In this document: positions 1 through 64,000 of the stretch, one piece after another
How positions within the stretch are numbered: position 1 is the stretch's first letter
Layout: each line of letters begins with the position of its first letter
Assembly: GCA_951406725.2 (NCBI GenBank)
Contig: OX597822.1
Span: 61,380,001-61,444,000, forward strand
Reading direction: 5' to 3'
Length of the DNA stretch: 64,000 nt
DNA from: Octopus vulgaris
Lineage: Eukaryota
Notes under the pieces: generated by a model
What the model saw: only the letters and a program-made list of their open reading frames with translations
Told to the model about the DNA's origin: nothing
The model's database searches: none
Position numbers and translations under genes: made by a program

Positions 1-679
1 CATATTCTATTGGCCTCTTTTGCCGCACTGCTAAGTTACGGGGAAGTATACACACCAACATCGGTTGTCAGGTGATGTTGGGGGGACAAACTCACACATA
101 CGACGGGCTTCTTTCAGTTTCCGTCTACCAAATCCACTCACAAGGCATTGGGCAGCCTGAGGCTATAGTAGAAGACACTTGCCCAAGGTGCCACACAGTG
201 GGACTGAACCTGGAACCATGTGGTTGGTAAGCAAGCTACTTAACACACAGCCACGTAGTATGTAAGATTTTTTTATTTTGTACAAAGCATATGTGTGATA
301 TAATGATTAAATGCATTGGTTCAAAGATTCACGGGCTTAGTTCTTGAAGGTTTAAATTCTATAGTTAAAGATGATTCCAACAACAGCTGAAAAAATGTTC
401 CAGACTGATGAATGTTGATGTTGTTTAGTCCAAAGTTAGTTCTGATTGAACAGATCTGAGCCTAAAGGCATTCAAGAAGTTGAGCAATCACATAGAGGAT
501 ACTGTATTAACTGAAGGGTCTGATGTATAATTTAAGTGAATTTTTAAAATCCCTCTAGTTGCAGCAATCTGTTTTCTAAGATATAGATTGCTGATGGCTA
601 TTAGCAGTTTCATAAACTCTCTTTGTTCTTGGGAATATACATAATATTATTCTTCATTTTGTTTCTATCTCTTTTTTAG

Positions 680-761
680 ATTTGGTCTTGCTAATAACAA
701 TGATTCTAGTTCCACCCTTACCAGCACACAGTCAGGCAAAATAGCACCAGCACCAGTTTTG
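680..761 (+). CDS. SARNP: SARNP (SAP-domain ribonucleoprotein/CIP29/Tho1) internal exon: (R)FGLANNNDSSSTLTSTQSGKIAPAPVL
   Basis: Polypyrimidine tract + AG at 678-679, GTAAGT donor at 762. Starts with an (R)FG motif, in phase with the downstream exons. Upstream exons lie outside the window. Confidence 0.8.
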
Positions 762-794
762 GTAAGTGTTTCAAAATGTGTGTGTGTATGTATA

Positions 795-849
<55 letters not shown>

Positions 850-1266
850 ATATATATGTGGGTGGGTGTGTATATATATATATATATATATTATTATTAT
901 TATTATTATTATCATCATTTAATATTTGTTTTCCATACTGGCATGGGTTGGATGGTTCAACAGGGGCTGGCTTGGCAGAAGACTGCACCATGCTTCAGTC
1001 TGTTTTGCCATGGTTTTTATGGTTGGGTACCCTTCCTGACACCAACTACTCCACAGAGAATTTACAGAAAACAAAAGACGAAGATAGGTGAGGGAACAAC
1101 AAGCAGATGCATTAGTTTGATGCTCAAGAAGAATGGAAAAGTCTTTGACGTTTTGAGGCTAAACTCTTTGACAGAAGGGATGAGAGGGGAAAAATGGAAA
1201 GCGAAAAAAATGTGTAGGGATTAACAGTTTCACATAATGAAAATGTGTGCATATTTATATATATAT

Positions 1267-1316
<50 letters not shown>

Positions 1317-2515
1317 CTTAAAATGAGGAGTGGATAGACAGCCGACAACTGATAAAGAGTCCTTTCTCTGTGCTTACCTGTCCTGTTTTCCATTTTTTCC
1401 TCGTTTGTATATAAATATTCTTTTAAATGTCATAGAAGCAATGATGTTAAAAGATTACAAACTTGAGACTTCTTCATTATCATCACCACCATCATATGTC
1501 TGTTTTCCATGCTGGCATGGGTTGGACAGTTTGACAGGAGCTGGTAAGCTGGAGGGCTGCACCAGGCTCCAGTTTTTGGCTGGGTACCCTTCTTAATGCC
1601 AACCATTTTACAGAGTGTACTGGGTGCTTTTTATGTGGCACCAGCCTGGGTGCTGTACATTTGCTAGCTTTAGCAATGAAATGTACCTTTCCATTGTATT
1701 TATTTACAACTTGCTGGGCTGAATTATTGAAAGTTGTTATTGTTAATAATGGTACAATCTGATGACCCTTCAGTCAGTTGGTCAGCTTTTTATTGACTTT
1801 GCTGGTTAAACCCCTGTACTAAACATAAATTCCAAACAGAAACTAGGATAGGTACAGACATGGCTTTGTAGTGAAGAAATTCACTTCACATCTATGTGGT
1901 TTCAGGTTTGGTCCTGTTGTGTGGCACTTTAAATGTCTTTTATGATAGCCCTAGATTGATTAATGCCTTGTTAGTGAATTTGATTAACAGAAACATGTAA
2001 CAACTTTTAATCTTAATTTGTTTTTACCACTTGGCTTTTGAAAAGCCAACTCTTTTTATTTTTATTGTCAGTTCCTCATATAACCAGCTCACATAATTAT
2101 TGTTATTTCTTCATAGATAGCTCTTTTAAAAAAATCTTTTTGTAGATAACCAACTATATTATCAATTGTTTCTCATTTTCCAACTTGACATTTTTCTTAT
2201 AACAAATTTTCCATAAACCACCATCTTTTTATCATCATTCCTGCATAAAATGGCCATTCTTCTTGGCATTGTTCTTCCAGAAGTAATCACTCATTTTTAC
2301 CACGCATGTGAACATTATTTTTTGCCATTTCTTTGCTTATATTTGTGTCTTTTTTTTATTTCCTTTTCAGATCTTTTGTTTTGCTTATACAACTACTTAC
2401 TTCTCATTTCTAGTTTTATTACTCAATGTTTATTAAGAGAACATATTTAATATTTAGCTTTAATTAAAACTAATCTCTTTTTGTTTACTGTTTTAATGTA
2501 TATTTATTTCTACAG

Positions 2516-2587
2516 GCAGATGACCTTGACCGACTGAAAAAACGGGCTGAGAGATTTGGAACGATAGTCTCCAATACTTTATCTCGA
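2516..2587 (+). CDS. SARNP: SARNP exon: ADDLDRLKKRAERFGTIVSNTLSR
   Basis: tttctacAG acceptor, GTATGA donor, 72 nt phase 0; LKKRAERFG is the Tho1/SARNP C-terminal repeat motif. Confidence 0.9.
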
Positions 2588-2904
2588 GTATGAACATTTA
2601 TTTTTTAGATCTCCTCTGTTTTTGTCTTTATTTTATTATTATCACAGAATCCACTCTCTGACTATGTCATAATAGATTCACAAAAAAAAAAAAAAAATTA
2701 ATGTGATAAACTTTCCCAAATCTCTATGATTTATAAGGTCATGTTTTCATAGCTCTAAGTTGAAAGATAGAGGCAATTAAGATAGAAAAGTAATGATTTC
2801 AGTTTGGTCTCATTCATTTTTTAATGTCTTCTTCTCTGCCTGTTCCTTATGATTATCCATCTTTAATATTCATCTCTTTGTAACTAAATATGATAGAGAT
2901 ATAA

Positions 2905-3400
2905 ACTCTGCTTGCAAAGACCTGTTGAGGCAAGTGAAATCAAAATCAAGTTCGATGACTGGTATCCGTGCTAGCGGAGCGCTAAGAGCACCATCTGAGT
3001 GTGATCATTGCCAGAGCAGCTGACTGGCTTCCGTGCTGGTGGCATGTAAAAAGCACCATTCAGATCATGATTGTTACCAGCATCACCTTACTGGCAGGTG
3101 AAAAAACATTCGAGCGAGGTTGTTGCTAGTGCTGCTGGATTGGCTCCTGTGCAGGTGGCATGTAGAAAACACCATTTGAGCGTGGCTGTTGCCAGTACCA
3201 CCTGACTGGCCCTTGTGCCGGTGGCACGTAAAAGCACCCACTACACTCTTGGAGTGGTTGGCGTTAGGAAGGGCATCCAGCTGTAGAAACTCTGCCAGAT
3301 CAGATTGGAGCCTGGTGCAGCCATCTGGTTCAGCAGTCCTCAGTCAAATCATCCAACACATGCTAGCATGGAAAGCGGACGTTAACTGATGATGATGATA
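2905..3400 (+). mobile_element. Retroposon 3' region with ~60-bp subrepeats and (GAT)n tail; copies at ~7139-7680, 9915-10065, 15615-15745, 16700-17150, 20972-21113, 28577-28722
   Basis: ggttggcgttaggaagggcatccagctgtagaaac...aacccatgctagcatggaaagcggacgttaaa(tga)n. Confidence 0.75.
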
Positions 3401-3560
3401 TTGCAAGTGATTTCTGTCATTGATCTTGGTGAACCAATCAGTAACAAGATTAGAGTGTAAAAACACTTTTCCCTCCTACCTTTCCATTTCAACTCTTACT
3501 ACAAGTCTGTTCATTGCATAAGATGGCACTAATTTATTGTCTTATCATTCTTTTTGACAG

Positions 3561-3660
3561 TTGGAAGATGAAGCTAAACGCCGGAAAAGGAAAGAAAGAT
3601 TCGGACAGCTTGTTTCAAGTCCAACATCTGGAAGTGGTACTATTACATCTTCTAACAATT

Positions 3661-3692
<32 letters not shown>

Positions 3693-3740
3693 GCTGCTGC
3701 TGATTCAACTCTTAGCAGCAAAAATTCAGATGAGGTTGAG
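3561..3740 (+). CDS. SARNP: SARNP exon: LEDEAKRRKRKERFGQLVSS...TTTTTTTTTTAAADSTLSSKNSDEVE
   Basis: tttttgacAG acceptor, GTAAAT donor, 180 nt; KRKERFG motif. Confidence 0.9.
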
Positions 3741-3799
3741 GTAAATATTGTTAACTTTTAAAATTAATGCATTGAGTTCACAAGAAGTTGACTTTGCTA

Positions 3800-4380
3800 A
3801 AACTTTTAATTCTGTACCACACAAAAGACTTATGGCAAAACTCTCTGCAATGGGTGTCAAAACTGATCTTTTTAACCGGTTGGAATCCTTCATTCTCAGC
3901 TGAAAAGAGGTAGTTATAGTTGCAGGGCAGCATTCTTCACCCTATGAGATATCATCTGATGCACCGCAGGGATATGTTCTTGGTCCCCTTTTGTTTGTTG
4001 CATACATTAATGATATAGGTGCCAACTTAAAGAATGCCACAGTGCTGAAATATGGAGATAACATCAAGCTGTTCCTTGAGATAAAAAAGACAGATCCTGA
4101 ACACAATAGATCTTTCCTGCAATCAGACCTGGACACAATGCAACAATGGATCACAGGCTGGCAACTCAAGCTGGCTGTGGACAAGTGTATCACCATGCAT
4201 TTCGGGACGAAAAATCCCAGCATCCACATATTCTCTCCACAACACTAATCTCAAGAAGTCTTGTAAATGTGACCTGGGCATCACTGTCAGCAGCGATTTG
4301 TGCTGCACAAAGCACATCTCTGAAATTGTCAAGAAGGCTGAGGGTGCCTTGGCATCACTCAGCAAGACCTTTGTCAGCCA
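3800..4380 (+). mobile_element. Decayed CR1-like RT fragment in SARNP intron
   Basis: APQGYVLGPLLFVAYINDI...KYGDNIKLF. Confidence 0.8.
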
Positions 4381-5176
4381 CGACAGGCTTCTTTCGGTTT
4401 CTATCTACCAAATCCACTTACAAAGCTTTGGTTGGCCCGAGGCTATAGTAGAAGACACTTGCCCAAAGTGTCATGCAGTGGGACTGAACCCGGAACTATG
4501 TGGTTGGTAAACAAGCTACTTACAACACAGCCACTCATGTACCTGTCCAAATTTCTAAAATTTCTCCAAGGGTGCAGGTATGTTTGTGCGCTTCAGTTGG
4601 TTTTGCAACTACGTTGGTTTGGGGTTCAGCAAGTGTCATCTACTATTGCATTTTTGAGTGAATCTGGTTGACAGAAATTGTGTGGAGCCCATTGTGTGTG
4701 CGTGTGTGTGCATTTTTGTCCACCACTGCTTAACAACCACTATTAGTTTGTTTACATCTCAAGCAAAAGAAACTTAAATATCAGGCTTAAAAAGATGTAA
4801 GGACTGGAGTCAACTTGTTCAGCTGAATCCTTCAAAGCAGTGTACCAGCATTGCTGCATTCCAATGAATGAAAGAAGTAGAAATAAAACAGTAAATGAAT
4901 ATTCACTACCCCACGGAAATTGAATATAAGATAGATAAGATACTGCAATAAACACTATGGCATGACTTTTTTTTATTATCCCTTTAAGCATATCCAACCC
5001 AAATTGTGAAGATCTGGCTTCTCACACCTACCCTACAATGTCATTCTAAAAATATGCCAACACATCATTGAGATCTCAAAGTTACAAGATAATGCATGAT
5101 TAATTCAAAACAATGTGAATTCATAAGCATTGCATTTGATAGTGAAAATTCAAAAAAATCCTTTGACTCAACCTGT

Positions 5177-5224
<48 letters not shown>

Positions 5225-5765
5225 GAGGGTGCATGGCTTAGTGGTTAGGTGTTGCACTCACGATCACTGCATCGTTATTTCAATTCCTAGACTGGGTGGT
5301 GCGTTGTGTTCTTGAGCAAAGCACTCCATCTCACATTGCTCTGTGATCACTTTGACACCTGACACGTGGTACACAATGCACCTGATCAGACAACGTTGAT
5401 TTCATAGAGAGAGTGAAGTAATGTGCGGCATGAACATTTGATCACTATAAACAAATCGTTTGTGCAGGTCGTTTGGCAGAAGCTGAACGCTCACACATTG
5501 TCTTTGACAGGAGAGTCCGTCATAAATGAGTAATCTGAATGCAAAAAGGTTAATGAAGTTCTACCTTGTGGTAGACTGGCTTTTGATTTTAGAGTTTTTT
5601 TTCTTGTATTGAAGCTATGAGAACTAGAATAATGTTCTGACTAGGTCGGCTCAATGTTTTGCTTTGATTAATCCAATTTCTACCGTGTTTTTTTTTTCTC
5701 TTTTTTGATTCTTTCCCTCATTCTACTAACTGTTTGTAATTTTTTTGTCTTTCTATTTTCAACAG

Positions 5766-5807
5766 GAAAAGAAAAGGAAACGAGCAGAAAGATTTGGACT
5801 GTTGTGA
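5766..5807 (+). CDS. SARNP: SARNP terminal coding exon: EKKRKRAERFGLL*
   Basis: ttttcaacAG acceptor; matches the typical SARNP C-terminus (KKRKRAERFG) and ends in TGA. Confidence 0.9.
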   Translation, partial: EKKRKRAERFGLL

Positions 5808-8800
5808 TGTTTTTATCACTGTAGACCAATGTTAGTTTCAGCAGATCTGCTGTCACTACTTCTAACCCTCACATTTCCATTCAACTCTCATTATCTTAGC
5901 ATATATTTATATATATGCGTTTATATATACATATATATGTACACTTATATATGTAATGTGTGTGTGTGTGTATAAATATATATATATATATATTTTATAT
6001 ATATGTATATTACATATATATATGTGTGTGTGTTTGCGTGTGTGTCTATGTATATAATATGTATATTATATATGCATATATGTATATTATATATATATGT
6101 ATGTATATATTATATATGTATATTATATATTTATGAATGCATGTATGTATGTATAAGCACACATGGAGTAAAAGCAGATTTCATATTGTTAACATACGCT
6201 CACCACACAACACTTCTCTGTACACGTGGAGGCTGGTTAGTTATGTTTGGTTCTGTATGTGTGTGTGTGCACGCGTGCATATGTGTGTGTTTGGGCATGT
6301 ACGTGCTAATAAATGATGATAATAATTATATAACAATATGTGGAATTATCTAGAGCAACTTTCTATATAACTTTATATAAATACAATGTTTTAGGCTCAT
6401 ATCTTTTTTGTTTTATTTTGTTTCTGAATTAGTGTTGTTTTTTTTAATTATATGTACTTATCCATATCAAAGGCAACAGAGAACTATCAAACAATTTTAG
6501 TGCCAGAACATTAAACATATATAAGTATATATATATGTATGTGTATATATATATATATATATATCTTAATGAATTGGTTTGTAATTTCTAAAAAAAAAAA
6601 AGTTTGGTCATTTGAAAAAGAAAAAATTATTTGAAGAATAATAATTAAATGTAGCTTTTTATTAACTTTTTCTTGGCATTATCAATCTTTGTTCATTAAA
6701 AAAAAAATCGAAGACAACTATACTTCAGTACTTTCGCATGTTTTAGACACTTACTGGCTTGTTAGAATTAGCAGCCAAAGAATTAATGTGGTTTTTGGAA
6801 GCAGACAATTTGAAGAAAAGAAAAACAAGTCTGGCTGGTCACAACTGGGGTAAAAAAAAAAAAAATGCTGGAATCCACTATATACACCCACTCCTAAGAT
6901 TTCAGGGCTTCTGTTTATGTTAGAAAACTTAATCGTTACGAATGTTAAGCAGTAGAAATAAATTTGGTAACTATAGGTGCTGGTATGGTTGTGTGGTTAA
7001 GAAACTTGTTTTTCAACCATGTGGTCTTGAGTTCAGTCCCACTGTGTGACACCATGAATGTGTATCTTCTACTATAACTCTGGACTGACTAAAACCTTGT
7101 GAGAGGACTTGTTAGACAGAAACTGAAAGAAGCCTATTTCATCATCATCATCATTTAACGTCCGCTTTCCATGCTAGCATGGGTTGGACGGTTCAACTGG
7201 GGTCTGGGGAGCCTGAAGGCTGCACCAGGCCAGTCAGATCTGGCAGTGTTTCTACAGCTGGATGCCCTTCCTAACGCCAACCACTCCGAGAGTGTAGTGG
7301 GTGATTTTATGTGCCACCGACACAGGTGCCAGACGAGGCTGGCGAACGGCCACGCTTGGATGGTGTTTTTATGTGCCACCGACACAGGTGCCAGACGAGG
7401 CTGGCGAACGGCCACGCTCGGATGGTGTTTTTATGTGCCACCGACACAGGTGCCAGACAAGGCTAGCAGACGACCATGCTCGGATGGTGTTTTTTATGTG
7501 CCACCAACACAGGAGCCAGATGAGGCTGGCGATCGGATGGTGATTGTTACGTGCCCACAGCATGGAGGCCAGTCGGTGCGGCACTGGTTACGGCCACGTT
7601 CGGATGGTTTTCTCGTGTGCCACCGGCACTGGTACCACAAAGATACAAATTCCATTGATGTTCATCTATTTTGATTTTTTTGATTAAGTCTGGCTGGTCG
7701 CAACTGGAATGTCTTTGATGACAAATCTACTTCATGAAGGCTGACCTGGGTTAGACTTCAATAGTTAGAAACTCACATGCTTTATGATATTTTTTGTTTT
7801 TGATAGATGGAAACTACGAAAGCCTATCATATATCATCATTTTGATGTTCACTCTTCCATGCTCGATTAGGTTGGATGGAATTTTCTTGAAGAGGATTTT
7901 CTACAATTGGATGCTCTTTGTGTTGCCAACCCTCACCTGTTTCCAAGTAAGGTGATATTTCTCCATAACAAGTAACAAGATTGGGAATAAAGGACACTGC
8001 TCGCATGATGGTGACATTAGTTTACAACTACTACACAATGTCAAGGCAAAGAAACAATAACATATACAATGGAAAACGGACGCTAAACGATGATGATGAA
8101 TGAGCTTTTTCAGTTTCCATCTACCAATTTCACTCACAAGGCTTTGATTGACCTGGGGCTATAGTAGAAGGCACTTGCCCTATGTGCCATGTGGTGGGAC
8201 TGAACCATGAACCATGTGGTACAGCCTGCACCTCTGTGTGTGTGTATATATATATATAATTAAGGTTAAGCAACAAGTTGCTTAACCACATACCGAAAAT
8301 TTAGAAATAGCAGCCAAAGACCGCTTATTCCTTTTTACTACAGATATATATATATATATATGAATGTTGATCATTGATGTGTTTTTGCATTGTTCCAGCA
8401 GTGACATTTCTGTCCTTTGTAAACCCACATCCATTCTTATTTCTTTACTGCCCACATGGGGCTAAACATAGAGGAGACGAACAAGGACAGACAAAGAGAT
8501 TAAGTCGATCCCAGTGTGTAACCGGTACTTAATTTATTGACCCTGAAAGGATGAAAGGCAAGGTCGACCTTGGTGGAATTTGAACTCAGAACGTAACGGC
8601 TACGCATTTCGCCCGGCGTGCTAACGTTTCTGCCAGCTCGCCGCCTTGACCCACATCCATTAGTCTTTCAAAGGACAAGATCAAATGGAATTATCTCATT
8701 GGAAAACAAGTAATGGTTGGCATCCAGCTGTGGAATAATACCTCAAGAAGTCTCATCTATTTCGTACCAGGATGAAGAAAGTAGATGTAAAAACTTAGAA

Positions 8801-11800
8801 GATGATGATGATCTGTTAGCTTGCAATACTTGAGTTTGACTCTTATGGGTGTAACTTGAAGGGTTTCCCTTGACACTAAATGAAAACAATGCGTGTAGTT
8901 ATTTCCCTTATGATGCAATTTGCAGTTTTTCATCAGGTGTCGCTATTCCTTTGTAAGGGAGGTAAATCTGTCTTATTCTCGATAATATCTGTTCAGTTTT
9001 ACAAAAATCTCATCACTCTTGTTAGATGGCCTGAAACATGTTATCAAGTTTAACCCTTTTGTTACGATATATCTTTCGACCTCGGCGGAATTTAAACTCA
9101 GAATGTAGTGGCAGCCGAAATACCTATTTCTTTACTACCTACAAGGGGCTAAACACACGGATTAAGTCGATTATAACGACCCCAGTGCATAACTGGTACT
9201 TATTTAATCGACCCTGAAAGGATGAAAGGCAAAGTCGACCTTGGCGGAATTTGAACTCAGAACGTAACGGCAGACGTAATACCTATTTCTTTAGTACCCA
9301 CAAGGGGCTAAACACAGAGAGGACAAACACACGGATTAAGTCGATTATATCGACCCCAGTACGTAACTGGTACATATTTAATTGACCCCGAAAGGATGAA
9401 AGGCAAAGTCAACCTCGGCGGAATTTGAACTCAGAACGTAACGGTAGACGAAATACCACTAAGCATTTCGCCCAGCGTGCTAACGATTCTGCCACCTTAG
9501 TAATAATAATGATGAACTTATTGTCTATAGTGCTCAGGTGCACTACAACTCATCAGAAAAAGTATCCAAAACTGCATGGACAGTATATGGAATATATGCA
9601 CAGGAACTGAGCAGTAAATGTCTTAAAGAAAAAAAAAAAATGTTGGATGGGGGAGGGGATCAGTGTGCTGTTGGTGAATTTCAGAAAGGATGGAAATTTG
9701 GAAGGGTGTATCTTTATATTTTAGTTTTCCATCAACACCAAAGCAAGGTGGGATATAAATATTTAATTTTTTCGTTCTAAATTTCCAAATACTTGTAGAA
9801 TTCAACAATATGTACAGGACAAACATTTACACAAGATTTCCTTTATGAATAATTAATTTATTGAAAAAGAAAAAAAAAAAGACACCCCTATCCCCAAAAA
9901 TCAATACTTTAACTGGGAGTGGTTGGCGTTAGGAAGGGCATCCAGCCGTAGAAACACTGCCAGATCTGACTGGGCCTGATGAAGCCTTCTGGCTTCACAG
10001 ACCCCAGTAGAACCGTCCAACCCATGCTAGCATGGAAAATGGACGCTAAACGATGATGATGATGATATTGGTCTCTCTACAAAATCTGAACATGATATCC
10101 TTCCCTTCACTAACTAAACTTATTTTAAAGTTCTTAAACAATGGGAACGTTTATGCCGTTATCTAACATGCCATATCAGTGGTTAGGGTGTTAAGAGGTA
10201 CTTTATATATAGTCATTTGCTTGCTTTCCTTTACTAGCACAGGTTAGATGAATATTTTACTGAGACATTGTTTTACAGCCAGATACCTTTTCTATATGCA
10301 AAAATCTTTGTCAACTAATCAAGTAGGTTTGATAAAGTACTCTTACTTCACGGAGCTTGTGGAGATGCAATGGCCCAGTGGTAAGGGCAGCAGACTTGCA
10401 GTCGGAGGATTGCGGTTTCGATTCCCAGACCGGACATTGCATGTATTTATTGAGCGAAAACACCTAAAGCTCCACGAGGCTCCAGCAAGGGGTGGTGGCG
10501 ACCCCTGTTGTACTCTTTCGCCCCAACTTTCTCTCACTCTTTCTTCCTGTTTCTTGAGTAATGCTGCGATGGACTGCTGTCTCGTCCAGCTGGGGGGAAC
10601 TCATATGCCATAGAAACCGAGAAACTGGGCCCATGAGCCTGCTAGGCTTGAAAAGGGCAAAAAAGAACTTCATGGAGCTTAGAACTGAAGCTGTGATTTA
10701 TTAATATTGAATTTAAGCAAAAGGTGACATTTTTTGTGTGAGTGAGTGTAATATACAATATACAATTATATCAACCCCCAACTGTATGAAAAGAAACAAC
10801 AATATTGATGGGATTTAATCTTAAAATGTAAAGAGATGTATCAATTTAATGATTTCTAAAATAAACACAAGATGATAAATTTTCAGAGACAATATAGTTG
10901 ACCAAATCAGCTCCAGTATTTGGCTGGTACTAATTTTATTAACCACATGGAAGGATGAAAGACAAAGATGACCCAAGTAGGATTTGGATTCTAACAGACA
11001 TGTAACTAAATAGTATTAAGGCCTTTAGAACAGCCCTCTGCGTTTATTCTAATACCAGAATAGGTAACAGAGATTGCAGTGAGAGATGAAATGTCACAAC
11101 CAGCTGGTAGTAATAATAAAGAACACATTTTAGAGGCATGTTTAGAAGAAATTCTCAACCAGTTTACAGACAAGAGAGCAAAATGTAATATAAATACAAG
11201 TTTCAGTTTTAGTAAAACTCATTTTACTTCACATATACTGTAAATATTTCTGGCTATTGTTAGCTTTTCAGCTTCCTGTAAACCTCAGGCCACCGTCATA
11301 TGGTCCCCTGCATTCCTTTCTGATGACTTCCAGTTTTTCCTGTCTTGTTTGACTTGTCATTATGTCTAAAAGTCAGAGCTTGTTTGAGCCTCCTTTGAAA
11401 GTCTGACTTAGAGAAAGTCATCAATCTATTCTCTGAGACATAGAGCCTCTTACTTGAGAAAAGTGGGCGCATTTTGCTTTCTGTTGACGTTTAAATAACA
11501 AGAAATGTTTTCACACAGTAGTGCTACCAATAATGACTTGGAGGACGAGGTCTACATTACGTAGCCTTTTACTGTGTTATGACTACAGACAAACAGCAGA
11601 TATTATGGGTTGTCTCTCCTTCAAGTTGCTTTACATCTACACAAAAATGCTCCCAGGAAATGCCTGGATTTTACAGCAATCCTATTTCCATTTTCCCATA
11701 ACGTGGCCTTTGAAAATCAAAATTATCAAATAAGTTTTAAAACAAAATGAAATAAATGAAAATTAAATAAAAACTAAATAAACAAAACTAACAAAGTGAA

Positions 11801-11895
11801 TTAATAAATTATTTTCAACATACAATAAATTTCAATTAAAATAAACAATTCTGTCTTTTGCTATAAATAGACTGGTTTCAATGGTTTTTGTGACT

Positions 11896-11952
11896 TTAAA
11901 CATTCGGAATAGTCACACCACAGTCTTCATCAGTTTCAACACCAATTTCTTC
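11896..11952 (-). CDS. PSMC3IP: HOP2 exon 9 (EEIGVETDEDCGVTIPNV*)
   Basis: ttgcAG acceptor, conserved EExGxETDED, TAA stop. Spliced CDS totals 636 nt (211 aa). Confidence 0.95.
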   Translation of the reverse strand, partial: EEIGVETDEDCGVTIPNV

Positions 11953-13043
11953 CTGCAAACAAAAGAAAAATAAATAATGGTGTTATTGTAGTGTAATTGT
12001 GTAACAGTTGTTTAATTCAGATCAATCCTGCTGAAAATTTATGATCAGAGGTGGTCAAGCTGTGACTGTCCTATCTTCAGGCTCGGTGTATTTAGGATTG
12101 CACTACCCAATGTAACCCTTCTTTTAAAGCTTGTATGGTGGGGTATAATTAACATTAAGGTTAATGTGTTATTATTTAGCCCCAGGTTAGCCTTGACAGA
12201 GAGAAGACCTATGATCGAAGGTGTTCAGGATGTGACTTTCCTGTTTTTGTTTTTTAATTTTTTTTTTCAGTGATAGCCTATCGATGATGACAGTATCAAC
12301 CTACCTTTCACTTTTAAAACAGTTAGGTATGATTTGAAGAAGTATTGCAAGGCATTACTAGCAAGTATAGCAGCCACACTGAGATTCCCTTTCTGGCTCA
12401 AGCTGTATAGAAGTACAATAAAAGATGTATATCTCCCAAGCTTTTAAGAGTTGGTGCTCAGTCAATGCATGAAACTCTTGGTCATTGGGTTAAGCGTCTT
12501 CAACTACAGCCTTGGTCAGACCAAAGCCCTATGAGCAGATTTGGTAGATGGAAACTGAAAGAAGCCTGTTGTGTATGAGTCTGTGTTTGTCTCCCCTACC
12601 ATTGCTTTACAACTGATACTGGTGTGTTTATGTCCCCTAACTTAGCAGTTCGGCAAAAAGGACCGCTAGAATAAGTACTAGGCTTACAAAGAATAAGTCC
12701 CAGGGTTGATTTCAGTTAAAACCATTTAAGGCAGTGCTCCAGCATGGCTGTAGTCAAATGACTGAAACGTGTAAAAGAATATATATATTATATACACTGA
12801 TAAGTAAAATAACACCAATGGAATAAGGATAAGAGATGGACAGTTGAACAACATTACTAGCATGGAAGGTGGATGTTAAAAGATGACAATGATATATATA
12901 TATATATATATACACATATATATATATAAATGGAAAGGAGAAAATGATAATGATATATCTTTTTAGCTCTGAATACAGCAATCAGTTCTAAGTGCATCAC
13001 TATATCAAAAGATAAAAATCTTAAGAGAGTAATCAATACTTAC

Positions 13044-13103
13044 ATATAAATGTTTCTTGGTTTTGGGGTAACCTTCTAGGATGGCATTTAAAATATCATT
13101 GGC
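13044..13103 (-). CDS. PSMC3IP: HOP2 exon 8 (ANDILNAILEGYPKTKKHLY)
   Basis: AAG/GTAAGT boundaries, 60 nt; conserved AILEGYPK. Confidence 0.95.
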
Positions 13104-13748
13104 CTTCAATAAAGAAAGAAATACATTGGTCGATTTTCATTGATGGAAATGTTCTGGAAAAAGCAAAAAGCAGTTTCACACACATGTGCACAGCCACACA
13201 CAAGTGCTAAGTTGTTTTATATTGGATGTGGAGACACGAAACTTCCAATAACATCTGATTTTTTTTCTCAATAATATTGTTTAAATAATTGATTATTGAA
13301 GTTATGCTCCTAGTTAGTGTTTTGTGTGCAAGAGTTTAAATGTCTATCAATGATTGTGCATGTCTCTGTATACTTGCAATTATGAATAAGCTGCTGAGAG
13401 CGTTGCAAATATGAGACTAAATTGAATGCTTTGGTTGTGAATGCAGCGAATACAGGCCAGATGAATCTGCACAATTTATACAAAAGCAATGATTTTGCAA
13501 CTATTCAGATACAAGAGTGGAACACAGCACAGAGTTTAGGTATATAACAACAATAAAAGTTGCATTATATTGTGTATTGAAGCTGGAACGTAAGTAAATA
13601 TATATAACTGCAACTTTTATTTCTCATCTAATAAAGGGAAAATCAGCCCCATATTTGAACTTAAATTTGAGTACATTAAGAGAAGTACATACAATCACAA
13701 ATGCTTGTACATAACTTTCTTAGAAGGAAAAATCATGTGTGTGTTTGC

Positions 13749-13806
<58 letters not shown>

Positions 13807-13850
13807 TAGTACTTTGGTTCTTGAACAACTTTGATCACGAATAAATCGTG

Positions 13851-13893
<43 letters not shown>

Positions 13894-14138
13894 TTATGAG
13901 AGGTAATGGTGTCACTGAGGCCCAAAGGTGTCAGGTAATGCTGAATAAGTGCTATAGATAGACCATAGTTAAGTTCCAGGTTTGGTGATTATGCGAATAA
14001 GGGGTTCAATGTTGGTCATATGTCAGCGTGTGTATATAAAAATTTTTTTTTTCATAATGAGATAAAAAACCAAGGCTACAGCCTTGTTTTTTTTTTATTT
14101 CATTACGAAAAAAAATAGTGTATATATATATATATATA

Positions 14139-14782
14139 TACAATTTAAAAATAGGATAAAATCTTCATAAGAATTTATTAAGTAGTTAGCGTGAAAAACC
14201 TCATAAGAGAAAAAATCCATCAATTTTTTCACTTAAATATATTTATTTATATCATATAAAGGGCATTATTACACATAAATGCCACACACTAGGAGGGACT
14301 CTTAAAGTCAAAACTACTAAAATAAACATATCGTACCAAACCAACTCTTGAAGCAAGTCATTTAAAAACAGAATTCAGCTGCATATCACACTGTGATTTC
14401 GTAATCAGTGCAGTGGTATGCACTTTTCACTCCTCAGTGCAAGCATAATTCAAGATATATAATGAATGAACAAAAACAACATACCAGGCGAACAACTATC
14501 GTATCCAATGAAGCATGTAGAAATGTTTACCCCTTATACATATATGTAAATGGCAGGCTTTTTCGAATTGCATTTCGGTAACAATGTGCTTATTTGGAAT
14601 AAAAATTCAGTATTGAATATACTCCGGTTAAATTTACAATTTAAAAATAGGATAAAATCTTCATAAGAATTTATCAAGTAGTTAGCATGAAAAACCTCAT
14701 AAGAGAAAAAAATCCATCAATTTTTTCACTTAAATATATTTATTTATATTATATAGAGGGCATTATTACACATAAAAGCCAC
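14139..14782 (-). mobile_element. Non-coding partial-tandem element (496-bp unit + 147-bp repeat) carrying the hammerhead; Penelope pLTR/retrozyme-like
   Basis: Direct repeat 14139-14285 vs 14635-14782, abutting a (TA)n tract, with the hammerhead in the unique portion. Confidence 0.7.
14380..14441 (-). ncRNA. Type I hammerhead ribozyme motif, intact core
   Basis: Minus strand: UGCA-CUGAGGA-GUGA aa AGUGCA uaccac UGCACU ga UUAC-GAAA-UCACAGUGUGA-UA/UGCA. All three stems pair and all core nucleotides are present. Confidence 0.85.
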
Positions 14783-14954
14783 GGGGCTGAACATGAGACA
14801 TATTTATGAAGTAAGGTTCTTAACCAGAGTAGAAAGACTTATGTCCCGAGAGACACAGTGGATCAACTCCAGAATCTCATGGTTGCAAAACAATTCTTAA
14901 CCACATAGGCATGTCTGCACCTCCTCCCCTTCAAAAAAGAAAAAAGAAAGTTAC

Positions 14955-15008
14955 CATTCGTTTCCTCTTTTTCCATTCTTTAACACACTTCTGTCTTTCT
15001 TGGTAAAT
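14955..15008 (-). CDS. PSMC3IP: HOP2 exon 7 (IYQERQKCVKEWKKRKRM)
   Basis: TAG/GTAACT boundaries, 54 nt; conserved EWxKRKRM. Confidence 0.95.
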
Positions 15009-16511
15009 CTAAATGAGGATAGAAACTTAAAGCATAACATTCTGAGCAAAGTAAATGAAATAAGGGAGACACTACATAGTTGATCTGCTAGAATTAGTCC
15101 CTCAATTAGTTACTTGATCTGCTAGAATTAGTCCCACAAAAATAAACTTTGTCATCTTAAAAAAATAACAGATAAATGATGTAGCCCTGGAGAAAAACAG
15201 TCATTGTGTGAATATTTTTGATCACAAGTCAGTCCTGGTTGAGCAGAGCTACCAATAACAAGGTAACATTCCCATAAAATCTGATTCATGTTGGTTATGC
15301 ATTAGACTCATAGAAACCTCTTAATACAATTGTATGCTATTTCTATATAAAGTATTTGGAGATGTCCTAAAACCCATTGAAGTCCTTCTGAAGATTCCTA
15401 TATCTAAAAATAACTCAGTTCTATTAGACTTAATCCATCTCCAAGTTTAACACTGCAACATGACACTTTGGGTGCTTCCAGCATAGTTCACTCTATTACA
15501 AATGTTCAAGTGAGGTCTCTGGTTTGAGAATACCTTCCCCTCATCCTTTCTCCAGTTTCACAAGCTTTGTAAAGAGTCATGGAGATTACATTTGTTCTTG
15601 ATATATATATATATATCATCATCATCATTGTTTAACGTCCGCTTTCCATGCTAGCATGGGTTGGACGGTTCAACTGGGGTCTGGCAAGCCCGAAGGCTGC
15701 ACCAGGCCAGTCAGATCTGGCAGTGTTTCTACAGCTGGATGCCCATATATATATATATATATATATATATTTGTCATCTTCATCATTTAACATACGATTT
15801 CCATGCTGGCATGGTTTGGCCAGAGATATTAAGGCCAGGCTTTATTGCTTGTTCAGGCATGGTTTCTATGGTTGGATGTCCTTCCAAACGTCAATCACTC
15901 TACAGAGTGTACCAGGTGCTTTTTAAGTGGCACCGGTACCAGTGCTTATTACATGGCAGCAACATGTGTCATCGTCATCATCGTTTAATGTCCACTTCCT
16001 ATGCTGGCATGGGTTGGACAGTTTTACTGGAAACTTTTAAGGCAGGGTGGCTGTACCAGGTTCCAATCTGATTTCCACGGTTGAATGCCCTTCCTCATGC
16101 CAACCACTCTGAGAGACTAGTAGCATCGGCCACGACTACGGTCTTGCTTGGCTTCACAGATTAACACAACCTGGGTATATTGCCAAGGGTTTTGGTCACC
16201 TGTTACTGTCTCCATGAGGCCCAATGCTCAAATGGTACTTTTTACGTGCCACCAGCACAGGTGCCAGTCAGACAGCACTGGCATCAGCCATGACTAAATT
16301 TCACTTGGTTTAACAGGTCTTCACAAGCACAGCATATCGCCCAAAAACTGATAGATGCATTTAATGAGCATATATATATATATGTATACATATACGTTGC
16401 TAAAGAGAACAAGGGCACTAATCAGTAGGAGTATTGCTAGAAATATGAGTCAAAACAATTCAATAGCCACAATGAGCTGACAATGGTGACAGGCTCCCTA
16501 TGGTTGCAGAT

Positions 16512-16577
16512 AGAGCCAGATCACTGATGATTTTGCATTTTGATGCTTAATGAATCTTAACACTCATCAGTGGCTCT
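16512..16577 (-). ncRNA. Degenerate type I hammerhead motif (GAAA mutated to AAAA)
   Basis: AGAGCCA-CUGAUGA-GUGUU...AAUGC-AAAA-UCAucagUGA-UC/UGGCUCU; 7-bp stem I. Confidence 0.6.
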
Positions 16578-18396
16578 CACTATGTCTAGGGTTAAACCCA
16601 TCTTGCCTTATGAGCTTATAAGATTTCTGTTGAAATCATACGCTGATTTCATAATGGTAAAAGCCACCCATATTATTTATATATATTAAATCAAATTCAC
16701 AAATTCGATGACTGGCACCTGTGACAGTGGAGCATTAAGAGCATGATCGCTGCCAGAGCAGCTGACTGGCTTCCGTGCTGGTGGCACATAAAAAGCACCA
16801 TTCAAATGTGATCGTTACCAGCGTCGCCTTACTGGCACTTGGGCCTGTGGCACATGAAAAACATTTGAGCGAGGTCATTGCCAGTGCCGCTGGACTGGCC
16901 CCTGTGCAGGTGGCACATAAAAAACACCACTTGAGTGTGGCCGTTGCCAGTACCACCTGACTGGCCCTCATGCCGGTGGCATGTAAAAGCACCCACTATA
17001 CTCTCAGAGTGGTTGGTGTTAGGAAGGGCATCCAGCCATAGAAACTCTGCCAGATCAGAATGGAGCCTGGTGCAGCCATCTGTTCGCCAGTCCTCCGTCA
17101 AATCGTCCAACCCATGCTAGCATGGAAAGCGGATGTTAAACGATGATAATGTGTGTGTGTGCAATGACATGTGGCCAAGTGGTTAGAGTGTTGCACTTAT
17201 GATTGTGATGGATTGGCACTTTGTTCAGGAAGAATGCTGGCCTGCTCACTTAGCCAGCAGGGTGGAATCATTCAAAATCTACAAAAATGTGAGTGGGGAA
17301 GTGCATTGTGACCAGCAGTGTATAACATGTACGGTACCACATAAAAGCACTTAGCACACTCTGTAAAGGACGGGCATGCCAAATCAGACTGGATTCTGAT
17401 GCAGCTCCTCAGCAATAGTCAAACCGTCCAATTCATGCCAGTATGGACATTGGACATTAAATGATGATGATGAATAGTCTGGCTGACAAGCAGAAAAGAC
17501 AGATAAACAAAATGTAGGTGCTAGGAGTGTATTCACATAGAAAGTTGCATATATAGATAATTGATGTACATCATTTATTTGTGAATACTCATTATGCCTA
17601 TTGCTGTTTATATGTCTTTTCTGCTTCCATACCTTCTTGATGAAGGTTGCTTTTACAGCCAAATTCTTACTTCAGAGCTACCTGCTCTGGATGAAGTTGT
17701 TGGACCACTACCTTGTATTTAGCTGGCAGAATTGTTAGCACGCCGGGCGAAATGCTTAGCGGTATTTCGTCTGCCGTTACGTTCTGAGTTCAAATTCTGC
17801 CGTGGTCGACTTTGCCTTTCATCCTTTCGGGGTCGATAAATTAAGTACCAGCACTAGGGTCGATGTAACCGACTTAAGCCCTTTGTCCCCTCTGTGTTTA
17901 GTTCCCTGTGAGCAATAAAGAAATATATTTATATCATGCTTACTTAAGCATTCTTCAGCCAGCTACCAATCCTGACAGGCTGCTGCTACCCTGGAATATC
18001 ATCATCATCATTTTTAACATCCACTCTTCTATGTTTGCATGGGTCAACGAGAGCTTCCTGAGGCAAATTTTCAATGCTGACCCTCACCTGTTTCCAGCAA
18101 GGTAACATTTCTTCAATACCAACCATGTTTCCAGAGGATATTGGAAATGAATGACACTGCTTGTGTGACTGATACTCATTTACAAACTATGCAATGTTGA
18201 GACAAAGAGACACAAACATACACACACATATACATGACAGGCTTCTGTCTGTCTACCATATTCACTCACAAAACTTTGGTTGGCCCAGGTCTCTAGTAGA
18301 AGGCACTTGCCCAAGGTGCCACCCAGTGAGATTGAAATGAATACCATGTAGTAAGAAAACGAACTTATTAACCACACTGCTATGCCTACATCAAGT

Positions 18397-18729
18397 TGAG
18401 ACCCCCTTCGGTCATGACTGACCGTGGGATTGCATCTAGAAAGTTACCTTCCCAGGCACAAGTCCGGGCAAGGTTGTTTATGGAAGACCAGCAGTCGCCC
18501 AAGCATACCAGCCTCCCCTCTCTATGCCACCAGTATTATCGAAGAGAAAGGCAACAGCAGATACAGCTTGGCACCTGTGACGTCACAACTCATTTCTACA
18601 GCTGAGTGAACTGGAGCAACGTGAAATAAAGTGTCTTGCTCAAGAACACAATACGCAGCCCGGTCCGGGATTCGAACCCACAACCTCACAATCGTAAGCT
18701 CAACGCTCCAACCACTGAGCCATGTGCCT
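18397..18729 (-). mobile_element. tRNA-derived SINE, further family; fragments at ~31412-31530 and 62705-62845
   Basis: tRNA-like head, gtgttcttgagcaagacacttta body, shared 3' region. Confidence 0.7.
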
Positions 18730-18814
18730 TAACATCTACATCTAGTATTTATTTATTTATTAACCCAGAAGATATGAAGGGTGAAGATGACAAAATGATA
18801 ATGAAAAAAGGTAC

Positions 18815-18892
18815 CTTATCCTTTTCTTCTTTTGTGATAACAATTGCATTCCCAGCTTTTAATTTGACTAGTTTCTCAGACAGCTTTCCATT
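18815..18892 (-). CDS. PSMC3IP: HOP2 exon 6 (NGKLSEKLVKLKAGNAIVITKEEKDK)
   Basis: CAG/GTACCT boundaries, 78 nt; ITxEEK motif. Confidence 0.88.
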
Positions 18893-19104
18893 CTGTAACA
18901 AAAGGAAAGGACAATGACAATGATCATTTTAGTTACAAGCCTCACAAAATACTACACTCCAAATTGTTTACAGCTGCTCACAAGACAACAATGTCAAAAA
19001 CATACAATGAAACACTTGTAATTTCACAAGACATAATTTGGAACCTGGGCAAATGAAGAGCTCTTTTAAGTGGTAGCTTACCTTGCTGGTAATAGACTAT
19101 AGAG

Positions 19105-19282
19105 CAGTGTTTCTTCACTGGGGTTTCCTGGAACCCTAGGGTTCCGTAAGAAAGAGCGAGATAAGCAATGCTAATTTCATGATTGTAATACATGCACAAT
19201 ATTGTAATACATGCACAATATATTATTGGTTATGGTAAAACAGACATCATCCTATCTAACCCATTATGTTATCGAAAAAATA

Positions 19283-19314
<32 letters not shown>

Positions 19315-19816
19315 CTAGCACTATGACCCGGCGTTGCCGGGTCATAGTGCTAGTGCATGCATATACAGCTGCGTGCATGTGCACATAAACGCGAGTACTG
19401 TCCAAATCTCCGACCAATCACATATAGCTAGCTGGCATTCAATTGGCTTATCAAGTTTTGGGCATTTTGATTAGGTTTTGGATAAAAAATTCACAAAAAA
19501 GTCACTGCTATTGATTTTTTAATGGCTTTGCGGGGTGACTGGGGAAAGGTAAAGATGTGCACGACCACCCTTGGATGGTTTTGAATGACCATAGAAAGTG
19601 CGAGCCCTCTAACTGAAAAATTGTGGATTTGTATAAAGGACACACACACAGACAGACATTTTGCCGTTTATATATATAGAGATGATACTACCACATGAAC
19701 AACGATGAAAAAAATATGAGAAAGATACAGTATATAATTTTTTGTGTGCAGGGGTTCCTTGAGACATGTAATTTATTTTAAAGGTTACACAAGGGTAAAA
19801 AGGCTGAGAAACACTG
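19105..19816. mobile_element. hAT-type MITE with 8-bp TSD CTATAGAG and a nested Helitron-like element
   Basis: TSDs at 19097-19104 and 19817-19824; TIR CAGTGTTTCT / AGAAACACTG. Confidence 0.85.
19314..19683 (-). mobile_element. Non-autonomous Helitron-like element
   Basis: Minus strand starts TCTCTATATATATAAACGGC, ends in a GC-rich hairpin + CTAG; related copy at 35872-36253. Confidence 0.65.
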
Positions 19817-20714
19817 CTATAGAGTCATTGATATACTACAAAAAAAAAATGCACAAAAAAAGCAAAATGATCAAGCAAATTTAGAAGGGGAAGGAAGAGG
19901 ACAACCTTTCCACCCATGAAAAGATGACAATGGTAGAACCTAAGCTGAGAATGTAAAAGGACCTCACTTTATAGTAGAGCCTGATATTTAATTCAGTATT
20001 TTCACCAACCATTACTTCTCTGAGACTTGTGGAAAGGATAAGAAAGGAAGGTGTCCTCAAATTGGAAACCTGGCTTGAAAGCTTGCAACAGAGTAGATTC
20101 TACTAAAGGCACCCGAAGTGCCAAGTAGTGGTATTAAACTGGGTACTGGGTCTTGGATTAAGTCTAATGCACAAGTAGACCACCATAGGATTTGAACTCT
20201 GAACAAATATTGCAAAGCGTCCAGTCCAATATTCTTACAATTCTATCTCTCCATAGTCCTGCATTGGTTACTTTATTATTAACCCTCAAAAGGACGAAAG
20301 GCAAAGGTAACCTTGACAGGTTTTGAACTCAGAGTGTAGAGATTCAGAACAAATACAGTAAGACATTGTATTTGATGCTCAAACAACCCTGCCAATGTGT
20401 CTTAATAACATCAATATCATCATTTAACACCTGTTTTCCATACTGGCATGGGTTGTACAGTTTGACAGGAGCTAGCCAGTTGGAGAGTGGCACCAGGATC
20501 TGTTTTTGAATGCCTTCTACAGCTGGATGTCCTTCCTAATGCCAACCATTTCATAGTGTACTGGATGCTTTTTATGTGGTAACAGTACCAGTATACAAGG
20601 TACTAGCACGGGTGCTTTTTACATGACACCAGTACAATTGTCCCTTACGTGGCATGGGTGCTTTTTTTTAAACATGGCACAAGTAGTACTTTAAAAGTAA
20701 TAAGTATTACTTAC

Positions 20715-20785
20715 ATCTTTGGTGTAAGTCTCAAGTTGTTTCTGAGCTTCTTCAGTGGACAACGAACAGCTAAGTTGTTTCTGTT
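20715..20785 (-). CDS. PSMC3IP: HOP2 exon 5 (EQKQLSCSLSTEEAQKQLETYTKD)
   Basis: CAG/GTAAGT boundaries, 71 nt, phase 1 to 0. Confidence 0.88.
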
Positions 20786-22079
20786 CTGCAAATTAAAAAT
20801 AAAAATGTTTACGCTTATAATAAACAACAGTTTCATGAATTACCACTGGCATTAAGATACATTCATCCTTATCTTTAGATTTCATTTAGTTGTTTAAGAT
20901 GCTCAAAATAGTAACCAAATCTCTCAAATTATGCCCAACTGTGTTATGTAAAGGAAGGACATAATATTAGATTGGTTGGCGTTAGGAAGGGCATCCAGCT
21001 GTAGAAACACTGCCGGATCAGACTGGGCCTGGTGCAGCCTTCTGGCTTCCCAGACCCCAGTTGAACCATCCAACCCATGCTAGCATGGAAAGCGGACGTT
21101 AAATGATGATGATGTAGTCCCTTGATACAGTAATTCATTATGGTTGGCAATAAGTACCAGTCCTATTCTAGTAATATGTAATTCAGGACAGCCTAATGTA
21201 AACAGAACATCGAATGCATGCTGTAGATAAGACTGGCTTAACTTTTTTGTTACTGTATTTATTTTGAGATGCTCCGTGTTTCTTTCAGTTACTTTAAATA
21301 TAACAAAGAATTCAGTAAAATAACTTAGTTATCATTCAGTTAGTGTTAGGAACATAAATTGTGACTAAGATTTGGTGGAAGATATTAATTCAAAACTTAT
21401 GAAAACAAGACATTTGTACAACAGAGCTACAGCCAGTTTCAGCTAGCTTGGTAATGAAAGGGTTAAAAAACATTCATTGTTGCAAAATAATTTACAGCAG
21501 GTTTTATAGATAGGAAAAGAATTCATCAGAATTAACCATCATACACTGAATGACACATAATACATAGTCGTAAGTTCAAGTATTAACAGCTGGAATACTG
21601 TTGATCATAAGTCTGCTTGACCAGGGATGACCTGGGGTTAAATGACAATAACAACAGTGGAATAGTCAGCAAAAGAGCCTCTATGTAATTGTCAATCTGC
21701 ATGAAATAGCAGCCAAATCTCTCTCAAATTACACCCTTCTGTGTTATGAAAAGGAAGGACACACTACACAATGTAGTCCATGACATAGTAATTTATTATG
21801 GCTGGAATACCTTTGATCTTAGGTTTGCTTGATTGAAAATGATGATCAGGGTCTAAATAAAAACACAGTTGAAGAGTGAAGAAGGAAGCTTTCATATGGT
21901 TGCTCAATCTGCTGGAAATAGCAGCCAAATTTCCCTAAAAATAACACCTTAGTGTCTTAAAAGAAGACACTGGATTTTATAGTCCCACATACATTATACT
22001 TAAATAAAAGTTGTGTCACCATGGCTGTAACACTTTTGGCCTAAGGTCTGCACAAACACAGCTGACCAAGGACAAAATC

Positions 22080-22510
22080 ACAGATGTGGTGCAGCCTGTT
22101 ACCACATCAACAGCAGCCCCTACCTTGCTCAGCATATTAATCTCATGAAAAACTGTTCAGAAACGTGCAACCAGGTGAATACCCACTGTCAGGCATCTTC
22201 CATACTCTGAACATCTTGCTTCCTGGGTATGGACACATCAAAGCTCTGACATTTTGCAACTGAGTTGGGAGACACTCACAATCTTTCAAACAACAACCAT
22301 GAGCACCTTTTTGAATTTCATAAATCTAACACTTATGGACATGCTTACAAAATCAAAGAACAATAGAACACCCATGACTTTTGGGATCATTTTTTTTCAC
22401 ACTCAGAATTGCTGAAGCATGGATTAAACTACTTGCATCAGTTGTTAGCTGTCAGGAAGCTACATCCTTTAAAACTTCAATGCTTCCAGAAATTCGCCAG
22501 CAGTACACCT
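22080..22510 (+). mobile_element. Decayed CR1-like 3' fragment in HOP2 intron 4
   Basis: TVQKRATR, GHAYKIK, FFTLRIAEAWIKL remnants. Confidence 0.55.
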
Positions 22511-22794
22511 GATGCTCCTCCCACCACCACTTTTTATTTTTAATAACTCATTGTCCATTTCCTGTGAATTATTGTATGAACTCTTCATGCACTTTTGGCT
22601 ATTTTTTCTGAAGAGGGGCACAAAACCAGCAACTTCAAGGAATATTAGTTGTTACTATCAACCACAGTACTAGACAGGTACTTTATTTTGTTGACCATGA
22701 AAGGATGAAAAGCAAAGTCAACCTCGGTAGATGAACACAAAACATAAAGCACAAGAACAAGAACAAATGTACTTGGGCACTCTATACAATAAGT

Positions 22795-22825
<31 letters not shown>

Positions 22826-22877
22826 ACAACACTCTAATATGATTCTCTGCCTTCTTTTGTTCTTTTACTTTACTCAC

Positions 22878-22989
22878 CCTTTTCTAATAAACTGACTTCA
22901 TTTTGTAAGTTCTGTAACTTGGAAGTAAGCTTCTGAACATCCGATTCCAGAGTTTTCATTTCAGCATCACTTAGACTTGAAAAATTATC
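22878..22989 (-). CDS. PSMC3IP: HOP2 exon 4 (DNFSSLSDAEMKTLESDVQKLTSKLQNLQNEVSLLEK)
   Basis: CAG/GTGAGT boundaries, 112 nt, coiled-coil heptads, phase consistent. Confidence 0.9.
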
Positions 22990-24369
22990 CTGTAAAAATA
23001 ACAGTAAGGTATTCAGTATTTTCTACTCTGCTTCTGTTGTGGTTTTGTTCCAGATCAGTCTGAATCTAACATACCTATAAGCAATAGCATTCCAGCCATG
23101 ACCATCAGATGTAGTGTAATTTCAGACATTATTCACTACATCCTTCTCCTTTTAAGCTGGCAAACTGGAATTTGAAAGGAATTTTACTACTATTTCTAAC
23201 ATGTAGAGCAATCACTTCGAAAATTTGCTTCATTAGCGCTTTTTTTTTTTTCAATTCTTAATAATGGTTTCAATTTTGGCACAAAGCCAGCAAAGGAGTA
23301 TTAGTTGTTACCATCAACCCCAATACTAGACAGGTACTTTATTTTGTTGACCATGAAAGGATGAAAGGCAAAGTCGACCTCGGTAGGAAATGAACACAAA
23401 ACATAAAGCACCAGAACAAATACAACAAGGCAGTTTATCTGATGTTCTAATGAGCCTAGGTATCCACTACCCTGTTACTAATTAATAATGCTGTTTAGTA
23501 TATGAAATATTAAGATGATGAGACACTGACAACGTAGTCATCAGTTCAAATCTTGCCACAGCTGTTGTCCTTGGGAAAGGTAAGGCATTTAACTTTGTTA
23601 GGTTGTTGTTATTGTTGAATCTCATGTTAGCACAGTCAAACAGTTACATTCATTACCATCCAATCTTACTTTCAGACAATGTATCCAGCGCTACATTATC
23701 CAATGTGTACGTTCTTACTCTGTTCTGAGGATATTTGGTTGCTATTTTTAGCAGGTCTTGTAGAGACACTCTCATTCGTTTGGTTTTACTTTCACCAGTC
23801 AGTTTCAATTATCAGATACACTGAAATCCACATTGTCGATATTACCCCAAAATTTAAAAAGTGAGCTGGCATAATCATTACTGTGCTAGGAAAAGTGCCA
23901 AGTGACATTTCTTCTAACTTTACATTGAGTTCAAATGCTGCTTGGGTTGACTTTGCCATTCATCCTTTTACCACCCCTGAGAACTTGCTGGCCTTGTGCT
24001 AAAATTTTAAATCAATATTATCTAAAAATTTGTATCAGCCGAGTTTAATAATTATCTCCCTTGGCTTGCTTCTGTTTTTTTTTTTTCTTTTCTGTTTCCT
24101 TTGCCTATTTACCAATTTCTTCAGATTTCAGTTTTCCAACTCGCTGTATAAAAATTGTGAGAGTCTACCAAATAAGTATTTGAATGCAGAGTGGTCCCTT
24201 GAGGTATTTTCCACCAGCCTTATTATTTATATTCAACTAACCAATCAGCCAACTACCTCTCTCTCTCTATACATATATATATATATATATATAGGTGAGT
24301 GGACAAATGAAAGGAGAGCACTCAACACATTAATTGGGAGTTAATGTATGGATCAAAACAGTTTGATTC

Positions 24370-24403
<34 letters not shown>

Positions 24404-24550
24404 GTGCGTATGATATATATTATATATATATTGGCCTGCTAGCTTCGCCAGCGGGGTGGCGTCATTTGAAGGCTAAAACAATGCAAAGCGCATTGTGACC
24501 AGCGATGTGTAGCAACATCTGATAACCTGGTCGGTCATGGTCACACACAC

Positions 24551-24595
<45 letters not shown>

Positions 24596-25611
24596 GAGAG
24601 AGAGAGAGGAAACACACAGGATGGTCACAGTTGGAACATCTTTGATCACAGATTTGCTTGATTAGTGGTGGGGGATAACAAGGAGCGAAACAACATGTAA
24701 CTGTTTGTAAATAAAGATAGCTAGAAGAAATGACAGAGCAGTGAAAGTCTGCCCTAACATAAAATGGACTGGAAGTAAAAGCATGTTGATGTGCTATGAT
24801 GGAAAGTAGAGACAAATATCTCAAGCATAAGGTACATAGTGATGTTTTTAACTCTGGTGCATGAGAAAGAACCAGGTAATAGATTCATCTATTAACGAGT
24901 CATTGTAACCTTGCAATGAACACAGACAATGACATTTACCACTGTAGTGTTGTGGTAAGTACAGGCTAATGCACCACTCTCACATAGTTAAGAAGTGATA
25001 ATGTATAACTCAAAGTATAGGTTAATATATCCACATAGTTGTGGAGGCGCAATGGCCCAGTGGTTAGGGCAGTGGACTCATGGTCGGAGGATCGCGGTTT
25101 CGATTCCCAGACCAGGCATTGTGTGTGTGTTTATTGAGTGAAAACACCTAAAAGTTCCACAAGGCTCCAGCTGGGGGTGGCGGCGACCCCTGTTGTACAC
25201 TTTCACCACAACTTTCTCTCACTCTCTCTCTTCCTGGTTCTTGAGTAATGCTGCAATGGACTGGCATCCTGTCTAGCTGGGGGGAACACATGTGCCACAG
25301 AAACCGGGCCCATGAGCCTGGCTAGGCTTGAAAAGGGTGACGTTTATCGGTTTTTATATCCACATAGTTAAGCAGTCACTGTGACTTTGGTTGGATTAGA
25401 TAGACACAGTGACATTTAAGCTCTGGTGTCAGTGTATGAAATGGTGAATAAATTTATTACATTTGCCTTTCAAAAACACGAACGTAAAGACAGCATAAGG
25501 AGTGAAGTTCATGTTATAAAATAATGTAATTAGATTAAAATATAAAACAGGAGTAATAACAGAAATGCCCCATATAAATAGCAGTAATATAAATGTTAAG
25601 TTAAAAACTAC

Positions 25612-25701
25612 CTGGTTGGCAACATACACACACTGTTTGCCATAGGTTTTCTTTTTAATTTTGCCAGATTCAGCCAATTCATCAAGGGATTTTGTAACAG
25701 C
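25612..25701 (-). CDS. PSMC3IP: HOP2 exon 3 (AVTKSLDELAESGKIKKKTYGKQCVYVANQ)
   Basis: TAG/GTAGTT boundaries, 90 nt; GKIKxKxYGKQ motif. Confidence 0.95.
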
Positions 25702-26541
25702 CTAAGAAAACATGAAAAAGGTGGAGATAAAAAACTTTTAAGGTGAGAAAGAATAAAATGGAAGGCAAGACACCCCAGCACCCTACCAAAAAAAAAAAGT
25801 TAGAGGCATGAGTAAATAAAGGTATAAAGTGACTTAGCACATAAAATAATATCCAGGTCCTAATCTGTTAGAATTTATAATTCTGATGATTCTAGAGGCC
25901 AAATGGTTTAAGAGCTGGGTTCATGATACTTAGCTTGTAAGTTCAATTCCTGAGCAGGTGGCACATAGTCCTTGAGTAAGGTATTTCATTTCACACTGCT
26001 CCAGTCTACTTGCCTGAAAATAAGAACCAGTGGTATTTGTGGGTTAACTCAGTGATGGACTGGCATCCCATTTAGCAATGGAAGGTGGGGACTAGTACTC
26101 CAGTCACTTAAATTCCACAAAAACTAGAATAAGCTCTAAAACTAGAATAAGTTTGATAGGCCTCTAAGCTTGCGACAGATCAGTTGAAACTTGTTTTAGC
26201 TCCAGATTAGCTCTGAATGAGCAGACTTGCGATCAAAAAGCTTTGCAGTCATGACTGACCATCTTTTTGTGTATCTAGGATTACATTGTCCAATGTATCC
26301 ATCCTTTTTTTAAGATGGTAGGCTGTAATTTAAGAAATTTTGTTGTTCAGTCATGATCAGACTTTGTAATTTTTATGTGTCCAGTTACTATACAGTTGAC
26401 AATTCCACTAAATGTAGAAAAACTAAGATTTGTAGCAGAGGGCATATTATTGTTTATAATTTTACTGACCATAAACTTAGAAAATTACTATTTGTAATTT
26501 TCTAACAATGAGAAATATTCAGCAACAGTACTTTGGAGTAA

Positions 26542-27135
26542 AGATTGTTTGCCAACATAACATGGCAGTCCTAGTTTAGGACAAATGTTGTGGTAATTTA
26601 GCCCCAGGAGATGTCATCTCTGGCTGGCTATATGACACGATCTGTGTCCTTATATTTTCGAACAAAGGAATCTAGCACCCCCACTCAGCTCAAAACAATA
26701 TCTGTGTATTGTGATTTCCAGGTTATTTCCCTTCATCAGCACAGAATAATTGTTCGGCTAGAGGTGGCGCTGCCAAATTCTCATTCGAAATATATAGTTT
26801 TCAAAGTGACAACTAGTCACTGATCTATAAATAGTAATTTTCTAATTTATAGATCAGTGACTAGTTGTCACTTTGAAAACTATATATTTCGAATGAGAAT
26901 TTGGCAGCGCCACCTCTAGCCGAACAATTATTGTGCTGATGAAGGGAAATAACCTGGAAATCGCAATACACAGATATTGTTTTGAGCTGAGTTGGGGTGT
27001 TAGATTCCCTTGTTCAAAAATATAAGGACACAGATCATGTCATATAACCAGCTGGAGATGACATCTCCTGGGGCTAAATTACAGCAACATTCATCCTAAA
27101 CCAGGACTGCCATGTTTTATGCTGGCAAACAATCT
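26542..27135. mobile_element. ~594-bp palindromic element with a hammerhead-like motif in each arm (26701-26745 -, 26932-26974 +)
   Basis: Arms of ~290 bp are near-perfect inverted repeats around a loop at ~26833-26844; motif UCUGUG-CUGAUGA-AGGGAAAUAACCUG-GAAA-UCRCAA-UA/CACAGA. Confidence 0.8.
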
Positions 27136-27876
27136 GACTATAAACTTGTTAGCAATTTGTAATTTTCCTGTTTGCAGGTGTTTTAAAATTCTTAATATCA
27201 AATACTCCAAATCTCTCAAAATATTATCCCTTTGATTCCTCTTTTACCTTACAAGACTTCCTTAGCCATTCGATGTTTAAAAAAAACCATCTTATTAGGT
27301 CATATGTACCCTAGGTGAGGATGACTGATCTATACCTAACAGATAAATAACAAAAAAAAAAGGCAATATCTGAGAATGTTTAGATAATGAAAAAAAAAAA
27401 TACACAGTGTAACATGATTTTTGTCTTTGGGTAGCAACTGTTATTTCCTGTCTGCTTACCCCTAGAAGGTATGAAAAATGGCTTTCATACATTTATTCAA
27501 ACCCCAAAGAATCGCTCTCAACACATGGCTATAATGCTCCTCCACTATTCTTGCTCATGATCAGAGATACACATATTATCAACCACTAAGGGACAAGCTC
27601 AAGTGGTTATGGTCAAGTAATTGACAAGTAAATCTGTGTTTTGAGCAGAATATTTGTTATAATGATGTTTCTGCTTCAGCAACTTAACACTGAATCTGTC
27701 TGTAGTGTAATGGAAAATATGTCAGTTTGAAAACAATGTCCAGGTCCCAAAATTTGAAGGGAATAGTTGTTATTTCCCTTGATTTCCAGAGAGAAGCAAA
27801 TAGGAAATAACCTTTACTGACCAAAGACAAGAAAACAAATAAACATTTTGTTTTACAGTTTTAAGAAAGAACTTAC

Positions 27877-27971
27877 TGTTTTGCCATATTCTTTATGAAG
27901 GTTGTTGAATACATCAATTGTACTATAAGGACGATTTTGTTGATTAAGATACTCCAAAACTGCTTTTTGTA
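27877..27971 (-). CDS. PSMC3IP: HOP2 exon 2 (VQKAVLEYLNQQNRPYSTIDVFNNLHKEYGKT)
   Basis: CAG/GTAAGT boundaries; YLxxQNRPYS is the Hop2 winged-helix signature. Confidence 0.95.
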
Positions 27972-28078
27972 CTGAAACATAGAAAATGCTTGTATGGTGC
28001 CAAATAACATTGAATAAAATATTAAAATATTACGAAAATCATTGTTATGAATCCATTTTCTTTTGCAAAATCCTTTAA

Positions 28079-28370
28079 CCCCTTACCCAACAATTATTTT
28101 GAAAATAAATGTATTTTTTCAGACATATTTTTTATTAGTTTCAGTCAATACATGCTCTATAACTCTTTCATCTATGTACAAAAAAAATCAAAAGGACTCA
28201 TTGTCACTGCCAGCCGTATAAAGTGAGCGAATATACTTGTATATGTCAAAAAAGAGTTTATATTAGACGAAGGAACTCGTTTGCTGTTGATTTTGGTGAG
28301 TTAACTCGCCAGAGATAGAAAAAAACGATTTCGGTCAAAACGCATATATTCGTTTCTGCAGGGTAAGGGG
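28079..28370. mobile_element. piggyBac-type MITE
   Basis: TTAA at both ends; TIR CCCCTTACCC / GGGTAAGGGG. Confidence 0.8.
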
Positions 28371-28949
28371 TTAAAAACATGAGTGTTAAAATCTCAATTA
28401 TTATGTGAAATAAATAAACTTCGTTTTCTTTATTATTTTTAATACTAGGTCACCAAATATATGTGTTACACGAGGTCAAGACTACACACTCATTAAAATG
28501 AAATTACGTGTAAATCAATTTTGATTCTTGACACATACAGTGATAAAAATAATTAACATTTCTAATTTATTCGAAATTGGCATTAGGAAGGGCATCCAGC
28601 TGTAGAAACTCTGCCAGATCAGATTGGAGCCTGGTGCAGACATCTGGTTTGCCAGTCCTCAGTTAAATCGTCCAACCCATGCTAGCATGGAAAGTAGACG
28701 TTAAATGATGATGATGATGATGAATTCCATGTAACTATATAATACAAATTGTTGTAGTGCATTCCTTTTTGTTCCAGTAATAAAGCCAATTAATTTTTTT
28801 CGTAGACGAGAATTAGCATCACACTCTCAAATAAAAGAATGGAACAGTCAAAGATACGTTCTTTTGGAAATTCCTAAAATGACAAAATGCTGTTTGTTCT
28901 GTTCAAAATAGCTAAAACTAAACAACCCTAATTGTTTATTGCTGTATTA

Positions 28950-31075
28950 ACTCTCATTTTGAAGTCCTTTTTTGTCTCGAACACTGGAATTTTTTTCTCT
29001 TGATTCGATTTGACTCCTAATGAAACCTTTTCAACTGTTCTCATCATAAACATTAGATGATGCTACAGTCATGAGTTTTACACATCTCTCCACAGCTTGG
29101 GTGTGGCATGGTAATTTTTCCAGTTGTGTCAAATGCTGCTGTTGAATGGTAGTATCGCTTTCTTCATCGGAAAATGCCTGTTCAGTAACAATAGTGTCCT
29201 GCCAGTTAAAATTATGTCCATGTAGTTTGACCCAGTAAAGTTTAGGGTAGGAATTTTGAAAGGTTGGACAGATTTCCTTTTAAACTGTGCTTGAGCCTGC
29301 TTTATAAGCTAGTTCACGAATGTGGCCCTGTTCATCGTTTATCATGGCCAGCAAAATATTTTCTGGGTGCACAAAGAAAGTATCCCATTGTATCAGAGCC
29401 CCATTTTCCAAGGAAGAGTTGCGCTTGTGAACCACATTGGCACAAACTTTCATTATGTAAACAATTAATTTCATTGTGTTAGAAGGATTCTCAATGGCAA
29501 CATACAACTGTAGTATACAATCTACAGTTGTAAGTCATCGAGAATGTGCCATTTTACTGGGATTCCTTAATGCCATTTGAGATGATTATTTCCCTTCAGA
29601 AATAGACTGGTGGATATCAAAGAAACTATTTTTGATCAGTGCTGAGATTGTTGCTGTCCACTGATGCTAAGTCTGTAGGAATCTGATTAAATTCCACAAC
29701 ACTTAGTGTTTTACATTGCTCCAGTCTCTTACCAATTGGCCCAGTAGATTTTTCCGTTGAGATCTTTAATAAGATGGCATAAGGGAAGCTCATTTGTGTG
29801 GCGCTGACACACAAACTAATGCAATGGCTTCTTCAATTTATCCTCCAAAAATCTAATGGTGCCTCCTTTTAGTCCTGTACTGACTGCAGTACCATTGTAA
29901 CCTACAACTATCATATGATTGGTTACTATTTCTTTGGTTTCCAAATAAATCAATAAACCATTGGAAATGACTTTTGCAGAACCCATTTTAACAACCAAGT
30001 ACCCAAGATAGCAGGACCCAGGTTCTTCTATCAATGAAATGTGTTCTTGAATTGTTTTCTTACAAAATGTTTTTTCCATTTGTTCACTTATGAGGGTAGT
30101 GTCCCTCTTTCCATCAAAATACAATGGTTTATGGCAGACAATGGTTTATGTGGCCTACCTTCCTGTTGCAGGGATTTACGTTTGCTGGATCATTCCCACC
30201 ATACTTTTGATCTGTCCATAACAAAAGAACATTCACCAGATGTATTTACCATTAAGTGGCTGTTGACCAAACTTGTAAGAAGAGCAGCAGTATGGTCTGA
30301 CACACCGGTGCAGTCACGGGCAGAATTCTGGGAATTTCGTTCGTTCTATTGGTGTTTTTGAACTTAGGTTTTTGCTGATGTCTTTTTGTTCCATGGAAAA
30401 TGGAAATGGAAAATCTTCATCTTTGCCTGCTGATCCATTTCCAGATTCACTGCTTGATGAAAACGCTATCAATTCAGAATCTTTTGCTGATGTAGAAGGG
30501 CGACTGTGATCTGGCCGATTCTTTCTAATCAACCTCTGAACACTCTGTTTAAACACTGCTTAAATACTGTTTAAATATGCCAATGATCATTTTTCGATTT
30601 GTCTGTTGCTCCTGTAAAAAATCTTATTCTCTCTGTGGTACTTTTTTGTCTCTCCTACAACTGCAGTTTTTAAAGAAGTTGCACTTGCAACAGGAAATGT
30701 CAGACAAATCTTTTGTTGCATTATTTTTAAACACATCACACTTTGTTTGAAATAGTGGCACATGTTTGCTATTTTTCACAGATTTTAGTAATACTTGGTA
30801 CTTTAGATAAATGTTTAAGATTTTTGGTTTAACTGACTCAGTCATAACACAAGGGATGGATGCCTTTTGCCAAAGAAGAATTATCTTTTCTGCTGCAATC
30901 TTGACAATTTGTTTAATTGAGGGATCTTTCTTAACTACATTCTTTTCTTTTTCTCATTCAAATAAAACACATTTTAGTAAGTCCTTCTAAGTTGGCAAAA
31001 CTCGCTCGCTAAGATCACATGGTGTACCAAATATTGGACATTCAATATCATGACACATTATTGGCTTATAATTCA
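28950..31075 (-). mobile_element. Decayed hAT (hATm-like) transposase in HOP2 intron 1
   Basis: Fragments YFDGKRD, EHISLIEEPGSCYLG, GTAVSTGLKGG.IRFLE, KLPCHTQAVERCVKL, with many frameshifts. Confidence 0.7.
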
Positions 31076-32101
31076 TCACTAAATGTAAACAACACTAAAT
31101 TTAACACGCTCATGAATTTTAATACAATGGCCTAAAGTCAAGGTACAAAGCAGAAAACTTCACACATGTACGATGTACGTCCACACGCAACGACCATTGC
31201 AGCAGCATTAGAGAGAAGTTCACACCCCCGTTCTCTTTATAGTCAATGCAGAACCTCAAGATATTAGTCAATTGTATTGTGAATTCTGTTAGTAGAAATA
31301 TGACCAAAATAGTGATTTTAAAAATTTTCAATTGCATTGCAGAGCCTGAAAAAATATTTAACCACAAAGTGGCGAAGTTTCACAAAGTTCTTTATACACC
31401 TTTCTTTTAATAGGATTGCACCTGGAAAGTTACCCTCCTGGGCACATGTCCGGGCAAGGTTGTTTATGGAAGACTGCAGTCGCCCATGCATACTGGCCTC
31501 CCCTCTCCACGCCACTAGTGTTATCCAAGGCTACATGGATACATGGGATAATACTTGATAGAATATGTAGCAAAGGCTACAAGGATACATGGGATAATAC
31601 TTGATAGAATATGTAAATAAAATAAAATGATGAGATTGGATTAGGTCCGACTTGAAACTGAATAACTTTGACTACTATTTACAAATTCTAGTGACTGTCA
31701 GAATTATATAACATGTATGTAATGGGGCGGAGGTAAAGAATACGTACACCACCAGTTTTCGGCGTAACAAAAACCCCAACCCTAACACTAAACACGGGCT
31801 GTACGCCTGTAATGGAATAACAGACTTCGTAAACAAACCAATGTTATTGTTTAATGCACGAATACATTACACACTTACACAACGGAAGAACCTAAAGACG
31901 AGTTGTATTATAGCACTAAATTAGTTCTGATTAAAAAGGACCTATGCTTAAAGGTAGTCTAGCCGTGACTTCCCCGAATTTTTTTGTTTATTTAGGACTA
32001 CGTTATTCGATATGTTGCTTCTTTTTTAAAGGAAATACTAAGACAAACAATATCGGTTTTAATTTGTTTTGGGTTAAAAGGAAATAGAAGTGTTATATTA
32101 C

Positions 32102-32120
32102 CGTCTTTGTTTTTGCTCAT
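32102..32120 (-). CDS. PSMC3IP: HOP2/PSMC3IP exon 1 (MSKNKD)
   Basis: ATG at 32120, GTAATA donor at 32101; phase 1 joins exon 2 in frame. Confidence 0.8.
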
Positions 32121-32239
32121 CGTTGACAGCCAATAAATATATTAGTTAGAGTCGTTCACCAAACTTATTGACTTCTAAAAATTTGTACAGAAAGTTCGCC
32201 TACGTCTGCTTCTTTGAGTTTTGTTTTCTTCGTTAATCA

Positions 32240-32290
32240 GAATTTCCCGCCGGTTTTCTCAAAAATGTGGAATGTGTTTTTCAAACTGAA
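32240..32290 (-). promoter_or_regulatory. Putative HOP2 proximal promoter with E2F site and CHR-like element
   Basis: TTTCCCGCC at 32243-32251 and TTTGAA (minus strand) at ~32280-32285, ~120-165 nt upstream of the ATG. Confidence 0.4.
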
Positions 32291-33125
32291 AAGAAATCCA
32301 AGGGAAGAAAAATTGTATATAAATTAGAAAATAAATCAATAGTTAACTAAAAGATAGAAGAATTAATTTCTAAATTAAAAAGTAAAAAAGAAAAGAAAAT
32401 TTCTCTCCAAAACATAGAAATGATATTGCAGCGAGGATATAAAATCGTTTCGACAATCTTAGAAGGATGAAAAAATGAAATCGATCGCAGCGGGACTTGA
32501 ATTCGTAAAACATATTGTATATAACGTAGATGTATAAAAATAAACATCTTAATTGTATTAAACAATATGCTAAATTAATAATTTTGTAATTAACAACAGA
32601 GAATTGTAGGAAAGATATTGACAGTATCATTAAACTATATTTTTATATATAATTTTTATATATAATTCTCATAAATTACTGAAATTTTTTAATAAAATAT
32701 TAAATGATGTTACTAAAATGAGGTCAATGAAAACAAGTCCTGGGATAGTATCTTTTCATCATTTTATGCCAGGAAATAAATATATTTGTATAAGAACCGA
32801 CGAATGAAGAGTGGGAGGGGGGGATCCTCTGTTCGTTTCGACAATGAATACTTCTTTAGTTGTTCGTTCAACTCAATTAACTACTCGCTCAATTATTGTG
32901 CAAGTGGCTGACTACGTCACAGACACATGTACATATAACATGAAAGCTGGGGCATAATTGATGTGACAGTGAGTGACAAAACTGGCCATTTCAATTAAGG
33001 TTGCAGTCCATCTGATTTTCACACATTTTCTATCTAATTTTACTCACAAGGCTCGAGTTAACTAGATACTTACCGGTCGGATATGCAACCGCTCACAAGT
33101 GTTTCTCAGAGTGACGTTTCGAGTA

Positions 33126-33637
33126 CCGTAAATCCTCGAGTATAATCCGCCCTTGAGTATAATACGCAGGGGATTTTTTGTGGGGCTGTACTTCTGAAAA
33201 ATCTAAAAGCTGTGTATAATACGCACCCCATCGCTAACTTGACTGAAGGAGGTCTATATAACGTCCTTGGTTTGTAAAAATGTATACGGTAACGTCCTTT
33301 ATTATTATTGTATATATAACATAATGCAAACGTGTAGCATTTTTGTGCATTTTGTTTGCTGAAAATAAAGAAATAACAGTAATAACGTTTAATAAATGTT
33401 GCTAACTGTAAGTTATGGATGATTCTTTTATGACTTCATTGCTTTCAGGCTTAGCTTAAGGTATTATCGCCCCGACATCACAAAATGCGCCTGAATAAAC
33501 ATTGCCGGACAGCAAATAGAAACTCGGACATTGCTTAGAAAATAATTTTCATTTTTAACCTCGTGTATAGTACGCACTAGGGATTTTAACCTTTAAATTT
33601 TGGGAAAAAAATGCGGATTATACTCGAGGATTTACAG
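33126..33637. mobile_element. Tc1/pogo-type MITE; right end duplicated at 35105-35256
   Basis: TA flanks; 25-bp TIR CCGTAAATCCTCGAGTATAATCCGC. Confidence 0.8.
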
Positions 33638-33749
33638 TATATATTTTGAAAGGGAAAACGAAGGAATATGTGTATGTGTGTGTTTGAGTACGCGCGCATA
33701 TGTATGTATGTATGTATGTACGTAAGTGCATGCGTGCGTGCACATGTGC

Positions 33750-34085
33750 ATAGGGTTGAAACAAAAGTTCGTACCGTTTTGCCTTTCGTTTGTCATGTGA
33801 CAGAAACACATGACATATTTTCTGTAAGGTGACATTCCGACACGTCTTTCTATACGATAGCCGTGTGAATAGTGTATTTCTACTGTTTTTACATTTGAGT
33901 TGAAGATGGAAGAAAATGAGATACATTTTCTTCATTTGATGCTCTGTTATTTTCGGAAAGTAAAAACAAAAGATGTAGAAAAAAATGCATCGTTTATTGT
34001 GATGGTTCCATTGCTGAGAGGACTATTCGTAAGTGGTTCGCTATGTTTAGGAGTGAAAATTTTGATCTGAAAGACTGGACGTTCC
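33750..34085 (+). mobile_element. Mariner transposase 5' fragment
   Basis: MEENEIHFLHLMLCYFRK...VYCDGSIAERTIRKWFAMFRSENFDLKD (Mos1/SETMAR-type HTH). Confidence 0.7.
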
Positions 34086-34088
34086 GGC

Positions 34089-35100
34089 ACCCTTTGGCAG
34101 TAATTACAGCTTGAATTCTACGAGGTATGGGTCGTACAAAGTTTGAATTGTTTCCAGAGGAATTTATGTCCATTTTGTCTCCAGTTCTTGTAGTGGTGAT
34201 GGTGGAGGATATCGACTCCTTACTTGTTTTTCTAAGATGCACCATAAATGTTCAATAATATCGAGATCTGGGGACTGTAGTGGCCAGATAAGATGTTCAA
34301 CTTTACTAGAATGTTCCTCGTGCCATTCAGTAACAAATTTAGCTGCATGAATTGGTACATTATTATCCTGAAAGATTGCTTTTCCCTCCGGAAACAGTTC
34401 TGCAACAATAGGATGAATTTTATCAAATAAAATTCTTAAATAGTCTTGACTATTAATTCTGCCACGAAGGGAAACCATTGGGCCGGCGGATTTCCAAGAT
34501 ATAGTCCCCTAGATAATCACAGATCCTCCTCCATGTTTAACAGTTGGAAGAAGGCAGTCTGGGTCAAATGCTTCTATTGGCTGTCTCCACACATATACTC
34601 GGCCGGTGGTCGGAAATAAGGTAAAGGATGACTCGTCCGAGAAAATAACATTCTTCCACTATTCTAGGGACCAATTCTATAGGTTTTTGCTCCACTCTAA
34701 ACGCTTTGCAACGTTTGTTTTTGAAAGTAGTGTTTTTCTGATTGTAGCCCTCCCGTGAAATCCGGCTTTGTGTAGCTCCCGGCGAATAGTTTTTGTGGAA
34801 ACTGGGTTCTCGAGGTGGTCATTGAGCTCAGCAGTAATTTTGGGAGCTGTACTTTTGTGATCCTTTCTAACAATTCGCGTAAGAGTCCGACGGTGCCTAT
34901 TGAAAATTTTGGTTTTCTTCTGGAGTTTTGTTTCGACGAGGAGGCTTTTCCCTCTTTCTCAAAGGCTATCATTACTTTTGAGACAGTACTTCTTAATACA
35001 CCAAATATTTCGGCTGTTTTCGTTACGTTAGCGCCTGCCATACGAGCACCAACATTTGACCTCTGATAGATCTGTCATTTTAGTGAATTTTAATTACCTT
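34089..35100 (-). mobile_element. Decayed Tc1 (DD34E) transposase
   Basis: HTH (TKTAEIFGVLRSTVSKV), FQDNN..H, WPxQSPDLxIIE; frameshifted. Confidence 0.85.
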
Positions 35101-35871
35101 TTTCTGCGTCTGAATAAACATTACCGGACAGCAAATAGAGATTCAGACATTGCTTAGAAAATACTTTTCATTTTTAACCGCGTATATAGTACGCACTAAG
35201 GATTTTGACCGTTAAATTTTTTGGGGAAAATGCGGATTATACTCGAGGATTTACGGTACAATATTTTGTAGTCAATGATTCACCCGTTATTCTATATCAT
35301 GTTATAATATACAATAAATGCTTTACATAATTTCACAATTATTGCACAAGTATATTTATTAAAAACTACCTAAATATATGCATCTTTACACATATTTACA
35401 TGATCTTACGAACAGGTTACATGCATTTTCGAAAGGCTTTCATGGGACAGCAGATTTAGTTTAAGCAAAAGCTGTACATTCACAATATTTTGGACACATT
35501 CCGTGCAAAAGCTACAGAAGTACATAATAAGCATTATTATTCACATTCACTGCAAATGTTCCTGAAGAACAAAATTTCTTGCATAGACATGAAAAGGAAC
35601 CAGCAGACCTTGGCCTTTTGAACTTTCAGTCTGTAATTTCAAATTATTTCTGTTTATTTTTTTGTGTTCTGATTAAAGCAAGAAATTCTTACGACTTACG
35701 TGCAGTGTAAGAAATAAGCAAATAGGCTAAAGTTGAATACATGATACTTCTCGGTAAATTGAATATAAACGGTAATAGTGGAACATAGCGGAATATATGA
35801 AGCAGAGTAATTAATAGTGGAATAAGTGTGTATTAAATATACATCGATAACACAGCGTATTATATATATAT

Positions 35872-36253
35872 ACTAGCAGTATCGCCCGGCGTTGCTCAGG
35901 TTTGTAAGGGAAATAACTATAAAGCATTTTTAGAGAGTTATAGCCAAAAAATAGCAAAAAAATGGAAAAAAATGATGGTAAATTTTTTTTTTAGTTAAAA
36001 AAGGTGGAGCTGCGTCTCTTAGACAGTTTGCGGTTTGTGTTTCTGATTCTCGACCCCATGTCGAATATATCGATATTTTTCAGAACTGGGGGAACTTTTC
36101 AAAATTTTCGCTGCGTTAGTTTTGAATTATGACATTGGGCTATGTGTGTGTCAAGTTTCATCAGAATCGGTTGAAAGCCGTGGTCAGGGTGAGGGTACAA
36201 GCAAACAGACACACAGAAACACGCACAGACAAACTGCCGTTTATATAGAGAGA
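35872..36253 (-). mobile_element. Non-autonomous Helitron-like element
   Basis: 5' TC...TATAAACGGCAG, 3' hairpin + CTAG. Confidence 0.6.
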
Positions 36254-36268
36254 GATATTAATTATATT

Positions 36269-36419
36269 TGTGTGGTAAGTAGCTTGTTTACCAACCACAT
36301 GGTTCCGGGTTCAGTCCCACTGCGTGGCATCTTGGCCAAGTGTCTTCTGCTATAGCCCCGGGCCGACCAATGCCTTGTGAGTGGATTTGGTAGACGGAAA
36401 CTGAAAGAATTCTGTCGTA

Positions 36420-36460
<41 letters not shown>

Positions 36461-36658
36461 CTGTGTTTGTCCCCCTAGCATTGCTTGACAACCGATGCTG
36501 GTGTGTTTACGTCCCCGTCACTTAGCGGTTCGGCAAAAGAGACCGATAGAATAAGTACTGGGCTTACAAAAACAGAATAAGTCCCGGGGTCGATTTGATC
36601 GACTAAAGGCGGTGCTCCAGCATGGCCGCAGTCAAATGACTGAAACAAGTAAAAGAGT
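36269..36658 (+). mobile_element. tRNA-derived SINE with internal (TA)n/(TG)n; other copies at ~1-254, 4381-4535, 6975-7135, 50342-50758, 55034-57732 (split), 58300-58700
   Basis: Box A/B-like head (tgtggtaag...ggttcagtccc), shared body cttgggcaagtgtcttct, 3' gactgaaacaagtaaaagag. Confidence 0.85.
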
Positions 36659-37252
36659 AATGAGGAAATGGAAAGAATAAATTTGATCATCGGAATTTAT
36701 GAACGTAAAAACATTAGTCCAGCATTATGAGACAAAAAAAAAAAAAAAAAAAGGCAGTAGATCGAACTTTCAAATGCAAGAAATAAACAGAACAATTCCT
36801 GCTAGGAATGAGAGCTTGCGGCGAATAGTTTAGAAAGGGAATCTAATAAACTGAAGCCACTTCACGAAAAATGTATGTATATACAAATACACATACCGCA
36901 TTGTAATATGTATTGATTCATAATTTTAGATGTTTACATGGTGCATTGTCTCTTTTTCTTTCTTGTACTTGCCTTCGAAAAATTCTTTGAAATTATAAAA
37001 AAAAAAAAAAAAATTGAAAAATAGTAAAAAAAAAAAAAAGGAAAGCAGATTAACTCAGACGGAAGATATAAAAAGGGTTTTGAGTATAAGCACAAATGGC
37101 TGTCTGGAAAAGTTGAAAATAGCCGAAAGCGTTCATACAGACAAAAAAAGTCCCTCTTCATATCTTGTTAATAACCTGCTTTTTAAAAAAATATTTTTCT
37201 TGATAAATTTCAACTAAAATTATTTCTAAAATACTGTGATTGTAAAAAGAAT

Positions 37253-37680
<428 letters not shown>

Positions 37681-38714
37681 CGCTCACACTAACATGTATA
37701 TCTATCTATCTAAAAGTAAATACACACACATTTATAAAAAACATAGATGTGTAATCAAACAAGTATGAATTGTAGTGGCTTTATTAGACGTAATGTTGCA
37801 GAAACATCTCAGATGAGAAGTGGCAGTTAAGAGGGCTTTGAAAAGTTGATGAAAAAGCTCTTCACATATCTGGATTCATTCAGATCGTTCCAACCAAACA
37901 AAGAGATGAATTTTTCCACATCCCTATCACTGCTTTCAAACAATGTGCCGTAGGGCTACTTCATATTCTTGCTGAACTTTACATCTTTCTCCCATTTTCC
38001 TACTTTTTTCTTTTTTACTCTTTCTACAAGATCTGCTCCGGTATATAATGTGTCATACCAGAATGTGGAAGCAAGTGGCCAAGTGGTTAGAGTGTTGGAC
38101 TCGCGATCATAAGATCGTAGGTTCTATTCCTGGACCGGGCGATGTGTTATGTTATTGAGCAGGACGCTTTTATTCGCGTTATCCAGTCTACTCAGTTGAC
38201 AATGACATTAGCCGAGAGCTGATGCAGCCCTTTCTCCATCCAGGCACCTCGTCCTCGATGTTCCACTAACTCAAGGAGTGGGAGGGCCAAGCACCTGAAA
38301 ATTATCGAGAGCGTGTTACAGACTACCTGGTCATATTCGCTTGCCAGTGACGGCTAGGCTTTGTAGGGCCCATATTAAGAAACACAACTTCCTTGCTCCT
38401 TCTAATAGTTCTATAGCTTTAATTCCAAATAATAATTTAGATTTAACTGGAATAGTTGAAATCAAATATTTCCTTCTTCATTTTCTCTCTTACCCTCTAT
38501 CACTCCACCTCTTTCTCACCCTTTCTTTCTCTCTTACTTCTTGTATATATGGTTTCTATTGCGAGGCATTAATTTTTCTACATAAAGCAGTGGTAGTATC
38601 GCCATCTGATGAACTTTGTTAAAAGTAATGCTGTTGTCATTGGCATCATAGAAAATTTTCAAACGTTACCCAACTTTAAAAAATACCTTCTTATCTAAGT
38701 GGTACGTTTGTCGG

Positions 38715-39100
38715 ATGTGGAAGCACTCCGTCGGTTACGACGACGAGGGTTCCGGTTGATCCGATCAACGGAACAGCCTGCTCGTGAAATTAACGTGTAA
38801 GTGGCTGAGCACTCCACAGACACGTGTACCCTTAACGTAGTTCTCGGGGGATATTCAGCGTGGCACAGAGAGTGACAAGGCCGGCCCTTTGAAATACAGG
38901 TACAACAGAAACAGGAAGTAAGAGTGAGAGAAAGTTGTGGTGAAAGAGTACAGCAGGGATCACCACCATCCCTGCCGGAGCCTCGTGGAGCTTTTAGGTG
39001 TTTTCGCTCAATAAACACTCACAACGCCCGGTCTGGGAATCGAAACCGCGATCCTACGACCGCGAGTCCGCTGTCCTAACCACTGGGCCATTGCGCCTCC
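38715..39100 (-). mobile_element. tRNA(Arg)-like-headed SINE; related heads at ~10360-10670 and 25041-25345
   Basis: ggaggcgcaatggcccagtggttagg...gactcgcgg...gtttcgattccc tRNA-like head. Confidence 0.75.
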
Positions 39101-39302
39101 TGTCGGATGTATGCACCTCTCATTTAGCGGATTCAACGATTCCATTGTGACATCACCATCGTAACGATAAGTAACAATTCTCTACAACAGACATTACTGC
39201 TAGTATATGTTAAACTAAAGTTAGTTAGTTAGTTAGTTAATTTGGCTCAAAAGCAAATAGCAAGGCCATGTAGGGGGACATGGAGTTAAGTACAGGGTGT
39301 GT

Positions 39303-42191
39303 TCATGTAAAGAGTTCAGGCCACTTGAGGTCCAGGGAGGCTTTGAACAAAGCGGTCGTCGGCATCTTCACCATCTCGTCTGGCAGCTTGTTCCACGGAT
39401 CCGCAACCCGGACGGAGAAAGCTCCTCTCCTTCGATTGAGATGAAATCGTCGCAGGTAGAGCTTTTCGGAATGACCCCGCAGCCGACGCTCCGGAGCAGG
39501 AGTGAAGAACAGCTCTTTCGAGAGGTTACACTTCCCGCTTATGATGTTGTGGGCGAGAATGAGATCACCACGGCGGCGGCGTTTTTCAAGAGAATAAAGG
39601 TCGAGCATCCTCAGCCTTTCTTCGTAGGACAAATTTTTGAGACCATGAACCATGCGGGTAGCCAGCCTCTGGACTCTTTCGAGGTGCTGTATGTCTTTGA
39701 GGAGATAAGGAGAAGAGGCTTGAATCCCATACTCCAATATGGGTCTCACCAGCGTGACATAGAGTGGCAGGAATATGGCTGCTGTGAGCATTCCGAATGA
39801 CCGTCGAATCAAGAACAGAATTCCGCGCGCTTTGTTGGCAGCATGGACGCACTGGGCCGAAGGCGAAAAGGAGGAAACCACCAAGATACCCAGGTCCTTT
39901 ACCTGATCGGTCCTCTCCAGCAGCAGACGACCCGGCTCGAAATCGAGTTGAGTTGCAGGAGTAGAGCCGACAGGCAGATGACAGCACATTGACACGTTCA
40001 GACTCAGGTCCCAATCGTTAGACCACTTCCAAATTTGGTGGAGGCATCGACGGAGATCCTCTATACTACCGCGAGGAGCGACCAGTTTGATATCGTCGGC
40101 AAATAGAAGGGTGTGTTGCGTGAGGTCGTCGGGCAAGTCATTTATGAAGACTAAGAACAACAAGGGCCCAAGCACTGAACCTTGAGGCACGCCACTGCTC
40201 GCACTGGAGACGCCGGACCGCGAACCATTAACTTGAACTTGGAAGGAGCGATCTGAGAGGAAGGCACCAACCCATCGTACAATATCCGGATGGAAACTAT
40301 ATGCTTGAAGCTTGACAAGTAGTAGGCGATGGTTTACCGAGTCAAAAGCTTTGGCAAAGTCCAATAAAACGATGTCAACAGCATCACTATCATCGAGAAT
40401 GCGCGTCACCAATTCTTCCATTACTAGTAAGTTGGTCAAGCATGATCTCTTCGGCACGAAGCCGTGTTGGGAATCAGTGATCGAGGCTGTGTTTAGGAGG
40501 TGGAGCATCATACTTTTCTTAAGGATGGTTTCGAACATCTTGCTGATTATTGATGTAAGGGAAACCGGTCGGTAGTTAAGCGGGTCTTCGCGGCTCCCTT
40601 TCTTGAAAATTGGGCAGATTATCGCTGTTCTCCAGTCTGCAGGTATAACACCCGTCGCCAATGACATATTGAATAGTCGTGTTAAGGGCTCGCAGATGAC
40701 CGGAGCCAACGCTTTGATAACCCGTGGGTGTATGCCGTCAGGGCCGTGACCCTTGTTGACATCGAGGCCTTGAATAACCCGTTTGACTTGGTCCCGCGTG
40801 ATGATCAATCGAAGCATTGGAGGTACCGATCTATCAAATGGAGGGGGTTCACGACCATCATCTTGTTTGAAAATAGTTGAAAAAGCCTCGGCAAATAATT
40901 GACTCTGTTGATAAGGGTCCTCAATCGATACGCCTGTTGAGTCTACCAACGTTGCAATCTGGTTGTTCAAGCGGGAATTCCGCTGGACATGGGCAAAGAA
41001 GGTTTTTGGATTGCTACTGGCATTTGCCGCGATTTTGTATTCATAACTGAAGCGTTCTTTCTTTTCAATTTTCACGGCTCGGTCTCGTTGAGTTTTGTAC
41101 ACCTCAAAAGCTGCAGTCGAATCCAAATTTTTGAATTCAGCCCAAGCAATATCTCTGAGTCGACGTTCTCGTTTAACCTTCTTCGTCACCCAGGGCTTGT
41201 GTTTCTTCCTCTTGGGAAGTCCAACGGGAACTGCCTGGTCAGTCAAACAGATTACATATGCTTTGAGGGATGACCATAGTTCGTCAACTGAGGACAACGT
41301 CATCAGGGAACGCCAGTCCAGTAGCGCGGAAGCCTCGGTTAGAATTTCAAGATTAATTGCAGAGAAGACTCTACGTGGCAGCGAAGTAATCGTGGGCGTG
41401 GAAAAAGTTGTGTGCATGACGAACTTCAGGACCGCATGATCACTCTTGGCAAGAGGGGCGCACACAGATACGTCTGACACTGATCTTGGATAGCGGGAGA
41501 ATACCAGATCTAGCATAGATGGCTGCTGCCCAGACCGATGCCTTGTCGGATATTCAACATGTTGCGATAGAAAACAATCTTCAGCCACGTCAAGAAGGGC
41601 CTGGCCGAAACGGGAAGATGTTGTACAAATTGATGCGGGCCAATTGATCGTGGGAGCGTTGAAGTCGCCTAGTACCAAGCAGTCATGCAAAGCTGAAACG
41701 AATCTTATCGCTTCGAGTAGATGAGCATCGTCCTGGGGGTCGGCTAGAGGCGGCCTGTAGACAGCCAACACGGGCAGGCAAAACTCAGATAGGCTCAGCT
41801 TGCAATAGACGGCATCGAATTTGGTTGTAGGTTGAGCATTTGTGGGTAGAATACCACAGGACGGTTTGTGCTCAGACTTAACATACACAGCAACACCTCC
41901 ACCTCGCCTTTTTCCTCTGTCACATCTGAAAAGGACGTAGCCCTGCAGGTGGATCTCTGAGTCCTTTACTACTGGAGTCAGCCAAGTCTCGGTGATAGCT
42001 ATCACATCAGGGGAGTCGCGTAGGGCCAGTGTAAATAGTTCACTGAACTTTGGGAATAAGGAGCACGAGTTGGTGTAGACGATGCTGAGCTGTGAAGTCT
42101 GAGGGGCGGGAGTTGGGGAACAAGCAGAATAAAGGGCATCAGAGATAGCATCGTTGACGGGGGTATCAACTTCACTTCGATTTGCCCTCAC
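39303..42191 (-). CDS. LINE ORF2: APE endonuclease + reverse transcriptase, 962 uninterrupted codons
   Basis: ITETWL, GDFN and SDH (APE); GPDG, NYRPVSLTS, DFAKAFDSV, GVPQGSVLGP, FADD (RT); CR1-type C-terminus LERVQR/YEERL/RGHS. Confidence 0.95.
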   Translation of the reverse strand: MRANRSEVDTPVNDAISDALYSACSPTPAPQTSQLSIVYTNSCSLFPKFSELFTLALRDSPDVIAITETWLTPVVKDSEIHLQGYVLFRCDRGKRRGGGVAVYVKSEHKPSCGILPTNAQPTTKFDAVYCKLSLSEFCLPVLAVYRPPLADPQDDAHLLEAIRFVSALHDCLVLGDFNAPTINWPASICTTSSRFGQALLDVAEDCFLSQHVEYPTRHRSGQQPSMLDLVFSRYPRSVSDVSVCAPLAKSDHAVLKFVMHTTFSTPTITSLPRRVFSAINLEILTEASALLDWRSLMTLSSVDELWSSLKAYVICLTDQAVPVGLPKRKKHKPWVTKKVKRERRLRDIAWAEFKNLDSTAAFEVYKTQRDRAVKIEKKERFSYEYKIAANASSNPKTFFAHVQRNSRLNNQIATLVDSTGVSIEDPYQQSQLFAEAFSTIFKQDDGREPPPFDRSVPPMLRLIITRDQVKRVIQGLDVNKGHGPDGIHPRVIKALAPVICEPLTRLFNMSLATGVIPADWRTAIICPIFKKGSREDPLNYRPVSLTSIISKMFETILKKSMMLHLLNTASITDSQHGFVPKRSCLTNLLVMEELVTRILDDSDAVDIVLLDFAKAFDSVNHRLLLVKLQAYSFHPDIVRWVGAFLSDRSFQVQVNGSRSGVSSASSGVPQGSVLGPLLFLVFINDLPDDLTQHTLLFADDIKLVAPRGSIEDLRRCLHQIWKWSNDWDLSLNVSMCCHLPVGSTPATQLDFEPGRLLLERTDQVKDLGILVVSSFSPSAQCVHAANKARGILFLIRRSFGMLTAAIFLPLYVTLVRPILEYGIQASSPYLLKDIQHLERVQRLATRMVHGLKNLSYEERLRMLDLYSLEKRRRRGDLILAHNIISGKCNLSKELFFTPAPERRLRGHSEKLYLRRFHLNRRRGAFSVRVADPWNKLPDEMVKMPTTALFKASLDLKWPELFT

Positions 42192-42940
42192 ATCACTTTC
42201 CCTGTCAGCACTACAGCATGGGACCAGAGGTAGGACTTGATTATCTGTCCATCTTGGATTCGTAAACCCTTCTCTCCCATTTGTTTCCTCATCTTTAGCT
42301 CGGATATCAGGTTCCTCCGGCGAATTCTCTCTCTTCGTGAGTATTCCTCGCGAAAACCCATATTGGGGTCCTCCCAGGCATGCGTCTGAGCTCTGTTCAG
42401 AAAGACTGAAGCCTCCCGATCAGAAGAAAAGATTACCCTTATTGGGCGTGGTCTAGTATCTGCGGTTGGGTTCGCTTGGAATCTTCCTAGCCGAGCGACC
42501 TTAAGAACACTGACATTTTCGTTCACAGAGAACAATTTTCCAACCAAAACGGAAACAAAATTAATGTCATCTTTTAGGCGGTTTATGCCTGTATCACAGG
42601 TGGATTCAGCCTTGCCATATATTATTGCCGATCTTGAGTGGGCAAAAAGTTCTCTACTATGAGCTGCGGTATTCGATTCTTCATTGGAGGATTTCGAAAG
42701 TGTGGTTTCATAGCCATCGGACTTATGTCGGCCTGTGGGGTCGATCGGAATGGATTTAGTGGTCATAATTTTCCCGCCTGGTTTGGAACTGAACTGCCTC
42801 TTCTTCGGTTTGGGGGAGCACCACTCCCCAGATGAACCCACATCGAGATCGTTCAGAATTGGTTGAGCAATGGCATTAATGGGAAGGACAAGTGAAGGAG
42901 AATCCAAACAGATTTTATCGTGATCAGGTTTCATAGCCAA
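42188..42940 (-). CDS. LINE ORF1 (nucleic-acid-binding; frame open from ~43087)
   Basis: Directly upstream of ORF2; RLG...RPRPIRVIF motif typical of CR1/L2 ORF1. Confidence 0.8.
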   Translation of the reverse strand: MAMKPDHDKICLDSPSLVLPINAIAQPILNDLDVGSSGEWCSPKPKKRQFSSKPGGKIMTTKSIPIDPTGRHKSDGYETTLSKSSNEESNTAAHSRELFAHSRSAIIYGKAESTCDTGINRLKDDINFVSVLVGKLFSVNENVSVLKVARLGRFQANPTADTRPRPIRVIFSSDREASVFLNRAQTHAWEDPNMGFREEYSRRERIRRRNLISELKMRKQMGEKGLRIQDGQIIKSYLWSHAVVLTGKVM

Positions 42941-44439
42941 ATCTGCCCCTCTGGAGTTTTGACTACGTTTCTTCTTTTGGGGAGAACAACGGTCTTCAGG
43001 TGGGTTTGAGTCTACGCTCCTCGAACTAGGTTGGGGAACCTCCGGGACCGAAAAGGCAGATGAGGAAAAGGCAGATAAAGTTATATCTCACATTCTTCCA
43101 TCTGCCCATAAGGGAACTACTTATTACTTCTAACGATACTACTTTGTACTGAGGCTATTGTAATGATTTTTGCTAAAAGAAAATGTTTTATTTATATTTC
43201 AGATATGTATTTAGAGTGTATTCAGTTTATAACTGCAGTCTCTAAAATTAACACTCAGTCCAATGTTCTAAATTTAGTAATAAGATATATAACAAATCCA
43301 GCGCTCCGTATTCAGTGATGGTATTCATATCGAGAAAAAAAAATTAGTTTGACCAAAGAAAAATTCTATGAGATATTTCTGTGCAAATAATTTTGTTAAG
43401 ACGGAATAGGTTATAAGCGTGCAAATCAGCTGAAAGAATGTATGTATGTATGTATGTATGTATGTATGTATGTATGTATGTATGTATGTATGTATGTATG
43501 TACGAGTAAAACGCCCCCACCGTCCAATGGACGGTGCTGAGTTGTCAAACATTTAAACCAAATTTTCTCAAAACAACTTGTCCGACCGTCCCATAGGCCC
43601 CCCCCGTGAGAAACACTGATTTAACCTAAATTTGAGACACCAGCAAAAGAAGAAATAAAGATAGACTTTTTCTCTGTTCCAAAGAAAAACGATTTTATTC
43701 ACTTTATCGATCGCATTCTCACCTGGAATCGATTTTTGTAATTTTTTCAAGACTTATACACGCCCTGATACAGTCGGTATCTACATCTCAAATTTGAGCG
43801 CAATCGGATGGAAGATGCCCGAGATCCTAGAAGACACACACATAGACAGAAGAACGGATTTTATATAATAGATGTATGTATGTATGTATGTATGTATGTA
43901 TGTATGTATGTATGTATGTATGTATGTATGTATGTATGAATGTATGTGTGTATGTATGTATGTATGTATGAATGCATGTATGTACGTATGTGCGTGTGTA
44001 TGTATGTATGTACGTACGTACGTACGTACCTACCTACCTACCTACCTACCAATCTATCTGTCTGTATGTCGGTCTCTGCACATGCACGTGCGCACACGCG
44101 CACACACAGATATATAAGTAGATAAATGATAGAAAATGGATTGACCGGCATTCCTAATTTTAAAATCACTACAATTGTTTCGACACATTTTACACTCATA
44201 GTACATTGGTGTGATGATATGTTTAGCATATCAGCCAAGAGTGCTAGAGATTTCTTTAACTGGAATAGTTGAAATCAAATATTTCCTTCTTCATTTTCTA
44301 TCTTACCCTCTATCACGCCATCTCTTTCTTACTCTTTCTTCTCTCTTCTTGTATATATGGTTTCTATTGCGACACATTAATTTTCTACATAAAGCAGTGG
44401 TAGTATCGCTATCTGATGAACTTTGTTAAAAGTAATGCT

Positions 44440-46100
44440 AAATCCAGTAAATATTACAAGAACTAATAGACATACGGTCAAATTATCCTACGCAACATCT
44501 AATAACTTAGAATATTACATTCATAAACTCAATAATAGGGAGCTAAACAAGGTGATCTCTTACACTATTAGTGGACGGTAAAGCTGAAAATAATCCTTAA
44601 AATACGAATTACAATAGCAAGGAAGAAAGTCAGCAATCCTGTCCACATAATTATGAAAAATGTAATAATATAGATCGTAACAAAAATGAGTATAAAGGAA
44701 ATGCTGAAAATCTCAATATTAGTTGTACTATGAACAGAAATGATGGTAGCATTGAACATCAACAGCACTAATAATAACCACAGAAACAATAAAGGAATAT
44801 AGGAAATAATAGAAATAGAAGAAAGATAGGAATAGAAAATAGAGTGGTAAGGAATTGTAATTTTAAAGTGAGGTACACGTGAATGCCTCCGTAAGAACGT
44901 AATATAGAAATATTAGTCCGCTAGCAGATGCATTTGTATATAGTGTGTGTATGTGTGTACATATATATATATGTATTGTATATGTATATATATATTTGTG
45001 TATGTGTGTGTATATATGCATGTATGTATATATATACACACACATATGTACGTCTTACATACATTTAACTATTCTTAATGCAGATGCTTCAAACATCAAT
45101 ATCGGAATCACACTGCATCGTTTACAAAAATTAACAAGAGACACTGCACATCATTCGCTGATCTGGTCTGGAAATTTAAGGTAGGAAAAGTGCAATACAA
45201 CATCACCTGACGGTGATTAAAGATGCATATCGGTACAATACATTTTCAAGATCTTGTAATCTCTGTTCCGATGAGGCACTATGCATTCTAACATGTACAG
45301 ATAAACTTGTGAATAGGCACTCCGAAATGGTTATTAAATGCAAAATTGTTTGGTAAAAACAATTAATATCTAAAACTCTACTAATGCAATCTGCTTATTT
45401 ATCGTTATTTTAAGAATAGTTAAATGTATGTAAGACGTACATATGTATGTGTATATATATACATACATGCATATATACACACACATACACAAATATATAT
45501 ATACATATACAATACATATATATATATGTACACACATACACACACATTAACTTGTACGTGAGTTAGAACTAGCCTATATTAAAATGTATAGTAAAGTTAG
45601 TAAGAAGTATGCTATGTGTCTATATGTGGGTATATCTTATTTTACTCATATGCATGTATATTTTATTTTATATAACATGATTATGATTATATAGTATTGT
45701 CTATTTCTGTTTTTAAAAACTATAAGAATGTATGTAAGAAGTACATACATATGTGTGCATATATAAATAAATGTATAGTCTAAGACTATATACAAATAGA
45801 GTAAGACCCATTTGATGGTATCCATCTTACGATGAATACGTAAGATTAAATACAATTATGAATAAACAGGCGATTCAATTCGTCCCCGGTTCGATTTAGA
45901 TACCTGATGTTTATAAGGCACAAAATGGCGAAATATCGGTATCCATCACTCCTCAATGAGACAGGAAGCGAGTTGTCACACCTTTCTATGACTTTCAGGT
46001 GTTTAACAACCAGTGCTACGAGGGAGTCGTCCCCAGAGTGCTGGACCGCAGCAAAACGGTGAACAATCATAACACATACATTGAGTATATGTGATCAATA
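44440..46100 (+). mobile_element. Decayed Penelope-like element (linker, Cys-rich motif and GIY-YIG C-terminus) with inverted 3' segment
   Basis: Fragments translate to NRHTVKLSYATSNN, CN...CLRKNVI*, FKHQYRNHTASF...VWKFK...YNIT*, SCNLCSDEALCIL...LVNRHSEMVIKCK. Inverted repeat 44944-45078 vs 45410-45546. Confidence 0.75.
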
Positions 46101-46140
<40 letters not shown>

Positions 46141-46221
46141 CGATAAGATCGATATTTAAATATCGATCTTATCAAGTGGGTAGCATGGAATAAAAACCTT
46201 ACAAAGGTAATAATAATTATT

Positions 46222-46377
46222 TAAAATTATAAATTAGGGTATCTGAGAGATACCACCACGCTAAAATAGCTGCCAAAACCTGACTCTAAAGCCACATTAA
46301 ATGTTCATATGATGTGGCTTTAGAGTCAGGTTTTGACTGCTACTTCAGCGTGGTGGTATCTCTCAGATACCCTAATT

Positions 46378-46387
<10 letters not shown>
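46222..46387. repeat. ~165-bp hairpin between (TA)n tracts, preceded by a perfect 32-bp palindrome (46142-46173)
   Basis: ttataaattagggtatctgagagatacc...ggtatctctcagataccctaatttataa. Confidence 0.8.
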
Positions 46388-46449
<62 letters not shown>

Positions 46450-46567
46450 CCGGAAAAAAGACATAAATGTGAAACAAGGTGGAAAAAAGAGTACTCAAAT
46501 ACCAGTGGTAGAGTAATATGCTTTATTGTTGAATTTTCTGCTGCTTTAAATAAAGTATATATATATA

Positions 46568-46608
<41 letters not shown>

Positions 46609-47212
46609 ACGTGCATGTGTGTATGTGTATAACACCAAATAAATAAAAAAGAAGTATAATTTGCATGAATGTGATGCAATACCCACCCAGAATTTACAGA
46701 ATATGAACAACTGAACTAGATAAATACTCAGTGCAAGAGGTACAATGGTTAAGAAAAAAGAAGTTCCATTGAAAAATTCGAGTAAAAAAAAGAAGCATAA
46801 TCCTAATAAAGAACCAAAATTTCATGAAATTATAATCAACAAATGCTAAATCAGTTAATCAATCAACGTCCTATTAGGAATCTGTATACAGTTTTGCGTA
46901 ATTAACTAAGTATATTTATATTTAAAAAATCGTAATGAACCAACTCAATAATAGCATACCTTCACAACCACAATCATAATAATTTCTAATTATCACGTAA
47001 AAATACATAACTGCAAAATAATTCATAATTCCTCATCAATAAACTTGATATTTCTATCTTATAAGATTGTCTTTACCTTTATATTTTTAAATTCATTTCT
47101 CTTATATCCATATACTGAAGTACAAGAAATATATCTATTATAAAAAAAAATCTTATAATTACTATGAAAATAAAATAATAATTCTTTAAAAAAATGAAAT
47201 TAGGAACTGCCC

Positions 47213-47251
<39 letters not shown>

Positions 47252-47252
<1 letters not shown>

Positions 47253-49124
47253 TCTTTTGTTTATCCTTAATACCTCTCTCAAAGCTGCTCAATGACGCGC
47301 AGTACGGGTATAAAATGTTTGATAAAAATATAAATCATCTCGTTTACATGGATGATTTAAAGCTTTTTGCAAAAAATGATCAACAACTCAAGGGCTTACT
47401 AGCGATAGTCAAACAATTCAGTGACGACATCAGAATGCAATTCGGCCTCGATAAATGTGAAAAGGCTACCTTTATCAAAGGAAAAATGACAGAAACATCT
47501 AACGTTAACCTTGACCAACAGAATGTCATAAAAGAACTAGACCCAGCGGAGAGCTACAAGTACCTAGGGGTAATTGAAGGGAACGGAATAAGGCATTCAG
47601 AGATGAAGGAAAGGATCAGGAGAGAATGCTATCGAAGAGTGAGAGCAATACTCAAGACAGAGCTGAATGCAAGAAACAGGATCGAAGCAATCAATGCATT
47701 AGCTATACCAGTCGTGACTTACAGTTTCAATATTGTTAACTGGTCAATTACTGAAATATGTCAGCTCGACAGAAAAATAAGGAAACTGTTGACAATGCAT
47801 AGAATGCACCACCCTAAGGCAGATACAGAACGACTCTATCTGCCAAGAAAAGAGGGAGGCCGTGGTCTTTTGCAACTGGCAATAACAATGAAGATTGCTA
47901 CAATTGGCCTAGACACCTACCTGAAAAACTCTGAGGACTGGATGTTAAAACTTGTCTCAAAACATGAAAACAAGAAAGCATCATACTCAGTCACAAAACA
48001 GGCAAAGGAATATCTAAGTGAATTCCGAATACAACCAATTTCGGAATTAGAGATAGACATACAAGAAACAAGCACAGAAAAAGCTAGGCGCATGAAAACC
48101 CGTGCCAAAACTGCGGCCTTAGATATTCTGAATAATAAATGGCAAGAAAAACCTCTCTATGGCAAATACCCAAAGAGAGCGAACAATGCAGATATCGACA
48201 AAGCCCTGACCCATCAATGGCTAATGGCCTCTGGCTTAAAATCTGAAACAGAGGGGTTTATCATAGCAGCTCAAGATCAATGCCTACCAACAAGAAACTA
48301 CCAGGCCAACATATTAAAGATCAGAAGCAGTCCAACGTGTCGTGTATGCAAGCAACAAAATGAAACCATTGACCATGTGGTCTCCAAGTGCAGTCTTCTA
48401 GCGCCTACAGAGTATCTCAACAGGCACGATAGAGCTGCACAATATATTCACTGGGTAATCTGTAAAAACCTGGATTTGCCCCATGAAAAAAACTGGTGGG
48501 AACACAAACCACCCCCAGTGCTTGAAAATGACCACATATCACTCCTCTGGAACTTCACCATTCAAACTGACAGGAAGATAGATGCAAATAGGCCAGACAT
48601 CATATTGAAAGACTTCAAACAAAGAACATGCCTCCTCATTGATATGACTGTCCCAATCGATATAAGCGTATCTGTCAGGACCTACCAAAAACTGAGCAAA
48701 TATAAAGATCTTGAAATAGAAATCAGCAAAATGTGGAAGCTGAAGACTAAAACAATACCTGTTGTCATAGGTGCCCTGGGAATGATAGCAAAAGGGGCTG
48801 ATAGCTACCTAACTCAGATACCAGGAAACCCAAAAATGGCAGAAGTTCAAAAGATAGTGCTCATGGGAACTGCTCATATCCTACGCAAAATACTCTCTAT
48901 GTAACCTCAAGGTTTAAAACAACCATAATTTTCGGTTTAAAAAAAAAAAAAAAAAAAAAAAAACTTTTTTATTTAGACATTCATTAGTACAACATCCCCA
49001 CCCGCCAAATATATGGCACACTAGGCATAACAACAACATGAACTTCCAACCCTGTTGTCTCTTGAGGTCTCTGGGTGAGACTTGGAGCCAACTTGTACAA
49101 ATATAAAGCAAAAGTCAAACATAG
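47252..49124 (+). mobile_element. 5'-truncated R4/Dong-clade non-LTR retrotransposon inserted in (TAA)n
   Basis: ORF 47315-48904 has YMDD RT, CCHC knuckle (CRVC...H...C), RHD, and REL endonuclease (RPD..LID..K..KY); (TAA)n on both sides. Confidence 0.9.
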
Positions 49125-50505
49125 AATAATAATAATAATAATAATAATAGTTTCTATTATTGACACAAGGCCTGAAATTTTTTTGGGTGGCAAGTCGATT
49201 ATATTGACCCCAGTGTTTCACTGGTACTCAATTTATCGAACCCGAAAGGATGAAAGGCAAAGTCGACCTCGGCGGAATTTGAACTTAGAACATAAAGACG
49301 GACGAAATGCGACTAAGCATTTTGTCCGGCATGCTAACGATTCTACTCGCGACGACAACAACAACAACAACAATTCTTTCTACTAAAGGCGCAAGCCTGA
49401 AATTTGGGCAGAGTGGGTTAGTCGATTACATCTGGTACTTATTTTATCGACCCCTAAAGGATTAAAGGCAAAGTCAACTTCAGTGGAATTTGAACTCAGA
49501 ACGTAAAGACAGAAGAAATGCCGCTAAGCGTATATATATATATATATATATATATATGTAATAATAAACCAATAACAATGTAATTCACATCGAGAATAAA
49601 TTAGAAATTACAACCTTTGTAATAATTCTAATCATCATAATCATAAAACTTAATTGTTAAATTTGAATAATTAACCCTCTAGTTAAAGAAAATCCAAACG
49701 AAAAAAAGTAACAAAAAAAAGATAGAAAGATATAAATCCCATATAAAAAAAAAAATCAAATTTATTTCAAATCTACAACTTCCAATGTAATTATTTTATC
49801 AAATTATTTCTTGAATATTTAAATATAATATAAAAATTTACAAAATAAAGTTATAAAAATTGAAATTATACACAAGGCAAGTATCATTTTCAAATCAAAA
49901 ATTCTAATAAATCAAACTGATAATGAGGATGCCAAACATCCACTACGACGTTGTCATTATTGAAGTTAGATCCGCCAAATATTTTAATTAAATTTCTAAT
50001 TAATGCGCGCAAAACATTGCTATTAACTACACATGTTTATCGAATGCTAGAAAGGAACAATCACGAATGAGTAATCGGTGCCAAGATATTTCACTGCAAA
50101 ATTATGGCCTTTTTCATTGTTCATGCTGATTTTATTTTAGCTATAGTGAAGATAAAAAGCTTAATGAAAACACGCATCGTGCTGTTACATGCCTTAGGAA
50201 GTGTACTAAAAGAGTTTGTTGTTTATAAAGTGTCAATACGAACACATTTTCCCAACGAAAACTACCTCTTGTACAAGCCTACGATCTGCTGAGTGCATGA
50301 TATAGCCAGCATGAAAATAATAATTAATAAAACATAAATATAGGCGTAGGAGTGGCTGTGTGGTAAGTTACTTGCTTACCAACCACATGGTTCTGGGTTC
50401 AGTCCCACTGCGTGACACCTTGGGTAAGTGTCTTCTACTATAGTCTCGGGCCGACCAAAGCCTTGTGAGTGGATTTGGTTGACGGAAACTGAAAGAAGCC
50501 CGTCG

Positions 50506-50562
<57 letters not shown>

Positions 50563-51171
50563 CTGTGTTTGTCCCCCCCAACATCACTTGACAACCGATG
50601 CTGGTGCGTTTACGTCCCCGTAACATAGCGGTTCGGCAAAAAAGACCGATAGAATAAATACTAGGCTTACAAAGAATAAGTCCTGGGGTCGATTTGCTCG
50701 ACTAAAGGCGGTGCTCCAGCATGGCCACAGTCAAATAACTGAAACAAGCAAAAGAGTAAAACACGTTTCTTCATCAGAATAACTTTTCGCGGAAAAAAGG
50801 AAAAATAAATAAATAAATAGATAAAACGCACTTTCACATTATCACCTGGCAACCACATATTTTACTTTCATGGAGGACTGGACACAACGAGGTACCAATA
50901 TTTCTTATTCACCTCAACCATCTTATTTCACCTCAGCCATCAAGCCATATTCAAGCTTATCACAAACGGTATAGAAAGAGGAAAATTTGAAAGTTTTCGG
51001 ACGAGATGAAAAGTAACCAAAGTTGTGTTTTGCGCCGATGTCTAATGTTGGTTATTTTGTACAGGTCACGATGATGGAAACGAAGATGGAAAAAGACGAA
51101 CGTGTTGAAGCTATGTTGGTGATAGTCATAGTGAAGGAGGAGAAAGGAGGTGCTAGGGTGAAGGTGGTAGT

Positions 51172-51400
51172 AGCGAACTGGCAGAAACGTTAGCACGCCG
51201 GGCGAAATGCTTAGCGGTATTTCGTCTGCGTTACGTTGTGAGTTCAAATTCCGCCGAGGTCGACTTTGCCTTTCATCCTTTCGGGGTCGATAAATTAAGT
51301 ACCAGTTACGAACTGGGGTCGATGTAATCGACTTAATACCTATGTCTGTCCTTGTTTGTTCCCTCTGTGTTTAGCCCCTTGTGGGTAATAAAGAAATAGG
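51172..51400 (+). mobile_element. Nin/Deu-domain-like SINE; copies at ~8440-8646, 9075-9497 (tandem), 17720-17920, 49150-49530, 57545-57708, 60855-61266
   Basis: gaggtcgactttgcctttcatcctttcggggtcgataaattaagtaccag core. Confidence 0.75.
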
Positions 51401-51856
51401 TAGTAGTTGTGAGGATGGATACAACGGTGTTAGTGATGAGGACGCTGAAAGATAGGTGTAGACGACAGTTGTGACGTTGCTTAGGAGAGAGGAAAAGCAA
51501 TAATCGCCGATGGAGTTGATAAAATGAAGATTTAATAGATATTCCGTTAAGAAATTCGTGAGAAATTTACGACAATAACTTAATAATGTCGTCAGAATAA
51601 CTTTCGTTGAACGACTCTTCTGGAAATTCAGAATTTCTAATTTTTTTATAAAGTAGATGTCCCATTATTTTTCCTACACATGTACACACACACGCACACA
51701 CATACACACACACAAATGAAAATCTATGTGTATATAAACATGCATATTTATATGGTGGCAATGTATATGCATACATACCTACATACCTACATGCATGCAT
51801 GCATACATACATACATACATACATACTTACACACACACACAAACACACACACACAT

Positions 51857-51941
<85 letters not shown>

Positions 51942-52009
51942 CACACATACACCCACATTTATGTATTTGTATGCACGTATATATATACGTATATACGTAT
52001 GAATATATA

Positions 52010-52560
52010 TCTATTATATAAAATCCGTTCTGTCTGTTTGTGTGTGTGTGTCTTCTAGGATCTCGGGCATCCTCCATCCGATTGCGCTCAAATTTGATAT
52101 GTAGATACCGACGGTATCAAGGCGTGTATAAGTCTTGAAAAAATTACAAAAATCGATTCCAGGTGAGAATGTGATCGATAAAGCCATGGGAACGTGCCCT
52201 TGTACGCGCAAGTACATCAGCTGTTGCGATCGATACTACGCGTACGCGACAAAAATGCACGTGCAGTTTGTGCAAAAAAGCCGGCTAGCTTGAAATAACG
52301 CCACAAAATGCAGTATATTTAAGGGATCCAAAAAGTAAGGTGCAACAGAGATATTTTCTTCAAACTTGGCATGAAGGAAGGAAAGACTATTTGATTTCTC
52401 AAGAAGTTTTTTTTTGCCTTAACTTCGTTTAACAAAATCAAAAATTTTATTGAAATAAATGCATGCTTAATTATTTTTTAATGAAAAGAAAACACTGATT
52501 GCTTTTTATTCAGCAGATATGATTCAGCACCGTCCATTGGACGGTGGGCGTTTTGCTCGT
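52010..52560 (+). mobile_element. Helitron-like element (second copy at 43501-43872, minus strand)
   Basis: 5' TCTATTATATAAAATCCG, subterminal hairpin CACCGTCCATTGGACGGTG shared by both copies. Confidence 0.6.
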
Positions 52561-52826
52561 CTCTCTAAAGGAAACTATGGCAGTGGTACTGGATATTAAT
52601 AGCTATCGCCAAGCTAACACGGCAGTCCCAAAAAATAGGGCGAATGCTGCCGTTGATTAGCTCCAAGAGGCCATCGTCTCTAGCTAGCTATGTGATACAC
52701 GAACCAATGGACATAGGTTCATGTGTCACATAGCTAGCTAGAGGCGATGACCTCTTGGAGCTAATCAACGGCAGAATTCATCCTATTATTCTTGACTGCC
52801 ATGTTAGCTTAGCGATAACTATTAAT
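52561..52826. mobile_element. Short palindromic relative (~230-bp hairpin) of the 26.5/56.2-kb family, hammerhead segment absent
   Basis: Inverted arms containing ttagctccaagaggccatcg...tagctagcta, shared with 56520-56620. Confidence 0.7.
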
Positions 52827-52902
52827 GCACTTACATATGTGTATACACACACACACACACACACACATATATGTATATATATATAAACATACACATATAT
52901 GT

Positions 52903-52953
<51 letters not shown>

Positions 52954-53463
52954 TATGTGTCTATATGTTAGAAAAAAGAGTAAGTAGTTCCCTAATGTAC
53001 AGTGAAATGAGAAATATGTAAGAGATATAACCATAGCGTAGAGTAGATCAGAATTGATAGAATGTCTGAGAATTTAAGACATCTAACAAAATTAACGTCG
53101 AAATGCAATTGGTACGCAAGAAATCAATATTGTGATCGATTTAGTTCGGCGCACTATATTTAGCAAAAGTATTAGAACAAAAATGTCCAAACGAAAATAC
53201 TGAGAAGCATAAGTTTGTAAATACCTTACATTATAAAATCAGTAATACCGAATTTAATTCTGACAAATAAGATTGAGCTGAGGTGTTGGTGGTCCGACAT
53301 GTAAAATAAGCGTATTTATGAAATACGCAGGCATCTATGTATATATGTATATATATATGTATATATATGTATATATATATATATATATATATAGTTCAAA
53401 TGTGCATATTCATGCACACAGGTGCACACACATAAACACACACACACATATATTATGCACATA

Positions 53464-53502
<39 letters not shown>

Positions 53503-53711
53503 ATGATTTAACAAACACAATATATGTATTTATGTGCTACTATTAGTTTCATATGCCGAGAGCATGCTAAACAGTGTTTTTTTAACACGTCTGGTATCCT
53601 AGCACAATCATCAGACACTGCCTACATGGCATATTTATATAAATACATATATACATACACACCTCCACATACGCACACATACCAACACACATATATACAT
53701 ACATATGTGTA

Positions 53712-53995
<284 letters not shown>

Positions 53996-55243
53996 GTATG
54001 TGTTTATGATTTTTCTTTGAGTTTTATTTATGGAGGGAGTTCAAGCCAGTGTGGTTGAGTTGGTGTATTGAATGAACTGTTGTTACGCGTCTAGTCATCT
54101 AAAGAATGTCAGAGGGAAAATCTTTGGAATATCTTACTAATCTTCACTGTGCCGCTAATAAATTGAATTTTACTTTTTTACTCTATAGCGGACCACCAAC
54201 TTTTATTATATTATTAGCGTATATTTTCTGGCTGGTTTGTTTACTGTTAGTGTAACGCTACTTTATTATGTTTCCTATTTGGAAATAGATAAATATATTT
54301 AGTTTTTTAAGTAGGGATATATAATGATAAAACCGTCACTTATAACTTACTTATAAGTGTTATCATTATATGTAAATCCTGACTCCAGCTACAAAAACGC
54401 TATAGCGAGAAATATATTTTCTGGAACGCTAATGAAAATTGATCGTGCATGTATGTTAAATATGAATAATTTCGTGTTCTTTTAACCGCTATAAAAAAAT
54501 ACAGTTTCATAATTACAGAAATACATTTCATTAATAAGTTGAAGAACGTGAAGAAAGAGAAAATAATTTCTACATTATTTTATTATATACATATAGCATT
54601 TTTAATATTTATATACAATTTGAAGTAAAGTAATTTTGTCGCAGAGAATTACGACTTAATATTTTAGCTAACTAGTTTCTCATTGTAGCTATTATAGATC
54701 TCAACAATTCAAACAAGTCTTGTTGGATTTTTCATAGACATCGCATAAAAAAATAACTAATGTCCCAAAGGAGTGAGTATCGTGGAGTTTAGTTACATCC
54801 CACAAACACTGAAGTTTTTCTCAAAGTCCAGGATTTTTATAACTGCTCAACTTGACTTTAAAGAATCGAAATCACATAAAAATATTCTTTAACTAATTTT
54901 TAGAATTTCTATATCAGCAGTTATATCAACCAATGGGAAAATGACGATCATATTTCTTCGGCAATACGACATTACGTCATATTGCCAGCTACCACAAATT
55001 GGCGCTACTATTTGAAAATGGCTACACGCTACAACTCTTTTACTTGTTTCAGTCATTTGGCTGTGGCCATGCTGGAGCACCGCCTTTAGTCGAGCAAATC
55101 GACCCCCAGGACTTATTCTTTGTAAGCCTAGTACTTATTCTATTGGTCTCTTTACCGAACCGCTAAGTTACGGGGACGTAAACACACCAACATCGGTTGT
55201 CAAGCGATATTAGGAGGGCAAACACAGACACACAAATACATAT

Positions 55244-55297
<54 letters not shown>

Positions 55298-55303
55298 TAT
55301 GTG

Positions 55304-55335
<32 letters not shown>

Positions 55336-55339
<4 letters not shown>

Positions 55340-56082
55340 GAAATAGAAAGATGAATAATCTTGTTGCAGATTAATCAAAAGTTTTACCGATACCTTGGTA
55401 GCAAAAATCACAGCAGAAGACAGCACGGTTGGAGGTACAACCATAAGGTGTTGCAACCGTCGTTGGTGCGGATAATTGAATTTTAATATTATTAGTGAAT
55501 TGAAGAAATGGAGTTGAACGAAGATTGAACGGAAATCGTTTTATTGCATTCTACACGTGTTTCGAAATGCACAATTTACCAAATTCCGATTGAATAAGGA
55601 GACCATATTGTGTCTTTCTCTTCGGGAAGAAATAGGAAATCCGTTGGAAAAAACAAAAACAGAACAGAGGCGGAGCAAAACAAATCGAACGAGGCTCCTA
55701 AGAGCTGATGGGCTCTTAGGAGCCTCGTTCGATTTGTTTTGCTCCGCCTCTGTTCTGTTTTTGTTTTCTCCAACGGATTTCCTATTTCTTCCTGAAGAGA
55801 AAGACACAATATGGTCTCCTTATTCAATCGGAATTTGGTAAATTGTGCCTTTCGAAACACGTGTAGAATGCAATAAAACGATTTCCGTTCAATCTTCGTT
55901 CAACTCCATTTCTTCAATTCACTAATAATATTAAAATTCAATTATCCGCACCAACGCACGGTTGCAACACCTTATGGTTGTACCTCCAACCGTGCTGTCT
56001 TCTGCTGTGATTTTTGCTACCAAGGTATCGGTAAAACTTTTGATTAATCTGCAACAAGATTATTCATCTTTCTATTTCACAA
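55336..56082. mobile_element. ~747-bp near-perfect palindrome in (TA)n with hammerhead motifs (55789-55868 +, core intact; 55549-55628 -, core CCGAAGA)
   Basis: Arms of ~370 bp, 6-nt loop at 55706-55711; UUC-CUGAAGA-GAAAGACACAAU...AUUGUGCCUUUC-GAAA-CACGUG-UA/GAA followed by AATAAA. Confidence 0.85.
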
Positions 56083-56085
56083 TAT

Positions 56086-56131
<46 letters not shown>

Positions 56132-56140
56132 TATACACAC

Positions 56141-56625
56141 AATAGAAATATTAAAATTACTAGGTCTCTCTAAAGATTACGGCAGCGTTACTGGATATTA
56201 ATAGTTATCGCCATACTAATACGGCAGTCTATAAATATTAGACTAAAGCTGTCGCTGATTAATATCCAGTAACGCTGCCGTAATCTCCTTTAGAGAGACT
56301 TAGTAATTTTGATATTTCTATTATTGAAAACAAGTGGATGTATTCCACTGTAACTAGGTAAATAAAATCTTCGAACAGACGGTCAGTAGCGACACCTGCG
56401 GGTCTGACTACGCTGCATTGATAAAGAGCAACAACCCTGAAACATGTCTGCAGATATCTGACTAGCAAGGTGAAGCGGCTGACCTCCCCTGTTCGAAGGT
56501 TGTAATGGACGCAGGTTCGTGTGTCATATAGCTAGCTAGAGGCGATGGCCTCTTGGAGCTAATCAGCGACAGCTTTAGTCTAATATTTATAGACTGCGAT
56601 ATTAGTATGGCGATAACTATTAATA
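56141..56625 (+). mobile_element. Permuted/inverted mini-element with degenerate hammerhead (56413-56453), related to the 26.5-kb and 52.6-kb elements
   Basis: Layout A-B-A'-X-B'; motif CUGCA-uUGAUaA-AGaG caacaa CCCU-GAAA-CAUG-UC/UGCAG. Confidence 0.7.
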
Positions 56626-56713
56626 TATATACATATATATATATACATAATTAATGTAGGAAAAAATTTTATCAATGGCTAGCATATCAAAAAATACCTT
56701 TAAAGGTTAAATT

Positions 56714-57371
56714 TATAAATAATTTACAAGATAAGGGCAGAAGAAATATTCTAATGCCAAATATGCCGAAACAAAAAATTGTCGATAACCATTATAATTT
56801 ATGCGTTTCGAAACAAACCGATAGAAATCTCTAAAAAATTCGTTATTACCGTATTGGTCCAATTTCGGGGTTAATTCATAAGAAAATTTCCCCTCTTCAG
56901 TGGCAAATACGCGAGATATAAGCGAAATACTTACTCATACCCATGGAAAAAGCAAGTACTAAGTCCCGAGCAGAACTAAGTACCCCAAATATATCCAAAA
57001 TAGAAAAATCTTCGGCACAACTAAGTACCCCAAATATATCCAAAATAGAAAAACCTTCGGCACATCTGTGCCGAAGGTTTTTCTATTTTGGATATATTTG
57101 GGGTACTTAGTTCTGCTCGGGACTTAGTACTTGCTTTTTCCATGGGTATGAGTAAGTATTTCGCTTATATCTCGCGTATTTGCCGCTGAAGAGGGAAATT
57201 TTCTTATGAATTAACCCCGAAATTGGACCAATACGGTAATAACGAATTTTTTAGAGATTTCTATCGGATTGTTTCGAGACGCATAAATTATAATGGTTAT
57301 CGACAATTTTTTGTTTCGGCACATTTGGCATTAGAATTTTTTTTCTGCCCTTAACTTGTAAATTATTTATA
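56714..57371. mobile_element. ~660-bp palindrome with hammerhead motifs (57180-57239 +, intact; 56846-56906 -)
   Basis: Centre at 57065-57066; 45-bp tandem duplication in the left arm; UUGCCG-CUGAAGA-GGG...CCC-GAAA-UUGGACCAA-UA/CGGUAA. Confidence 0.85.
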
Positions 57372-57879
57372 TATATACATATATACGACGGGCTTCTTTC
57401 AGTTCCCGTCTACCAAATCCACTCGCAAGGGTTTGGTCGGCTCGAGGCTATAGTAGAAGACACTTGCCCAAGGTGCCACGCAGTGGGACTGAACCTAGAA
57501 CCATGTGGTTGGTAAGCAAGCTACTTACCATTTTTAAAATTTTTTTATTACCCACAAGGGGCTAAACACAGAGGGGACAAACAAGGACAGACAAACGGAT
57601 TAAGTCGATTAATTCGACCTCAGTGCGTGACTGGTACTTAATTTATCGACCCCGAAAGGATGAAAGGCAAAGTCGACCTCGGCGGAATTTGAACTCAGAA
57701 CATAGCGCTTACCATACAGGCACTCCTACGCCTTTAGAGAATTTAGAGAATTCGCGTTAGTTTTGTTTTTGCACTTCCTTCGAAAATCCTAGTATTTCTA
57801 AGTTATAGTGTAAATTTGTAGGTAAATAACCTAATGCACTTATGATGATAGGTAAAAATCAGAATATATAGGACAGAAG

Positions 57880-58240
57880 AGCTGTTATTTCCGCATTGAT
57901 TTACCATAAAAGTTTTCTTTTCTCTGGACTTTTGATGGTACATTCACATCCGCTGGTCAGCTGACCACAATAACGGTGCATAACTTTTGTTTCCTGACCC
58001 ATAGAACCCTATCAGGCCTGTTATGTTTGTACCAAATTGATGTTTTTATTGCAGTGTTCCACCAGTATTCCTTGTTTTTAAAAGCGTGAATACCTGCTGG
58101 CTTTGATATGACTTAGATGTATACGTCAGGGCAATCCTTCCTGCGGATAGCATTGTAAATAGTCTTTGCAACCACATCATACCTGAGAGGCAGGTAGTAA
58201 TGTCACTCCTGTATTTTTCATTGCTTTGGCCTTTCAATAA
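57880..58240 (-). mobile_element. Decayed REL-endonuclease non-LTR (R4/NeSL-like) fragment
   Basis: Translates to YDVVAKTIY...EYWWNTAIKT...HNRPD with stops. Confidence 0.55.
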
Positions 58241-59046
58241 GTTTTAATCTAATTTCTGTATCACATAATGCTACATTCGAACTTTTTATGTATATTTTAT
58301 GTTTCATCTATTTACTTGTTTCAATCATCAGACTGCGTCATACTGGGGCATCGCCTTGAAGAATTGTTATTCGAAGGAATCGACTCCAGTGCTTTCTTTT
58401 CAAAGCGTAGTATCTACTCTATCGGCATCTTTTGCCGAACCGCTAGTTTACGGGAACATAAACAAACCAACTCCAGTTGTTAAGCGGTGGCGGGAGACAA
58501 ACACAGACATAAATATACACACGCATACAAACACACACACGCAGAGAGACAGGCAGACACACACATACGAAGGTCTTCACTCACAAGGCTTAAGTCAGCC
58601 CGAGGCTATAGTAGAAGACATTTGCCTAAGGTACCAGGCAGTGGTACTGAACTTGAAACCATGAGGTTGGGAAGCAAACTTCTTACCACACAGCTACGTC
58701 TGCGCTCTTATGTAGATACTTGTTTCACCTGCACGCATATTATTTTTTGAAACAGTGAATTTTTAGCCGTTTATGTTTAACTTTTTGATAGGCCGTTCTA
58801 TTTGTATTTTATTCGATTATATACTTTTACCTTCTGTGATTTTAGGTATATGTATTATTTTTTATGCGTTTGGAAACCATGGTGATTTTTTTATATCTGA
58901 TTATATGTTTGAGGGGTGGTATTGTATGTAAAGTCATTGGCACAAATTTAATGTTTGCTCTATAACTAATGTTCCTTTATCTTCGTCTCATTTATATTTG
59001 AGCATTTCTTTTGCAGTCCTATAAACCCTTTTGTTTCTATAAAAGA

Positions 59047-59112
<66 letters not shown>

Positions 59113-59122
<10 letters not shown>

Positions 59123-59373
59123 TTAGAGAAAAACCTTTATTAAACAATTCAATAAAGAAAAGATGTTATTCACACCATGTAGAAAACATATACTATAAAA
59201 AATATTATTCTAAAAATCAATAAAGTACTATTTTTTACTACTATTTACCATTTATTGTACTTTATTGATTTTTTAGAATAAGGTTTTTTTTTATAGTATA
59301 TGTTTTGTATTTGGTGTGAATAATATCTTTCGATATTGAATTGTTTAATAGAGTTTTTTCTCTAAATTATATA
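59113..59373. repeat. Diverged AT-rich ~260-bp palindrome between (TA)n tracts
   Basis: tacaatttagagaaaaac...gttttttctctaaattata. Confidence 0.7.
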
Positions 59374-59442
59374 CATATATTATATATTGTGAAATTTGAT
59401 GCAAAATTGTTAAATTGAATTTTTCCCTATAAGTTTCCCTAC

Positions 59443-59492
<50 letters not shown>

Positions 59493-59716
59493 GGTGCAGC
59501 AGAAGTAACGTTCTTTTTGCATTTAATAACATTTATAGTATATGAATGTTTACTAAGTATTTTTTTATTGAACACAAATTTATTGCATTCATCAAAGAAA
59601 CGAATAATAAACTAATGAAAAAAAAAATCCCAGAAGTTTTGGGAAGTAAACAAGAAATTTAGTTAGAAACTAGAAAACTCTAATATAAGAGTGCGTTACT
59701 TCTGCCGTATATATAT

Positions 59717-60520
59717 AGGGGTTGGACAAAATAACGGAAACACCTTAAAATTTCAAACAAATTTATTTTAATATGGGGTAGGACCACCTTTGGCAGTAAT
59801 TACAGCTTGAATTCTACGAGGTATGTACCTGTACAAAGTTTGAATTGTTTCCAAATTTTTTGTCCATTCTTCAGCTAAAACAGTCTCCAGTTCTTGTAGC
59901 GATGATGCTAGAGGATATCGACTCCTTACTTGTTTTTCTAAAATGCTCCATAAACGTTCAATAATATTGAGATCTGGGGACTGTGGTGGCCAGATAAGAT
60001 ATTCAACTTTACTAGAATGTTCCTCATGCCATTCAGTAACAAATTTAGCTGCATGAATTGGTACATTATTATCCTGAAAGATTGCTTTTCCCTCAGGAAA
60101 TAGTTCCGCAACCATAGGATGAATTTGACCAGATAAAATGCTTAGATAGTCTTGACTATTAATTCTATCATGAAGGGAAACCATTGGGCAGGAAGACTTC
60201 CAGGATATAGCTCTCTAGATCATCACAGATCCTCCTCCATGTTTAACAGTTGGAAGAAGACAGTCTGGATCAACTTCTTCTTTTGGCTGTCTCCACACAT
60301 ACTCGGCCGGTGGTGGGAAATAAGGGAAAGGATGACTCGTCCGAGAAAATAACATTCTTCCACTGCCCTAGGGACCAATTCTGTAGGTTTTTATTCCATT
60401 CTAAACGCTTTGCAGCGTTTGTTTTTGAAAGTAGTAGTTTTCTGATTGCAGCCCACCCGTGAAATCCGGCTTTGTACAGCTCCCGGTGAACAGTTTTTGT
60501 GGCAACTGGCTTGAGGTGTT
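59717..60520 (-). mobile_element. Second, 5'-truncated copy of the same Tc1 family with 3' TIR
   Basis: FQDNNVPIH...WPPQSPDLNIIE...VITAKGGPTPY; high similarity to 34089-34810. Confidence 0.85.
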
Positions 60521-61309
60521 CAGTAAACTCTGCAGTATGCTAAATGTGAAAACTGATATAAGATATTCCACATTAAGGTTTTTATTGTAGCGAAGTAATG
60601 TAATAAGTATATGGAGAAGTGTGATTTCAGCCAAATGTAAAGATTTTATGAGAAAAATAAATTTGGAAACTTATTTTATCTTCTTGGCTAGTTTTTTGAC
60701 TTGTTTTAGCTGCTTGGTCCGGAAATTTCTCTGTAACCATATTGTTTCGATTTCAACCCCATTGCGCAGCATCTTGGTTAACTATTTTCTACTATAGGTC
60801 GGGGCTGGTCAATGCCTTGTAGGGGAATTCAGTGGACGGAAACTGTTTGGAAGCGGCAAGGTGGCAGAAACGTTAGCATGTCGGGCGAAATGCTTAGCGG
60901 TATTTCGACTGCGTTACGTTCTGAGTTCAAATTCTGCCGAGGTCGTCTTTGCCTTTCATCCTTTCGGGGTTGATAAATTAAGTACCAGTCACGCACTGGG
61001 GTTGATATAATCGACTTAATCCGTTTGTCTGTCCTTGTTTGTCCCTTCTGTGTTTAGCTCCTTGTGGGTAGTAAAGAAATAGGTATGTCGTCTGCCGCTA
61101 CGTTCTGAGTTCAAATTCCGCCGAGGTTGACTTAGTCTTTCATAATGTTGGGGTCGATTAAATAAGTACCAGTTACGCACTGGGGTCGATGTAATCGATT
61201 TAATCCCTTTGTTTGTCCATGTTTGTCCCCTCTATGTTTAGCCCCTTGTGAGCAATAAAGAAATAGAAAACTGTGTGGAAGCCTGTCGTATATATATGTA
61301 TATATACTC

Positions 61310-61710
61310 AAAAATAAGCAACAAGAATGGATCCGGTAATTTAGTACAATTGTTTCATACTATAACATTAATTTTGGTCTGGTTGGCATCCTAACTATAC
61401 TACCTCATGTTCCTGAAATTCATATCTACATCTTTATCTGTATATTTACCTTCCCTAAGATGTTACTAATTGATTTGAGAACTTTATATTATTGGAAAAC
61501 CTATATAAAATTAGCTGAAGATTACTCAACATATTATATCTGCTGTAATAAAATGTTATAGTATGAAACAATTGAACTAAATTACCGGATCCATTCTTGT
61601 TGCTTATTTTTTATTATAATCACCCCGCATATTTTTATGGGTAATACCATAAAAAAATTCTGGTGCATCTAAATTAAGTACCATATTCATTTGAATCTAA
61701 ATTGTTTGCT
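61310..61710. mobile_element. Element with ~58-bp inverted repeats (61310-61369, 61553-61611) in (TA)n, Penelope-like layout
   Basis: aaaataagcaacaagaatggatccggtaatttag...ctaaattaccggatccattcttgttgcttatttt. Confidence 0.55.
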
Positions 61711-61733
61711 GTATATATATATATATATATATA

Positions 61734-61858
61734 GACTGAGGAAAGAAAACTCTGAATGACCCGTCCTTGTTCCCTTTGTATCGTCTATCTGGATGGTTTG
61801 TTGTTCCCTTTTTTTGTATCACCTAACTGTGTGGATGTTTTGCGCTCTTGTTCCATTT

Positions 61859-61932
<74 letters not shown>

Positions 61933-62647
61933 CAGCGGCGTACGTACACTTTGGTCTCTTATACGTAAGTATATACTTATCTAAATCATGTACGACTCTA
62001 TTCTTCTTTTTATTCTTTCCTTCTTTCTATTAGCCCTTTCACGCTTATTTCGTTCATTCTACACTTCGTTCTTTCGTTCCCTCTCTCTCATATTTTCTTG
62101 CCTTCTCTTCATGCTCACTTCCCCCCTCTTTTCACTTCACTGTGTCCCTGTCATTTTTTTCGCCCCTTCTTATTTCTTCTGTCCTTCTGCATCTCTCTCT
62201 CTCTTCTCTCCCCACGTGACCGGTGTTCGGCCAAACCAAACCTTTCTTTCTTGGTTCGGTCGTTGTCCGTGCAACATCTATATTCCTCCCTGTGCCTGTG
62301 AAAGCTGGTACCCCTGCCGTAAGGCTTTACTTCCACACACGCTAGCTTAATCTAATTCGTCCTTAGTCGAAAGACACCTCTTGTTATGTCCTGTTATTTG
62401 TATTTGTGTAACATTCTCCGTTTTTTTTTCAGCCCTTATTTTCGTATACATTTGCTATTTTTTCCAAGGAATCTAATGCTCTTAGCTTAGTTTTTCCTTG
62501 GAGCTGGCCAGATTGGAGCAATCTCGAGTATAACCAGTCACAATTGCAAAGATAAGCTGGAACTCGACTGAGGAAATAAAACTCCGAATGACCCGTCCTT
62601 GTTTTCTTTGTATCGTCTATCTGGATGTTTTGTTGTCCCTTTTTTTG

Positions 62648-62650
<3 letters not shown>
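61734..62650. mobile_element. Partial-tandem element (85-bp direct repeats ~832 bp apart) between (TA)n tracts
   Basis: gactgaggaaa.aaaactc.gaatgacccgtccttgtt...tatcgtctatctggatg at 61734 and 62566. Confidence 0.6.
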
Positions 62651-62695
<45 letters not shown>

Positions 62696-64000
62696 GACAG
62701 ACTCAGGGATTGCATCTAGAAAGTTCCCCTCTATAGCACAAGTCCTGGCATGGTTGTTTATTGAAGTCCAGTAGTCGCCCATGCATGCCAGCCTCCCCTC
62801 TCCACACCACCGATGTTATCCAAGGGAAATTGCAAAGGCCGATACAAAAGTAGTACCACACTTTAAAAATTAACTACTGGGGTTGATTTGTTTGCCTAAA
62901 CCCTTCAAGGTAGGGCCTCTGCATGGCCTTAGTCCAATGACTGAAGTAGAGCATAAAAGATACCTCTCTCTCTCTATCTATTTATCCATTCATCCATCTC
63001 TCCATCTATCCAGCTATCCATCCATCCATCCATCCATCCATCCATCCATCCATCCATCCACCTATCCATCCATCCATCCATCCATCCATCCATCCACCCA
63101 ACTACAATAAAGGACCCGTTATTTGCATTTTCTATTGCATGAACTGTTAAACTCGTAACCCTTCTTCGAGGAAGGCGAATAGTTTGGCATGTATTCAAGT
63201 TTGCTAATTTAATTTCTGATGAAAATGAGATCTTGCTTTTAATGTTAGGCAAAATACAGATGAAATGATGCTCACATCTGAGTACAACAATCATAGACGA
63301 TCCCTGTGCATAGATAAAGATAATGCCGATCGACTGCAGTTGATTACGATATTCTATTCATACAGATGTTTATAAGTTGTTACTAAGAACGTCGTAAATT
63401 TCACGAGAAACTATTCAGCTATAATAGCAGCGTGGGGTATGAGTTATTTGATATTAAAAAAAATACCTTCTGTGAAGGCGGTAAAATACAATATTTTTAA
63501 TACTGATTTTGTTCAATAATTATAAAATATTTTTATGATCACATTAGTAATAACTTAAATGAAATGAACTGAAATGAATTGCTTTGCCCATCTCATATTC
63601 TAGGTGTGCTGTGTACACCAGTTTCAGTTCTATATGCATTACCATAGCATTACTATATCTGTATATTGTAAAAAAACCTTCTTTTCGTTCACTCATTCGC
63701 TTTTTTAGTTTTTACTTTGCTGGAAAGTTCCTGGCTTTAAGGGTATCGCGAAAGGTCTGATTGGAGGCCTAGCCTTCTGTGTTCTTTTACAGGGCTTAGA
63801 AAAACTGAAAGACCACTGCAATAAGTGCATGAATCTGAGAGGGGAATATGTTGAATAAAATCATAATTTACGAATCCTCCTGTTTTTTCTTCTACTCAAA
63901 GCCAGAAACTTTTCAGCACTTCCTCGTGTGTGTGTGTATATACATATATACATACACACACATAAACATATGCACACACATTTATATATTGTTATATATA

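Follow-up and report, generated by a model that had tools for sequence, protein, structure and literature searches.

A hammerhead motif in intron 7 of octopus HOP2 is the predicted ribozyme of a dispersed, retrozyme-like repeat

In our judgement, the hammerhead motif in intron 7 of the Octopus vulgaris meiotic gene HOP2 quite probably serves as the ribozyme of a 497-bp repeat that is dispersed in the genome. This repeat is likely a non-LTR retrozyme moved by Penelope-like elements, and its copy in HOP2 is likely a passenger that does not regulate its host. The fold of the motif, the repeat family, the anatomy of its insertions and the intact host gene are direct observations. An earlier note on this DNA did not recognise that the motif is the ribozyme of a dispersed repeat family. 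All positions are those of the window, the 64,000-nt stretch of contig OX597822.1 that was analysed (Table 1).

Table 1. Features of HOP2 and of the repeat copy in its intron 7, with positions in the window
Feature	Position	Strand	Remarks
HOP2 (PSMC3IP) coding span	32120-11896	minus	nine GT-AG exons, intact 211-aa frame
HOP2 coding exon 7	14955..15008	minus	54 nt
HOP2 intron 7	13104..14954	minus	1851 nt, GT-AG
HOP2 coding exon 8	13044..13103	minus	60 nt
Inserted non-coding repeat, predicted non-LTR retrozyme	14141..14782	minus	~1.3 units, 29% GC
Partial first unit (upstream 146-bp direct repeat)	14636..14782	minus	
Type I hammerhead, predicted	14451-14371	minus	stems I (with bulged U and 2x2 loop) and II extended; stem III
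Stem I, proximal	14441-14438 with 14383-14380	minus	
Stem I, full length	out to 14451/14371	minus	via bulged U and 2x2 loop
Core CUGAGGA	14437-14431	minus	
Stem II	14430-14427 with 14404-14401	minus	then 2x2 loop and 6-bp hairpin
Core GAAA	14400-14397	minus	
Stem III	14396-14393 with 14389-14386	minus	plus A15.1-U16.1; 3-nt loop
AUA site, predicted cut	14384/14383	minus	
U1.7	14377	minus	predicted tertiary partner of loop 2 3' A (14405)
Rival 7-bp helix	14441-14435 with 14393-14387	minus	would bury C3-U4-G5 and disrupt stems I and III
Downstream 146-bp direct repeat (element 3' end)	14140..14285	minus	
(TA)n tract at element 3' end	14121..14140		likely integration target

The spliced 211-aa product of HOP2 is identical to P0036, a protein with the source name Octopus vulgaris whose cluster mates are named HOP2. 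The PF07106 profile matches two of the minus-strand exons, and a search with PF18517 did not find the short HOP2 exons. Two exons (20785-20715 and 18892-18815, minus strand) seem to match a single exon of the human gene, which has eight; this explains why the intron with the hammerhead is number 7. The motif starts 513 nt past the exon 7 donor, in the sense orientation of HOP2, and its predicted cut lies 1280 nt ahead of the 3' splice site of the intron. The earlier placement in HOP2, in intron number 7, sense and about 510 nt from the donor, was therefore borne out by the nine-exon model. Read contigs from 4 of 24 listed runs, none of which is recorded as RNA, were compared. One run, X11, which is only guessed to be RNA, contained a 468-nt contig that lies on exon 7 only and continues for 249 and 162 letters past the two splice sites; this contig is consistent with spliced HOP2 mRNA, and we infer that it includes the exon 7-8 join. 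X11 contig depth is low around the cut site, which, coming from a single run of contigs, carries no weight.

The motif in the intron has the CUGANGA, GAAA and NUH elements of a hammerhead and three helices, with stem I open-ended. A strict hammerhead descriptor matched the window once and none of 200 dinucleotide shuffles, and a looser descriptor matched it twice and none of 100 shuffles. Fold and shuffle test confirm the earlier description of a complete minus-strand hammerhead with a long stem II and a cut between 14384 and 14383. The limits proposed for it, 14380..14441, enclosed a real core and real helices but stopped short in stem I, which extends to 14451/14371. U1.7 and the 3' A of loop 2 (14377 and 14405) are invariant in 30 of 30 paralogues; they correspond to a loop 1-loop 2 tertiary pair described in the available part of PMC11875169, and judging from these bases the contact would also form in the HOP2 copy. 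Rfam scans of the whole window and of positions 13900-15000 returned no hammerhead, either at the gathering score or at E values up to 10. The long stem II may account for this miss, which would be a limit of the library and not a catalytic feature. Rfam matches to snoRNAs and miRNAs in the window were far under their gathering scores and were dismissed as chance.

The hammerhead lies between two direct repeats of 146 bp that are spaced 496-497 nt apart and differ from each other by 5 substitutions and 1 indel (3-4% divergence). The copy is 5'-truncated at 14782, relative to a monomer of 496-497 bp, and it carries one ribozyme only and therefore could not release a monomer by itself. The 497-nt unit has 31% GC and no long reading frame and, folded as a circle, is self-paired (z of -3.3 against 40 shuffles). 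No target-site duplication was seen around the HOP2 copy. DNA contigs of two related organisms (B and C) extend from unique flanking sequence into 30 letters of the element, a reach one letter under the bridging threshold applied; compared with the window, 7-8 of about 840 sites are changed in them, a difference of about 1% in the flank. From this comparison the element was likely already in place when these close relatives separated, in agreement with the 3-4% divergence of the internal repeats; because the relatives differ by only about 1% in the flank, the shared junction is no sign of selection. The displayed contigs of another organism (D) stop short of the junction. No joint skipping the element was seen among the 15 joints displayed out of 21. 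Added up, contig depth on the element exceeds that on the flank by a factor of hundreds, a ratio that is not a copy number.

Searching the genome with a 346-bp query gave 2007 candidates, and among those listed 40 were full-length or near-full-length matches with 88-100% identity (window included); the hammerhead alone gave 615 candidates. A 19-nt core pattern had 132 exact matches genome-wide versus 0 for a reversed control, and 28 of the 30 core-pattern loci checked belong to the retrozyme-like family. A 33-nt stretch of the HOP2 ribozyme is found exactly at 10 places, 6 of them on contig C17, where the flanks of the copies show segmental duplication. Among the first 100 of the 132 core-pattern places there are two tandem copies with two ribozymes each, spaced 501 and 506 nt; the first ribozyme of one pair (L137) has a damaged stem III and that of the other (L136) a G12>A change. 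Neither a long tandem array nor a copy with two flawless ribozymes was seen among these 100 places. Seven loci (L110, L111, L120, L122, L127, L134 and L136) form a divergent subfamily whose identity to the HOP2 copy is about 75-78%. Its stem III is short and palindromic, as in dimer-acting hammerheads, and its distal stem I shows compensatory changes.

Some other arrangements were observed in the course of these searches. On contig C11 the core pattern occurs five times on a single strand with a spacing of about 18-25 kb (G000:C11:12736549-12820434), which suggests a large tandem segmental duplication. In one locus (L132:202-849, plus strand) two copies of the element form an inverted pair, and about 450 bp away lies an open frame that, we assume, resembles a BTB-domain exon; copies may thus be present on both strands in other genes too. 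Among 73 places scored with Rfam, RF00163 (Hammerhead_1) matched 6 others in the genome (L141-L146), which comprise at least three unrelated sequence types, three of the six having a very long stem II. The window itself contains a 1038-aa open frame (39306-42419, minus strand), which we take to resemble a LINE-type endonuclease/RT, and a 566-aa open frame (47204-48901, plus strand), which we take to be of RTE-type RT. Two broken frames on the minus strand (34167-35074 and 59771-60670) are presumably remnants of Tc1/mariner-like transposases. The stretch 55518-55899 is duplicated in inverted orientation, and each strand carries a near-identical frame, as is typical of an inverted repeat insertion.

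The ends of the insertions are informative about how the family moves. In a census of 51 distinct sites (omitting L005, L007, L009, L109, L114, L116, L119 and L133), the 3' end lies on a microsatellite at 46, an inverted piece is present at the 5' end at 20, and the copy is longer than one unit at 24; because the search for sites relied on similarity to the hammerhead region, very short copies are under-counted. The 5' ends are scattered, the 3' ends fall into clusters at two TA-rich spots of the unit, and at none of the 51 sites does the insertion end at the ribozyme cut site. The available part of PMC8557442 describes partial tandems, inverted copies at the 5' end and targeting of microsatellites for Penelope-like elements. 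The microsatellite 3' ends, inverted 5' pieces and over-unit copies therefore point to Penelope-type integration of a non-LTR retrozyme. Multimeric copies are expected from reverse transcription around circles, according to the part of PMC7761336 available; an uncut tandem precursor could also yield over-unit copies.

Frames of the Penelope GIY-YIG type are abundant in this genome (6136 and 15743 candidates; the longest open frame reaches 781 aa). No autonomous partner sharing the sequence of the unit was found among 61 Penelope or Rfam loci, barring adjacent or nested insertions, and no RT or GIY-YIG frame continues the unit in the loci examined; an autonomous Penelope element would have such an RT and GIY-YIG frame joined to the repeat. 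Upstream of the ribozyme, copies run into another unit or stop. Right behind a retrozyme copy on C17, a Penelope-type fragment is nested in (TA)n (L036:4930-6600, and likewise in L033 and L035), with an inverted RT piece followed by GIY-YIG and a 3' UTR, and with an unrelated 3' end of its own. The family of this nested fragment has 15743 candidates, the longest frames being 778 aa. In 4 of the 4 copies read, its 3' UTR has CCGAAGA in place of the hammerhead CUGANGA. The window has a second hammerhead-like motif (57182-57237, plus strand), with a weak stem III, within an inverted or tandem repeat. This repeat is about 88-90% identical to sequence in a Penelope-type GIY-YIG locus (L057) and is likely a pseudo-LTR of another family.

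Conservation of the fold was evaluated across paralogues. In 26 copies that include the subfamily of about 76% identity, 95% of helix cells are paired and 17 cells show double changes, compared with 5.2 after shuffling (none of 500 shuffles reached 17), a covariation signal that rests on 4 pairs and on the relatedness of the subfamily. The 30 closest distinct copies showed no covariation above shuffles because they are too alike. Alignment A2 omits 5 of the 30 pattern loci, two as chance matches (L109 and L116) and three as broken or locally duplicated (L117-L119). Variation is 2.3% at core positions and 7.0% at the remaining positions of the unit, among loci some of which had been chosen for their core. 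Since fold and tertiary pair are kept, the source elements of the family likely need the ribozyme. The core is intact in 20 of 32 paralogues, a count that drops the window copy and L016 (the same place as L006) and still contains the C17 segmental duplicates. It replaces a count of 59 of 80, which was biased upward because many of those loci had been selected on the core and duplicates had been removed only by identical rows.

The HOP2 copy itself appears to decay like an ordinary repeat, as judged from its substitutions, without clear extra constraint. It keeps 7 of 13 family CpGs (6 lost) versus an average of 9.4. Compared with the family majority it differs at 1 of 81 hammerhead sites and at 10 of 270 other sites; the hammerhead, 23% of the length, thus holds 1 of the 11 differences, which is not significant. 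In a look-alike-biased sample 0 of 13 differences fall inside the hammerhead, again not significant. The small number of changes leans weakly toward retention of the ribozyme.

Nearest-neighbour folding disfavoured the active structure. A rival helix is preferred by about 3.7 kcal/mol in most contexts tried, and proximal stem I and stem III have a pair probability of about 0.13, alike across 18-37 C; the model omits tertiary and metal-ion energy, and its stem III values are low for all copies. The rival helix is strongest in the subfamily with a long stem III, where median stem I pairing is 0.035 (22 variants), compared with 0.97 in variants with a short palindromic stem III (6 variants). Because the predicted ground state buries the core, cleavage of the monomer may be slow, and the model suggests slow cutting by the HOP2 copy. 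The earlier statement that the motif is able to fold as a monomer holds as a possibility but does not describe the predicted ground state, in which the rival helix is favoured. With cleavage rates of 0.1 and 0.8 per minute, reported for mussel and coral retrozymes in the available part of PMC7229834, and an assumed polymerase speed of 1-4 kb per minute, we estimated that 3-64% of HOP2 transcripts would be cut before exon 8 emerges. By this analogy with other retrozymes, some cutting of HOP2 pre-mRNA is chemically possible. Intronic hammerhead cleavage is reported to leave splicing largely intact in the portion of PMC2995048 available, which also relates, second-hand, that a hammerhead-cut intron was spliced efficiently and that a faster ribozyme aborted splicing.

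The family resembles the animal non-LTR retrozymes of mussel, coral and axolotl as described in the available parts of PMC7229834 (Cervera and de la Pena 2020) and 10.64898/2026.07.22.740005. These likewise have a type I hammerhead in a short, low-GC, non-coding unit, dispersed copies, a self-paired monomer and Penelope-like elements in the same genome; they occur as monomers and dimers, and the tandem pairs seen in the octopus each have one damaged ribozyme. The octopus unit of 497 nt is longer than the 170-400 nt of the first animal retrozymes described there; units of 51-972 bp, and derivation from Penelope pseudo-LTRs, are given in the available text of the preprint (10.64898/2026.07.22.740005). 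As far as these sources go, the octopus family also differs in that no long arrays were seen, in strong (TA)n targeting with two preferred 3' ends, in frequent inverted 5' pieces and in an extended stem II with an internal loop. Cephalopods do not figure in the available parts of these sources. According to the same preprint, in the part available, 42-44% of Xenopus retrozyme copies lie in introns, yet they are depleted for intron length; with over 40% of Xenopus copies overlapping introns, an intronic copy is ordinary.

Two further groups of hammerheads invite comparison. The pseudo-LTR hammerheads of Penelope elements (Neptune, Poseidon and Hydra; PMC8557442, available part) share the partial-tandem and inverted anatomy, the microsatellite targets and the 5' truncation; unlike them, the octopus unit has no frame attached, and it has a full stem III and loop-loop contact bases in place of a minimal motif. 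The amniote intronic hammerheads (RECK and others; PMC6155905) and the CPEB3 ribozyme (PMC10274809) are likewise self-cleaving, intronic and in sense orientation, with cleavage predicted for the octopus copy. In the accounts available, the RECK-type and CPEB3 ribozymes are conserved across large clades, whereas the octopus copy is a young decaying repeat with more than 100 paralogues and hence not a single-copy sequence like a domesticated intronic ribozyme of this type. CPEB3 provides a precedent for a real effect on a host gene (PMC10274809, available part). For cephalopods, 235 Rfam hammerhead matches are listed for the giant squid in the available part of PMC6962438. Neither an octopus retrozyme nor a HOP2 ribozyme was found in the portions of the literature searched, whose supplementary species lists could include a cephalopod.

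The closest competitor to a Penelope-mobilised retrozyme shares much of its evidence. The unit could be what is left of an autonomous Penelope-like element, either its solo pseudo-LTR or a remnant of its 3' end, with no circular intermediate, an interpretation that we consider unlikely. In the sources available, Penelope insertions are marked by partial tandems, by inverted pieces at the 5' end and by (TA)n targets; retrozymes are reported as pseudo-LTR derivatives in the available preprint text (10.64898/2026.07.22.740005), and a Penelope fragment is nested right behind the unit in a C17 segmental duplicate. Yet that nested family ends in unrelated 3' sequence, another unit or nothing lies upstream of the ribozyme, and no Penelope frame continues the unit, in a comparison of 61 loci out of thousands of candidates. 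The full stem III and contact bases also set the octopus unit apart from Penelope hammerheads, which are usually minimal as far as the available descriptions go. The notion that AT-rich intron DNA happens to resemble a hammerhead here by chance has next to no probability: the missing Rfam hammerhead and an active fold that is not of minimum energy would fit it, but 0 of 200 shuffles matched the descriptor, the helices are kept through compensatory changes, and the core varies less than the rest of the unit (again 2.3% versus 7.0%, with partial selection on the core).

The remaining alternatives assign a function to the HOP2 copy. A co-opted ribozyme would cut HOP2 pre-mRNA co-transcriptionally and tune germ-line splicing or output in the manner of CPEB3 or the amniote hammerheads, precedents that are documented in the available parts of PMC10274809 and PMC6155905. 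The sense orientation, the complete core with both tertiary-contact bases, the presence of only 1 of 11 differences from the majority inside the hammerhead, and a 5' junction that seems common to two related organisms agree with co-option, and the 1280 nt between the cut and the 3' splice site could give a fast ribozyme time to cut 23-64% of transcripts. We nevertheless judge co-option very unlikely. Cores are normally intact in this family (20 of 32), the repeat is present and decaying as a whole rather than as a ribozyme alone, the rival helix is predicted to dominate, and relatives about 1% apart in the flank would share the junction without selection; in addition, a hammerhead-cut intron was reportedly spliced efficiently, and splicing was aborted by a faster ribozyme (PMC2995048, available part). 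The earlier proposal that cleavage of HOP2 pre-mRNA modulates splicing or output therefore survives as to the chemistry of cutting, and family norm and decay leave HOP2-specific regulation unsupported. A more speculative variant, to which we give very little credence, is that a young retrozyme copy is in early domestication, its slowed ribozyme cutting a measurable share of HOP2 pre-mRNA in the gonads and setting the dose of a meiotic factor; under this variant the rival helix would have arisen in the subfamily of the HOP2 copy.

For the Penelope-mobilised retrozyme that we favour, the following cycle can be proposed. Tandem copies would be transcribed, hammerheads would cut out monomers, and the released monomers would circularise. 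A Penelope-type RT/GIY-YIG endonuclease would nick (TA)n DNA and prime on one of the two TA-rich spots of the RNA, and copying past the cut site, often more than once around, would give 5'-truncated copies of over one unit, many of them bearing an inverted 5' piece. The copy in HOP2 would at most nick some of the pre-mRNA, likely slowly on account of the rival helix, and exon tethering would likely let HOP2 splicing finish.

Were this copy to regulate HOP2, invertebrates would offer a rare example of a meiotic gene tuned by a mobile ribozyme, but the data do not lead to this conclusion. Repeats can be expected to place intact hammerheads on the sense strand of octopus introns. The octopus family is an addition to the known class of retrozymes and apparently undescribed. 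Its insertion ends, with 0 of 51 at the cut site, 24 copies longer than one unit and 3' ends at two TA-rich spots, make a clean genomic test of the copying of circular RNA by Penelope enzymes.
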